Source: Thecamonas trahens ATCC 50062 (taxonomy: Eukaryota; Protista; Apusomonadida). From it: 64,000 nt of DNA. The DNA lies in NCBI RefSeq assembly GCF_000142905.1, contig NW_013657675.1, positions 248,001-312,000 of the forward strand. The letters run 5' to 3'. The notes beneath the pieces were generated by a model, which was given only the letters and a program-made list of their open reading frames with translations, had not been told where the DNA came from and searched no databases. Both the position numbers and the translations under genes were made by a program. This document shows, in pieces, positions 1-64,000 of the stretch (positions are counted from its first letter, which is position 1; every line of letters starts with the position of its first letter).

Positions 1-899
1 CGGCTCGTTATCGACATCGCTCGCAGCTGCGGCGACGGGCGTGGCCAGCTGACGGGCATCGACCATGCCGACCTGGCGAGCGAACGCCGGCGGGAGCGGC
101 TTGGCAAACGCGCTCACCCGCATGTGCTCCGGCTGCGGGTTCGGCGGGCGGTGGACGCCAAATGGACTGGCGCCCTGGGTGTAGCTCATCCGCTGGACCA
201 TGCCAAGAACGAGGTCCATGTCAAGCCCGGAACCATCACAGAGCGTATCCACCAGCGTGTCTGCGCTCCCGCCCTTGCCCACCTGCCTCACCAGCGGGCG
301 CGCCGCCCGGTCAGGTGCGGCATCAGGCCGGGTGATGTGCGGGTGTGTGGCGTGGACCGTCTCCGTCACCGCTGGCAGTGCCGTCAGCACCTCTGCCGAC
401 GTCGCCGCCACCATCGCCCGCGCCTTGGACGACGTCTCCCGCAGCGCCCGCTTGAGCAAATAAGCTCTCCGGACCCGTTCAACTACTCCGTGCCGCCGAC
501 CCCCCCCCGCCCCAGTCCCAATCCCCCCGTCGCATATGACCATGTCCCAGCACCGGTATCAGCCCCCTGTAAGTCCTCCTCCTCCCCCTCCCTCCCCCCC
601 TCCCTCCTCCTTTCCCTCCCCAACCTACCTCTCGCCACCTCGGTCTGCAGCGCAGCATCTGTTCGTAGGATGTCGGTGACGAGGGCCAGCATGGCCTCGT
701 CCGTTGGTGTTGGCCCAATGCCCTCAGCGGCGGCACGGAGAGCGGCAAAGTAGCCATTGAGGGCAGCGGCGAGGGCAGCTAGCGCTGCACGGGCTGCGCG
801 GGTGCTGCTCCCACCGCCACCCATATCGCCTCCTGCCCGACTGCCCTCGCTTGCGCCCACCACTGCCACCCCCACGCCACTTGCCTCTGTCTGCGACAT
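1..899 (-). CDS. MED4: Mediator subunit 4-like protein; 2 exons (899-629, 482-<1), runs off the window start
   Basis: Phase-1 intron 628-483 (G|GTAGGT...GTAG|TT) joins ..EVAR-V-ERVRRAYLL. Exon 2 encodes LVLGMVQRMSYTQGASPFGVHRPPNPQPEHMRVSAF, resembling the Med4 C-terminal RISY...PPxPQxExMR motif. Confidence 0.6.
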
Positions 900-969
900 G
901 CCCTCCCGTCACAAGTCGAGTGTCCGTCACCGCGCCGCCGCCGCCACCGCCACCGCCACCGCCACCGCG

Positions 970-2301
970 CTACGCTCTCTCTCCGTCGCATGCCATGCGC
1001 GATACACATCGCATCACATCCTGCCATTTACTACCCCTCGGCAGTAAAGTAGTGGGCCGTGCCCGAGTCCGAGTCGGACGCTGACCAGTCTGACGACGTC
1101 TTGCCATGCCGGCTGGCGCTATGCCGGCTGGTCGCCCGCCGACGCCGGCTGGTCCGACGTCCGCTGGTCCGACGCCGACTGGTGCGATGCGAGCTAGCTG
1201 CCTCGCCCTCACGCCGCCGCCGCTTTTCTTGCGGCTGGCTCGCGGCGATCCTGGGAGCGAGGCGGTAACGGGAGCAGCGAGGTCTGCGGACCGAGTGCGC
1301 GAGGCCGACGTCGCCGATACCGGACGGTCACTGCAGCGACGGCGGTGCGGGCGACTGGCGGACTTCACCTCGGGCTCGTACTTCATCTCAGGTTCGGACT
1401 CAGATACGAGCCTAGCCAGAGCGGCGTCGTCGCTCGCACGGGTGTCGCCCGCCTCGTTGTACGGCTCGTTGGCGCGCCAGGCCTCGATGGCGGTAAACGA
1501 AGCCTCGATGCCGGCGGAGAAAGGGACAAAATCACGGTGGAGATCGGCGGTGCCGCCGAGCTCGTGCGGGAGCTGCGAGGCGAGGATGTGCTCTTGTAGC
1601 TCGGCCTGGTAGTTGTCGGTGAGAAAATGGACCTTGGCGCGGGTGGAGGCGTCAAGGAATGGCTTGGCGAGAGCCCAGAGGACCTTGAAGACCCGGCCGG
1701 CGTTGATGATGTATGCCGCGCCGAGGCGCTCGGGGTAGATGGCCTGCAGCGAGAGAAAGCCCTTTGCGCCTGCACGATCGAGGTTGGACCATCCAAAGTC
1801 AGCATAGTCTGCAATCATAGTGACCTGCTGGACCGGGGCACCCGGATAGAGCTCGTGCCGCTCGGCGTACTCCATCATGAACATGTTGGTCGCCATGTAC
1901 TGATCGAGCGGCGAGATGGAGCTTTTGTGACGCTTGTTGACAAACCAGGAGACAACCCGCCCGGCCTTATCGCGCCCGAGGGGATGGACCTTGTCTGTGG
2001 CGAGCTCGGCCCGGATCCGCGGGTCATCGAGGCTGAGGAGGAACGGCTTGTGCTCGAGACGCCAGGCGATCATGTCACGGACGTGCTTGATCGTCGCCTC
2101 ACGCTCAAAGGCCACAGCCTTGCCGAACCGGAACGTGTCGTACAGTGTGTGGACAAAGGCGTCGACGCCTGCATCCGCCCGCTCCGCGTTGAGCTTGCCC
2201 AGCTCGGCCGCCACAGCAGCCACCACCGCCGCGTGCGTCGCCTCGAGTGTCCCGGACGCCAGCGCCTCCACATACGCTGGATCCGCCTCTGCCATTCGCA
2301 T
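970..2301 (-). CDS. CRAL-TRIO/Sec14 lipid-binding protein with low-complexity basic tail
   Basis: [62 protein letters not shown] and LPHELGG are typical CRAL-TRIO motifs. Start chosen at ATG 2301 (alternative 2295). Confidence 0.85.
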
Positions 2302-2474
2302 TCCTGTCCCGTGCGCCACCGTGTCGGCAGCAAGGGGGTGGTGACAGGTGCTTCTGGCCGAGTCTTGCTGGGGAGGGGGGGGGGGGGGGGGGAGTGGGTG
2401 GCTGACGCGAGTCACACACTGCACATGCAGAGCGGGACGATGTGCATTTATATGGGGAAAAAGCTGACGAGAGC

Positions 2475-2689
2475 TCAGATGGCAGCGAGAGCTGCACCGC
2501 CAGCATCACCGGCGGCGCCAGCGGTATCGGAGGCACGGCGCTTGACCCACCAGACAGCGCCGACGACGCCTGCGACAACGAGCGCGATAAAGATGACGAC
2601 ACCTGCGACAATGCCCGCAATAAGACCACCCGAGGCGCCTGATGACGACGACGGCGAGCCGCCACTGATCTGCCCGGCCGAGGCCGAGG

Positions 2690-2729
<40 letters not shown>

Positions 2730-4238
2730 ACCCGAGTCTGAGCCTGAGCCTGTGCCCGAGCCCGTACCCGAGCCTGAGCCCGAGCCCGAGCCCGAGCCCG
2801 AAGAGACCGGCGGCGACGGCGGCGGTGGGGTGCTGGCTGGGTTGATCGTGAGCTGGCCGGCGTTGATGACAAAGTCCTCACCGATCTCGACGAGCATGTG
2901 GTAGACGGCGGGCGCGAGCGATGATGTCGACATCGTAAGAAAGCTCACGTCGCGAATGCCGTTCGATGGGATGTCGGTGAGCTGACCGGAGAGGAGGAGA
3001 ACATCCGTTCCGCGGCTAAGGACGTCGTCGGTCGAGGCGTAGAGCGTAGCGGTGATATCCCCGGTTCCAGCATCGCCAACGTTGGCGACGCGGACGGCGA
3101 CCTGAGCGATGGTGCCGCCGACGTTAAGAGCCGAAGGCGTGACAACACGGACAAATGAGCCTGCCCAGGTCCGCATGTGCTCGACGAGCTGGACGGTGGG
3201 GGTAAACGACCTGCCCGCCCCGACCCAGCCGTTAATGTCGTTGATGGTTGACGCGATGAGCTTGCTCACATAGCCAGCCGAAAACTGCGGCGAGGCAAAC
3301 GGGTTGGTGGCAGAGAACAGGCCAGTCACGTTGCCGTCCTCGGCAAAGAACGGTCCACCATTGGTGCCGAGCGGCATCCAGACGTCAGCGTACATGGTGG
3401 CATCGGGCGACGGCGGCGACGGCGCGAGTGGCGTCGGCGGCGTCGGCCCGGCGTTGACCGTCTGGACGCCGAGCGACTCACCGTCAGCCATGCCGGCAAC
3501 ATCCGGATCAATGCCGTAGCCGTAGGCGGTGAAAGGACCGTAGAGGGGGGCGGTGGGGACAGAGCGCTGCGGAGGCCAGCCAGTCCGATCGCCGGTAAAG
3601 CCGTCGACAAAGATGATGCCGTAGTTGTACTGGAGGGCGTCAATGGTGCCGAGGTCGGTGGCGGGCGTCGACTGCCACTCGGAAGGAAAGCTGTCGAACG
3701 GTGCGATGCCATTAAAGGTGCCGAACGGGTTGTCGATCTGCGCCCCGCCGCGGATGCACCCCTTGCAGGCTGCCGGCGTGACCCGGATCTCGGCGGCAGC
3801 TGCAGCCGGAGGGCTCGGACCGGCCGACGGCGGCAGCGGGCGGCGATACAGCGCCGCCGCCGACGTCAGCACCGCGTTCCGCCCGGCCATGACGCCCGTA
3901 AAGGTTCCTGAGAACGTGCCAGCCGGGTCGTCGGTGTAGCGGACCTTGACACGGACAATCGAGTAAGCAGTCGGATCAGAAACAGCGGTGATGACCACCG
4001 GCGGCGGCGGACCAGGCGGCGCAGACTGGAGCAGCTTGCGGGCCATGCCGGCCCCACCTTCCGCACTCACCACCGGAGCATGGCCGTCGTGGGCTGAATG
4101 GTTGTCACCCAAAAAACGCTCTCCAGCCGAAAGCTTAGCCACCTGCGGTGCCTGGCCAGGGAGTACGTCAGCAGCCGCGCCTGCGGCGAGCGCAACAAGA
4201 AGCAGAGCACCAAGTGCAGCAAGAACGCGAGTCTGCAT
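2475..4238 (-). CDS. Type I membrane protein: signal peptide, trypsin/V8-like pseudoprotease, CARDB/Ig-like domain, GS linker, TM helix
   Basis: [23 protein letters not shown] signal. [19 protein letters not shown] / YNYGII / GTNGGP align with the S1 protease LTAAHC / DYGII / GxSGGP motifs. [16 protein letters not shown] is CARDB-like. [30 protein letters not shown] is the TM. Confidence 0.7.
2690..2798 (-). repeat. Hexamer tandem repeat (GGCTCA/GGCTCG) encoding a (GS)n linker
   Basis: gagcct/gagccc repeated about 18 times on the + strand. Confidence 0.9.
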
Positions 4239-4837
4239 ACCTTCTTGGCTTGTTGGGTCAAAGTCGAATGTCCCCGCCACGGCTACCCCCTTCCTCTCTT
4301 CCTCTCCTCCCTCCTGCCCAATGCCACTTTTCGCGTGTTGGCAGTAGCAGCAGCTGCAACGCTCGGCAAACACTCCTTTTTGAGCAGTCACGAGTGTGGC
4401 GCACGCTTATTTTTTTAATTGGCCAGGGAGCACGTCAGCAGCCGCCGACGCGGCTGCGGTGTCGGAGAGTGAGGGTGGGGGGGTGTAGATGGCTGGAGTG
4501 GGATGAGTGTGGTGGCTATGGCTGCTGCAGCTAGCGCTGCTGCTGTGGCCGAGGCCGAGGCGATCAGCGAGTGATCGAGTGACGGCTAGCCGCTCGTCGC
4601 TCAGCCACTCGCTGGCGTGAGGCCGTGCTGATGCTGCTGCGGGAGAAGGTGAAGTCCAAGCCCGAGGCGGCGATGACCAGGTTGGTGATAATGCTGATGC
4701 TGATGAGAATAGTGATGGGGGCGAGGGATGGCGATGGCTGGCGATGGGAGTGATGGTTGAGGCGGCGGCGGTGATGGTAGCGATGGTGGACGACGACCAT
4801 AGGCGGTTGCCGTTGCGGTGGCCTAGGCTGCGACTCC

Positions 4838-4866
4838 CGAGAAGAGAGAGAGAGAGAGAGAGAGGA
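4838..4866. repeat. (GA)n microsatellite
   Basis: gagagagagagagagagagaga run. Confidence 0.9.
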
Positions 4867-5443
4867 AGAGGGTTGTGATGAAGGGGGAGGAATGAATGAA
4901 CCATGCATCGCAAACAAGCCAGCTGCTGTGGATGACCATCGGCGCCGGGTCGCTGCCGGGCGGGCTCTTGTGAGCGACAGCCCAAACGAGCGAGCGCACA
5001 ACCCAAGTTCGAGGCCGAGGTCGAGGATGAGGGCGCAAGATCGGGATCAGAAGGACGAATAGAAGCACGACAGCGAGCACGATGACACAGATACTGTTGG
5101 CCTGATGCACATGAATGTCATCGTTGTCGTCGTCACCATCACCATCACCTCCACCGCCAGTCGCCAGCCCAGCCCACCCACCCCTCCTCACCGACATCGA
5201 CACCAACTGACGATGGCGTACCCACGGCCACTTTCTAGCCTGGTCCTACTCACCCCCTCTCTCGCCCTCCTCCACCTCGCCCCACAGTCCACAACTGCCC
5301 CTTCCTGCAATCCGAAGCCCTCGTCTCCATCGACGCCCCTCCTGCCAACTGCGCCGCTGATCACGACTAGGCCCAAGTCCGACTCCCCCCAAGCAAGCCA
5401 GTGTCAACACATATCTCGCCGCTCACCACGCGCGTTTGCTACC

Positions 5444-6364
5444 TCAGGCGGCACGAAAGGCGCGGACAAAGGCCATCTTGAAGGCCTTGATGTGACGGGC
5501 GTGCTCGTCGCTGCCGGGTCGGAGGAGCTCGTCCAGGGCGGCGCAGCCGGCGGCAAGGAGCTCGGCACGGAGCTCGAGGAGGCGTGGGATGGAGACGAGC
5601 TTGTCGGTGTAGTCTGTGGTGAGGACCTCAAGATCTGCTGACGGCTCGAGGATGCGGAGGGCGATGAAGCTTTCGAGAGCGAGGGAGGCGGCCGAGGCGC
5701 GCGGGCGGCGTCGGCGGGCAGCGGGTGGGACCTTTGCAGCCTTTGCGGCTTGGGCCTTTGCCTTGGCCTGCGACGAGCCCGGAGGCTGGGCGCCAGCGGT
5801 GTCGGCAAGGAACAGCTCCAGCTCGTCGACTGATGGCTCGCGCAGCAGGTGCGGGTGCGGATTGCGGTAGCCATGGAGATCTGCACCGCGGCTGTAGCGC
5901 AGATCGACCGGATGCGACGCGTTGGGCTCATGCGGGCCGGGCATCGGCAGGTAGTGTGAAACCTCGGGCGGGCCAAGGAAGACCGGGTGGGCCACCGGGT
6001 GGTTGCGGTTCTTGTGGGCGTCGAGCCGCGCAGCGTGCGCCCGCATCCGCCGCACCATATGGAAGATGTTGGCATTGTGCTCACGCGCAATGTCCGATGG
6101 CCGTCGCGCATCCTTTCCACACGCTCGATCCAGCACAGTTGTGCCCAGCGGACGGCCCGGGCTCGTGCCCGAGCCGCGGATTCGGCGGCGGCGAACCCGT
6201 TGCCGGCTGCGGCTCCGTGTGGCTCTGAACTCGCTCTTCCTCGCCGACTCGGCCAATAGCGCCTGCAGATGCGCGTCCCGCCGGGCAGACACCATGGCTG
6301 CCCCGCCAAGCCCGCGCGTGTCGGGCGTAAACGTGCCCCGGTACCGCGGCGAGCGGTGCGCCAT
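5444..6364 (-). CDS. Hypothetical protein
   Basis: GC3-biased ORF; likely start MAHRSPRYRG (6364). The C-terminal half looks helical/globular (ESFIALRILEPSADLEVLTTDY...). No family recognised. Confidence 0.5.
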   Translation of the reverse strand: MAHRSPRYRGTFTPDTRGLGGAAMVSARRDAHLQALLAESARKSEFRATRSRSRQRVRRRRIRGSGTSPGRPLGTTVLDRACGKDARRPSDIAREHNANIFHMVRRMRAHAARLDAHKNRNHPVAHPVFLGPPEVSHYLPMPGPHEPNASHPVDLRYSRGADLHGYRNPHPHLLREPSVDELELFLADTAGAQPPGSSQAKAKAQAAKAAKVPPAARRRRPRASAASLALESFIALRILEPSADLEVLTTDYTDKLVSIPRLLELRAELLAAGCAALDELLRPGSDEHARHIKAFKMAFVRAFRAA

Positions 6365-6589
6365 AAGCGCAAGAGTCGTGTGGGGTCTTGGGCCGTCGAA
6401 TCGTTGACCGACTGGTGGCGGCTGGCATGGCAACCTAACCGTCAGCCTCCTTTCGTCAACCGACCACTGTCGTTTTTCCATTTCTTCTTGTTCATTCATT
6501 CCAACGGTTGGAAGGCCAAACAAAGGCAGCCGCCGTGTGCAGCAGCGACAGCGACGGCGACCAGCACCACCTATCTCAAGTCACTCAAG

Positions 6590-7211
6590 GTACGCCACCC
6601 ACTCCCACCTCGACCCTCACGCAAACCTTTCTACACACCTCCTACTCCCCTTTCCCTCCATCCTCCCCACGCCCTTCACCCCTCTCGCTACCCTCGCATC
6701 CCTTCCTCCTTTCCACTCTCCCCAGCCCTCGGCCCACCTCCCTCCCTCCCACCTTGCCCAGTTTTCTTCTTCCCCNNNNNNNNNNNNNNNNNNNNNNNNN
6801 NNNNNNNNNNNNNNNNNNNNNNNNNNNNNNNNNNNNNNNNNNNNNNNNNNNNNNNNNNNNNNNNNNNNNNNNNNNNNNNNNNNNNNNNNNNNNNNNNNNN
6901 NNNNNNNNNNNNNNNNNNNNNNNNNNNNNNNNNNNNNNNNNNNNNNNNNNNNNNNNNNNNNNNNNNNNNNNNNNNNNNNNNNNNNNNNNNNNNNNNNNNN
7001 NNNNNNNNNNNNNNNNNNNNNNNNNNNNNNNNNNNNNNNNNNNNNNNNNNNNNNNNNNNNNNNNNNNNNNNNNNNNNNNNNNNNNNNNNNNNNNNNNNNN
7101 NNNNNNNNNNNNNNNNNNNNNCCCACCTTCCACCACCCGCCACCTGCGACCTTTTTTTGGGCAGCCATCGAACAACAGCTCCTCACCCACCCCACCCTTG
7201 GACTTGCGCAG
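6590..7211 (+). other. Putative 5'-UTR intron of UBA1 (spans the assembly gap)
   Basis: AAG|GTACGC donor identical to the RFC3, PITP and CDC14 donors, C-rich body, GCGCAG acceptor 3 nt before the ATG. Confidence 0.55.
6776..7121. other. Assembly gap (N run)
   Basis: 346 Ns flanked by C-rich low-complexity sequence. Confidence 1.
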
Positions 7212-7214
7212 AAC

Positions 7215-10200
7215 ATGTCGGCTGCTGCTGCTTCGGCGTCCAATGCGGGTGCGTCCAACGCAGGTGGAAACGTGGAGATCGACGAGGACCTCCAATCGCG
7301 CCAGCTGGCGGTGTACGGGCGTGAGGCCATGATGCGGCTCGCCAAGTCCAAGGTGCTCATCACGGGCATGGACGGGCTCGGAGCTGAGATTGCCAAGAAC
7401 GTGATTCTGGCCAACGTCGGCAGCGTGACACTCCACGATACGGCCGAAGTTGCCATTGCTGACCTTGGAGCTCACTTTTACCTCAAGGAGGAGGATGTGG
7501 GCAAGAACCGTGCCGAGGCGTGCCTGGGCGAGCTGCAGGAGCTCAACCCGTCGGTGATGACTGTGGCGTCGCAGCGCGACCTCGAGCCCAAGTTCCTTGC
7601 CGAGTTCCAGATTGTGGTCTGCGTCTCGACGCCGCTCGCCGAGGCCTGCCGCATCAACGAGTACTGCCGGTCTGCGCGCCCGCCGATTGCCTTTGTCTAC
7701 ACCTCTGCATACGGCCTTGCCGGCGCGGCGTTCTCGGACTTTGGCCCCGACTTTCCGGTCTTTGACTGGTCGGGCGAGGCCAAGAAGTCTGCGATTGTGG
7801 CCAAGATCAGCCAGGCGAACCCTGCGGTGGTGACGTGCGTGTTTGACAAGAACGACCCGCACTCGCGACACGACCTTGCCGAGGGCGAGGTTGTCGAGTT
7901 TGCCGAGGTCAAGGGTATGACCGAGCTCAACGGCAACGCGTACACGGTGAAGGAGGTGATCAATCCGTGGATGTTCTCGATCGAGGTCGACACGACCGGC
8001 TTTGGCGAGTACTTTGACGGCGGCCTGGTGACCGAGAAGCGCATGCCGCGCTTTATTCCGTTCCGCTCGCTCCGCGAGACGCTGCACTCGCCGGGCGAGT
8101 TCCTTGTTTCGGACTGGGGCAAGTGGGGCCGCCCGGCCCTGCTCCACCTCGCGCTGCAGGCGCTCGACGCGTACCGGACCGAGCACGGAGGCGCTTACCC
8201 TGCGCCCGGCGACGCCGCGGCCGGCGACGCCGTCGTGGCCGCTGCCACCGAGCTCAACGCTGCCAAGCTCGCCGACCTCGATGCCGAGGCCGCGCGGCTG
8301 GAGGCGCAGAGCAAGGCGCTGGGCGCGGCGCTCGATGCCATGGACGCTGCGGCGCTCGGCCTCGACGTCGAGGGCTCGCCCGAGGCTGCGGCTGGGCTGA
8401 GCGCGGCGCGCACTGAGGTCGAGGCGCAGCTCAAGGCTGTCCGCGACCGGCAGGGCGCCATGGGCTGGGAGCGCATCGACGAAGTCGACGAGGCCACGCT
8501 GCGGAGCGTGGCATCGGGCTCGTCGGCCGTCCTCAACGCCATGGCCGCCTTTCTGGGCGGGCTCGTCGGGCAGGAGGTGGTCAAGGCCGGAACGTCCAAG
8601 TACATGCCGCTCAACCAGTGGTACCACTTTGACGCGCTCGAGTCGCTGCCGGCCGAGGCTGTCGACCCGGCCAGCCTTGCGCCGCGCGGCTCGCGGTACG
8701 ACGCCATGACTGCGGTCTACGGCGCCGAGCTGGTGGAGAAGATCCGCAACCTCAAGTACTTCCTTGTGGGCTCGGGCGCGCTTGGCTGCGAGTACCTCAA
8801 GAACTTTGCTCTCACCGGCGTGGGCACCGGCCCCGACGGCGAGGTTATTGTCACTGACGACGACGTCATCGAGCGGTCGAACCTCTCGCGGCAGTTCCTC
8901 TTCCGCAACTGGCACGTCAAGAAGTCCAAGTCGCTGAGCGCGTCCGAGGCGGCGATGGCCATGAACCCGGAGTTCAAGGTCAAGGCTCTGCAGGAGCGGG
9001 TCTCGCCGGACACCGAGAACATTTTCAACGATGCGTTCTGGTCCTCGCTCTCGGGCGTGTGCAACGCGCTCGACAACATCAAGGCGCGGCTGTACGTCGA
9101 CGAGCGGTGCGTGTTCTACGGCAAGTCGCTCCTCGAGTCGGGCACGCTCGGGCCCAAGTGCAACACTCAGGTTGTCGTCCCGCACCTGACCGAAAACTAC
9201 GGCGCGTCGCGCGACCCGCCGGAGCGCGAGGCCCCGCAGTGCACCATCCACAACTTTCCGCACACCATCGAGCACTGCCTCGTGTGGGCCAAGTCGGAGT
9301 TTACTGGCCTCTTTGAGACCTCGCCGGCCGAGGCGCAGAAGGTCCTCGACCTCGGTTCAGTCGATGCCTACGTCGAGACGATGCAGGCTTCGGGCGCCGG
9401 CATCGGTGACATCCTCAACAACCTGCGTGGTGACGAGACATGGGGCGGCGGCGTGACCGACATGCTCAACGACGTCCCGGCGTCGTACGACGACTGCGTC
9501 AAGTGGGCCCGCCACAAGTGGCAGATCTACGCCTCAAACATGATCCGCCTCCTCATCCACGTCTTCCCCGAGGACATGCTCACCTCTGAGGGCGGCCGGT
9601 TCTGGACTGCGCCCAAGCGCTTCCCCACCCCGCTCGAGTTTGACCTCGCTGACGACATGACCTTCCAGTTCCTCCGTGCCGCCTCGCTCCTCCGGGCCTC
9701 CACCTTTGGCATCAACAAGCCGGCGTCGGTGACCCGCGAGACCATTGCCGCTGCCCTCGCCTCGTACTCTGAGCCTGCCTTTGACCCCGCGGCGCTCGGC
9801 GACGTCAAGATCGAGTCGGACCCCAACGCTGAGGCCGGCGCCGCCGAGGGCACCGACGACGACATCTCCACCGTCGTCGCCGCCATTGCGCCCATCCCCG
9901 AGGTCAAGGCCAAGACCACCACCCTCTACCCGGAGGTGTTCGAAAAGGACGATGACACCAACCACCACATCGCCTTTATCCAGGCCCTCGGCTGCCTCCG
10001 CGCCCGCGCTTACGCCATCGCCGAGGTCGACATGCTCAAGGCCAAGCTCCTCGCCGGAAACATCATTCCGGCCATCGCCACCGCCACCGCCATGGCTGCA
10101 GGCTGCTGCATGTTTGAGCTGGTCAAGCTCGCCCAGGGCCTCCCCGTCGACGCCTACCGCAACTCGTTCTTCAACCTCGGCGTCATGGCCTTTTCTGCCG

Positions 10201-10667
10201 CCGACCCCATGCCGCCGGCCAAGATCACCTCTCGCCAGGAGACCATCAAGCCCGACCCCGAGAACTACCCGGACTATGAGGAGGAGCGCGACATCATCGC
10301 CTTCCCCGACCCGCACACCGCATGGGACGCCGTTGTCATCGACATTGGCGCCGCAGGCACCGTCGCCGACGTCCTCGCCTACTTTGACTCGCACAACCTC
10401 TCGGTCATGTCCATCGCCGTCAACGGCGGCCTCATCTACCGCGCAGGCGCCTCGGGCGACGCCGTCAAGGGCAACGTCTTTGTCGACCACGTTGCCGAGA
10501 AGGTCGGCGCAGACGCCTCGCGCGGCTTTGTCGTCATCGAGCCGCTCTGCGAAGGCGCCGACATGCAGGAGATCGAGTTCCCGCCGCTGGTCCTGGTCAA
10601 GGTCTCGGACGGCTACGCCCTCTCCCGCACCGCCACCACGTCGATGGGCAAGCCTGTGGATGCGTAA
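7215..10667 (+). CDS. UBA1: Ubiquitin-activating enzyme E1
   Basis: IDEDLQSRQLAVYG, GLGAEIAKNVIL, VGSGALGCEYLKN, SNLSRQFLFR, catalytic PQCTIHNFP (Cys ~9240), FEKDDDTNHH, IIPAIATATA. Confidence 0.93.
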   Translation: MSAAAASASNAGASNAGGNVEIDEDLQSRQLAVYGREAMMRLAKSKVLITGMDGLGAEIAKNVILANVGSVTLHDTAEVAIADLGAHFYLKEEDVGKNRAEACLGELQELNPSVMTVASQRDLEPKFLAEFQIVVCVSTPLAEACRINEYCRSARPPIAFVYTSAYGLAGAAFSDFGPDFPVFDWSGEAKKSAIVAKISQANPAVVTCVFDKNDPHSRHDLAEGEVVEFAEVKGMTELNGNAYTVKEVINPWMFSIEVDTTGFGEYFDGGLVTEKRMPRFIPFRSLRETLHSPGEFLVSDWGKWGRPALLHLALQALDAYRTEHGGAYPAPGDAAAGDAVVAAATELNAAKLADLDAEAARLEAQSKALGAALDAMDAAALGLDVEGSPEAAAGLSAARTEVEAQLKAVRDRQGAMGWERIDEVDEATLRSVASGSSAVLNAMAAFLGGLVGQEVVKAGTSKYMPLNQWYHFDALESLPAEAVDPASLAPRGSRYDAMTAVYGAELVEKIRNLKYFLVGSGALGCEYLKNFALTGVGTGPDGEVIVTDDDVIERSNLSRQFLFRNWHVKKSKSLSASEAAMAMNPEFKVKALQERVSPDTENIFNDAFWSSLSGVCNALDNIKARLYVDERCVFYGKSLLESGTLGPKCNTQVVVPHLTENYGASRDPPEREAPQCTIHNFPHTIEHCLVWAKSEFTGLFETSPAEAQKVLDLGSVDAYVETMQASGAGIGDILNNLRGDETWGGGVTDMLNDVPASYDDCVKWARHKWQIYASNMIRLLIHVFPEDMLTSEGGRFWTAPKRFPTPLEFDLADDMTFQFLRAASLLRASTFGINKPASVTRETIAAALASYSEPAFDPAALGDVKIESDPNAEAGAAEGTDDDISTVVAAIAPIPEVKAKTTTLYPEVFEKDDDTNHHIAFIQALGCLRARAYAIAEVDMLKAKLLAGNIIPAIATATAMAAGCCMFELVKLAQGLPVDAYRNSFFNLGVMAFSAADPMPPAKITSRQETIKPDPENYPDYEEERDIIAFPDPHTAWDAVVIDIGAAGTVADVLAYFDSHNLSVMSIAVNGGLIYRAGASGDAVKGNVFVDHVAEKVGADASRGFVVIEPLCEGADMQEIEFPPLVLVKVSDGYALSRTATTSMGKPVDA

Positions 10668-10792
10668 GTGGCTGCTTATCATGCCATCATTGAACGAGTG
10701 ACCTGTGTTGCCTCCCCCCCATGGCTGTGCCCTTGTGTGCGTGTCACCCACCTGCCTGCCCAGCTTTTGCAACCCCCACCCCACTCTCCACC

Positions 10793-13643
10793 ATGTCAGG
10801 CTTTGTCGGCAAGCTCAGCTTGCACGTCCTCTGGGGCCGCGACCTCTACCGCGGCCCCCAGGCGACATGACCCAGGGCCCGGCCTCGCCGTACGTCGTCG
10901 CCCGCTACGGCGGCAAGAAGCGCAAGACGCCTGTGGCGGCCGACGACGCCCAGCCGTACTGGGACACCGTGCTGACGTTCAACCTCGCCAAGACAGAGGA
11001 CCAGCTGCTCGAGCTCGAGGTCCGCGACAAACGCACCCTCCGCGACAAGTCGGTCGGCTACTACGCCCTTGATCTCCGCCGCGTCCTCTCGCCCGCAGGC
11101 GCCGAGGAGTGGTTCACCCTCGGCCCGCGCCCGGGCAAGCCGGCCGAGTCTGCCCGCGGCGCCCTCTACCTCGCCATCTCCTTCTCCAAGTTTGTCGTCC
11201 GTGTTGATCGCGCCTTTGACCTCCCGCCCCCCAACCGCACCGGCAATGCCTACGCCACACTCTCGCCGCTCGATGCTGCCGTGGGCGCCGCAAGCTTCCG
11301 CGCCGGCCCTGGGTCGAGCGACCCGCAACGCAGTCCGGACACAGGTGCCGAGCCGGGGGCCGCCGGTGCCATCGGTCGCGACACCTACGTCTACCTCCGC
11401 TACGGCTCGACCAAGGTCAAGGGCGCTGTTGTGCCCGCCTCGCTCTCGCCCGTCTACGGCGAGACCTTCCACTTTCCCTACGTCCCCGGTGCACCTTTGA
11501 TCGACATCGAGCTTTGGTCGCGCGGCACACTCTCCGACTCCTCGCTTGGCAAGGTTGTTCTCTTCCTCTCTGACTTTGCTGATGGTGAGGTCGACGACTC
11601 GTGGTACCGACTCGTCCCGTGCGACGCGAGCAAGGCGGTGTCGGGCTCGCTCCGCCTCCAGGTCCAGGCCTTTACGCTCCCGGACGAGCTTGCGCCATCC
11701 TGGATGCCGGTCTCGGGCGCCGCTCCTGATGACGCCAGCCTCTTTGGCATCGCCTCGCACTCACCACCGCCGTCACCGGGCTCGGGCACTGTGCCGTCTG
11801 CCGAGCCAGCAGCTGCCGATTTCACCACATCCCATCCTGCCGAGTGGTGTGCAGCCCAGCTCCGGAGCTGGCTGGCAAGCCTCGGCCTCGAACACGCGCA
11901 CGCGCACGTTGTCGCCAGCGGGGTGTCTCCCGCACAGCTCGCCGATGCATCGACCATCGACCTCGCTGCCCAGCTCGACGTCCGCATGCCCACCGCCAAG
12001 CGCGCCTTTCGCTCGCTCCAGGAGCTCAAGGTTGCCTTTGTCAAGTCTGCCCCACCAGAGCTCCTTGCCACTGCGCCGTCCCATCTAATTCTTGCCCCGT
12101 CGACGTCGCGCCCATCGTCGCTGGCATTGCCGGACGACTTGGACGTTATGACTCTCCCTTTTGCCGCCGCCGAGCCCAGCGATGTGGCCGCTAATGGCAG
12201 CGATGGGGAGGACGACGTGTGCTCGTCTTCATCGTCTTCGTTCTGGACCACCTCGTCTGATGATGACGACGATGGAGACGGCGATGGCGATGGCAGCTCT
12301 GCTGCCGCTAGCTCGGCACCGCCGACGACTCCCTCCACCACCTCACCTCTCCCCGACGCCATCCCGGCTGCGACCACCAGCAGCGGCGCCGTCGCGCTTC
12401 GCATCATTTCTGGTCGTGAGTACGTCCATGCTTCCGGCATCGAGCTGGACAAGGCCAGCACGTACGTTGTTGCTACATGCGGCTCGGCCAAGGTCCGCTC
12501 CGTGACCGTCGCTGAAGAGTTTCTGCCCGTCTACAACACGCCGGCCTGGTTCCGCCTCGCGGACGCTGCACCTGCCCCGACGGCCGCGTCGGTATCAACT
12601 TCGACATCTTTCGGGCCAAAACGCTCGGCTCTGAGCCTATCGGCTCGGCCTTTGTTGCTGTGGATGATCTGCCGACCAACGGCAGCGCCTATGACGGGTG
12701 GCTCGAGGTGTGTGCGCCGTCCGACGGCGATGCGGCGGGGCCGGTTATCGGCGGCCTCCGGATCCATGCTGTGGTCTCGCGGCTGCGCCTCGCGCTGCTC
12801 GCTGCGCGCGGCCTCGGCACCACCGTCGGCGCTGCAGGAGGCCGCGAGCGTGAGCTACGGGTCTTTGCCACCCTCCGCTACGGCTCGCAGCATGCCGAGA
12901 CGCCAACAGTCGACGCCGTGCGCGGTGGCCAGGTAGACTGGAACGCACCAGCCGTCGAGCTCTGCCCCGAGCCCGGCGCTACCTTTGTCACCGTCAGTGT
13001 CTGGGCCCGCGGCTCGCTCTCCAACACCCACCTTGGTTCGATTCGGCTCCCGTTGGAGCGCTTTGACGACGCCGTCCGGCACATTGGCTGGGCCTCGCTC
13101 TCCCGCCGCAAGCCGTCCGAGCCCGAGCTCGACCCACACTTTGCCCAGATCAAGATCGCCGTCGCGGCCGCCGCCCTCCCCGCCTTCGTGCTCCACTGCC
13201 GGACGCCGGTGACTCACCACGACGACGGCGAGATCCTTGGCCAGGTCGGCGACAGCAGCTGTGGTACCGGCTCCGGCAACGACACCGACATCGACGTGGC
13301 TGCAGCCACCGCCGCCGCACGCCTTGGCCTTGCTTCGCCCAGTGGGCCTGCGCCCGACAAGCCACTGCCGTCGCTCCCACCGCGGCTGGAGAAAGCCAAC
13401 TCGACGCCGGCCATGCCGCGGCCGGCCGACGGCGATTCGCCATCCGGGCACCGCCACCGCCACCGCCGCCGCCGCCGCGTTGGCTCGGGCTCAGCTGCGC
13501 GCGATCACTCGTCTCGCTCGCCGTCGTCGTCCTCGCGGCCGCGTGCACGCACCGGCTCCAAGACTGCGGCTTCTCGGGCCCGCCACGGCTCACGCGGGAC
13601 TAAGGATGCGCTCAACCAATCGCGCTCGTTCTGGGACTGGTAG
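10793..13643 (+). CDS. Multi-C2 domain protein (4 C2) with central SAM-like domain; frameshifts at ~10855-10859 and ~12569
   Basis: The true start MSGFVGKLSLHVLWGRDL is in a different frame and joins SPYVVARYGGKKRKT..PYWD. Further C2 motifs: DTYVYLRYGS..PVYGETF, STYVVATCGS..PVYN, VFATLRYGSQ..VDWN. SAM-like WCAAQLRSWLASLGL. Confidence 0.8.
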
Positions 13644-13795
13644 TCTGGGACATGTGTTATTTGCTCTGATCCTCACACCACCGACCAGCAACAGCCGAGA
13701 ACTGTCGGCAATTGCACGAGGTGACGTGCTAGGAACCAGTCCATGTACCTGAGCAGGGACCGCACCTCGGAACTCGAGCAGGCATGTGGCGGCGG

Positions 13796-14328
13796 CTAGG
13801 CGGAGCAGATCATGCGGGCCAGCTCCTCGTAGTTGACCCATCCGTTGGGGTCGGGCTGCGCGTCTTCGACCATCGACTGCATCTCCTCGCGGTTAAACTT
13901 GTCGCCGTAGCGCGTCATGGCCTCTGTCAAGGTCTTGACCTGGATAAAGCCGGTGCCGTCCTTGTCGAAGAGCTTGAACGAGGCGATGACGTCCTCCGCC
14001 GACGGTGGCTTGGACGTCACCCGCGAGGCCATCAGCTGGCAGAACGAGTCGAACCGGATCATCCCACCCTGTCCGATCTGCTGCGCCATCTTGTTGATCT
14101 CTGCCGGCGGGTAGTTCTGGCCCAGGTCGCGCAGTGCCGCCCCGAGGTCGGCATACCGGATGCCGCCGCCCTTCTCATGGGCCGCAAACACCTGCAACAT
14201 GTGTGGGGGGGCAGGGGATGAATGTGAGTGAGTATGCATGTATGTATGTGTGTGTATGTGTGTGTGTGTGTATGTGTGTGTGCGTGTGTGTGTGTGTGTA
14301 TGTATGTTTGTGTGTATATGTGTGTGTA

Positions 14329-14366
<38 letters not shown>

Positions 14367-14534
14367 GCCTGAGCACCTTGGCCGAGTGTCCCCCTCCCTC
14401 CTCCTCCCCCCTCCTCCCCTCACCCTCCCCTCCTCCTCCCCCTCTCCCTCCTCCCCCCCCCCTCCCTCCCACTCCCCCCCTCCCCTCCTTTCACATACTG
14501 CACGGTACTCATTCATCTGCTCGTCGTCGGCCAT
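13796..14534 (-). CDS. Calmodulin/myosin light chain-like EF-hand protein; exons 14534-14499 and 14191-13796
   Basis: Phase-0 intron 14498-14192 (GTATGT...TTGCAG) gives MADDEQMNEYRA|VFAAHEK..LGQNYPPAEI..FKLFDKDGTGFI..GWVNYEEL. Confidence 0.88.
14225..14365. repeat. Imperfect (GT)n/(CA)n microsatellite inside the intron
   Basis: About 140 nt of tgtgtg with tgta interruptions. Confidence 0.95.
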
Positions 14535-14609
14535 GGTGCTCTGCAGGCGTCAAGTCTTACCACAGTTCACCCTCCACCAGCAGACCACCCACCACCCGCA
14601 AGCGGCAGT

Positions 14610-14673
14610 TACCACCACCACCACCAACCACCACCACCACCACCACCACCACCACCAACCACCACCACCACCA
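14610..14673. repeat. (CCA)n microsatellite
   Basis: accaccacc... about 20 units. Confidence 0.9.
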
Positions 14674-14914
14674 CCGTTACACCCCACCTCACCCCACCCC
14701 ACTTCACCACCACACTCCCCTCCCTCCTGAACAAAGCCCCTCTTACTCCCTCCCGGCCACACCGCCATGACCGCCCCACCCGCCGTGTACGCCACCTGTA
14801 CCTCCCTCCCCCCCTCCCCACGCATACACATCACTCACATCACTCACATCGGCCTCATCCAGCTTTGCCTTTGAGGACCTCTCAGACTCCACGTCAAGCA
14901 GACAGACAGAGCCG

Positions 14915-15659
14915 ATGCGCGCTCGGCGTACCGGACGCACGACTCCGGCCGAGGCAGAGTACGATGACGCCTCAACGGTCCTCTCATCATCGGCTGCATG
15001 GGCATCCGAGTCGGCGGCGAGCACGCACTCGCTGCTGACAATGACAAAGTCCACAGGTGCGCTGCCAGGAGAGACCAAGTTTGAGCGTTCGCTTCAGCGG
15101 ACGCCACGGCGGTCGTCGCAGAGTACGCCGCGGGCGCGGGCGCGGGCACGGGCGCGGTCGAGATCAAGCGCAAGCCCCGACACAACCCCTCGGCCCCGCT
15201 CGCGGCCGCGTGCCGCGGTGTCCACTGTCCGCACAAAGCGATCACGGACATCGTACAAAGCATTCGCGGCCGGGCTGGATGAGAGGATGAAAGCACGGAC
15301 CGGCCCGCGAGTTGTCGACAACAGCGCCACAAGGTGGATCCGTCGCCGCCGCCCGCCGCCGCCGTCGCTTGACGGCGCCGCCAAGCCTGGAAACTGGCAG
15401 GCGACGCCCGGGCCGGGCGACTACGCTGACGGCGCTGCCGCATCGACGCTCTCCAAGCGTCTCGATGCCGCAGACCGGACGCAGGCCGACCGACAAGCGG
15501 CGTGCCGCGCTCCTCGCGTGGCGAAAGACATCAACGCCGGGCCCGGGCGCGTACCGCAACGCCGCGCCGTCGACGCTCAAGCCGTCGTCAACCGGCGTCT
15601 CCATCCCGCGATCGGCGCTCTCGTCGCATGCAGCCTTTGACTGGGCCAAGTTTGGATGA
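14915..15659 (+). CDS. SHIPPO/ODF3-type PGPGxY repeat protein (probably axonemal); frameshift ~15455
   Basis: TPGPGDY..STLSK in one frame and TPGPGAY..STLKP in the next frame. Confidence 0.55.
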
Positions 15660-16133
15660 TGTGGACCTGCGGCTAGTGCTGCAATCAGCGCCCGTCCGCA
15701 CAAGATCCGCCCTCTCCCGCACTTTGTCCCCATCGAACGAACAGCTGAAGTTGCGGAAGGAAAGAGTCTAGACCGAGCGCGGGTCCCGGCAGGCAGCCGG
15801 AACTACAGGCTCGCCTTGATTGTCCGCATCACTGTCAACCGTCCTCTTCCCGCACGCCGATCTGCGGCAAACCATTCAAAGCAGAACCCTTACCTGTCCT
15901 CCCTAGCCGTACCCTGTACCTTGGAACCGCTTTGCCTCCCACTACAGGCCCGGCGGCATTGGGCGAGTCGGCTAGGTGGCCGAGCTGAGCCGCACTTGAA
16001 GGTACACACGTGCTGGACATTGGATACGCGAAAACGTTTCGCCTCCCTTTTTTTGCTCCACCACCGACGCACACCTCTCCGTCTCACAGGGGAGGCACGT
16101 CCTTTCTCCTCTTCTTCCGCACCGCTGTCCACC

Positions 16134-19039
16134 ATGCAGGCTTCGGTACAGGCGCCAGTTGTCCTGGCCCCCGAGGCCCGCCCAGTCCTTGCAAATGCCT
16201 TCCATAGTCTGGTCCTTCTCGGTACGCCCCTTGCAAGCCCCCCCCCCCCCCCCCCTGCCCGCCTCTTGGCCGTCACGCCCGTGTCGCACCCGGACGCGTG
16301 GCCACTTGGACGCGTGGCCGATGCTTTGCCACCCGGTCGCTCCCGACCCCCCCCCCATACCTCCTCCTGCATCCCGTCATTGCCCCTGGACACCACAAAC
16401 CACCCTACGCGCTAGTGCGGGGTACCGCCCCCCTATTCCCGGGGTTAACCCTGTATCCTCCCGTCCTCAACGCCTCCCAACCCGGACCCCGTACGCCCGC
16501 CCCAGGCTGTGCTGATCGGTGGTGGAGCTGGTTTTATTCGGCGGCCTCTGTCTTTCCGCCCAGCCGCTATCTGCCGCCGGGTCATCTCCGCAATTTCCCG
16601 CCCCCCAGCCGCTCCCGAACCTGCCGCTCCTCCTCCTGGCGCAACAGCGGCTGTCTCGGTTGTTGCGAGACGCCGAGCCTATGCCCCATGTCTAGAGCAT
16701 GTCTCTCGCTCTGCTGTGGGCAAAACACCGACTCTGCTTTGCCGCTCGCCGGCTGTGACGTAGCTGACTCGGCCGCCGCTCGTGCGGGGTTTTGCACGCG
16801 TTGGCAATATCTCAATTTTCTGCATTTTTTAGCCACGCGCCACTCTCTGCCCTCCCACCCCCTCCCACTCACTCGGTCAAGGGCGGCAGGGTCCAACGTT
16901 GCGTTCCTCGACCTCTCCCAGGTCACCATGCACCTGCCAGCGGCGCCAGACAACGGCGAGCGCGAGCCGCTGGAGCCTGGCGAGATGGAGGTGGATCTCG
17001 ACGCGCTCATCCGCGACGGAGTGCGACGGGCGTTGGTCGACCGAAAGCCGAGCGAGGCGCTCGTGGACGAGCCAGAGGCGTCGGACGACGGCTCGCTCGA
17101 GTCGTCAACAACGTTCACCTCGGAGTCGTCCGAGTCGCTGTGGTCGTCAGCCACGTCTGGCGAGCGGAGCGAGACCAGCTCCGAGTCTGCAGGCACCACG
17201 CCGCGGCTTGCCCTCATCAACCTCGAGCCGCTGCTGCTCTCGTTCTCCATGTTCCGCAACCGCGACTACTGGGGCCCTGTGGCGCTGCCTGTTGTGCTCG
17301 AGTCGTACGTGGCCGAGCAGCTGTCCAAGGCTTGCGCCGACGCGCCAGGCGCATCCAAGGTCACGTACGTTTTCTACCTGGCTTGCACCGGGTTTTGGGT
17401 CCACCTCGAGCGTGCTCGCGGGCTGACCAACGCGGCCACCGTGGCCGCCTCACTGGCCATGCTCATGGACGGCGAGCTGCGTCCCGAGGCTGTCGAGTCA
17501 GCCTTTGCGCCCATCTCTGACCGGTTCCTTCCGTTCAAGGACGCGTCATCGTTCCAGTCGTGTTACGACGTGACTTTTGGCGACACGGTGCGTGCCTTGT
17601 CGCGTGCGCTCCGCCACGGCCTCGTTCCCGCGTCGTGGTCCAAGCTCCCTTCGCACCTCCCGTCGCCGCGCCACTGGACCGCCACAGATACGGTGGTCGA
17701 CTACAACTGGATTGTCGCTGGCAAGCTCATCGGTTTTGCGGGCCCCTCGCTCTCGGCTGCCCGGCCGTCGACGCCGGCACACTTTACTCCGCTCCTGCAG
17801 CGGGTTGGCGTCTCGGCCATTGTCCAGCTCAACGGTGATCCCAAGACCTACGAGGCGGCCGACTTTGTCGAGCGCGGATTTGCCCACTACGATCTGTGCT
17901 ACAAGGACGGCTCGGTCCCGCCGGCCGGGGTTGTTCCACAATTCTTGCACATCTGCGATACCACCGATGGCATCGTAGGCCTCCACTGCCGCATGGGTGT
18001 CGGCCGGACCGGCACCCTCGCCGCCGCCTACATGATGTATCGCTACCGGTTTTCGGCCCGTGACGCCATCGCCTTTATCCGTCTCGCCCGCGCCGGCACC
18101 GTCGTCGGTATCCAGGCACTCTACCTTGAGAAAGTCCAATCGACGCTGTGGACCGCCGGCGAGGCTGTCCACGCCGGCGCCGAGCTCGACGACCTCTCGC
18201 CCATCTCGTCGCCTCGCGACGCCCACGACGGGCCTGCCATGCACGTTGCCGCCCCGGTCCGCCCCTCGGCAGTCCCGCGCCTGGCGCTCACAGCCCTCGC
18301 CGACAGGGACAGCTTCGGGCCAGCGGCCCCGTCGGGCTCGTCTGCCACCGCCGGCCGCTCCGCCTCTAAGGGCCGCGCCAAGGCCGAGGCCAAGACCTCG
18401 CCGGTCTTTGACTACTCGTTTACTCCGGAAATTTCGCAGGACGAAGTGGCGCTTTGGACGCGCCGCAACCAGCGAATCTCCATGATCTATCACCTCAACA
18501 CCCGCGTCGGTCGCGCAGCGCTGTTCATCACTCTCCTCAACGCATACGACTCGCTCGTCGCCGCTGTCCCATCACTCATCGACGCCCGCCCTGCCAACCT
18601 GCTGCCGCGCCTCATCAAGGCCGTCAACGCCGAGCAGCAGCAGGCTCTGCCCGAGCCACAGGCTGCCCGCCCGCCCTCGCCGCTCACCGTCGCCTCCAAG
18701 ATCAGATCGCGCTCGGGCTCATCGACGTCCTCGATGGCCTCCTCCGGCTCGGTCGCGTCGTCGTCGTCGTCTCGGTCGCGCCGCTCGTCGCGTGCCTCAC
18801 GCGAGCCCCGCGACACTGATCGCAGCACCGACCGCACATCGGCCAAGGCCAAGGCCAAAGCCAAGGCCAAGGCTAAGGCCAAGGCCAAGGCCAAGGCCAA
18901 GGCCAAGACCCATGACAACCGCGCGCCATCGCCGAAGCGCGCGCCGCCCAAGGCAAAGGCCAAGGCCAAGGCAAAAGCCAAGTCAAAGGCCAAGCCCCGC
19001 TCCTCGTCGAATGGCTCGACCTCGCATGCGTCGCGCTGA
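16134..19039 (+). CDS. CDC14: CDC14-like dual-specificity phosphatase; exon 1 16134-16221, exon 2 from 16890
   Basis: DYWGPV, FLPFKDAS, DYNWIVAGKLIGFAGP, HYDLCYKDGSVP, HCRMGVGRTGTL, AIAFIRLARAGTVVGIQ. A compatible phase-1 intron G|GTACGC...GGCAG|GG is inferred for the 5' end. Confidence 0.82.
18841..18993 (+). repeat. (AAGGCC)n repeats encoding KAKAKA tracts
   Basis: Two arrays within the CDC14 tail. Confidence 0.9.
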
Positions 19040-19333
19040 TATGTCTTGCGCACCCCATCCCCCGCGCCTGTTGCCTCATTCCTGGCGCGCCGGCCGGCGT
19101 CCAAATGGTCGTTGCCGCCGGCATGCCCAGGCACACGCAGCTTGCGACTCATTTTTACCAACCTGAGCCATTTGCCGTCTCTGTCGTTGTTTCGCCTCGA
19201 TTGCGGCCACCCGGGCACTCTTTCTCTTTCCTTCTTCCCCTCCTGTACCTTGCTCGGCACCTGCGCGCCGGCACGACATCAAACGAAACCTCTTGGCCGG
19301 GCATCATGTCTCGTGGCTGCGCGCGTCTGCTTG

Positions 19334-21764
19334 TTAATGACCAAGCTTGCGGACGGTGCGAACGACGTCAACAGCCTCAATGACATCACCCTCTTCAAAG
19401 GCGATGCCGTCGAGAACTAGGCCACCCTCCTGGCCGGTCCCAATCTCGCGGACCTCGTCCTTGAACCGCTTGAGCGAGTCCGGCCCGCGCGGGCCTCGGC
19501 CACGACCTCGCCGGCGCGGACAACGCGGACCGCCGCCGAGCGCGAGAGCACACCCGACTTGACCCGAAAGCCGCCAATGTTCATGGCGCGGGCCTGCGAC
19601 CGCGAGCCGCCGGTATAGGGGAAGACCTGAAGGACCGAGGCCGTCCCGACAACCTGGGTCTCCTCCACCGCAGGCAGCAAGTCCTCGACCAGCGACCGCA
19701 GCGTGTCGTCGAGGTTGTAGATGATCGAGTGCCGGTGGATGGGCACTCCCTTGAGCTTGGCAGCAGCGGCGGCGTTTGGCTCGACCTTGGTGTTGAAGGC
19801 AAGGATGTGCCCGCCGGTGAGCGCCACCTTTTCCACGTCCGAGAGCGTGACCGCGCCGACAGCGGCGCCAAGGACGGCGAGCTCGACCTCGTCGGTGAGC
19901 GCGGCAACGTTGTCGACGCAGCTCTCCAGTGCATCGACCGAGCCAGCTACGTCGGCCTTGACTAGAATCTCCAGCACCGGTGGCTCATCTTCGGACCGCT
20001 CGCCGGCGGCCGCCATGGCCTTGCGGGCCTCGGCCCGCGCCGCCATCCGCGCCCGCCGCGCCGCCGCCCGCTCGCGGCCTGTCGCCTGCTTGGAGAGCTG
20101 CGGCGGCGCGTTCCGCTGCGCCGCCCGTGACGCGGCCAGCCGCTCACGGTACGCAGTCTCGGCTGCGGCCTCTTGTGCCTCGAGCGCTGCAGCCTCGGTC
20201 CGCGCGTCGAGCACGGCCTTGGCCTCGGCCTCGGACGCCACGGCGACCACCGTGTCGCCCGCCGCCGGCAACTCCTTGAAGCCGACAACTTCGCCGACTT
20301 GCGACGGGCGGAGCTCCTTGAGCATCTTGCCTGCGGCGTCGCGGATGCCTTTGACCCGCGCCCACGTCTCGCCGGCTACCAGCGCGTCGCCGGTCTTGAG
20401 CGTCCCGCGTTGCAGCAGAAGCGTGGCGAGCGGGCCCATCCCCTTGGCCATCCGCGCCTCGAGCACCGAGCCCTCACCTGGTCCGTCGACCACCGCGCTC
20501 AGCTCGAGCATCTCTGACTGCAGCAGCAGAGCCTCAACAAGGGCATCGAGGCCCGACTCTGAGCCGTCGGCAGTTGCCACCGTCGGCACGCACAGAACCT
20601 CGCCACCCTGCTCCTCGACCACCACTCCATGCTCCATCAGCTGCAGCTGGACGTTGAGCGGGTCAGCGCCGGGCTTGTCCATTTTGTTGATGGCGACCAC
20701 CAGCGGGACGCCCTCGCGCTTGGCATGCCGGATCACCTCCTCGGTTTGTGGCTTGACGCCGTCGTCGGCGGCAACCACAAGGACAATGATGTCCGTGAGG
20801 AGCGCCGACCGCGACCGGATGCCGTCAAACGCGGCGTGACCGGGTGTGTCGATAAAGGTCACCGCCGAAGCGCCGGTTCGTGCAGGCGGCTGGCCAGCGC
20901 CGCCACCGCCCTTGCCCTTCTTGCCCTTCTTGCCCTTCTTGCCCTTCTTCCCGCCTTTCTTCCCGCCCTGCCGCCCACCGACAATCGTACCGCCCACCAT
21001 CACCTCAAACGCCGCTAGGTGCTGCGTGATGCCGCCGGCCTCGCCGTCAACCACAGACGTGTTGCGCAGATTGTCAAGCAGTGACGTCTTGCCGTGGTCA
21101 ACGTGGCCCATGACCGCCACCACCGGCTGCCGCGGCTCTGCTCGCTCGTCGTCTGCAACGCTCGCCCCGCCGCCATCGCCGGCCGATCCGGCGCCGGCCG
21201 CCACCAGCTCAGCACCTTGCGCACCTGCGTCCTTGATCTCGGCCTCGACCCCAAAGACTTCGGCCACTAACTCGGCCACGTCGAGCGGAATGCGGACAAC
21301 GGGCGCGTCGCGCCGAACCCGCCGCGGCAGCCGCATCCCAGCATCTGCCAGCGCCCGCCGGAGCAGATGCGCCTTGACCCCGAGTCCCTGCGAGAGTTCC
21401 GCCAGCGTCGGCGGGACAGTCAGCACAAGCTTTTTGCCCACGCCTGCGCTACCTGCGCCTCCCATGCCTCCCGATGGCCGTCCCTGGCCTCTGCGGGACG
21501 CGTTGTGACCACGGCCGCGATGCGGACCACCCAAGTGGCCACGATGGCCGCCGCCGCCTCCGCTGCCACCTGCCCCGCCACCTCCGCTTACACCTCCTCC
21601 ACTCTTCCCCCCCCTTTCCTTCCTCCGCCTCCGCCACCGCCACTTCCGCTGCTCGCCCATGCCCGCGACACAGCCGCCGCCGCCGCCGCCGCCGCCACTG
21701 GCTGGCCCCCCGCCGGCCCTCCTCCCGCAAGCAGCCCTGCTCTCCAGCACGCCACACGCAGCAT
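19334..21764 (-). CDS. MTIF2: Mitochondrial translation initiation factor IF-2; frameshifts ~21610 and ~19483
   Basis: RQPVVAVMGHVDHGKTSLLD, GEAGGITQH, DTPGHAAF, NKMD, KADVAGSVDAL. The C-terminus DSLKRFKDEVREIGTGQEGG..GDVIEA is in a shifted frame ending TAA 19334. The presequence-like MLRVACWRAGLL is in a shifted frame from 21764. Confidence 0.92.
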
Positions 21765-22023
21765 ACTCTACCTTGCTGACCGAGAGTGCCCTACCGAGGT
21801 GTCGCTACCGTGCTACGCGCGCGTCAGGTGTGCCCTCTCCCAATCTTGGCGTGGCGCTGTTACCCGTGCCCCCCCTCCCCCTCCCGCCATTGCCGACGCG
21901 TCGTGACGTCGGGATCCCTCTCGCTGCAAACGCCCGGCTCCCCGGCTTGGCCTTCCGGCTCCTCGTCGACCTCCCCCTTCGCTGTTGCTCCATATTACAC
22001 ATCGCAGCGACAGAACATTCAAT

Positions 22024-23624
22024 TTAGTTGAACTCGATGCCCTGCGAGAGCGGCATGTCGTTCGAGGTGTTGATGGTCGCCGTCCCGCGACGCATGTACT
22101 GTTTCCAGGTGTCCGAGCCCGACTCCGACGAGTCGCCCGAGGCCTTGTTGGCCTGGAAAGCGCCACCGATCTCAGCGCCCGACGACGAGGTGTTGACGTT
22201 GACGATGCCGCAGTCCGAGCCGTAAGGGCCGGTCCACCGGGCCATCGAGCCGATCGAGGTGGTGAAGAGCGCCGAGGCAAGACCCTGCGGGACCGAGTTG
22301 TTGATGGCAATGGCCTCGTCGAGGTTCGAGTACTTGACGGTGTGGAGGATCGGCAGGAAGAGCTCGTCCTGCAGCAGCGGCGAGTCAGCGCTCATGGCGG
22401 TGATGGTCGGCGCCACAAAGTTGCCGCGGGTCTCGTTGCCGTTCGACTCGTGCGTCACAATGTCGCCGCCGACGAGGATCTCGCCGCCCTGCGCCTTGAT
22501 CTCGGCCACGCCGGCCTTGAACTGCTCGACCGCAGCCTTGGTGTGGAGCGGGCCGTAGAGGATGCCGTCCTCCAGCGGGTCGCCCATCCGGACCTGCGCG
22601 TACAGCTTGGTCAGCCGCTCGAGGAACTCGTCGTGGATGTCCTCGTGGAGAAGCAGACGCCGCGTCGACGTGCACCGCTGGCCGGCGGTGCCGACCGAGC
22701 CGAAGAACACAGCCTGGAGCGCGAGGTCCAGGTTGGCGTCGGCCTCGACAACCACCGCGGCGTTGCCGCCAAGCTCGAGAATCGACCGCCCGAACCGCGA
22801 CTGCACCACCTTGCCCACCTCGAGGCCGACCGCCGTCGAGCCGGTAAACGACATGAGCTTGATCCGCTCGTCAGCAGCCATGGCCTTGCCGATCGGCACA
22901 TCACCCTGCACAAGCGACGAGATCGCACCCGGCAGCGAGTTGGCCTCCAGCACGTCGGCAAAGATCTTGGTCACAGCCACAGACGTGAGCGGCGTCGTAG
23001 GCGCCGCTTCCACACGCACACGTCACCGCACACAAGCGCAATCGCGGCGTTCCACGCCATCACAGCCACAGGAAAGTTGAACGCAGTGCAAATGCCCACA
23101 GGGCCGAGCGGGTTCCACACCTCGTGCAGCAGGTGGCCGGGCCGCTCAGAGTTGAGCGTCAGGCCGCCGATCGTCCGCGAGAGTCCGGTCGCGTAGTCGC
23201 AGATGTCCACCGCCTCCTGAACCTCGCCAACACCCTCGGCCTTGATCTTGCCCATCTCCAGCGCCACAAGCTTGCCCAGCGGCTCGAGCTTCTCGCGGAA
23301 CGCGTTGCCGATCTGCCGCACAATCTCGCCACGCTGCGGCATCGGCACGCCCTGCCAAACCTGCTGAGCTTCCATGACATTGCCCATCACACGCTCGTAG
23401 TCCTCCACAGTCGCCGTCGTAACCTTGCCAATCTCTTCGTTGGTGTACGGCGACGTCGAGCTCACAACCTCGCCAGACGCATCCCAGCTCCCGTCGTACA
23501 CGCCCGAGTTGGTCTCTGAGAGACCGAGCTCAGACAGGAACGACGTGTCCTGCGACACCCGCGCCACGCTCGCCAGCGTCCGCCGCGCCGACATGCGGAT
23601 TCCATTCGAAGCAACAGAGAACAT
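22024..23624 (-). CDS. ALDH7A1: Aldehyde dehydrogenase family 7 (antiquitin); frameshift ~23007
   Basis: [82 protein letters not shown]. Confidence 0.93.
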
Positions 23625-23628
23625 CGAC

Positions 23629-24007
23629 CTGTGGACATGCCCCCCGTGCCAAATAAAAGTCAAAAGACCATGCCAGCCGATGGCGACATGGTGACGTGAG
23701 CAGCGACAGCAGGCGACCGAGTCCGACCGACCCGACCCAACCCAACCCATTGCCACCAGCATCACCCGGACCACCCACCGAGCCATCCCCGCCCCCATCC
23801 CCATCCCCCATACATGTCATACTCCCAGTGTCAGTCCCCTCCCCTTCTTTGCCTCCCGTCCTCCTTTCGTGCTCACCACCTCTGCTCACACGCACCCAAT
23901 CTCCATCACACAGCAAGTGCGTTGCCTCCCCTCCCGCACCCCCTCCCGCACCCTCCACACACACTGTAATGCCTAGCACCCAGTCCTGCCAACTACTCCG
24001 TCCATAC
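23629..24007 (-). other. Putative 5'-UTR intron of ALDH7
   Basis: CAG|GTATGG donor, G-rich body on the sense strand, CCACAG acceptor 4 nt before the ATG. Confidence 0.5.
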
Positions 24008-24191
24008 CTGGTGTTATTTGTAATTCAAGTCGAGTGGTGCCCTCCACGGCTACACTCACGGGTGGTAGTACTTGCGGCCAATGGCGGTGGGAGGTGGCGT
24101 GTGACGCGGCGTCCACGTGTCATTGCCGTCACACCTACCACCAACCCATCAACCACTCCCACAGCAGTTTGGCGGTGAGCCACGCGAGATA

Positions 24192-26830
24192 TCAGCAAGC
24201 GCAGTCGCCGCCATCGCAGTCCCCAGCGCACTCGCCGAGCTCTGAGCACGCATTGCATGAAAACTCGCAGATCGACGTGATGCAGTCGCCGATCGATGAG
24301 CAAAAGTTGCCGAGCGTGTCGCAGATGGACGAGCAGCAGTCGCCTGAGCAGCAGTCGCCGCATGCGTCGCCGCCGGCGTCACCGACCTGGCCAAACGCGT
24401 CGCCCACGGCTGAAAACGCGTCGCCCATGCTCGAGACCATGTCGCCGAGCGCGTCAGCCACCGAGAGATTCGACATAGTCGCCGCTACGTTGCCAAAGTG
24501 CGCCACAGGGCTGCCGAGCAGGACGATGGCGGCAACGCCGCCGACGGCCATGCCCGCCAGCAGCGCCCCGTTGTGGTTCTTCTGGCGCCGCCGTCCGTCG
24601 CCGCTCTCGCCGTCCCGCCGCCGCGTCTCGGCCATTTCGCTCTGTTCAGCCTTGCGCGCTGGATCCGGCTCGTACAGCACCATGCACGTGTGCTCACACG
24701 CCATGTTCTCGGACACGGACGTCCGCACCACGGCATCAACGTCGGCGTCCGAGTCGGCCAGCCACGCCCGGGCCGTCAAATGCACCAGTCGCTGCTTGCA
24801 AAAATGCGCGAGACCGGAACGTACGCCGACCGCGTCGCCGTCACCGCCAGCGTCCGGAACTCCCCGGACGGCGTCCGGCCGGTCAGCTTGAGCACACGGG
24901 GCAGCTCGCCAGTGTACTTGCCCGACACTACGATCGGCGCGCCACAGTACAGGTCCGGCACAGGCTCCGGGTACACTTCCACGTCGGTGCCGGCAACCGC
25001 TAGCGAGACGTCCGCCAGGACCGGGACCGACGCAATCGCCAGCAGTCGCTTCATCTGTGGCTCGATCTCCGACGCCGCAAAGACCCGCGCCGAGTACCCG
25101 CGCCCCAGGATCGCCAGCTGCTTGAGAAAGTACATGTTGCAGTACGGCCCGATGCCCATGGTAAAGTAGCGAATGTGGCTCCGCTTCGTCCGCGTCGAGC
25201 AAATCTGCCGCTCGTTGGAGACTGCCCCGTCGGTGACGAGAAAGACAAAGGCGAGGCCAGCCACGTCGCTCAGCATCTTCTCCGCGAACCGCAGCGGCGA
25301 CTCGATGTCGGTCAGCCCGCGCGCGTCGACCGTGTTGAGCCACGCCTTGGCCGCCTCGCACGATTCCGGCGTTGCTGCCACCATCGCCTGCGAGTGCACC
25401 GCAAGCTCCGAGTCAAATGCAATGATGTTGAACATGTCATACGGTGTGAGCGAGTCGAGCCCGCTCCGCACCGCCTCTAGCGCAGACCGCATCGGTGAGC
25501 CGCCCATCGAGCCCGACCGGTCGACCACAAACACAATGTTGCGCCGAAACGTGCCCGCCAGCTCATCCATCGCCGGCGGTGCCACAAAGAGCGAGAACGA
25601 CGGCCGCGGGTCATACGCCGCGCCGTCACCGTCCTCCACAAGAAGCGACGCTACAATGTCCTTGTTCCACACCGAGTAAGAAATCTCAAAGTCGCGGTTC
25701 GAGACCGGGCCCGAGTTCTTGTCGAGCGAGAGCACAATGTGCGATTCGCTCTCGCTCTCCACATGCATAACATGCGACGCCGAGCCCCATGACGACGACG
25801 GGGTTCCTGCGTTGATCGTCACCCCGATGTTGATTGCTTCACGGACAGAGCCGCGCAGCAAGAGATGCTCGGGCACCGCCAGCGGGACCCGGAGCACAAA
25901 CGCCCCGGCCTCCACGTCCAGGTCCTCCAGGTACGTCACCGTCACCACAACGGTCTCGCCGGCAGGCACATTGGTAAACGGCATGACAAACACAAACGGG
26001 TTTGTCATCAACCGTTGCAGCACAGCGTCCTCAGAGTCGCCTTCGGCTCTCGCACTGCCGCTGCCACCCAGACTGTACGGGTTCCCGGCTCCGCTGGCCC
26101 CGCCGCCGTTGGCCTGCCCCACCAATCGATCCTGCTCCTCCTTGATTGCATTGGCCTCTTCGTTGGGCAACACGAGCGTCTCGAGCACCCGGTCGCGCCC
26201 AATCTGCACCTGCGCCGCAGAAACTGTTGCCTCGGGATCCTTGGGCATCAGGAACGCGGCGTCCACTGCGCTCTTCCCGACGTTGACAAAAGCGGCCCGG
26301 ACAGTGACGACGGCAGTCGCAATGTGGCACTCGACCATGACATCCACAGCGTCAATGCCAAACATGCTTCCACCTGTTGCCATCACCAGCGGGCACGAGA
26401 GGTGCTTGGTCACCGCCGCCGGCACTTTGGCTGGCGCCGAGCCGTTGCCCTTGCCGCCGCCAGCGCCCGCAACGCCAGCATCATACGCTGGCGGCGGCGC
26501 CATGTCGCCACCTCCATTAACACCACCACCAGTACTCGGACCTGCCTGATAAGCTGGCGGCGGGGCAGCATGATCCGAGAACGACGACGCCGACGAGATC
26601 GACGACGACGCTGACGAGTGTGAGGCCTTCGGCGGCGAACTCGGCGAGCTCGGTGATCCGTAGCCACTCGCATGCTGGCCCGGTCGTGGCGAATGGTTGG
26701 TCCCCGCCGAGCGCGAGTACGACTCGTCTGACGAGAACTCATCCGAGCCCATGTCCGATGTCGAGCCCGACTGATGATATGCCGCCGACGGCGGCTGCTG
26801 TTGCGGCGGGTTGCTTGTAGGCCAGCTCAT
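24192..26830 (-). CDS. VIT + von Willebrand A domain protein (ITIH-related) with Cys-rich tail; frameshift ~24797
   Basis: VIT-like N-region, IVFVVDRSGSM MIDAS, FLVTDG, GIGPYCNMYFL, VYPEPVPDL. After the shift: KQRLVHLTARAW..FGNVAAT and a Cys-rich end. Confidence 0.85.
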
Positions 26831-26894
26831 GACCAAATGAAAGTTATCCTGTGCCTACGCTCGTGATGGTGTCTGTGCAAAAGATGCGACACTC

Positions 26895-27311
26895 TCACAC
26901 ACGTCTTCTCTTGCGCTTCTCCCGCCTTCCCTGCCCCCTTGCTACCGTGTTGGAAGTGAGGTGTCGCAACGCCTCACCGTCGGCGTGGGTAAGCGAGGAA
27001 GGCCATTTTGCGGTGAATTGGCCCGAAAAGCCGACTAACGGCATGGCATGTGCACCAACCAAGCCATGTTTGATGCGGTACGATGTCGTCACCAAACGCG
27101 TCATCAACCCGTTCATCCTTCTTGTATCCACGGCTTTATCATCACCCACATGCACTGCTTGTCTGTACAGTCTAGAGATTGCCTCCACAAGCTCTGCCTC
27201 GACATAGTCGGCATGCCGGCGGAACGACGGCTTGCCACGCCGACGCGCTGCATCTTCAGAGTCGCAGCTGAACCCAACCTGATCACACACACGCACACTT
27301 CCAACGACCAC
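26895..27311 (-). CDS. Doubtful short ORF
   Basis: 138 codons, weak GC3 bias, no ATG at the start, no motif. Confidence 0.15.
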   Translation of the reverse strand: MVVGSVRVCDQVGFSCDSEDAARRRGKPSFRRHADYVEAELVEAISRLYRQAVHVGDDKAVDTRRMNGLMTRLVTTSYRIKHGLVGAHAMPLVGFSGQFTAKWPSSLTHADGEALRHLTSNTVARGQGRREKRKRRRV

Positions 27312-27423
27312 AGCTGGAAACAGTTTCTTCCTTCACACTCCCCCCTTACCCAATCCAACCCCCCTCCCCCCCCTCCCCCCTCCATCGTTCATCCCCCCCC
27401 TCTCCCCCCTTGCCCTCCATCGA

Positions 27424-27470
27424 TCATTCGTTCATTCGTTCATTCGTTCATTCGTGCATTCGTGCATTCG
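27424..27470 (+). repeat. 8-bp tandem repeat (CATTCGTK) x ~6 upstream of RFC3
   Basis: cattcgttcattcgttcattcgttcattcgtgcattcgtgcattcg. Confidence 0.85.
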
Positions 27471-27531
27471 ATGACAAACAGGACACAGCCTCGCTCTCGT
27501 TCCGCACCCCTCTTACCCATCCACACACACC

Positions 27532-28797
27532 ATGTCGGGCGCACTGTGGGTGGACAAGTACCGCCCGAAGACCCTAGACAAGATGGACTACCACAAGAAG
27601 CTGTGTAACCGCCTGGCAGCCATGGTACGCCCATCTTCCAACCCCCCCCCCCCCCTCGCCTCGGCTGGTCATGTAGAATCAACCACTCACACACACACTC
27701 TCCCCCTTCCCCCTCCCCCCCCCCCACTCCCATGAGGACAGGCCGGACATGGTGACTTTCCACACATGCTGTTCTACGGTCCGTCGGGCTCGGGGAAGAA
27801 GACGAGGATTATGGCTCTGCTACGCGAGGTCTATGGTCCGGGAGTGAGCAAGCTCAAGGTGGAAAGCCGCGAGTTCACCAACCCGGCATCGACATCGTCG
27901 GCCAAGGCCGAGATCACCCTCATTTCTTCGCCGTATCACATCGAGGTCAATCCGTCCGATGCCGGGAACAAGGACACCATTGTGCTACAGGCGCTGCTTT
28001 CGGAAATGGCTCAGACTCGCTCGCTCGTCGGTGCAGGCGGTATGCTCGCATCGAGCGAGGCCGCGCCGGCTGGACCGTCGTCGACTGCGTCGACGGCCGT
28101 GCCGATGGAGACTGGCGAGCCGGCTGCGAGCTCGGCACCGTCGTTCCGCGTGGTTGTCATTGCCGAAGCACACCGGCTCTCGCGGCAGGCCCAGAACGCG
28201 CTACGGCGGACCATGGAGACGTCGGCCAAGACCTGCCGGCTCATTCTCACCGCCACCTCGACAACCGGGCTCATCGACGCCCTCAAGTCGCGGACCATCC
28301 CCATCAAGATTGCCGCGCCTTCGGTCGACGACGCCACCGCCATTCTCAGGCATGTTGCCGCCAAGGAGGGTCTTCCGCTCGACGACGCTCTCGCCGAGCG
28401 CATCGTGATCGAGTGCAAGCGCAACCTCCGCCGCTCGCTCCTCCTCCTCGAGGCCAACTCTGTAGCCCAGAACGCCTTGCCCAAGCCCGACTACGAGATC
28501 CTCATCCACAACATGGCCACCTCTATCCTGGCCTCGCAGACTCCGGCCCAGCTCAAGGCTGTTCGTGCTAACCTCTACGACCTTCTTGTCCACCAGATCC
28601 CACCCGATGTCATCATGCGCACCCTCGTCGCCGAGCTGGAGGACAAGCTCGACACCGAGATCCGCCACGCCGTCGTCTTTGACTCGGCCATCTACAACCA
28701 CCGACTCGTCCTCGGCTCGAAGCCCATCTTCCACCTCGAAGCCTTTGTCGCCTCCTTCATGTTCCGCTACAAGCAGTACCTCATGTCCATCAGCTGA
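27532..28797 (+). CDS. RFC3: Replication factor C small subunit (human RFC3 / yeast Rfc5); exons 27532-27624 and 27742-28797
   Basis: LWVDKYRP, DFPHMLFYGPSGSGKKTRI, SPYHIEVNPSDAG, AQNALRRTME, GSKPIFHLEAF. Phase-0 intron GTACGC...GACAG. Confidence 0.93.
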
Positions 28798-28857
28798 TTA
28801 AAGCCATCACTGCCGCAGCCCCCCTCGCTGAGCCATTCACTCCCACCTGACGCAGCC

Positions 28858-30105
28858 ATGCCCATGCGCTCGCCAGGCGCCCGGAACAGACAAGGGCGCC
28901 GACAACGAGACACGCCACCACAGGCAGCACCCTCGTCGCCCTCACAAGACTATGCTCGCGTCCTCCGTGCCGACCATCCGCTTCCAGCCTGGGCCTCACC
29001 ACCAACGTCGGCCGCTCCTCCGTCAGCTGCGTCTCAGCCGCTCCGCACCCACCGCCGCCCGGCATCGTCGGCCCGCGCCCGCCGTGCGCTGGCGGCTGCT
29101 CCGGCTGCTCGAACTCGCCGCCCGCCACCATCGCCGTCACCCTCATCGTCGCCATCGCCCTCGCCCTCGCAACCACGCCCTCGCCCACGCCGGCTGCCTC
29201 GGCGCCGACCCCTGCCAGAGTGGGACAGCGGCTCCGGTTCTCCGGAACGATCGCGTGGCAGTCGTCACCGCCCGCAGCGGGTGCTCGATCCGCCGACGCC
29301 ACTTGCTCCACAGCCGATCACCGACACCACTCCTGTCCGGCTCACCGGTGCGTCGGAATACTCCATTCCCGACGACGACTCGGACTGGAACGCCATCTAC
29401 GCCGGCGCTGCCGCCCGATCCCGCTCAGAGGCTGCGGCCCCGGCCGACGAAGAGTATGTCTTTGCCTGGATGGGCTTGCCCGAGGCCTCGACCCGCGACG
29501 CTATTGCTGCTGATCTCGCTGATGAGACTGCGGCCCAAACTGCACTTCGGCTGCGGAATGCCCGTGCTCGCAACCGCGGCCGGGTCCGCCGCGCCCGCGC
29601 CTCCGACGTCCTCGCCCCACGTCGGGCCACTCGTCGCACCACCCACCTCCGGGCAACAGCTATTGAGCCGGCGCCGGCACTGACGCCTGCCCGGGCTCCG
29701 CAACTCTCGGCGGTGCAGGCGCTCGAGAGGCCAGCTACGCCGCCGGAGATCGAACTCGGTCACGACGACGCCGTCGAACTCATTGCCCGCATCGAGTCGC
29801 TGGCGCTTGCTCCGCTGCCGCCACCGGACGAAGGCCTCGACAATCTCGACTACGACGCACTGCTCGCGCTTGACGAAGGCCTGCCGACCAAGCACTGTTC
29901 GCCCGATCAGATTGCGGCGCTGCCGCGTATTACCTACATTCCTGGTGCTTCATTTGACGACATGTGCAGCGTTTGCCTCGACGGCTTCGCTCTTGGCGAG
30001 AGGCTGACTCTTCTCGCATGCGGCCACGCTTTCCATCACCCATGCATTGGACAGCACCTCGCCCGTGCCGTGTTCTGTCCCAACTGCCGGGCGCCTGTTG
30101 AGTAG
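28858..30105 (+). CDS. RING-H2 E3 ubiquitin ligase
   Basis: LDYDALLALDE followed by CSVCLDGF..LACGHAFHHPCI..CPNCR. Confidence 0.85.
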   Translation: MPMRSPGARNRQGRRQRDTPPQAAPSSPSQDYARVLRADHPLPAWASPPTSAAPPSAASQPLRTHRRPASSARARRALAAAPAARTRRPPPSPSPSSSPSPSPSQPRPRPRRLPRRRPLPEWDSGSGSPERSRGSRHRPQRVLDPPTPLAPQPITDTTPVRLTGASEYSIPDDDSDWNAIYAGAAARSRSEAAAPADEEYVFAWMGLPEASTRDAIAADLADETAAQTALRLRNARARNRGRVRRARASDVLAPRRATRRTTHLRATAIEPAPALTPARAPQLSAVQALERPATPPEIELGHDDAVELIARIESLALAPLPPPDEGLDNLDYDALLALDEGLPTKHCSPDQIAALPRITYIPGASFDDMCSVCLDGFALGERLTLLACGHAFHHPCIGQHLARAVFCPNCRAPVE

Positions 30106-30131
30106 CTCGAGAGCGATATGAGTTGAACGAG

Positions 30132-31909
30132 CTACAGCTCGCCTGAGCTGAGCTCCGAGTCGGTGGTCACCGACGTGGTCGACTCTGATGCGAATGTCGA
30201 GTCGAGGCCGGCCAGGGTGGCACCGACATCGGCCGGTGCAACATCGGCCGGCACGCCAGGGGCGGGCTCGAAAGCGGGCTCGTCGGCCGGTGCATCAGAA
30301 GCGGCGTCAGCAGCTGCGCTCTCGCCAGACTTGCGGAGGCGGAGCTGGTCGATGCAGACACGGACAAATGCGACTTCGGCGTCGATGTTGGCCATGGCCT
30401 CCAGCGGGTTGGCTGCCGGCGAGCGGAGGAGGGTCGGACCAAAGCAAACGCCGAGATTGTTGGGCGACATGAGCGTGACCTCGACCACACTTGGCTCGGC
30501 CATGTCGGAGAGGAGGTTAAAGAGGGCGAGAAGCGAGGCCCGGTGCAGCGGCTCGATGTCGTCAAGGACCGCGAGGCAGGCTGACGGGTCGGCCTCGGCT
30601 TGCTCGCCAGCAGCAACCGCAGCGTGGTAGTTGGCCGTCGGCACCGCAGGCTCTGGCAGCGAGCGGAACCACTCTTTGAGGAGCGAGGCAAGCTCGTGGA
30701 TGTCGATGTTGTCCGGGATCGGATGGTCGCGCTCGAGCGCGTCGCGAATCTGGTCGATTGAAGTCTTGGAGCCAGGCTTGCGGAATACGCCTTCGGTCGT
30801 CAGCGCGCCGCGGTCACGCATGAGCTGGAGCATAGTTGTGAGGACCGGCGGGACCGGCGCCTCGGGTGTTGCTAGCTGCGCGAGAGGCACGCCAAACTGC
30901 GGGTTCTCCGGCGGCTCCGGCTCGACAGGCTTGGACTCGGATGACGATCCGCCGCCGATGTGCGGGAGGCGCGGCAGCCGCCGCTTGCGTGCGCTCTGCT
31001 TGCCAGCCTTGTACTCGATGACCTCAAACGGCTTGAAGGTCGGTGTGTCAGGTGTGTGGCTCCTGACAAAGTCGATCAGCTCCTCGTCAACGTCGATGTC
31101 GTGCGCACTGGCTTCAAACACCTGCGCCCGAGTCACCGACGCCCGCGCACACTCGGCCTCGATGCCTGCCAGCGCCACTAGAACTTCCTTGGTCGCCGCC
31201 GTCCGCGTCTCAAAGTCGGCCTGGAACTGGCGGAGGACAACCGGCATGCGCTTGGAGTAAAACGCGTCGAGGTAGTCGTTGGTCGACTCGACGTCGCCGA
31301 CATATGTCTCATGCTTGCCGTTGGCGTCCTCGCTAGACTTTTTGCCTTGCGCGTCAGCTTATCGAGCTCCTTCTGTCTCGCGCCAGAGTCCTCCTTGCGA
31401 GCCTCGAGCGTCTTCTGGGCAATCTCGGCTTCCTTGGACGCTTTGAGAAAGGCCATACGCGATTTGCCCAGCGCCGAAAGCACCTCCTTCTTCTCCTTGA
31501 GCAGCACTCGGCCCGACGAAGTCAGGCTCTTGGTCGAGCTCTCCAGCTCGGCCTCGAGCTCTGCGAGCTTGAAGATCGGCCCGACGTTGAGCGCGGCAGC
31601 CATGTCGCGAGACGCGTCGGCCTGCGAGGTCCACAGCGCGAGGCACCCGGTGAGCCCTGCTGCGAGCGAGTCTTGCGACGCCGTCGACCGGCCAATGTAG
31701 TTGCGGAGCGACGACTTTTTGTTCGCTGTCTTGACCAGCTTCTCCAGCTCGGCCGCCACCGTCGACGCCAGCGAGGCTCTCGCCCTCAACAGCGAGTGCA
31801 AGTCCTTGACAAACGACGCCGACTCGGCAGCAGCGCCCGACACCGTGTCGAACCCGTCCCACAGGCCGCCGAACGAAGCCTTGTTGGCCTTGGCCACATA
31901 CTCTGTCAT
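30132..31909 (-). CDS. F-BAR(FCH)-RhoGAP protein; frameshift ~31339-31343
   Basis: FGGLWDGFDTV..FVKDLHSLLRARA FCH motif plus coiled coil; FYSKRMPVVLRQFQ; FGVPL..TEGVFRKPG..ASLLKEWFRSLPEP..MSPNNLGVCFGPTLL. Confidence 0.87.
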
Positions 31910-32146
31910 CTTGTTCCAAGCCTCTCCTGAGAGATGTGTCTCCCTCCCTCGTCAGCAGCCTGGTCGCTGCGCCCCTCCCCCCCTTGGCTCGCCCCGGCAA
32001 AAGACGGCTAGCCGGAGCTCGTTCCTTGCAACTCCCCGCCGATTCCCGGCCCGATCTCAATCCACTTCTTCACGCTATTGTACTACAGTGTGCCCCATGG
32101 TAGGCTGGTGCATTGTTGCTGGTGCATGGACGCATCGCGTGGCTGG

Positions 32147-34897
32147 CTAAGCGCTTCGGCCAGAGCCGGCGGTGTCCGGCGCGGCGGCGTCCGAAGCTGA
32201 AAAGGTGAACCGCGGGCCGAGGGCGAGCGAGTCGGGAATGGAGACCCGGGCCACAGCCTGGGCACGGAGGTGTGCCCGCAGCGCCTTCTTCTGCCACGGC
32301 GCAGAGATGCTGCCACTGCCGGGATCAGAGAGGTCAAACAGGTCGTCGTGGAGCGAGCGCGAGCTTGCGGATGGCTGCTGCATGCCGACCGAGACCGAGC
32401 CCCGCCGAGACTGCTGTAGGTAGGCCCGCAGCCTCGTTCGCGGCGAGACCGCGGCCGGATCGGTGTTGGTCCGGGCGAGGGCGGCAGTGGCCGCCGCCGT
32501 CTGAGACGCCGCCGTTGCTTCGGCGAGGGCGGCTTCGGCGGCTTTGGCGGCGGCAACCTTGGCCCGCGGAACGTGCTTGCGGTGCCTGCGGCGGCGGCGG
32601 CGTGCCTTGCGCTTGCCGCTCTCCGAGACGGCTGAGCCGGAGATGCGCGGGCGCAGTGTGCGCGGCTTGCCGAGCTCCGCGGCAGCTCGCCGCGAGCCTT
32701 CGCGGAGCAGGCGCCGGCGCTTGGCCTCGCGCTTATTGTGGAGTTCGATAGCGCGGGCGCGGGCGCGGCGCTCGGCAGCCTCGATCGAGCGCTCCTCGCG
32801 GGACTTGTGCTTGCGACGGTGGTAGTGGTGGTAGTGCCGGATCTTGGACGCAGCCCGCTCCATCTTGCGCTGACGCCGCGCGGCAAGGATGGCCTCGCGC
32901 TCGGCCTCTGTCCGCCGCCGCCGTTTCTTACGCTTCTTGCGAATGCGGATGGTGGCCGGCGGCGGGGTTGGTGGCTGGCTTGACTCGCCGCTCTGCTCGT
33001 CGTCGCTGTCGAGAGCGGACGAGTCGAAGGAGGCGTCAGCGGCACCCCTGCTGGCATCGACGAGGCCAGGCAACTCGCAAGCAGAGCCCGATTCATCAAA
33101 CAGAGCCAGTGAGCCCGAGTCGGAGCTCGAGTTGGTGACCAGGTCGTCGAGACCGTCGAGCGCGGCCAGCCGCGCGGGGAGGCCTGGGACGAAGACCGCG
33201 ACCAGTGCGCCGATGCCGCACACGCCGAGTGCAACCGCATACGGCACCGCCGGCTCTAGCAGGAGTCCACCGTTCGGCCCGTCGAGCGCAGCCTCCACCG
33301 ACGGTGCCGTGGCGAGGAGAACAGCAGTGAGTGCGTTGACAATCGACGTCCCGCTCGACGCCAAGGCATACACAGCGTCTGCGTCGAGACCGACGAGCTG
33401 GAGGGAGAGCGACGGAACCCGGAGGCCGCCTACAACAAGGCCAAACGCGGCGAGCGCGAGCGCGAGCCAAACTGGAGCCGCGCTCCGTCCTAGACCAAAC
33501 AGCACCGCAAAGAGCGGAAGGAGAACAATCAAGCTGACAACCAGTGGCAGAGCGAGCCGAAGCGCCGGCCGGAGGCGCCCACCGGCTGACGGTGCGGCAA
33601 TGAGCGCTGCAGTCGCGAGATGCGAGAGGGCAAGTCCGAGAACAACCGCCGCGCCGCCCGCGGCAAGCACGCCTGACGCGGCCAACGGCGTGTACCCGTG
33701 GTCGACCGTGAGACTGTAGCCGGCGCGAAAGGCGAGTGTGTCAAAGACGGCAAGTGGGAGCGCAAAGGCCAGGGACCAGACCAGCATCCGCGGCCCATCG
33801 GCGGTGAGCTCGGCCCACGGCCGCCACCACGGTGACGGCTCCGACGCGTGGACAGCCTTGGACCGGGTTGCCGGCACAAGCGCGGCCGTGGCCAGGAGCG
33901 CCAACACCGCCACTCCGCCCTCCACCGCAAACAGGTACCGATGGTCCGGGGGGAGCGAGACCAGCGCCGCACCGGCGACAAGGCCCACACACCGGCCAAC
34001 TAGGCTCCCGCTGTCGGCAAGGCCGTGCTTGCGTGGGCAGGCGTCCGGTGGAAACATGTCGTCGACGACGGCAAGGTCGATGATGGCGAGCCCGCCAGAC
34101 GCGAGGCCCTGTGCAGCTCGAACCAGCGAGTAGCCAGTTAGCGAGGTGGCAGCGAGGCCGGCCCACGACGCGATCGCCAGGAGGCCGAGCCCGCCGAGCA
34201 TGGCGGCCTTACGGGAGACGTTGTGAGCGAGCCACCACCATGCCGGGGCCGAGAACGCTGCGCCGGCAAAGTAGCAGCCGAGGACGATGCCCAGGCCAAC
34301 GTCAGTAGTTCCGAGCTGGTGAGCAAGGCTTCGCGAGGCAGCCAGCGGCGCAATGGCAATAGCCTGAACAGTCATGACCAGCGCGACGACGACGACCATG
34401 GCCCATCGCCGGCGTGCCGGCGAGTACTCGATCCACTCGGCGATGCCATGGACAGGAGCCATGAGGGCCGGTAGCGGGTGTACCGCCGGGTTCTTGCTCT
34501 CCAGCGTCAAGTTGAGCGAGGTGACCGGCGGAACCGTGGCCAAGCCGGTGAGATACGGCAGTGGAGCCTGTGGCGTCGCGGCCTCCCACGGCCCGTCGCC
34601 CGGGTTGTACGCCCCAGCCGCCGAGACTCGAGCTCCTGGTGCTGGTGCCTCACCAAAAGCCAGCGCCCGGCGCACGCTCTCCAGCCTCTCGCCCGCCCTA
34701 CTGCCCGCACTACTGCCTGCAGTAGCCAAGTTTGAAGCTGGAGTTGTGCCTGTCACAGCGGTGGCCGTAGTGGCCGTGGTGGTCGCGGTGGTCATGGCCA
34801 CGGGCGAGGCGGTGGGGCTTGCGCCGAGGCCGGAGGCTCTTGGCTTGACGTTGGACGAGGTGACAAGCGGAGGCGTACACGGCGGCGTTGTGGCCAT
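32147..34897 (-). CDS. MFS transporter with long low-complexity N-terminus and Arg/Lys-rich C-terminal tail
   Basis: About 12 hydrophobic segments; WLAHNVSRKAAMLGG (motif A-like), VRAAQGLASG, VVDDMFP. Confidence 0.75.
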   Translation of the reverse strand: MATTPPCTPPLVTSSNVKPRASGLGASPTASPVAMTTATTTATTATAVTGTTPASNLATAGSSAGSRAGERLESVRRALAFGEAPAPGARVSAAGAYNPGDGPWEAATPQAPLPYLTGLATVPPVTSLNLTLESKNPAVHPLPALMAPVHGIAEWIEYSPARRRWAMVVVVALVMTVQAIAIAPLAASRSLAHQLGTTDVGLGIVLGCYFAGAAFSAPAWWWLAHNVSRKAAMLGGLGLLAIASWAGLAATSLTGYSLVRAAQGLASGGLAIIDLAVVDDMFPPDACPRKHGLADSGSLVGRCVGLVAGAALVSLPPDHRYLFAVEGGVAVLALLATAALVPATRSKAVHASEPSPWWRPWAELTADGPRMLVWSLAFALPLAVFDTLAFRAGYSLTVDHGYTPLAASGVLAAGGAAVVLGLALSHLATAALIAAPSAGGRLRPALRLALPLVVSLIVLLPLFAVLFGLGRSAAPVWLALALAAFGLVVGGLRVPSLSLQLVGLDADAVYALASSGTSIVNALTAVLLATAPSVEAALDGPNGGLLLEPAVPYAVALGVCGIGALVAVFVPGLPARLAALDGLDDLVTNSSSDSGSLALFDESGSACELPGLVDASRGAADASFDSSALDSDDEQSGESSQPPTPPPATIRIRKKRKKRRRRTEAEREAILAARRQRKMERAASKIRHYHHYHRRKHKSREERSIEAAERRARARAIELHNKREAKRRRLLREGSRRAAAELGKPRTLRPRISGSAVSESGKRKARRRRRRHRKHVPRAKVAAAKAAEAALAEATAASQTAAATAALARTNTDPAAVSPRTRLRAYLQQSRRGSVSVGMQQPSASSRSLHDDLFDLSDPGSGSISAPWQKKALRAHLRAQAVARVSIPDSLALGPRFTFSASDAAAPDTAGSGRSA

Positions 34898-35361
34898 CAA
34901 CCCAGTGTACGAGAGAGCCAGTGCCGACTCACAATACCTCTCGGTGCTCTCCTCCTCGTCGGTGGCTGCGGTCCAGTGACCAAGTGTCGGTTGGGTGGTC
35001 GGGGACGGGGGCGGGAGTGGCCTGTTGTGTGGCTGCTGTCATTCGGTTCACTGGTCGGTTGGCAACGGGAGGTGGCAGGGCAGGCAGGCAGGCAGGGGGA
35101 GGGAGGGGGGGGGGGGGGGGGCGGATGACAGGCAGGTAGTGGGCAGAGAGGCTATGGGACAGATAATCAGCAGTCAGTAGCAGAGTATATTACCTACCAC
35201 CCGCTTCTACCGCCACTCGTAAAACATCGCTCCGTTGATCAAGCATACTCTCTCCGCTACCCATCATCAGCCCTTGCCGCTCTGACCACCCTCTGCCACA
35301 CTGGGCCGGCTCCGCTCTCGCTACTTTTGTCAATCCTGCTACCACCTCTCGCTACCTAACT

Positions 35362-37830
35362 ATGGCCACGTCGGGCAAGGACGAGGTCGGGAGGGTTCTG
35401 CCGGTCTCAGCTGTTGTCCCGCGGGCCCACGCATCGGCTCTTGGCCCGTTCTTTGCGTCGTACTTGGTGGACCACTCGGCCGGCCACCGCAAGCTGCCGT
35501 CGCTCCAGGCTATGGTTCTGCTCGCCATGCTCAACTCGGACGAGGCTTGGTTGCAGGGCTCGCTCTTTGACTTGGCCTTTCCGCTCCGCGCTGCCGCCCT
35601 CCGCGCCCTCATCGACCACGGCACAGTGACTGCTGCCGGCAAGGTTGCCCTGCCCGACTCGGCTGCCTACGTCCTCCGCTCCGACCCGGAGCTCCTCGAT
35701 GCGCTCGACGAGTTTGTTGCTGCTCTCAAGGCCGATCTAGCAGTCATGGAGGCTGCAGAAGCCACAGAGCGTGCTGCGACCGGCAAGTCGGCAGCGTGGA
35801 CGCCTGCGGGCAAGCCAGCGCTCGCCCAGTTGCCGGTGCCGGGCGACGAGTCGCTGGCCCACCCTTCGCTGTATGCCTCAGGCATGTTTGCGTCTACAGG
35901 TGCCGCCGGCGGCGGCGACGCAAGTGGTGAGAGTAAGCCCGAGCTGGATGCGCTATCGGACGTGGATTTGACGTGCTGGCCGCAGCGGCCGGCGTCGGGG
36001 TACGTGACGCAGGTCGATCTCGACCGGTTGCGGTCGTTCACCCACCCACCACCGTTTGTTGACGCTATCTGCGAGTGCATCTGCATTCTCCTTCACCGGC
36101 CAGTCATGTTTGCGCAGCAGGTCCGACATGAGCGCCACCTCCTCCGCTACCTCGACGACATTGAGCCGTCGACGCTCACCAGCCGCGATCTCGACCGGCT
36201 CCGGCCCTACGTCCGCCACCCGCACTTTCACAATCCGGAGCTCGCCCAGCGAGTCTCCGAGTCTGCCGCCGGCCTTGCTGCGCTGGTTGTCGACATCTAC
36301 AAGTACGCCCGCTTTGCCGAGCACCCGCAGCTCTCGCTCGTCCGCCACCTCTACAAGCGGGTCTATGCGCTTCAGTCGCAGCTCCTCCACGTCGAGTCGG
36401 TCTCGTACTCGCACCGCTACATGGGCTCGGCCGCGCGTGGCGTCGACCTCTTCCTCTCGCTTGATGACTCTGGTTCGCCGCGGCGAATTCGGCGCGGCGG
36501 CTCGCAGATCTCGCTCGGCCGCTCCCTCGCGCCGTCGGCGTCACGGACGACGCTCTCGGTCCGGTCGGCCGGCTCGTCGGTCCTCCCGCTCCCGTCACGC
36601 GACGGGGCGCTGGCCGACCTTGGCATCCTCAAGCTTGCCGACGTCATTGAGCTGCAGACATACCACGCGCCGCCGCCGCGGACCGCCGCCGTCCTCGAGG
36701 GCTTACTCCTGGTCCTCGGCCGCGACTCGGACGCCGCGCCGTGGAAGCCTGACGGCCCGGCGGGCCAGGTCGAGCACTATGGCTCGCAGACTCTGCGGCG
36801 GCTCCGGTCGGCCAAGCTTGTCCACGCCATCGCCACGCTCGACCCGCGGCTGCTGGCGCCCGACGTTGTCGACGAGCTCAAGCGACTCGTGACCGACCCG
36901 TTCATGGGCGAGGAGGAGCTCTGCCGCGAGTCGTTCCCGGCCGCCAAGCTCTTCCGCTGGCTGCAGTGTGTCTACGTCCTTGCCCGAAGCGAAGTCAAAT
37001 CGCTCGAGGCCGCAGCCAGGGCCGAGGAGGCTCAGGCAGCCGCTGCTGGTGCTGTCGGCGACGCTGTCAAGGCCACTTCGGATCTCACCACTCCCACCGG
37101 CGAGCCGATCACCCGCGGCGCCCGGGTTGTGGTCCGCGGCTACCTCGGGACCGTCCGCACACTCACCACCACCCAGTTTGACCCGGTCGGCAAGTGGGTC
37201 GGCGTCGAGTTTGACGAACGGGTCGGCAAGAACGATGGCTCGGTTGACGGCGTCCGCTACTTTGAGTGCCCGCCCAAGCACGGCCTCTTTGTCCGCCCGG
37301 CCCGTGTGGAGCTGTTCCACCCACCGCCGCCGCAGGTCAAGGATCCGGTCTCGGCTGTCCACGAGCGCAAGAAGCTCGATGGTCGCTCCTCTCTTTCGCC
37401 ATCGGCCCGCCACGCCCACGCCCGCAAGCGCCTGCTTGGCCTCGACGGCGCCCGCTCGCCGCGCCGCCGCGCCGCGCAACAGCAGCCCGACGACAATGAC
37501 ATCCCGCGCCCGCCCGCTGATCTCGGCGACGCCGTCCTTTGCATCGTCCCCTCGGCGCCGGCCCTGGCCCCGGGCACCGTCCGCTTCAAGGGCAAGGTCG
37601 GTTTTGCTGCCGGCCTCTGGTACGGCATCGAGCTTGATGAGCCTGTCGGCCGCACGGATGGCACCGTCAACAACGAGTGGTACTTCCTCGCTCTCCCCGA
37701 TCACGGCGTCTTTCTCAAGCGCGCCCGCTTCGCCCTCACCTCTGCACCCGCCGAGGTGGCCGCCGCCACGGCCGAGTTACAGCGCCTCCGCCATGACAGC
37801 GACGTCGGCGCTTCGCCCGCGAGCACCTGA
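35362..37830 (+). CDS. Protein with two dynein-heavy-chain MTBD-like domains and two CAP-Gly domains
   Basis: DLDRLRSFTHPPPFVDAICECICILL..PELAQRVSESAAGLAALVVDIYKY; DVIELQTYHAPPPRTAAVLEGLLLVL..ESFPAAKLFRWLQCVY; WVGVEFDERVGKNDGSVDGVRYF; WYGIELDEPVGRTDGTV. Confidence 0.8.
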   Translation: MATSGKDEVGRVLPVSAVVPRAHASALGPFFASYLVDHSAGHRKLPSLQAMVLLAMLNSDEAWLQGSLFDLAFPLRAAALRALIDHGTVTAAGKVALPDSAAYVLRSDPELLDALDEFVAALKADLAVMEAAEATERAATGKSAAWTPAGKPALAQLPVPGDESLAHPSLYASGMFASTGAAGGGDASGESKPELDALSDVDLTCWPQRPASGYVTQVDLDRLRSFTHPPPFVDAICECICILLHRPVMFAQQVRHERHLLRYLDDIEPSTLTSRDLDRLRPYVRHPHFHNPELAQRVSESAAGLAALVVDIYKYARFAEHPQLSLVRHLYKRVYALQSQLLHVESVSYSHRYMGSAARGVDLFLSLDDSGSPRRIRRGGSQISLGRSLAPSASRTTLSVRSAGSSVLPLPSRDGALADLGILKLADVIELQTYHAPPPRTAAVLEGLLLVLGRDSDAAPWKPDGPAGQVEHYGSQTLRRLRSAKLVHAIATLDPRLLAPDVVDELKRLVTDPFMGEEELCRESFPAAKLFRWLQCVYVLARSEVKSLEAAARAEEAQAAAAGAVGDAVKATSDLTTPTGEPITRGARVVVRGYLGTVRTLTTTQFDPVGKWVGVEFDERVGKNDGSVDGVRYFECPPKHGLFVRPARVELFHPPPPQVKDPVSAVHERKKLDGRSSLSPSARHAHARKRLLGLDGARSPRRRAAQQQPDDNDIPRPPADLGDAVLCIVPSAPALAPGTVRFKGKVGFAAGLWYGIELDEPVGRTDGTVNNEWYFLALPDHGVFLKRARFALTSAPAEVAAATAELQRLRHDSDVGASPAST

Positions 37831-37969
37831 AAACGCACACCGTTGCTGCTACTGCTCCGTGAAGCACGTCAGCCATGCCGCTGTCAGTTGCCTCGATAAA
37901 AGATGACTGCCCGCAGCTTGCTCCACCACAAGTCCGCTTTTCTTCACACCTGACCCCAACTTTCTTACC

Positions 37970-38996
37970 ATGAAGCTCATTGCCTCTATCGCTGTGCTCT
38001 CGCTCATCGTCGCCATCGCCTCGGCCCACATGCACATTACTGGTGCGGGCACGTCGGCCAACCCTACCGCTACCGTCGGTGTACGTTCTGCTCTGCTCTC
38101 GCTCCGCTCCCGCCAGCCTTGTCTATCGCCAGTAGCCGCGCTTGTTTGCGAATGGGGCTGACGTGAGGCAACAACATTTTTTGGGGGGGAGGGCGCTGCT
38201 CATACGCTACCCCAACCAGCCCGTCCGCCCCATTCTCCCCCCCCCCCCCCCTCCCCTCCCTCCCTCACCACCACCGCCTGAATCTTACGCCAGCTCTGAT
38301 GGACGAGCTATATGGCTCGTGCTGGCTGCAAGCGTCCGCTTGGCCTGTCGTCGTTGTGGCAAAAACGGCTGAACGGAAAGGGGTGCAAAAGGTGCCTTTT
38401 TTTCGGTGGGCAACCCACAGCGGAGGCAGAAAAGTTGTCCCCTCCCCCTGCCACTCACACTGCCCCCCCCCCCCCCCCCCGTCCATACGCGAACACAGCT
38501 CCGCGGGACTGATGCTGCTGGCGCCAACGCCGGTGACATCGGCTACTCGGGCTCCGGCCCCAAGGGTGGCAACCAGGCCAAGTGCGGCACTGGTGCTGCC
38601 AACGTTCCCCGGACCGACCGCCTCTCCATTGCTCCCGGTGCCACGCTCCACATTGCCGGCACCGTTGTTGTGACCCACGGCGCCAACCGCATTAACTTCA
38701 ACGGCACTGCCGGCGCCAACCCGAACTTCTCCACCACCACTGGCACCATGCTTTTCACTGCCGCCACCGACATCACTACGGACGGCACTAACTGGAGCTA
38801 CTCGGCTGCTGTCCCGTCGACTGCCTCGGGCGATTACACCATCCAGGTCACCTGGCCCTCGAACGGCGGCTACTACCAGTGCGTCGACCTCAACGTCAAC
38901 CGCCCGTCCGGTTCGGCTGCCTCGACCGTCGCCCCGGCCTCGACCTTTGTTGCTGTCTTTGTCGCTGTCATTGCCTTTGTTGCCGCCCTCCTCTAA
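37970..38996 (+). CDS. Secreted, probably GPI-anchored histidine-brace copper protein (X325/Bim1/LPMO-like); exons 37970-38080 and 38499-38996
   Basis: Signal MKLIASIAVLSLIVAIASA|H; phase-0 intron GTACGT...ACACAG; KCG, VVVTHG, YTIQVTW, YYQCVDL; hydrophobic C-terminus with no cytosolic tail. Confidence 0.72.
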
Positions 38997-39119
38997 TCGG
39001 TCGCGCCGCGCATCATCTGCTCAAGCTCTTCACGAGCGCATGTCTGCCCGTAGCCGTCATCGCTTTGACACTCACGAGTACATGCGTCCGTCTTTTTGCT
39101 CCACTTGCTCCCCCACACA

Positions 39120-40547
39120 CTACTGCACCGAGCCAATGCTGCGCCGCGGCGACGCGGCGCACGGAAGACGGCCGTACACAAGCGAGAGTGCCAGCGCGAG
39201 GTAGCCCGAGAGCGGAAGGATGGCCACAAAGAGCCACTTGTGCCAGAGTGACAGAAGAATACCAACGACGAGGGTGAGCGGCAGGTTGAACGAGAACACA
39301 ACGTTGCGCTTGAGGCGAGCGATGAGCGCCTCGGCCTCGTCCACGTCCGACTCGGTGGTGGTCAGCAGCCACGTGCCCTCGTGCGATCCTCCACTCGGGA
39401 CACGGTTATTCAAACTGCGCAGCGCCTTGTACAGGCGCCACCCTGCCATGGCGCTAAGGAGAATAGCGGCGCTGCCAGCAATGGCAACAAAGATGCCGAT
39501 GGCCAGCGGCGAGTCGTCCGACTGTCCGTAGAGGATGAGCAGGTTCGAGCCAAACGGCATGAGCGCCACAAAGATGAGATGGACATTGTTGAGCCGCTCG
39601 ACCATACGCGGCAGGGTCTCGGCATCATGCATCAGCGAGTAGTGCCCCATCCACAGCAGCCCCACAACGTATGCGCAGATGACGTAAGAGAGCAGGGCAG
39701 TGCCCTCGTGAGAAAGAAACGCGGTGAGGCCAGCGTCCGAGAGGCCCGGCGGCGCCGCTGGCAGGTCCAGCACAATCAGTGTTGACGAAATAGCATACAC
39801 GCCGTCGGAAAAGAAAATGACTCGATCGCCGTCCGGCACGTCGTCACTTGCCTGCGACTCAGCTGGCTCGATGCCAAGCATCTGCTGGACGTAACCCGAG
39901 TTGGCGGCGGCGCGCCCAGCAAGGTAGATGATGAGGAATAGGTTGACACTTGAGCCGAGCGACCAGGCACACGAGACGGCAGCGATGCAGGCAGCAATGA
40001 GCGCGCCAATGCGGAGCAGGATGACCGAGTTGCCCGCATGCTCCCACCCCAGTGCAACCGAGGCGTAGACCGCTGTGACGAGGCGGACAACGGCGATGTA
40101 GCCGAGAAGGCCGTAGAAGAGCGCCAACGCCACCGGCTGCTCCTTGTTTCCGGTCACCAGTGCAGCGACAAACGGCAGAAATGATAGCGAGAGGAGAAAG
40201 GCAAAGTTGAGATACAGCATGAGCGGCTTCATGACGAGGCCCGGAAGGAAGAGGGCGCGATGCGCGCGCCAGAAGAGCGAGATGTAGATAAAGGTGACGA
40301 CAAAGGTGCCCATCGTCGTGTACATGTTCTTCTCGTCCATCACCTCGCGCAGCGTCTTGCCCTCGCCCTCCTCGCTCTCTACTTTGAGCGGCAGAACCAG
40401 GATGGTTGCAATGATCGACATGACTGCGTCCGTGTACGCCATCAGTCGCTCCGAGTCGAGTCGTCGGTACGCCTCGATGCGGTGCCCGCTACCCTGTCCG
40501 CTGTCACCAGCCACACTCGCCCCGCCTGTGGTCGCTAGCCCTGCCAT
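39120..40547 (-). CDS. TMEM175: TMEM175-family endolysosomal K+/H+ channel, two-repeat form
   Basis: ERLMAYTDAVMSIIATILVLPL..FWRAH..LN..FLPF and DRVIFFSDGVYAISSTLIVLDL..LWMGH..LNN..LMPF. Confidence 0.88.
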   Translation of the reverse strand: MAGLATTGGASVAGDSGQGSGHRIEAYRRLDSERLMAYTDAVMSIIATILVLPLKVESEEGEGKTLREVMDEKNMYTTMGTFVVTFIYISLFWRAHRALFLPGLVMKPLMLYLNFAFLLSLSFLPFVAALVTGNKEQPVALALFYGLLGYIAVVRLVTAVYASVALGWEHAGNSVILLRIGALIAACIAAVSCAWSLGSSVNLFLIIYLAGRAAANSGYVQQMLGIEPAESQASDDVPDGDRVIFFSDGVYAISSTLIVLDLPAAPPGLSDAGLTAFLSHEGTALLSYVICAYVVGLLWMGHYSLMHDAETLPRMVERLNNVHLIFVALMPFGSNLLILYGQSDDSPLAIGIFVAIAGSAAILLSAMAGWRLYKALRSLNNRVPSGGSHEGTWLLTTTESDVDEAEALIARLKRNVVFSFNLPLTLVVGILLSLWHKWLFVAILPLSGYLALALSLVYGRLPCAASPRRSIGSVQ

Positions 40548-40753
40548 GTTGCGCAAGCGTGGTTGCTGCTGCTGAGACTTGGCTAACCTTGGAAGAGCGA
40601 GGTGCTAGCATGCCTGCGTGCACATGCAAGTTGCCTGACCAACCGGAGACTAAAACAGGCTGCCACCACCCCGCCCCCCCCCCTTCCCTCCCAACCCCCC
40701 TCCCTGCACTCGCCTGTGTTCAACCTCGATCACGGCCGCGCCTGCCCTCTCGG

Positions 40754-41683
40754 CTACAAACGCGACGATTCGAGGCCGGCCAGTACATCCAGCCGAAGCT
40801 TGAGCTCAACGAGGAGCTCCTGTGGCACGGTGTGGCCGTCGTTGAACTCGATAAACTCGACGGACGCGCCACCGCTGCGAAAGAGCTCGGCGAGCTCGAC
40901 GCCACCGTTGTAGGGAAGGATGGGATCGGCGGTGCCGTGCGACTGGATGACGTCAAGCGGGGCCGAGCGGGTGGCGAGTGCATCGGTCCAGGCCGATTTG
41001 GCGACGGCGCGGCCGGACATGACCACCAGAAGAGACGGATCAACCGGGAGGTCGGCGGCACGAGTGAGCGCGACATGCGAGGCAAGCATCGAGCCCTGCG
41101 AAAAGCCAGCGAGAACGAGGGCAGCTCCGTCGGCGGCAGTGGCCATGGCGTCGGCAATGAGTGCGACGAGCGCGTCGGTGGCGGCATCAATACCCTCGGG
41201 CACTTCATCGTCGATGGTGTGGAGCTGGCCCGAGAGCCGCAGCATCATCAGCCGCGGCATGTCGAGCGGCCACCACGCATACGAGCCTCCGCCGAGCGAC
41301 ACAATGCCCTGTGGAAAGATCATCCGCGCCGGTGCGGCGGCCGGATCGGCCGGGATGAGCGACGAGCCGAGCGGCGCCAGATCGTTCTCGCTCGCCCCAA
41401 ACCCGTGGCAGACCACCACCACAACCGCGGGCCTCTCGCCATCGCGGCAGGTAGAGACATCGATGGCGTCGACGCCCGCGATGGTGACCCTCTTCCGCGT
41501 CGTCCGCCTCGGACCTGTCTCGGTGCTCGCGCCACCGTCTCGGCTGGCCGCGCCTGCTGCCTCGGCCGCCTCCACCGCCGCCACCAACTCGCTCTTCTCC
41601 ACCAACCCGACTGCGCTGCCGCCCGCCGCCGCCAGCCGTCGCTTCAGCTCCTTGACCGAGAGGCTACCCAGACCTGTATCCAT
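40754..41683 (-). CDS. Phospholipase/carboxylesterase (APT1-like alpha/beta hydrolase) with N-terminal SAP-like motif
   Basis: CHGFG, AWWPLD, GFSQG, HGTADPIL, GHTV triad motifs; N-terminal LSVKELKRRL..GLVEKSELV. Confidence 0.85.
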   Translation of the reverse strand: MDTGLGSLSVKELKRRLAAAGGSAVGLVEKSELVAAVEAAEAAGAASRDGGASTETGPRRTTRKRVTIAGVDAIDVSTCRDGERPAVVVVVCHGFGASENDLAPLGSSLIPADPAAAPARMIFPQGIVSLGGGSYAWWPLDMPRLMMLRLSGQLHTIDDEVPEGIDAATDALVALIADAMATAADGAALVLAGFSQGSMLASHVALTRAADLPVDPSLLVVMSGRAVAKSAWTDALATRSAPLDVIQSHGTADPILPYNGGVELAELFRSGGASVEFIEFNDGHTVPQELLVELKLRLDVLAGLESSRL

Positions 41684-42102
41684 CCCTGTAAGACGTATGT
41701 GTTGTGCGGGAGAGAGATTGTAGCACGTCGTGGTGCTAAGGGCTTGTCCGCCGCGCCTCGTCACACACACCGACCGAGCCTGACGACCACACCCATGATG
41801 GCACGGCCATTCGGTCCAGCTCATCTCATGACTACGCCAGACCACATCTTCACCATGCAGGTCATTTGCCATCTGCTATCGTCTTGTGCGATGTAACTTG
41901 ATCAGTCGTGCTTGCTCCTACTCGTCGAGGAGGTCAAAGGCAGCTTTGGGCCAACGACCGGCAGCGGCCAACGCCAGTTACGCCCACAAGACGACAACGG
42001 ACGTCACGAGAAGAGCTACACTTCACCACCACACCCAAGACACATCGAAGAAGAGCGCCAAGTCCAAAAAGACAAGACACTCAGCCAGTACACCCTCCCG
42101 TC

Positions 42103-43035
42103 ATGGCCTCCAGACAACGACCAGCTGCCCCGCTCTACCGCAACGTCCAGTCACGCATTGCGGCAGGCACTCGCTCGCGGGCTGCTCTCCCGCCGCTCGA
42201 CTACTCGTTCAAGGAGCTGACCGATGTCCTGTCGATTGTCCATGAAGAGCCGCGATCGGGCTATCGGAGGATTGTCGAGATCGATGATGAGGAGATGGAG
42301 GCTGCCGCTCGCCAGGCTGCCGTCCTCGGTGGCGTGGCTGGCGACGATGGCGATGATGTTGAGGCTGGTGCTTCGGCCAAGGCTCTGTCAGGCCCACAGA
42401 CCAAAGGTCGCGGCAAGGGGAAGGCGCCCTCGCGTCCGCCGGGCATCACCACTGCCATCCGACTCTGCAACAACTACCTGTCGTCGCTCGATGGTCTCGA
42501 GGAGGCTCTTGCCGAGGTACTTGACGAACCGGCAGAGCTCAAGTGGATCGACCTCTCGTTCAACGCCCTCGTCGACATCGACGAGGTCCTCACCTTTTTC
42601 CCGCACCTCACCACCCTCTACCTCCACGGCAACAACATTGGCGCCCTGCCCGATGCTGACAACGACGACGACGTCGCCGCTGTCGCCCTCGCCAACGACA
42701 ACACTCTTCTGGGTGGCGGCGGGCCCGGGGACAACGACGACGATGATGCCGCCGCCGCTGCCGCCGCCGCTGCTACTGCACGCCGTCGCCGCCGCAAGCG
42801 TGTCAGCCTCGACATGGTCGACAAGCTTGGCCTCTTGCCCAACCTCAAGGCGCTGACCCTGCACGGCAACCCAATCGAGTCGCACCCGCACTACAAAAAC
42901 TACGTGCTCTCGGTCTGTCCCTCGCTCCGGCACCTCGACTTTACCGGCGTGACCCGCGCGGACCGCGCCGCTGCGCAGGCTTGGGCCTCGATGCATCGCG
43001 CCCGCTACCGTGCCCGCTCCCGCCCATCGCCGTAA
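42103..43035 (+). CDS. LRRC51: Leucine-rich repeat protein 51-like
   Basis: PPLDYSF, EEPRSG, LKWIDLSFN, LYLHGNNI, VDKL..LTLHGNPIE, LDFTGVT.ADR. Confidence 0.78.
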   Translation: MASRQRPAAPLYRNVQSRIAAGTRSRAALPPLDYSFKELTDVLSIVHEEPRSGYRRIVEIDDEEMEAAARQAAVLGGVAGDDGDDVEAGASAKALSGPQTKGRGKGKAPSRPPGITTAIRLCNNYLSSLDGLEEALAEVLDEPAELKWIDLSFNALVDIDEVLTFFPHLTTLYLHGNNIGALPDADNDDDVAAVALANDNTLLGGGGPGDNDDDDAAAAAAAAATARRRRRKRVSLDMVDKLGLLPNLKALTLHGNPIESHPHYKNYVLSVCPSLRHLDFTGVTRADRAAAQAWASMHRARYRARSRPSP

Positions 43036-43041
43036 CCTCAT

Positions 43042-46001
43042 CTATGACGACGACGCGTACTCGTACTCATACGCCGTTGTGCCGGGTGTGTTGTAGCCGC
43101 CGGTCGGTGCTGCCTTTCCTGCCGCCAGCGCCTCGACGTTGTCAAAGTGCAGCGTCTCGGCCGCGCCAAGCCGCTCGCGAATGCCCTCGAGCTGCTCGTG
43201 CGAGACTGGTGTCTCCAGCACATACAGCTCACGGAGGGCAGCCGCCACCGACACCACCAGCGCGACCACAAACAGTGTCGCCACAATCGCAAACACGATC
43301 TCGTCCATCGACGCCGTCTCTGGCAAGCTTCCCGACTGGAAGAGCAAGCCGGCGAGGAGGAGAACGCCGATGATGCCCTGCAGCAGCGCGTCGAGCTGGT
43401 TTGCCAGCCCGTACTCGTACGGACCCACCACGAGGTGCGCCACCAGAAAGCCGACTACCGTCGCGAGCGCTCCTGCAGCCTGCACCAGCGTAAACGTGGT
43501 GAGAAAGTACGCCCACGCAAGGAGTGCAGCCTTTCGCGCAAAATGAATCGCCTCCCACCAGTAAACCTCGGGCCGGTACCGGAGGTAGAGCGGGCCGAGG
43601 TAGGCGTAGATCGCATCGCCGTGCGGCGTGACCGCGTACAAATGTCGCGACCGCTCGATGAGGACCACAAGTAGGACCACAGGAATACCGACGGCGTACA
43701 CAAAGACGCCCAGAACCGCTGCGGGGAGCAACTCGTACCAGCTTGATCCGTAGCATACAATGTCTGCAGACGCATCGAGCGTGTACGATCCGTCCGGCTG
43801 CTTGGTGCAGTCAAAGAACGAGAGCGCTGCCCCGGCAACCGAGACATACACAAACATGAGAAAGGTCATGTAGGCAGGCACCAGTCGCCGCTTCAGCGCA
43901 CGGCCGAGTCCGAGATACGACCATCCGTCTGCGCAACACTTAAGCCCGAGCGTCGCCCCGCTCCGAACTGCTGCGTACACTGCGCCAAAGAGAGCTGCTA
44001 CCACCACAGGAAGCAGAAGCTTGAACAGCCAGAACGTCCGCCACTTCATCTCCACATAGCAGTTGGCCGCCGTCAGCTCCGGGTTGAGATTGAAGCCCGA
44101 GCAGTCGTTAAAGAACAGGACAAGGTGCTGCGGCCACTCGAGCTGGAACAGCGGGAGAATGGCAACCGTCTGCACAAAGTTGATCGCCACAGGCACACAC
44201 GCAAAGTGCCTGTAGAACCGCGCAAGCTCGCCGGACGCAAGGAGGAAGAGCACAAGGAGCGCCACACCCACAAGCATGTTGAGCTCCGGTGCCGCCGGGC
44301 ACTCAAAGCACCGCGAGTTGAGCTCGTAGTGGCTTCCCTTGGCGCACGATGAGCAGAGCTCGCCCGCGTACCCAGTCCGGCACTGGCTCGGTGCTGCTCC
44401 GCCAAGGCACGCCACAGGCTGAGGGCACTTGTACGCCACTGCGCCGCGATCCGACGATGCCGCAAAGAAGCCTGCCATCGCGCCCGGTGCCCTTCCGCCC
44501 ATGCACACCCCGCCCTCTGGGCACGCGCTGCAGAGCCCGGTCGCGGCATCGCCGTAGTAGCCCGGCCCACACACGCACGCCTCACGCGACGTCGCACCCG
44601 CCGAGCTCGTCACCGCGCCGACTGGGCATGCCTCGCACCGCGTCGACGTCGGATCGCTGAGGTACATTCCATGCGGACAGGCGTACGTTGCCGCCAGCGA
44701 GAACGTCGCCGCGCCCGACGCCGCGCCCACACCCACATAGTACCGCGAACTCGTCGCACTCGCCACGACGATCGTCTGGCGTGCGCTCGCATCGTCTTCG
44801 CTCGACACATACGTGGCCTCCCCTGCCCGCGGAAACCGCATCACCTCGTCGCCGGTCCCATTACCAGAGTTAGCATACAGCTTGATAGAGCCAGCAGCCG
44901 GCGCACCGGGAATTGGAAGGCTCGCAGACGAGCCTGTGATGACAAGCTCGCCGCCGGGCGTCTCCAACTCGACCGTAAAGTATGCGTAGCCGACTGCCGA
45001 TGCCGGCACCGTCGGGAGGATCCGGTGGATGCCAAGGACGCCGTTGCTGGGGGCGGGCGCAGGCGTCGGCGACGGCGTCACCGAGCCGCGGACAGTAAAG
45101 GTCCGCACGTTCGACATAGCGCTCACGGCCCCGTTGGTCGCCTGCACCGCCCACGCGTACGTCGTGCCTGGCTGAATCGACGCCTGCGTGAGGACAAGAA
45201 ACGGCTCGTGCGACGCCGTCAGCCCCGACCCAACCTGCCCCGGTGCATCAAAGCTGGCATTCAGCGGCGCAAGCGATGAGCCCTCGCGGACGAGCACGCG
45301 GTACTTCCATCCGCTAGCTTCGGTCGAGCCTGTACCGCCGGCCTCGGCCGCAAGCGCGGCGCAGTTGACGCCCCATTCCGAGACCGGCTCCCAGCTGAGA
45401 CGGACGCCGACGTCCACCGCCGCGCCGGCTGCCGGTGAAATAAGCTGCGGCGTCTCGGGCGGGGCTGGCGCCGTGCAGCTCACTAGCGAGAGGAGCCATC
45501 CAAGGTTGGCGGCCGTCGTCGACTGGAAGAACAACACATTTGGCGCCGTCAGCTCGCGGGTCATCAGCACAGCCGATCCGCCCGACGGAATGACGTCGCT
45601 GCCCGAGCCAAACGCGCTCGCCGCCACAGAATTGCCATCGCCCGATGGCATCCCTCCCCCTGACGTGTGCCCGAAGACCACGCCGGGCGTCGTTGTCAGG
45701 TACACCGTGTGCGGCGACTCGTTGACAAGCGTGTAGTTGCGTCCAACCAAAAGCGTTGCCCCGCCCGACGCATCGTACGGACCACCAGGCCCACGCGAGA
45801 GCCCAATGAGCGCTCCCGTCGTCGTCGCATCCCGCCATCCGGGCTTGAGTGCCCCTCCCGACGCAGTACCCAGATACAGCCGCTGCTCGTGGGCCGCACT
45901 CGCCTCGGCTTGGCCCGCCCCGCCACCACCACCACCATCGCCACCGCCACCGTCACCACCAACGCCATACACACACGCGCTGCTACTTGGAACATCCGCA
46001 T
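43042..46001 (-). CDS. Multi-pass receptor-like protein: signal peptide, FN3-like domain, Cys-rich GCC/ephrin-receptor-like repeats, 7+ TM region; frameshift ~45918-45921
   Basis: The signal MRMFQVAARVCMALVVTVAVAMVVVVAG is in the adjacent frame. PGTTYAWAVQA, CEACPVG..GATSREACVCGPGYY, GYAGELCSSCAKG, LGPLYLRYRPEVYWWE. Confidence 0.75.
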
Positions 46002-46842
46002 ACACACTCTCCTCTTCCCCTTTGTAGACCTCACCGAGAGTGCAGTGGTCCCTACCCTGCCAGAGAACCCTCTGGCAACCCCCCCCCCCCTCCTCTCCCC
46101 AAAGCCCTCTCCCACCTTCCTTCTTATCACTTTTGCCATTTGTTCGCTGATTCGCTGCTTCCCGGTACAATCACCCCATAATTGTGGTACTTTGATACAG
46201 CCGAGAGATGCTTGATGCAACCAATCGCGTCACACCGGCTACAAGCCTGCCACACAGTGCCAACACGACCAGCTCCTACCTTGTGGTTCAAACCATCTCA
46301 AGTATCGCTCATGCTCAACTAGATTGGGGTATCGCAAGCCCATGGCCAGTGCAGAGTCAGTCTCGCTCCGGTCGCTGAGCCTGCCACCCGCCCACACCTG
46401 TGTGACGTTTGCTCAAACTCCTTCTGCCGCAAAGAACCGGAGCTACGAGACGAGCGGCTCGATCGGCCCCTGCCTTGGGACATTGCTGACAAAGGCCTGC
46501 AGAGAACATGATATGGCAACACACGTCGCGGTAACACAGGAGGGAGTTGCGCACTTGGGCTTGCCCCCTACCTCCCCCTCCCCTCCCCTCTTCCCCTCTA
46601 CTCTTGCTCGTTGGCCTTCTCGGTGTTGGTCAAGGCCTTGCTTCCGGACTGCCACTTCTTGCTGCTCACCCGCAACGGGCATGCCGTGGCCGACGTCCAA
46701 GGTCTCGCCGCAGGCCCGCGCCGAACCCTCAGCAGATTCAACGCATACAGACCAGGAGAATGTGTATACGTCGTCGCAGCTGATCACGGCGTCGTCTTCG
46801 TCGTCCTCGTCGTCGCCGCCGCCGGTCTCCAACTCGCAGCCC

Positions 46843-49800
46843 ATGGCCCCGACCGGGGCGCCACAACTCCCCGCGCCCGCACCTGGACACAACGGCCAGC
46901 CGCCGCCGCAACATGCCCCCCAGTCAGCAGACCAGCCACGGTCTCGCCCGACATCAGTCTCACCGAGCTCTGCTAATGCACCATATATGCCAAACACGAT
47001 CGTGCGCGGCTCGCCGTCGCGCCGCTCTGGGTCGTCAGCAACATCGATCGCCACCGATACCTCGGTCATTGCCCGCTTGCCGACCCACGCCATAGGTACG
47101 ACCATCGTCAACGGGCTTTCGTCACGCCGGCGGTCGTCGATTCGGTCGGCGCCGACCGAGTCGCTCGAAGACGTGCCCGAAGGCTGCGTCCTCTCCCACA
47201 CGCGCGGGGAGTCACAGTTGCACACCATTTTGGTGACTCAGGCCTCGATCACACCGCGGCCAGCAGGCCTCGGCGCCGTAGCGGAGGCCAAGGGATTTTC
47301 CACCCCGCAAAAGTCGCCGCCTGTCATCAGGCCCAAGCTTGGCAGCAACCTCTCGCACCAGTCGTCGGTGAGCTCGCTGTTTGACGGCTCCGAGTCCGGC
47401 TGGGTCAACCACGACCCAGCCATGATGGAGCTTCCGCTCTCATCGCGACTGCACGAGTCGTCGGGCTCGTCCGTGCTCGCCTCCAACCGCGGCCACGAAC
47501 ACCTCTCGCAGAGCGAAGGCGTAGTTTACTCGATGGGGGCTGGACCTGTCGGTGCGCCTGATGATGGACAGGCTGGGCAGGGGAGCTCGGCCGCGCGCGG
47601 AATCGTCAAGCTGTGCGGCCACGAGATGGAGATACCCTGGCTCCGCGAGTCGTATCTGCCTCGCACCTCGCTTCGCGACTTTCACTGGCAGCAGGAGCGA
47701 GTCCTAGTTCTTGCCACCACGATCATCATGCTCATGCTCATTTTGATCCGCCTCACCAACCTCACTACTGAAGGCGACGAGCCGCTGATGGCCGTCTCGT
47801 TTGGCGTCCTCTTTACATTCACCCTTGTCCCGCTCACGCTGGCGCTCCCATGTGTGGTAGACCAGTCGCGGTACGGCCTGCTCATGCGGATGTGGGCCGT
47901 CGCCGCCTGCTACTTTACGTGTCTCATCCAAACAGCGACGAGCAACCAAGCGTTTTGGATTCTCCTTCCGCTCCCCATCCCGCTCTTTGTCCTCTCGCCG
48001 CGCTACGCCGGCGTCGCCATCGTCGTCATTTACGTTGTCTCGCTCGGTGTCCTGGTTGGCGCTGACATCGAGCGCGACGGCGACTCGCTTGTCCGCTACG
48101 CTCTGGCGCTCACCGGCTGCACCATTATCTTTGGCATCCATACTTTTATGCTAATGTGGCGGAATCGCGAGGCCGTTATCTGGGAGAAGCTGTATGGTGT
48201 GGTGCTCAACGGAACGTTTGAAGGCATTGTCCTCCTCGACGATCGGCTCCTCATCCGCCGCTACAACCTCATCATGCTTCAGATGTTTGGCTCGTCGACA
48301 CTGCTCGACGGCCAGCCGCTGGAGAACATCATTGCGCCTCACGACCGCGCGCGCCTCCTCGCCGCCCTCGAGGCGGCGGCCTCGTCGCGGATGCTCATCG
48401 AGGTCGAAGCCCAGGCCGGGCCCGGCGCGCCGTCGTTCCCTGTTGAGGTCTCCATCATGCGCATCTCCGGCTTTGTCATTTGCTCTCTCCGCAATATGAT
48501 CCACCGCAAGGAGATCGAGAACATGCTGCTCGAGGCCAAAGAGTCAGAGCTCATTGCCAAAGAGTCGCTCATCCAGGAGGCGCGCCGGCAAGCCCAGATG
48601 AAGTCTTCGTTTGTCTCCACCGTCACCCACGAGCTCCGCACTCCGCTCAACGCCGTCATCGGCATGTCGCAGATTCTGTCGTCGATGCGGCTCAACGCCG
48701 AGCAGGCCAACTGCGCAGAAGTCATCCGGACCGCCTCGGAGTCGCTTCTCGACCTTGTCAACGACATCCTCGACAACGAGAAGATCGACGCCGACGCCTT
48801 TGAGTTTGAGGAGCGCCACTGTGACCTCAACGGCATTGTCTGGTCCTCGCTTTCCATCGTTGCGCCCAAGGCCTTTGAAAAGTCGGTCGAAATCGGGTAT
48901 CGCGCGGCGCCCGACCTGCCGCCGGCTGTCACCGGCGACCCCTCGCGGTACAAGCAAGTGCTCCTCAATCTTCTCTCCAACGCCGTCAAGTTTACGCCGG
49001 GTGGCGGGCACGTCATTGTCACCGTCTCAGCCACGCGCCTTGCCGACTCGGACGACATTGTTGTTGAGACGCGAGTCATCGACTCTGGCATCGGCATTGC
49101 GCCCGAGGAAATGTCGCGCCTGTTTGTGCCGTTTGGCCAGGCCGCGGTCTCGACCCAGCGCGAGTACGGTGGAACCGGGCTGGGCCTTTCCATCTCGCGC
49201 AAGCTCGCCCAGCGCATGGGCGGCGACATTGCGGTCAAGTCCAAGAAGAACCGTGGGACCACGTTTTCGTTCACCGCCACCTTTGGTTCGGTCATTGCCC
49301 CGGGCTCGTCGCTCATGCGCGACGAGCTCCGCCTCGCTGTTCCGGGCAATGTTGTCGTTGTCTACCGCAACAAGCGCATCCGCTCCATCATCCGTCGCCA
49401 GATGGAAGACTGGAACATCGAAGTTCAGATGGCCGGCACACTCGACGACGTCAAGCCCAAGCCTGGCACCGTTGCCTGCCTCATCCTCGAGGCCGAGTAC
49501 ATCAAGAACTCGGCCATCGGCTCGATGCTCGCTGAAAACTTCCCCACCGTCGTCATCACCATCCCGGGTGCCGAGCACGAGCTTCTCACCTCGCTCTCGA
49601 AGACCGCCAAGGCTCTGACGGCGGTGAACAAGCCGCTCTCATGGGAGCAGCTCAAGCGGGCTATGATTGACTCGACCACCATCTTTGCTCACGCTACACG
49701 CCCGCAGGTGCCTGGCACCTCAGCCCCAGCGCCGGCCATGATCCGCTCGGCCGATGGACCCATCTCGCCGCGTGCCACCTCGTCTGTATCGGGCCGCAAT

Positions 49801-51971
49801 GTCGACCAGTCAGGCAACGAAGGTGACGGCGCCAAGTTTGACGGCGTCCGCTCCTCGTCCGCCGTCGGAAATGCTATCACCTCGCATCCGCCCAACGGCC
49901 TCGCCACCTCGTCATCAGGCACTATGTCCGGTCGCAACATCTCGTTTCTCGGCGGTGCTGCCGCGATGGCGGCCTCGGCCATGGCTTCGCTTGTTGAACA
50001 GCCGTATGAGAACTCCAACTCGTCAGGCCGCCTGGTACGGTCCACCGGCTCCGGAACGGCGGCCGGGAGCTCGGACTACGGCGGCGGTGGTGGGAGCGGA
50101 GTGACATCTGTGGGTGGTGGTGGGAGCGGTGACGGCCTAGCCTCGCCGCGCTCGACTGTATCACCGATTGGGCGCTCAATCGAACACTCGCGTGAGCACC
50201 CGTCACGTGGCTCGTCGCGCGGGCGCGGACGCCCAAGGCGAGCAATGCACCAAGTCGGCAGCTGCCCGTTGTAGATGCAGATGCCGTCAAGAAGGCCATG
50301 CGCATCGCGGTTGTCGACGACGAGCCGCTCTCGGCACGGGTATCGGGCCAGCTGGTGAAGGCGGTTGGCTACGTCAACGTTGATGTCTTTACCAAGGGCG
50401 CCGACCTTGTGGAGAAGCATAGCGCGGACCCGTACCACATCATCTTCCTCGATCTGCACATGCCAGGTATGGACGGCTACGAGACGGCGACCCGAATTCT
50501 AGCAACCGACGTGCCCAAGGAGCGCACGCCGGCACTGCTGGCGCTGTCAGGCACGTCTGTGGCCGAGGAAATGACGCGGGCCATCAACGTTGGATTTCTG
50601 GAGGTGGTGGGCAAGCCGCTGCGGCTTGACACGCTTGCCCAGGTCCTCGACCGGGTTTCATCCTCGCTGCGGCTCACAGTGGTGCCGCTCTCGCGGCGGG
50701 CGTCGCTGGTCGCGGGCACGCCATCGAGCCCACCGCCGCCATCGTCGGCGTCTAAGCCGCCTGCCGCTCGGGCGTCGTCGGTCTCGTCACTTCGCTCATA
50801 CCAGTCAGGCGTCTCGGGCGAGGACGCCAACGATGCGCCGGTCCGATCCATCATGGCGCTGACAATGGATACCAAGGGCGACACGTTTGTGGACGAAGCG
50901 CGCTCGCTCTTCTCGGCACCTGACTCGGTCCCAGCCGGGCCGCCACCGGTCATCCTTGTTGTCGACGGAAACACCGTCCATGCCACGTCGATCTGCACCA
51001 TGCTTCGTCGTTTCCGCCTCGATGCGCAGTCGATCTCGTCGGGCGAGGCCGTCATCGAAAAGTGGCGCTCATACCGCAAGGGCACGGTCAAAATCATCCT
51101 CATGTCGCTCATCCTTCCCGACACTGACGGCTCGGCCGTCACCTCGCAGATCCGCGAGATCGAGTACGCGCTCAACCTCCCGCCCGTCCCCATCATCATC
51201 ATGGGCACTAAGACGCAGTCGCCGCTCTTCCGCAGGTGCGAGGCCGCCGGTGCCACTGAGTGTGTGACCAAGCCCATCCATCGCGCCCACCTCGTGCAAA
51301 AGCTCCGCCAGTACATTGTGCTCGTCCGCGAGCGCTCAATGTCATCAGATCTGCTCGGCCCGGGCGAGCGGCACAATCACTCGTTCACCTCGCAGTCGAA
51401 CACGTCGGGGTGGATCTCCATCCCAGCCTCGCATGCCTCGTCGTTTGTCCACAACGCCGCACCAGTGTCCGACGATGTCCAGGCCGAGATCCTCAACAAG
51501 CTCCATCCGCCGGAAGAGATTCTCTCGTCGCACTCAAACTCATCTTCATCAGAAGTCACCCCGCTCGGCTCCAGTGTCACCGTCGGCTCGACGCACTCGC
51601 GCTCGTGCACTGGCGCGTCGTCGGTCTCGTTCGACTGCAACTGCACCAACCCAGACCTCGCCAACTTTGTTAATGCCTCGCGCCGTGCATCGGTCGTCAA
51701 GCCACCCGCCCGCTCGCCTTCGGGCAACTCGCTCGCGCCTCCTGCTCAGGGCAAGCCCAAGGCCAAGTCCCCAGCGAAGTCCCCAGCCAAGCCCAAGCGC
51801 AACGGCAAGTCACAAGCGGCGTCGAGCACGTCGATCGAGTCGTCGAAGACCAAGTCGACGAGCAAGTCGAAGACCAAGTCGAAGACCAAGTCAACGAGTA
51901 AGTCGACGAGAAAGTCGAAGAGCAAGGTGAGTAAGTCGCAGAGTAAGTCGATCGATGCGTCAAAGGAGTAG
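46843..51971 (+). CDS. Membrane hybrid sensor histidine kinase (TM-PAS-HisKA-HATPase-degenerate REC-REC-pseudoREC); frameshift ~50221
   Basis: FVSTVTHELRTPLN, QVLLNLLSNAVKFT, DSGIGI, GGTGLGLSI. The frame upstream of ORF 50298 is open back to ~50225 (TPKASNAPSRQLPVVDADAVKKAMRIAVVDD). IIFLDLHMPGMDG. The start codon is uncertain. Confidence 0.88.
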
Positions 51972-52080
51972 CGTAGTCAAGCTCGCCCGGGCCCGGGCTG
52001 CCGCCTCGTTCAACCAAACACCACCAAACAGCCACAACTGCCGACAGCTCGCCAGTGGGCCACACGTGACTGCCGCAGCC

Positions 52081-55000
52081 ATGGGCCGCAAGAAAAAGTC
52101 GAGCTCTGAGGGTCCCGCCAAGGCGACCTCTGTCATGCGGACGGGTGGCGAGATTGATGGTAGGTGGTGGGTAGCGGTGCTGAACAGCGGGAGTGGAGCC
52201 AAGAGAATGGGTGGTTGCGAAGGGGGGGTGGTGAAGGGGGAGGGTGTGTCGCTTTGGTCGCTCGGCTGCTGCGGCATGTGCGTTGGGCCATTTTTTCAGT
52301 CTGTGGCGAGGCAGGCGAGGCAGCGAGGGAAAGGCGGCAAGGAGGGAGGGCGGAGGGGGGTAAAGGAAAGGACAGGAAGACTCATGTGTGTGTGGTGTGG
52401 TGTGGATGGGGGGACACGGGGATGTGTGGTGTAGAGCTGACGCTTGCGCTCTTCCATGCGGTGCATGACAAGGACAACGGGGTTCACGAGGCCGTCTCGC
52501 AGGCCATTCGTGACGTGGGCCTCCAGCAGCCGGAGATGGTTCTCTCGACGGGCGCGGCGTTTCTCAACAACAACCGCAAGGTGCCGCGGACGCACCGCGT
52601 GCTTGTGCTGACTGACATGCACGCTGTGCTTGTGGACGCTCTGGACGACATTCCCAAGTCGCTTGGGCGGAATCTGGTGGCGCTCGGAATGACGGAGATG
52701 ACGGGGACCAAGGACGTGAAGGCCGACTGGCAGGGCGCAGCGTCGACGCTGCTGGTGGAGCTCGGCAAGCGGTTTGGGGCCGAGGTCCTGGACTCGCTGC
52801 TTGGACACTTTGAGCCGAACACCATGCCGCACTACTTTACCCTCAAGACCATGGGCGACTTTGCGCGATCAAACCCGATGTACCTGGTCCCAAACCTCAA
52901 GTCTATTCTGGGGCGGATGCTTCCGCTGCTTGGTGGCATCAAGCACAACAACCAAAAGTGGGTGTTTGCGGCGTCGATGGGTCGGTTCTGCGAGGCCATT
53001 CGGTTCTACCTCGAGGAGGCGGACGATCCCGAGGTGTCGATGGAGACCTTTGAGGGCGAAGTGTTCTCGGCTATGGAACTGATGTTCAACACATGGCTGG
53101 AGAACAAGGAGATCCGACTGGCGACACTCGAGGCGATCGGCAACATGTCTGCGCTCATTGCGCGCGACGAGTTTGAGTCGTGGCTCCCCAAGCTGGTCAA
53201 CACCTTTATCCTCTCGTACAAAAAGACCAAGACACCGCTGCCGATCACGCAGGGTCTGGTGACCATTCTGGAGACGTCGATCCGTGAGGGCTCGCGGGCT
53301 CTCGACTGCTGCCTCAAGGAGACGATGGCCGGTCTGCACCCGTACGTGTGCATGCCTGTGGACGAGTCGAACCCGGACTCGGTGATGAACCACGAGGAGC
53401 TGCTCCGGTGCTACGAGGTGATTGGGCGGGTGTTCTCCGAGTACCTTGTCGACTTTCTGGTCCGGCGGTGCGACGAGAAGACGCCGGCGTCGCGAATCGG
53501 AACGCTTGCGGTCCTTCGGCACATTGTGCTTGTGCTTGACGAAGAGCTCGAGTCACAGAAGGAGCTCATTGTGTCGGGCATCAAGCCGCTGCTTGCCGAT
53601 GACGACTTTGAGGTCCGGCGGGCGTTCTCCAAGACCATTGTGGCTATGGCGCAGTACGACTACCTCTCGCTCGAGGGCGGCGAGTACCTTGTCGAGTACG
53701 TGGTGGCCAACGCGGCTATTCCGCACTCTGTGGTGGCCAATGCCAAGGCTGTTGCGATGAAACGGGCTAAGAAGGGCGCGGCGGTGCCCAAGGGCACGTC
53801 GCCGGGCGCACTGCGCAAGGCCTCGGACGTCATCCTCCATACCATGACGCGCGACATGCCCAACATGACCGACGTGCTCTGGCCGTTCCTCCTCGAGTGC
53901 ATCGAGCCGGCCAAGTTTACCATCGCGGCGGCGTCGGTGTGCAAGTCGCTCTCGTACCTGGCGGATCTCAAGCGCGACGCCGAAGACGACGACTACTACA
54001 TCGACTTTGACCGGCAGGTTAACTTGCCCAAGCCGCAGGCCATCATTGCGCGGCTCCTGACGCTGCTCTCGACGCCGAACGAGCGCGGCTCGCTGGGCCT
54101 CGCCATTCTGCAGCTCCTCCTCGCGCTCTCGGAGATCCTGCACCCGTCGATTGCCGACATGTGGTTTGACCTTGTTCCCAAGCTTGTCAAGTGGCTCAAG
54201 GCCCACCGCGGTGACGACTACAAGCAGGCGGCCTGGGAGGAGCTCATTCTCCGCTTCCTCTCGCTCACCATCGACGAGGTCAACGACGACGACTGGACCA
54301 TCACGCTCGGCCACAACCTCTCGAACCAGTTTGAGCTGTACCAGGGAGAGTACACCGGGTACAAGCGGATGGTGCACAAGCTGCTTGGCACGGTGCTCAA
54401 AAAGACGCGCCACAAGAAGTTTGTGCGCGAGCAACTTGCCGACATGTTTGCCACTCTCGACTGGGCCGACGCCGACGAGCGGACCGGCTTTGCACAGGGC
54501 TACGGCATGGCGGCGTCAACGCACCTCGACTCGGTGCTGGAGAAGTTGCAGCACCTGATGAAGAACGACATGGTCCGCAAGTCCAAGGGCTTCCTCGGCC
54601 TCAAGAAAGACAAGTCGCAGAGCGATGTGGAGAACATCCGGTGCTCGGTGGTGCTCTCGTTTGGCTACGCTGCCACGTACGCCGACAAGAAGCTCATCCA
54701 GTCGCGGATCGAGGTTCACATCATCAACCACCTCCTCCCGCAGTTTGTCTCGGCCAAGCTCCCGTCGGTCCAGGAGGCGCTTGTCCGCGCCTCAGACCTC
54801 ATCGGCAAGGCCATGCATCCGGACAAGCTCGGCGACGCCAAGTTTGTGCTCAAGCAGCGCGACGATCTCCTCACTGCCGTTGTGGGCTTCATCTCGTCGA
54901 ACACGACCAACTCGGTCAAGAAAATGGGCTTTGGCTGCTGCGAGACGCTTGTCCGCCTCCTTCCAATCCTCGACCCAGAGCTTCTGACCATGCTGGTCTC

Positions 55001-57413
55001 TTCGGCGGCGCCGCAGGCGTACGACCTGGTCCTCGAGTCGAGTGGGCGGAAGAAGCGGCGGAAACGCAAGGTGAAGGCGTCAGACGCCGCCGACGGCTCG
55101 GACGAGGCCGGCCCGTCGGCGTCGCGCAAGAAGGGCGACGAGGCGGAGAGCGCCGACATCGGCGACGACGATGAGGAGGTCGACGAGGTCGACGAGGAGG
55201 CTGCCGCTGAGGCGGAGGCGCTGGCGACGCTCAACGATGCGCTGGCAAACCACAACAACATGGTCTCTGCGCTGCTGTACATGGACACGCGGCTGGAGAC
55301 GCTGCTCACCCTCTTCCGCAACCTCGAGTCGTTTGTGGCGTCGTCGTCGCCGGACCGGCGGGCGCGGAGCGTGGTCACCTTCCAGCACCTGCTCACCAAG
55401 TACGTCTCGTACAAGCGGGCCGAGGACGAGCCGAGCCGCGACCGCGAGTCGTTTGAGGAGATGGGCCACTGGATCGGAGTCATGATTCCGCGGTGCACGG
55501 ATCCGGACGAGGAGGTCCGCGTCACGGCCTTGTCCAACATCGAGCTCCTGCTGTACATCGACTACGTGCTTGTCAACGACAACTACGGCGTGGCGCCGTC
55601 GGACTTTATCAAGCACATCTCGACGCTCAAGGAGCGGATCCGCGAGGACGAGCTCAACGCGCAGTTTGCCGTCGTCAACGAGCTCACGCGGGTTCTTGTC
55701 AAGACGGTGCCCGAGACGGAGCTGCCGGACCTGCTCATGGCGCTCATGGACGGACTAGTTGATCCGGAGGAGTCATCGGCCAACGGGACGTGCGTGGTGC
55801 TCAACGGGCTGATGCGGTCACGCGGACGTGAGCTGGAGGAGCACATCGGGCAGCTCATCCACGCCATGCTCTTTGCCATGGAGAACATTACGACGGAGCA
55901 GACGATGAACGGAACGCTGCATGCGCTGCGGACGCTCGGCACCCACCACCTGACGGGCGTGGTGGACGAGCTCCTCACGACGCCGCTCCCGCAGACCACG
56001 CATGTCATCAAGTCGCTGCAGGTGCTGGGCAAGGACGTCAAGCTCGCCATGCCGATGATCGACCACCTCAAGGACATCATGAACAACGACATGCCGTATG
56101 AGGTCTCGCAAGTCTCGCAGAAGAAGTTTGTCAAGAAGGTCAAGTCCAAGCCTATGGCCGCCACCGCCGCCATTGCCAACATCTTTGACGCCGAGGAGCT
56201 CGAAGACACAGCGAGCTCGGACCTTGCGGCGCTGCTTTCGACGCTCATTCTCCGCGTCGGCACCGTGGCCAACGTCGTCGAGGACGAGGCGCGGACTTAT
56301 GTGGTCGAGGCGCTGCGGCGGCTGCTCAACTGCGCCCAGCTCGATGAGCTCATGGCCGACCTCGAGGAAGCTGGCGTGCTGGAGCAGCTGAGCACGAGCG
56401 CGTACCCGGACGCGCTCACCGACCTCGCTCGCCTGGTGTGCGAGCACCTGCCAGACCACCTCCGCGAGATCTACGTCTTCCTCTCGCCCTTCCTCTCGCG
56501 TAACTACGAGGAGCAGCGTGTGGCCGTCGCCGCCGTCTTTGCCGAGTTTATCAACAACTGCGACGAGGATGTCGAGCTCCTCAAGAAGCTCCTCAACGCC
56601 CTGCTTGTTCGCCTCGTCGACGACGACCCGACGGTCAAGCTTCTCTCGCTCCGCGGACTCGGCAACCTCGCGTCCGCCGGTGAGGACGAGGTCAACAAGT
56701 ACTCGACAACCGTCCTGTCGGCGCTGATGGGCGGCATCGACGACGCCACCGAAGTCATCGCTCTCGAGGCCATGTCCGGCCTCTCTAAGATCCTCGAGCT
56801 GGTCGACGAGGCCAACGTGGCGCCGGTCCTCATCACTCTCTGCCTCCGCATGAAGCCCTCGTTCCGCGACGCCAACCCGGCCATCCGTGCCGCCGCCATC
56901 ACTCTCTTTGGCACGCTGTGGCGGTTCGGCAACCACGGCGAGTCCGAGGCCGACTTTTTCGAACAGATCCAGGCCAACCTCATGGCCTTTGTCCTTCATG
57001 CCGATGACGACGACGAGGACGTCGCGGCCGCCAGCCGCCACGCCCTCTTCCTCCTTGCCGAGCTCCTCCGCCACGACGACATCGCCGAGCTCTTCCAGGC
57101 TCTCGAGGAGGACGAGCCCGACTACGAGGACTGGCTCGACTCGGTCTCACAGACCCTCATCGCCCACTTCCCCGAGCGCCTCAACTACTACGTCATGGAG
57201 TGCGTCGCCTTTTTCGCCCACAAATCGTGGCACCACACCAAGGCCAACGCCGCCATCCTCACTGGCTTTTTCATCGGCAACATGGACGACGACCATCGCC
57301 GGACCGTCAACCTCTCCCACGTCTGCGGCGCGCTCAAGAACCTTCTCCGCGAGCCGTCGGCCCGCGTTCGGGTCAAGGCTGCCGAGGCCATTGCGCTGCT
57401 CTATGATGTGTAA
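52081..57413 (+). CDS. MROH1: Maestro HEAT-like repeat protein 1 (HEATR7A); exons 52081-52159 and 52435-57413
   Basis: Phase-1 intron G|GTAGGT...GTAG|AG. WQGAASTLLVELG, PHYFTLKTMGDFA, LWPFLLE, LPKPQAIIARLL, STHLDSVLEKL, LRGLGNL, PSARVRVKAAEA. Confidence 0.88.
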
Positions 57414-57641
57414 ACCCATACCCGCGATCCTCTTGTCCCAGAGTGGGCGACAGTCTTTGCGTCATTGCGTGACTAAAACCGCTGCTGTGGCCATCGTCAG
57501 CCACGCCAGCAGCAAGGGCGGGCATGACACACCTGCGCCATGCAAACCATGTCAGTCGATCACCCGTTCGAATTCGTTTGCCACCACTGGCCCAAACAAG
57601 CCCAACACAGCGACCACTCGGCTCGTTAGCAGCTGCCAGTC

Positions 57642-59837
57642 ATGGTACTCATTCGAGAATTGTACGCAATGACACATGCCCCTCCTCACCCTCTCACCCC
57701 CATATACGTATACACATGCTCCCCTCCCATCCCCCCACCCCCCCACCCTCTTCCCTTCTTCAATTCCGCATCTCAGGCTAGTCCTGTCCCAGCTGCAGTG
57801 GAGAGAAAGAAGCACCCGGCCGGTGGAACGGACGCCAACCCTCGCCCTCCCTCCCGCCCGCCGCTCCCTCCCCTCCCCTCCCCCACCGCCGCCCCCCCTT
57901 CCCCTCCCTCTGCTACCCCCCCCCCTCCCCTCCCCCATCCCTATATATTCTTGGTTATCCCCTCCTTCTCCTCCTCACACCGCCTCCCCCCGCCCCCCAC
58001 CTCCCCTGCCCTCGCCCCCCCCCCCACCCCGCCCTCTGTCGCACATGGTTTTTCGACGGCGGCTGCCACTGCCCCCCTCCTCCTCCCTTCCCCCCCCCTC
58101 TCCCACCCCACACACACTCTCTCTCACACACACACTTGCTCACTCACCTCCTCGCTTTACCCATAATGATGCAGCCGTATCCCCATGCCGGTCACGGTCG
58201 ATGAGTTCCAGATCGGACAGCTGTACGCAACGGCCAAGGCGTCGCGGCAGGCGACGGCCGAGGGCAAGAACACCGATGGCTCTGGAGTGGACGTGCTCGT
58301 CAATCGGCCATATGAGGATGACGAGATGGGCAAGGGACAGTACACGGAAAAGACGTATGAGCTTGGTGGCAACGTCCCGTCGTTCCTCCGCAAGATCATG
58401 CCCAAGACGGCACTGCTGCTGGAGGAGAAGGCGTGGAACGGGTTCCCACACTGTAAGACCATTCTCTCGTCGCCGTACTTTCAAGAAAAGGTCAAGTTTA
58501 TTATCGAGACGCAGCACCTGCCCGGTGGGCCCGACGCAGACAACGCGCTCGATCTCCCGCCCGAGCTGCTCGAGAAGCGCGAGGTGGTGTACATCGACAT
58601 TGCCGCCGACGACGAGTTTGTAGACAAGAAGCACTACAAGGAAGAGGAGGATCCCAAGCTGTTCCTCTCGGAAATGACCGGGCGCGGACAGCTGACGGCC
58701 CCGGATTGGACCAAGACCACCGAGCCGCTGATGACATGCTACAAGCTCGTCACCATCGAGTTCAACTACTGGGGGCTGCAGGGCAAGGTCGAGCGGTGGG
58801 CGCAGGGCTTTGAGCGCAAGCTCTTTACCCGCTTCCACCGGCAGGTCTTCTGCTGGATTGACGAGTGGTTTGGCTGGGACATGGTTGACATCCGCGCGTA
58901 CGAGGACCAGACAGCGCGCCTGCTGCGAGAGGAGGACATTTCCAACGACCCGCCGATTCCACGGCCCAAGCCCGAAAAGATCGAGGCTGCTGAGGCTGAC
59001 GCCGCCGCGGCTGGCCGTGGCGACGCCGGTACGCCCGAGAAGAGTCCGCGCCGCTCGCGCCGCTCGCGCCGCGGCGACAAAGGCAAGGAGTCGGTTGATG
59101 AGCTTTCATCCGACGAGTCCAAGGCCACCGCCATCCGTATCCACGCCGCCGACGGCGATGACGCCGGTTCGCGCGCCTCGGGCCGCTCGCGCCGCAAGCA
59201 TCGCCGCCGCTCGCGCCATGGCGGTGGGGACAACGAGACAGGCTCGCGCGCTTCGCTCGCGGTCACCCGCGTCCGCTCGCATGGCACCACGCTCTCGGAC
59301 GCCGGATCGGACACGTCGGCATCGGCGCTTTCGCGCCGCTCCGAGGTCTCGTCGCGGGCCTCATCACGCGCCTCGTCGTGTACCCCGCGCTCGGGCCACC
59401 GCTCGCGCCGCAAGCACCGAGCACATCACGCCCGCTCCCACGCCGACGACAATGCTGCCGATGGCACTGCCAAGGCCAAGTCCAAGGCCAAGTCCAAGTC
59501 GAGCCGCTCGCGCCGTCGCGAGCCCGAGCTCGACGAGGTCGCCGTGCCGACCGATGATCCGCAGGATGAGTTCTTCACCGCCCAGGAGGGCCCCGGTGCC
59601 CTCTCGGCTGGGGCTCGCGAGGCAGGCTACGGCCGTGCCCATGGTGTTGCCATCCCGGCGCCGGCGTCGGCGACCACCACCCATGAAGCCAAGCCCAAGT
59701 CCAAGTCCAAGTCCAAGTCCAAGCGCTCAAAGCGGGCAGCAACAAGCGAGGCCAAGAAGTCTGCTGATGACAATGACAAGCCCGATGATGGCAAGGGGGC
59801 TGAGACCGGCGGTTCGTCATGGTTTTCGTCCGAGTAA
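57642..59837 (+). CDS. Phosphatidylinositol transfer protein (START-type PITP) with long basic tail; exons 57642-57661 and 58175-59837
   Basis: Phase-2 intron TT|GTACGC...TGCAG|C restores MVLIREFRIPMPVTVDEFQIGQLY. GQYTEK, EKAWNGFP, TGRGQL, MTCYKLV, FHRQVFCWIDEW. Confidence 0.92.
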
Positions 59838-59919
59838 CAACAGCTAGCAATCAAACAGCACCAGCACCGGGAGTGGGGGAGGGGGGGGGGGTAAGGAGGA
59901 ACAGTAGGTTGGGTTCGGT

Positions 59920-60826
59920 TTAAGCCTCCGAAGGGATGGACTGGATGATGTCCGAGTCACCCTCGTCGATGACGGCCATCATCGAGACGCGGAAGTACTG
60001 ACCGCAGGCGGCGCCGAGGTCGTTGTTGGTGCCGTCGTAGTGGTGGACGCCAGTCTTGGCGAGCATCGAGTAGTACTCGAGCTCCGACTTGACAAGCGGG
60101 GGAGTGTTCGACGAGAGCAGGACAAGCTTGGCCTTGCCGGCACGGAGCGCCTTGAGGGTCTGCTTGTAGCCGAGGCAGAACTTGCCCGACTTCATGACCA
60201 GCGCGAGGTGGCTGTTGATCGACTCAGAGCCGCCCTACAGAACCCGATGGAAGCCATTTGCTCAGTGAGTCTCTTCCTCTCCATGCATACTCTCGCTCTC
60301 ACGCAAAGAAACCTCCTCCCTGCATACTGCCTCTGGCAAAATGCCCAACCGGCTTCTGCTGCTCCTGCCGCCCGCCTGCCATGCCGGGGGGACGAGGGGG
60401 TCCTTGGCCAGACCTGGCGGGATCATACAAAAACCGGGCGAAAATAGCCGACCGCGCCACAGCCTCACACCGACACACACACCGGCCCTGCCTCTGCACA
60501 AACACCCGTATGCCTGCCGCATCCTGCAACCAAGCTCGTAGTGCGGGGAGTGGTCGCCTCGGACGCATGCTTGCCCGTGGCGGGGAGGCAGAGTGCCGCG
60601 GCGAGGCCGAGGCATCAGACGCCAAATTCCATCCGTCCAAGGCGAGGCGGTGTGGGCAAAGCGGAGGCGGGAGGGGGACGGAGAAGGCGGGCTTGAAGTA
60701 CGAGCAGTAGTAGAGCGGGTAGGGGGGGGAGGGGGGGAGGGGGGGAGGGTATGTGTTGTATGTGGAGGGCAGGGGGGGAGGGGGGCGACTGGGAGGAAGA
60801 CGTACCTTCTTCTTCGTGGCAACCAT
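59920..60826 (-). CDS. RPL30: 60S ribosomal protein L30 (eL30); exons 60826-60806 and 60234-59920
   Basis: MVATKKK|[48 protein letters not shown]. Intron GTACGT...CTGTAG. Confidence 0.96.
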
Positions 60827-61126
60827 TGTGTCTGTGTGTGGAGAGGTGTGAAAGTGGCTTGGGAACGAACGAAGTCGTTGATGGAAAACGAATGATGTGA
60901 CGAGCGAATAGTCACTGGCGGCGAATGAAACGGAAGAATGATTTGATTGGCAGAGAGGCCTCGTCTCGCCTCGCCTCACCTCTGCTTGGGCCAAGTGAGC
61001 TACTGATGAGCGGGCGGGTGATGTCGGGCCATGGGTGATAGATAGCATCTGATGTATAGCTTTAAGGCACATTTGTTAGAAGATTGCGATTGATGGCGAT
61101 GAGCCAGAGCAGTTGAGGTCACGCTG

Positions 61127-64000
61127 TTACCTTCTCGTCGGTGGCTTGGCTTTGAACGACACGACCGAGGTGCGAAGGATGTGGGTGATATGCTCGAGCG
61201 ACGGGCGCTGAGCTGGGTCGTCAGACCAACAGGCAGTGATGAGGTCGGCTAGGGTGGCGTCGCTGATGCGGGCAGCGGCGTCGGGGCGGTATCCGGTTGA
61301 GATGCGGTAGCCGACCTCGAGGGCGTTGGTGCCCTGGAACGGCGGCTCACGGGCGACAATCTCGTAGAGGAGCGAGCCAAGCACAAAAATGTCGCCGGTG
61401 ATGGTCGCTGCCGAGCCGCGGATGTCCTCGGGCGACATGTACGCGACCGAGGGAATCATGGTCATGGTACCCATGTTGGATTTGATGGCTGAGAGGCCAT
61501 AGTCGATGAGCCGGACGGCCGGCTTCGTCGCGTCGCCAGTCTCGTTGGTGACAATGATGACGTTGGACGGGCGCAGCGCGCCGTGGCCGCGCTTGGTCAC
61601 CTTGTGCAGGACGTCGAGAGTCTCGGCGAGCGAGATCGCAACGGTCATGGCGTTGTCGGGCGAGATGGTTGACAGCACGTCGGCGAGCGAGCCGCGCGGA
61701 TAGGCCGGGAAAATGAGGCTGATGTAGGGGCGGGAAAAGCAGGCGTGGATCGGCCCCACCAGCAGGCCTGACGAGTCCATGAGCGCGGCCTTGGCGGCTG
61801 ACGCCGCAAGGACAGCCGTGAGGATGAGATCTGCGACCGGAAGCTTTTGCCGAAGGAAGACCTTGACGATAGCGTTCGGCCCGTCTGGTGCGAGCCGGGC
61901 AGGATGGCTCATGGCGTACGAGCCCATCCACGAGTCGGTCGACTCGGCCAAGTAGCGAGCGATGTCGGTCTGGGGAACAAGCCAATCGCTGACGGTGAGC
62001 CGGGCCATCTCGGTCGCCGCATCGGGCGACATAGGCAGAGAGGGCAGGCCGGTGTCGAGTGGCGACGGCTCGTCGCCGCTGCGGAGGATCTGGACCACAG
62101 AGTCGTCCAGCACCTCGTCCGGGGCGACAAACGAGAGGCCGTGCGTCGAGACCGACGACGTGATCTCCGAGACAATGTCAGCGGTGATAAAGACGGAGAG
62201 CGTGGTCGGCGCAACCCGATACGGCTCACCGTAGTACAGGGTGGAGATCAACTTCTCGATGCGCACAATGCCGTCGCCGGTGAGCATACCGCCGGCTTTG
62301 GCCACCTCACCGCGAGTAAAGACGACGGCGACCGGGCCGGCGGCCTCGACAACTACTGCAATCTGAGAGACGAAGGCGGTGATGCACTCTGGCGCTTGGG
62401 CTGCGAGCGTCTGCGAGTCCAGGGCCCAGTCGATCTTGGCCATGCCGATTCGGCGAGCGAGCTTGTCCATACTGGTATGAAAGGCGGTAAAGGCCGTCTC
62501 GGCCGACGACGGCGAGGCAAGCAGCATCTGGGTGGCATGGATGCAAACCACCTTGCACAGAACGAGATTGCCCGATGGCGCCTCGGCCGACGATGGGTAG
62601 ACGACAGCCTGTGGCGAGTAGAGCTCAGCGAGCGAGACTGCCAGCGCATCAAAGGTTGGGCGATCCCCGGGCGACTGGCGCCAGAGCTGGGTGATGAGCG
62701 GGACGAGCGGGGCGAGCCCAGGCAGGATCTTGTCCAGCGACGGCCGGCGGCCATCCATTACGTCGAGTGCCACCGCGAGCGGATTCTCACCTGGGAACAA
62801 ATTCGAGCGCGTCGCCAGCTCGTACAGCGTGAGGCCGAGCGAGTAAGCGTCCGACGCGGACGACGTGCTCTCCGGGCCGGAGGAGAGGACTTCGGGCGCG
62901 GTCCAGAATAGCGTGCCCACATTCTGCCGCGAACCATTGTGACCCGCTGCAGTGCCAAGCGACGAAAACGCCGACGAGGCAACCGAGGTAGCTGGATTGA
63001 TGGCGTTGCGGGACGAGGCCTTGGCCAGCTTTTCGTCCTTGGCCGTTTCGGTGGGGACGGAGGCCGCCGCCGCCTTGACCGACGACATGCCAAAGTCGGC
63101 AATCTTGGGCACCCAAGACGTGTCGAAGAGCACATTGAGCGACTTAAAGTCCGAGTGAATGACACCGGCGTGGGCGAGATATTGCATGCCCTGGGTCATG
63201 TTATGCGCCCACTTGAACATGATCGACGGGTCGAGGAAGAGGTCCGGCGCGTGGAGCACGTCGTAGAGCGTGCCACGGTCCATAAACTCGGTGACCAGCT
63301 GCGGCGGCTCGAGGGTGATGCCCATAAAAATGACAACGTTGGGATGCCGAAGCCGCATGAGCATGCTCGCCTCGTCCACAAACTCACGCAGCTGCCGCCC
63401 CGAGAGCTCGACGCACCGCGTCCGCTTGACTGCCACAGCGGTGGCCCGCCACGTTCCAGCGTACACGGTGCCAAACGAACCCTCGCCAACGGCAGAGCCG
63501 ATGACCAGCTCGTTGGCGTCGATTACCAGCTCCGAGTCGGAGCTGAGCTTGTAGGTCACCGACTTGCGCCGGTAAAAAAGCAGCCAGCGGCGACGCCGAC
63601 GAGGACGGCGACGGCAACAAGCGAGAGTACAACAGCAAGGATGAGTGCGGTGTTCGACGACTTGCTCGGCGCATCGAGTGCCATGATGTACGATGTCGTG
63701 GTCACATCCGAGTTGCCGAGGCCGGGCGCGATGGCAACCGCGCGCAGATCGATTGTGCCCGAGGTCGAGAGCATGATCGGCTCCGAGTACACGGGCGAGG
63801 CTCCGGTTGGGAGCGATCCATCCAGGGTGTAATGGATGGCGGCAGATGAGGTGAGCGTCTCGAGCGTGATGACAATCGGGTTGCGGAACGCGCCCGATGG
63901 CGGCGACGCGAGCGGCGCCGACGCTCGCTTCAGGACGGCGGCAACACGCAGCGCCTCGAGCTGCGGCAGCGCAGCGGTGATCGCGGCAGAGGCGACAGAG
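61127..64000 (-). CDS. Receptor-like TKL kinase: extracellular Fn3-associated domain, TM, kinase, degenerate class III cyclase, pseudokinase; 5'-truncated, frameshift ~63574-63579
   Basis: IHYTLDGSDP, TM ALILAVVLSLVAVAVLVGVAAG, GEGSFGTVY, VAVK, HSDFKSLN, DFG, GTLFWTAPE. Second domain HGALRPSN, DYG, YMSPE, CWSDDPAQRP. Confidence 0.85.
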   Translation of the reverse strand, partial: LCRLCRDHRCAAAARGAACCRRPEASVGAARVAAIGRVPQPDCHHARDAHLICRHPLHPGWIAPNRSLARVLGADHALDLGHNRSARGCHRARPRQLGCDHDIVHHGTRCAEQVVEHRTHPCCCTLACCRRRPRRRRRWLLFYRRKSVTYKLSSDSELVIDANELVIGSAVGEGSFGTVYAGTWRATAVAVKRTRCVELSGRQLREFVDEASMLMRLRHPNVVIFMGITLEPPQLVTEFMDRGTLYDVLHAPDLFLDPSIMFKWAHNMTQGMQYLAHAGVIHSDFKSLNVLFDTSWVPKIADFGMSSVKAAAASVPTETAKDEKLAKASSRNAINPATSVASSAFSSLGTAAGHNGSRQNVGTLFWTAPEVLSSGPESTSSASDAYSLGLTLYELATRSNLFPGENPLAVALDVMDGRRPSLDKILPGLAPLVPLITQLWRQSPGDRPTFDALAVSLAELYSPQAVVYPSSAEAPSGNLVLCKVVCIHATQMLLASPSSAETAFTAFHTSMDKLARRIGMAKIDWALDSQTLAAQAPECITAFVSQIAVVVEAAGPVAVVFTRGEVAKAGGMLTGDGIVRIEKLISTLYYGEPYRVAPTTLSVFITADIVSEITSSVSTHGLSFVAPDEVLDDSVVQILRSGDEPSPLDTGLPSLPMSPDAATEMARLTVSDWLVPQTDIARYLAESTDSWMGSYAMSHPARLAPDGPNAIVKVFLRQKLPVADLILTAVLAASAAKAALMDSSGLLVGPIHACFSRPYISLIFPAYPRGSLADVLSTISPDNAMTVAISLAETLDVLHKVTKRGHGALRPSNVIIVTNETGDATKPAVRLIDYGLSAIKSNMGTMTMIPSVAYMSPEDIRGSAATITGDIFVLGSLLYEIVAREPPFQGTNALEVGYRISTGYRPDAAARISDATLADLITACWSDDPAQRPSLEHITHILRTSVVSFKAKPPTRR

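What the first reader, a model, noticed from the sequence alone, without database searches (positions are those of the whole stretch)
35362..37830. Motor-less protein with two dynein microtubule-binding domains plus two CAP-Gly domains
Seen: segments ~36000-36320 and ~36625-36990 each follow the dynein heavy chain stalk-tip pattern (D..EL+s...PP....V.e....LL ... F.pe.....S..A..L..WV...Y). Each is followed by a short helical stretch, and one canonical GKNDG and one variant GRTDG CAP-Gly follow. No AAA or Walker motifs occur in the 822 aa. Known: the MTBD (PF12777) is normally allosterically controlled through the stalk by the AAA ring, and CAP-Gly binds EEY/F tails of alpha-tubulin and EB1. Inference: a four-site passive microtubule cross-linker or plus-end factor built from a detached dynein foot, possibly competing with dynein for its lattice site. 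I do not know this architecture as described.
Basis: partly seen in the sequence, partly recalled or inferred. Interest (0 to 1): 0.8.

Follow-up and report, generated by a model that had tools for sequence, protein, structure and literature searches.

The report
Motor-less dynein-foot plus CAP-Gly protein
This Thecamonas trahens gene encodes a protein that carries two copies of dynein's microtubule-binding "foot" and two CAP-Gly tubulin-tail binders but no motor. It belongs to a wider, apparently undescribed set of motor-less proteins built from that foot.

Summary
Window 35362-37830 (+) is one uninterrupted 822-aa ORF, and metagenomic orthologues of 804-806 aa are colinear with it.

- **CAP-Gly:** Pfam finds two domains (E 1e-40), with no AAA domain and no Walker A motif.
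- **Dynein-like segments:** both fall below Pfam's PF12777 cut-off. Profiles match solved dynein microtubule-binding domains (MTBDs) at E 1e-7 and 2e-5. AlphaFold models (pLDDT 94 and 89) match dynein MTBD structures at Z 14-15, against about 5 for unrelated chains.
- **Organism:** the genome is Thecamonas trahens ATCC 50062.
- **Not unique:** this genome has two more motor-less MTBD genes. One is AMSG_04602 (coiled coil + MTBD + CAP-Gly), probably the gene this scan noted earlier on another contig. A search of 1.8 billion proteins found about 50 motor-less proteins with 2-9 tandem MTBDs, from a sponge, Diphylleia, Picozoa and environmental samples. None is named.
- **Literature:** searches found no description of this class.

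The most likely function is a multivalent, non-motor microtubule-associated protein. This is inferred, not shown. Three caveats apply:

- MTBD2 is acidic.
- MTBD1 has Arg where dynein has a conserved Glu in helix H1.
- The second CAP-Gly has a degenerate motif (GRTDG).

The parts
35362..37830 (+). Whole gene: uninterrupted 822-aa ORF (stop codon included)
   Evidence: Colinear with the 804-806 aa orthologues P0001 and P0159-161. No plausible in-frame intron in the only large insertion relative to the orthologue.
35398..35766 (+). N-terminal conserved domain (res 13-135), unknown fold. Its last helix (about res 105-135) aligns weakly to dynein CC1 in some PDB hits.
   Evidence: 44% identical to P0001 and shared with the C22 paralogue. 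No Pfam or PDB match. CC1-like extension of the alignments.
35767..35970 (+). Low-complexity acidic linker (res 136-203), poorly conserved
   Evidence: 12% identity to the orthologue; 44-aa insertion relative to P0001
35971..36321 (+). MTBD1: dynein-type microtubule-binding domain, helices H1-H6 (res 204-320). PP at 229-230. R222 replaces the conserved H1 Glu. The H6 Trp is replaced by Leu.
   Evidence: Profile E 1.2e-7 to DNAH6 MTBD. HMM 91 bits. AF2 pLDDT 93.9. Foldseek 6rza_X TMq 0.73, rmsd 2.5. VIA Z 14.9. Residue comparison. 62% identical to the orthologue.
36322..36417 (+). Helix after H6 (res 321-352), in the position of dynein CC2 but without the dynein VxPKR signature. It is the most conserved segment of the protein.
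   Evidence: Predicted helix 119-146 of the model. 78% identity to P0001. Alignment.
36418..36594 (+). Basic Ser/Arg-rich linker (res 353-411), pI 11.8
36595..36981 (+). MTBD2: second dynein-type microtubule-binding domain (res 412-540). E430 keeps the H1 Glu. PP at 437-438. The H6 Trp is kept. Overall acidic.
   Evidence: Profile E 2e-5 to 2rr7 (dynein-c MTBD). HMM 59 bits. AF2 pLDDT 89.1. Foldseek 6rza_X/6rzb_C TMq 0.67. VIA Z 14.2. pI 5.4.
36715..36783 (+). Insert between H2 and H3 of MTBD2 (res 452-474), at the position of the axonemal-dynein 'flap'
   Evidence: HMMER aligns it to the flap of 2rr7. Low pLDDT of 54-66 and no secondary structure. The flap is defined in PMC6629372.
36982..37074 (+). 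Helix after H6 of MTBD2 (res 541-571), Ala/Glu-rich, weakly conserved
   Evidence: Model helix 114-159. 29% identity.
37096..37326 (+). CAP-Gly 1 (res 579-655), canonical GKNDG at 622-626
   Evidence: Pfam PF01302. PDB E 1.5e-15 to the CLIPR-59, CLIP-170 and p150 CAP-Gly domains. Motif.
37327..37509 (+). Basic linker (res 656-716), pI 11.4, Ser/Arg/Lys-rich
37510..37743 (+). CAP-Gly 2 (res 717-794), variant motif GRTDG at 763-767 (GSSDG in the orthologue)
   Evidence: Pfam second stretch. 1whh E 2.4e-13. Motifs. 60% identity to the orthologue.

Best explanation
The gene encodes a non-motor microtubule-associated protein of the apusomonad Thecamonas trahens. One chain strings together five elements:
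- a conserved N-terminal domain of unknown fold;
- two CAP-Gly domains;
- basic Ser/Arg-rich linkers (pI above 11);
- a highly conserved helix after MTBD1.

There is no AAA ring and no long CC1/CC2 stalk, so the MTBDs cannot be switched by ATP-driven registry shifts. If they bind, they must do so constitutively, or be regulated some other way, for example through the linkers.

The most likely mechanism has three parts. The MTBDs would sit on the tubulin intradimer groove of the lattice. CAP-Gly1 would hold the C-terminal EEY of alpha-tubulin or of an EB protein. The basic linkers would add electrostatic tethering. Together these would give a multivalent, high-avidity binder that stabilises, bundles or marks tyrosinated microtubules and occupies the motor-binding site.

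Shown in silico: the domain identities and folds, the absence of a motor, conservation across species, and the presence of the EEY ligand. Inferred: microtubule binding, valency and cellular role.
For: - **Gene integrity:** uninterrupted ORF with colinear orthologues.
- **MTBD homology:** E 1.2e-7 and 2e-5 against solved dynein MTBDs. The segments also hit this genome's own dynein heavy chains.
- **Fold:** Z 14-15 against dynein MTBD and stalk structures, about 5 for unrelated chains. Every top Foldseek hit is a dynein MTBD.
- **CAP-Gly:** 137.6 bits, with a canonical GKNDG in the first domain.
- **Ligand:** T. trahens alpha-tubulin ends in ...VEEY.
- **Constraint:** MTBD1 (62%) and the helix after it (78%) are as conserved as the CAP-Gly domains (60-65%), while linkers are 12-40%.
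- **Recurrence:** the same MTBD + CAP-Gly pairing occurs in a second, non-orthologous T. trahens gene, AMSG_04602, which passes Pfam cut-offs for both domains.
- **Context elsewhere:** motor-less MTBDs are fused to cilium or microtubule-type modules (CFAP97 domain, WD40).
- **Linkers:** pI 11.4-11.8.
Against: - No binding data of any kind.
- Pfam PF12777 is below its cut-off.
- MTBD2 is acidic (pI 5.4) and MTBD1 is near neutral (pI 8.0). The medians are about 9.0 for dynein MTBDs and 8.8 for other motor-less MTBDs.
- The H1 Glu, which pairs with alpha-tubulin R403 in dynein (PMC4298687), is Arg in MTBD1 here and Lys in the orthologue.
- The H6 Trp is lost in MTBD1.
- CAP-Gly2 lacks the GKNDG motif in both species.
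- The AF2 alignments contained dynein fragments, so the models are not independent of the homology inference.
- The exact 822-aa protein is absent from the 15-billion-protein collection, so there is no public gene model or transcript to lean on.
Confidence: 0.68

Rival explanations
1. The MTBD-like domains keep the fold but have been repurposed as protein-protein interaction or scaffold modules. They might bind a partner through the highly conserved post-H6 helix. Only the CAP-Gly domain(s) and basic linkers would contact tubulin or EB proteins, making this an ordinary CAP-Gly adaptor with unusual helical domains.
For: - Acidic MTBD2, and charge reversal at the H1 Glu in MTBD1.
- Loss of the H6 Trp in MTBD1.
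- Long branches for both domains in the tree.
- The most conserved element is the helix after H6, not the H1/H3/H6 face.
- All apusomonad MTBD-like domains are less basic than dynein ones.
Against: - MTBD1 is conserved at 62% over the whole domain.
- Basic residues are kept at the H1 (R224), H3 and pre-H6 positions.
- MTBD2 keeps the H1 Glu, the PP motif and the Trp.
- The domain is paired twice independently with CAP-Gly in this genome, and elsewhere with ciliary-type modules.
Confidence: 0.22
2. The protein is chiefly a lattice-site competitor. By occupying the dynein/kinesin site on tyrosinated microtubules it would gate motor traffic, for example on flagellar roots or the proboscis of this gliding flagellate, rather than cross-linking or stabilising microtubules.
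For: The dynein MTBD binds the intradimer site (PMC6629372). CAP-Gly1 would add selectivity for tyrosinated tubulin, since alpha-tubulin ends in EEY. With no motor or stalk, any occupancy would be static.
Against: Purely inferential. Nothing distinguishes it from the stabiliser/bundler reading. It has the same weaknesses in binding-residue conservation.
Confidence: 0.1
3. The architecture is an artefact: a dynein heavy-chain fragment or pseudogene, or two neighbouring genes read through as one ORF in GC-rich DNA.
For: GC-rich DNA (about 66%) gives many long spurious ORFs. The exact protein is not in the public collection. Another T. trahens model (XP_013757929.1) appears to fuse a BRCA2-like gene with the paralogue.
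Against: - Four independent metagenome contigs encode colinear 804-806 aa orthologues with all four domains.
- Domains are conserved while linkers diverge.
- There are no AAA remnants on either side.
- The MTBDs are only about 20-25% identical to this genome's own dynein MTBDs.
Confidence: 0.03

Closest known systems
Dynein heavy chain microtubule-binding domain (MTBD; stalk tip, the central part of Pfam PF12777; structures 3ERR, 6RZA, 6RZB, 2RR7, 5AYH)
   Same: Same six-helix fold (Z 14-15). Same signature: acidic/basic H1, an invariant PP after H1, and an S-x-A-A-x-x-L H6 motif. MTBD2 has an insert at the H2-H3 'flap' position, as in axonemal dyneins.
   Different: - Not embedded between AAA4 and AAA5.
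- No long antiparallel CC1/CC2 stalk.
- The universal stalk prolines and the VxPKR motif after H6 are absent.
- Two copies in one chain.
- Less basic.
- The H1 Glu is replaced in MTBD1.
- Below Pfam's cut-off.
Motor-less tandem-MTBD proteins found here. All are unnamed or hypothetical, e.g. Oopsacas minuta KAI6652785.1, Diphylleia rotans EP00002_P001838, Picozoa EP01043_P067298, an MMETSP transcript, and T. trahens AMSG_04602.
   Same: Dynein-type MTBD folds outside any dynein, usually in 2-9 tandem copies with short helical flanks and no AAA domains. The T. trahens member also carries a CAP-Gly domain.
   Different: - The eleven checked pass Pfam PF12777 and the group is mostly basic (median pI 8.8). 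The window protein is more divergent.
- Partner domains differ: CFAP97/Hemingway, WD40, a long N-terminal region, or none.
- MTBD + CAP-Gly was seen only in the apusomonad lineage.
CAP-Gly +TIPs and linkers (CLIP-170/CLIP-115, CLIPR-59, p150Glued, TBCB/TBCE, KIF13B tail)
   Same: One canonical CAP-Gly (GKNDG) flanked by basic Ser-rich stretches, as in CLIP-170 and p150. Tandem CAP-Gly arrangement. The alpha-tubulin EEY ligand is present in this organism.
   Different: - No long dimerising coiled coil was recognised.
- No zinc knuckles or EEY tail at the C-terminus (it ends ...GASPAST).
- The second CAP-Gly has a degenerate motif.
- The N-terminal two thirds are MTBD folds, which none of these proteins has.
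Toxoplasma gondii ICMAP2 globular domain on intraconoidal microtubule 1 (PDB 9YA2 chain L; PMC12819142)
   Same: A non-dynein protein seen bound to the outside of a microtubule with 8-nm periodicity. Its resolved roughly 160-residue helical domain is the best non-dynein structural match to both models (Z 8.4 and 6.8).
   Different: Z is in the range the tool calls ambiguous for helical bundles. No sequence similarity was detected. Assigning chain L to ICMAP2 is my inference from the paper's text. The authors do not call it dynein-like, and it binds between protofilaments as a dimer.

Membership tests
Dynein MTBD (PF12777 central region) | Scores above Pfam's gathering threshold for PF12777 | tested here: not met
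   14.6 bits (whole protein) and 19.2 bits (MTBD1 alone) against a cut-off of 24. MTBD2 gets no hit.
Dynein MTBD (PF12777 central region) | Significant sequence homology to solved dynein MTBDs | tested here: met
   Profile E 1.2e-7 (MTBD1 against DNAH6 2780-2890) and 2e-5 (MTBD2 against 2rr7). All hits are dyneins.
Dynein MTBD (PF12777 central region) | Six-helix H1-H6 fold | tested here: met
   AF2 pLDDT 93.9 and 89.1. Foldseek TMq 0.73 and 0.67 to 6rza_X. VIA Z 14.9 and 14.2. Caveat: the AF2 alignments included dynein fragments.
Dynein MTBD (PF12777 central region) | Invariant PP after H1 and the conserved H6 motif (S-x-A-A..L..W) | tested here: met
   P229-P230 and P437-P438. The H6 Ser/Ala/Leu residues are kept in both. 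Trp is kept in MTBD2 but is Leu in MTBD1.
Dynein MTBD (PF12777 central region) | Conserved H1 Glu that pairs with alpha-tubulin R403 (Dictyostelium E3390; PMC4298687) | tested here: inconclusive
   MTBD2 keeps it (E430). MTBD1 has R222, and the orthologue has Lys. The mapping is by alignment only.
Dynein heavy chain | MTBD carried on a long antiparallel CC1/CC2 stalk with conserved prolines, between AAA4 and AAA5 | tested here: not met
   No AAA family and no Walker A. The dynein 'P...' CC1 start and 'VxP[KL][RK]' after H6 are absent. Only 28-45 residue helices follow H6.
Dynein MTBD (function) | Binds the tubulin intradimer site on microtubules | not testable with these tools
   Needs co-sedimentation, TIRF or cryo-EM
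CAP-Gly (PF01302) | Pfam match above the gathering threshold | tested here: met
   137.6 bits against 26.5, two stretches. PDB E 1.5e-15 and 2.4e-13.
CAP-Gly (PF01302) | GKNDG motif that lines the EEY/F-binding groove | tested here: inconclusive
   CAP-Gly1 has GKNDG (GKHNG in the orthologue). CAP-Gly2 has GRTDG (GSSDG in the orthologue).
CAP-Gly (PF01302) | An EEY/F ligand is available in the organism | tested here: met
   T. trahens alpha-tubulin ends in ...DYVEEY
CLIP-170 / p150Glued-type +TIP | Long dimerising coiled coil plus C-terminal zinc knuckle/EEY tail (CLIP-170) or dynactin shoulder (p150) | tested here: not met
   No such Pfam or PDB matches outside the CAP-Gly domains. The C-terminus is ...GASPAST. 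No coiled-coil predictor was run.
Motor-less tandem-MTBD proteins (group recognised here, no published name found) | Two or more dynein-type MTBD domains in one chain without AAA domains | tested here: met
   Two domains at 204-350 and 412-571. Comparable proteins have 2-9 domains.

The most novel reading that the evidence does not exclude
Motor-less MTBD proteins may be an old, pan-eukaryotic class of microtubule-associated proteins, in which the dynein 'foot' works as an autonomous, stalk-independent lattice reader. They were found here in Apusomonadida, Porifera, CRuMs and Picozoa, and in marine protist and environmental data. If the class predates or parallels the dynein radiation, it bears on where dynein's MTBD came from: a free-standing MAP domain captured by an AAA+ coiled coil, or repeated escape of the domain from dynein genes.
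Probability: 0.3. Interest if true: 0.85.

Novelty: new variant of a known kind. Interest (0 to 1): 0.62.

Why it matters
The dynein MTBD is understood as a slave of the AAA+ ring: its affinity is set by stalk registry. A natural protein family that uses the same fold with no ring or stalk would be a ready-made test of what the domain does alone, including its default affinity state, lattice-site choice and flap function. It would also add a new class of MAP that shares the motors' binding site.

Pairing it with CAP-Gly puts a lattice reader and a tubulin-tail reader in one chain, which suggests selective recognition of tyrosinated microtubules. Apusomonads are generally placed as close relatives of opisthokonts, and a sponge also has motor-less MTBD proteins, so the finding bears on the cytoskeletal toolkit of early Amorphea.

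It also shows that Pfam-based annotation hides the most divergent members. This gene would appear only as a 'CAP-Gly protein', and it was not retrievable as a protein model at all.

Tried and rejected
1. **Hidden intron.** I checked whether the 44-aa insertion relative to the orthologue (nt 35773-35904) is an in-frame intron. No GT...AG pair gives a length divisible by three. Rejected.
2. **Phylogeny.** A tree of 150 MTBD domains was meant to show whether motor-less MTBDs are one clade or which dynein class they derive from. It is unresolved: 128 columns, 69 open forks, and long branches for the window's domains. It shows only that MTBD1 groups with the C22 paralogue (99*), and that MTBD1 and MTBD2 do not group together and are only about 20% identical, so a recent duplication is unlikely.
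3. **Hit ranking.** The big search ranks motor-less proteins above dyneins, but whole-sequence scores sum over several repeats. The best single-stretch scores are equal, at about 60 bits for both P0018 and the dynein fragment P0019. I therefore do not claim the window's MTBDs are closer to motor-less ones.
4. **N-terminal domain.** No Pfam or PDB homologue.
5. **ESM Atlas.** Unavailable both times.
6. **Non-dynein structural matches.** I tried to identify 9fqr_Xl and 9e5c_2e from the literature and could not. 9ya2_L is assigned to ICMAP2 only by inference.
7. **P0003.** This 401-aa truncated 'version' of the protein comes from a metagenome contig at 1.2x coverage. The contig matches the window at 99.6% over 1348 nt and then diverges, so it is probably chimeric and not evidence for an isoform.
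8. **MTBD + CAP-Gly elsewhere.** Neither the word-index search with the sister gene nor the top 150 hits of the big search found any outside the apusomonad lineage. Both searches have limited reach.
Full report
**1. The object.** Window 35362-37830 (+) is a single open reading frame of 822 codons, in DNA of about 66% G+C. Two results tie the genome to Thecamonas trahens ATCC 50062. The paralogue on contig C22 translates identically to the C-terminal part of T. trahens XP_013757929.1. A related gene on contig C20 matches T. trahens AMSG_04602 at 100% over the searched region. This agrees with earlier notes of this scan.

The exact 822-aa translation is not in the 15-billion-protein collection. 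No model of this locus came back from either protein search. The one exception, P0003, is a 401-aa product of a metagenome contig at 1.2x coverage. That contig matches the window at 99.6% for 1348 nt and then diverges, so it is probably chimeric.

The gene model nevertheless looks sound. Four metagenome contigs encode colinear orthologues of 804-806 aa (P0001, P0159-161; about 48% identity) with all four domains. The only large length difference, a 44-aa low-complexity insertion, has no in-frame GT...AG solution.

**2. Checking the observation.** Pfam gives two CAP-Gly domains (137.6 bits, E 1.3e-40) and nothing of the AAA type. PF12777 (the dynein stalk/MTBD family) reaches only 14.6 bits, or 19.2 bits for MTBD1 alone, against a cut-off of 24. 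There is no Walker A motif. The CAP-Gly motifs are GKNDG (622-626) and GRTDG (763-767).

Against the sequences of solved structures, residues 215-318 hit the MTBD of DNAH6 (E 3e-4) and residues 409-537 hit 2rr7, the dynein-c MTBD (E 1.3e-4). Small profiles improve this:
- window + orthologue + paralogue, MTBD1: E 1.2e-7;
- window + orthologue, MTBD2: E 2e-5.

Dyneins take all the significant hits. The segments also hit this genome's own dynein heavy chains. An iterated local HMM places the domains at 204-350 (91 bits) and 412-571 (59 bits).

**3. Fold.** AlphaFold2 with 50-sequence alignments gave pLDDT 93.9 for MTBD1 and 89.1 for MTBD2. The only weak part is residues 452-474 of MTBD2.
- Foldseek against PDB returns dynein MTBDs at every top rank. 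For MTBD1: 6rza_X, TMq 0.73, rmsd 2.5 Å. For MTBD2: 6rza_X and 6rzb_C, TMq 0.67.
- VIA-align against 48,161 representative chains, which does not rely on Foldseek, gives Z 14.9/14.7/14.0/13.8 (MTBD1) and 14.2/14.1/13.2/12.7 (MTBD2) for 5ayh, 3err, 6l4p and 8i3j. Unrelated chains reach about Z 5.

One caveat: the alignments fed to AF2 contained dynein fragments, so the models are not independent of the sequence homology. They do agree with it.

**4. How these domains differ from a dynein's foot.**
- Dynein MTBDs from this genome and elsewhere start with a conserved CC1 proline and continue after H6 into 'V-x-P-[KL]-[RK]' and a long CC2. The window's domains, and the other motor-less MTBDs, diverge right after H6.
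- Only short helices follow H6 (28 and 45 residues in the models). MTBD1 has no helix directly before H1. MTBD2 has a 10-residue stub.
- Some PDB alignments extend from MTBD1 back over helix 105-135 as if it were a CC1 remnant. A 70-residue low-complexity linker lies between, and I could not test whether it pairs with the post-H6 helix.
- The invariant PP after H1 is present in both domains. The H1 Glu, which pairs with alpha-tubulin R403 in dynein (Dictyostelium E3390; PMC4298687), is kept in MTBD2 (E430). It is Arg in MTBD1 (R222) and Lys in the orthologue. The H6 Trp is kept in MTBD2 and lost in MTBD1.
- MTBD2 has a 20-residue or longer insert where axonemal dyneins carry the 'flap' between H2 and H3. 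HMMER aligns the insert to the flap of 2rr7. In DNAH7 the flap reaches the neighbouring protofilament (PMC6629372).
- Charge: dynein MTBDs have a median pI of 9.0 and other motor-less MTBDs 8.8. The window's domains are at 8.0 and 5.4.

**5. The rest of the protein.** The linkers after each MTBD/CAP-Gly unit are strongly basic and Ser/Arg-rich (pI 11.8 and 11.4), like the flanks of CAP-Gly domains in CLIP-170 and p150 (established knowledge). Identity to the orthologue, by segment:

| Segment | Identity |
|---|---|
| Post-H6 helix 321-352 | 78% |
| CAP-Gly1 | 65% |
| MTBD1 | 62% |
| CAP-Gly2 | 60% |
| N-terminal domain | 44% |
| MTBD2 | 38-52% |
| Linkers | 12-40% |

The MTBD folds are therefore under constraint comparable to the CAP-Gly domains. 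The helix after MTBD1 is the most constrained element, which suggests a partner or dimer interface. The N-terminal domain has no detectable relatives outside this family. T. trahens alpha-tubulin ends in ...DYVEEY, so the canonical CAP-Gly ligand exists.

**6. Relatives.** In the same genome, a profile census finds 17 MTBD matches:
- the two in this gene;
- one in a C22 paralogue that has the N-terminal domain and one MTBD but no CAP-Gly;
- one in a C20 gene with a long coiled coil, an MTBD with a large insert, and one CAP-Gly;
- 13 others, which lie in long open frames; the four I inspected (L004, L005, L006, L017) are dynein heavy chains.

The C20 gene is AMSG_04602, publicly called only 'uncharacterized' or 'CAP-Gly domain-containing'. 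Its precomputed Pfam hits are PF12777 + PF01302, and both pass the cut-offs here. It is probably the gene noted earlier in this scan as s1-751755.

A profile search of 1.84 billion representative proteins gave 233 hits at E ≤ 1e-3. Beyond orthologues and many dynein fragments, about 50 proteins carry 2-9 tandem MTBD domains. The eleven I scanned all pass PF12777 and show no AAA domains. Examples:

| Protein | Length | MTBD copies | Source or partner |
|---|---|---|---|
| P0152 | 1568 aa | 9 | ENA assembly |
| P0005 | 937 aa | 5 | N-terminal CFAP97/Hemingway domain |
| P0017 | 682 aa | 3 | Sponge Oopsacas minuta KAI6652785.1; CFAP97 domain |
| P0012 | 780 aa | 2 | WD40 propeller |
| P0008, P0011, P0016 | 1150-1277 aa | 4-5 | Long shared N-terminal region; P0016 is from MMETSP |
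| P0007 | 386 aa | 2 | Diphylleia rotans |
| P0009 | 392 aa | 2 | Picozoa (the two repeats are identical, see below) |

None carries a functional name. A few with identical repeats (P0009, P0013, P0020) could be assembly artefacts. Those with divergent repeats cannot be.

CAP-Gly co-occurs with MTBD only in the apusomonad proteins among what I retrieved. Both searches have limited reach.

**7. Literature.** Six searches on motor-less, stand-alone, tandem or 'MTBD-like' dynein domains, on the PF12777/IPR024743 accessions, and on Thecamonas found nothing describing such proteins.

The nearest experimental precedent is structural. The best non-dynein matches to both models are three chains from microtubule-bound cryo-EM complexes: 9ya2_L (Z 8.4 and 6.8), 9fqr_Xl (Z 7.9 and 8.1) and 9e5c_2e (Z 6.0 and 7.3). 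From the paper's description, 9ya2_L is most likely the globular domain of Toxoplasma ICMAP2: about 10% of a 1,678-residue protein, bound to the outside of intraconoidal microtubule 1 at 8-nm spacing (PMC12819142). The authors do not relate it to dynein. These Z values fall in the range the tool flags as ambiguous for helical bundles, so I treat them as leads only.

**8. Mechanism and rivals.** The best-supported reading is a multivalent non-motor MAP with three kinds of contact:
- two lattice readers of the dynein type that cannot be switched by an ATPase;
- one canonical tubulin-tail/EB reader, plus one degenerate CAP-Gly;
- basic tethers.

Such a protein would bind with high avidity, could bridge adjacent dimers, protofilaments or microtubules, and would occupy the motor site. 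All binding steps are inferred.

The main rival is that the MTBD folds have been repurposed and only the CAP-Gly part touches tubulin. The acidic MTBD2, the H1 charge reversal in MTBD1 and the dominance of the post-H6 helix in conservation support this. The overall conservation of MTBD1 and the repeated pairing with microtubule-related modules argue against it. An artefact is very unlikely.

**9. Verdict.** The function is plausible but untested, and 'four sites' is optimistic. The gene is not a one-off. It is a divergent, CAP-Gly-bearing member of a broader set of motor-less MTBD proteins that databases partly catalogue but that no paper I could search describes. I rate it a new variant of a known kind, meaning known domains in an undescribed use, with moderately high interest.

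Noticed in passing
L003 (G000:C22:15332-18664), ORF 43-2025 (+); P0004: The public T. trahens model XP_013757929.1, 'breast cancer type 2 susceptibility protein' (2589 aa), joins a BRC-repeat BRCA2-like protein to the MTBD paralogue. The paralogue's own ORF starts with ATG inside the locus. This is probably a gene-model fusion of two neighbouring genes.
   Followed up: partly
L022 (G000:C20:100418-103834), ORF 796-3303 (-); P0174 = AMSG_04602: A second T. trahens gene has a long coiled coil, one MTBD with a large H2-H3 insert, an acidic linker and one CAP-Gly (GRNDG). It passes Pfam cut-offs for both PF12777 and PF01302 but is publicly named only 'uncharacterized'.
   Followed up: partly
P0005, P0152, P0017 (Oopsacas minuta KAI6652785.1), P0115/P0117: Proteins that join an N-terminal CFAP97/Hemingway domain (PF13879, seen in P0005 and P0017) to 3-9 tandem dynein-type MTBDs, in a glass sponge and in large ENA assemblies. 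This points to a ciliary motor-less MTBD family in animals.
   Followed up: partly
P0012 (780 aa, ENA metagenome): A seven-blade WD40 propeller fused to two MTBD domains. This is another motor-less architecture.
   Followed up: no
PDB chains 9ya2_L, 9fqr_Xl, 9e5c_2e: The only non-dynein chains above Z 6 for both MTBD models all come from microtubule-bound cryo-EM maps: the Toxoplasma intraconoidal microtubule, the bovine sperm doublet and the T. brucei doublet. They may be unrecognised MTBD-like domains in structural MAPs. Only the first could be tentatively named (ICMAP2).
   Followed up: partly
window 36322-36417 (res 321-352): The helix after MTBD1 is the most conserved stretch of the whole protein (78% identity to the orthologue, against 60-65% for the CAP-Gly domains). 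It is unexplained and may be a dimerisation or partner interface.
   Followed up: no
L007 (ENA ERZ505273 contig, 1596 nt): A low-coverage metagenome contig is 99.6% identical to window 35154-36501 and then diverges. This shows that T. trahens-like DNA is present in an environmental sample. The contig is probably chimeric.
   Followed up: partly
L025 and L027 (G000:C1 and C38): T. trahens alpha-tubulin ends in ...DYVEEY. The beta-tubulin tail also ends in an aromatic residue (...DYEPEY). This may matter for the many CAP-Gly fusion proteins that earlier notes report in this genome.
   Followed up: no
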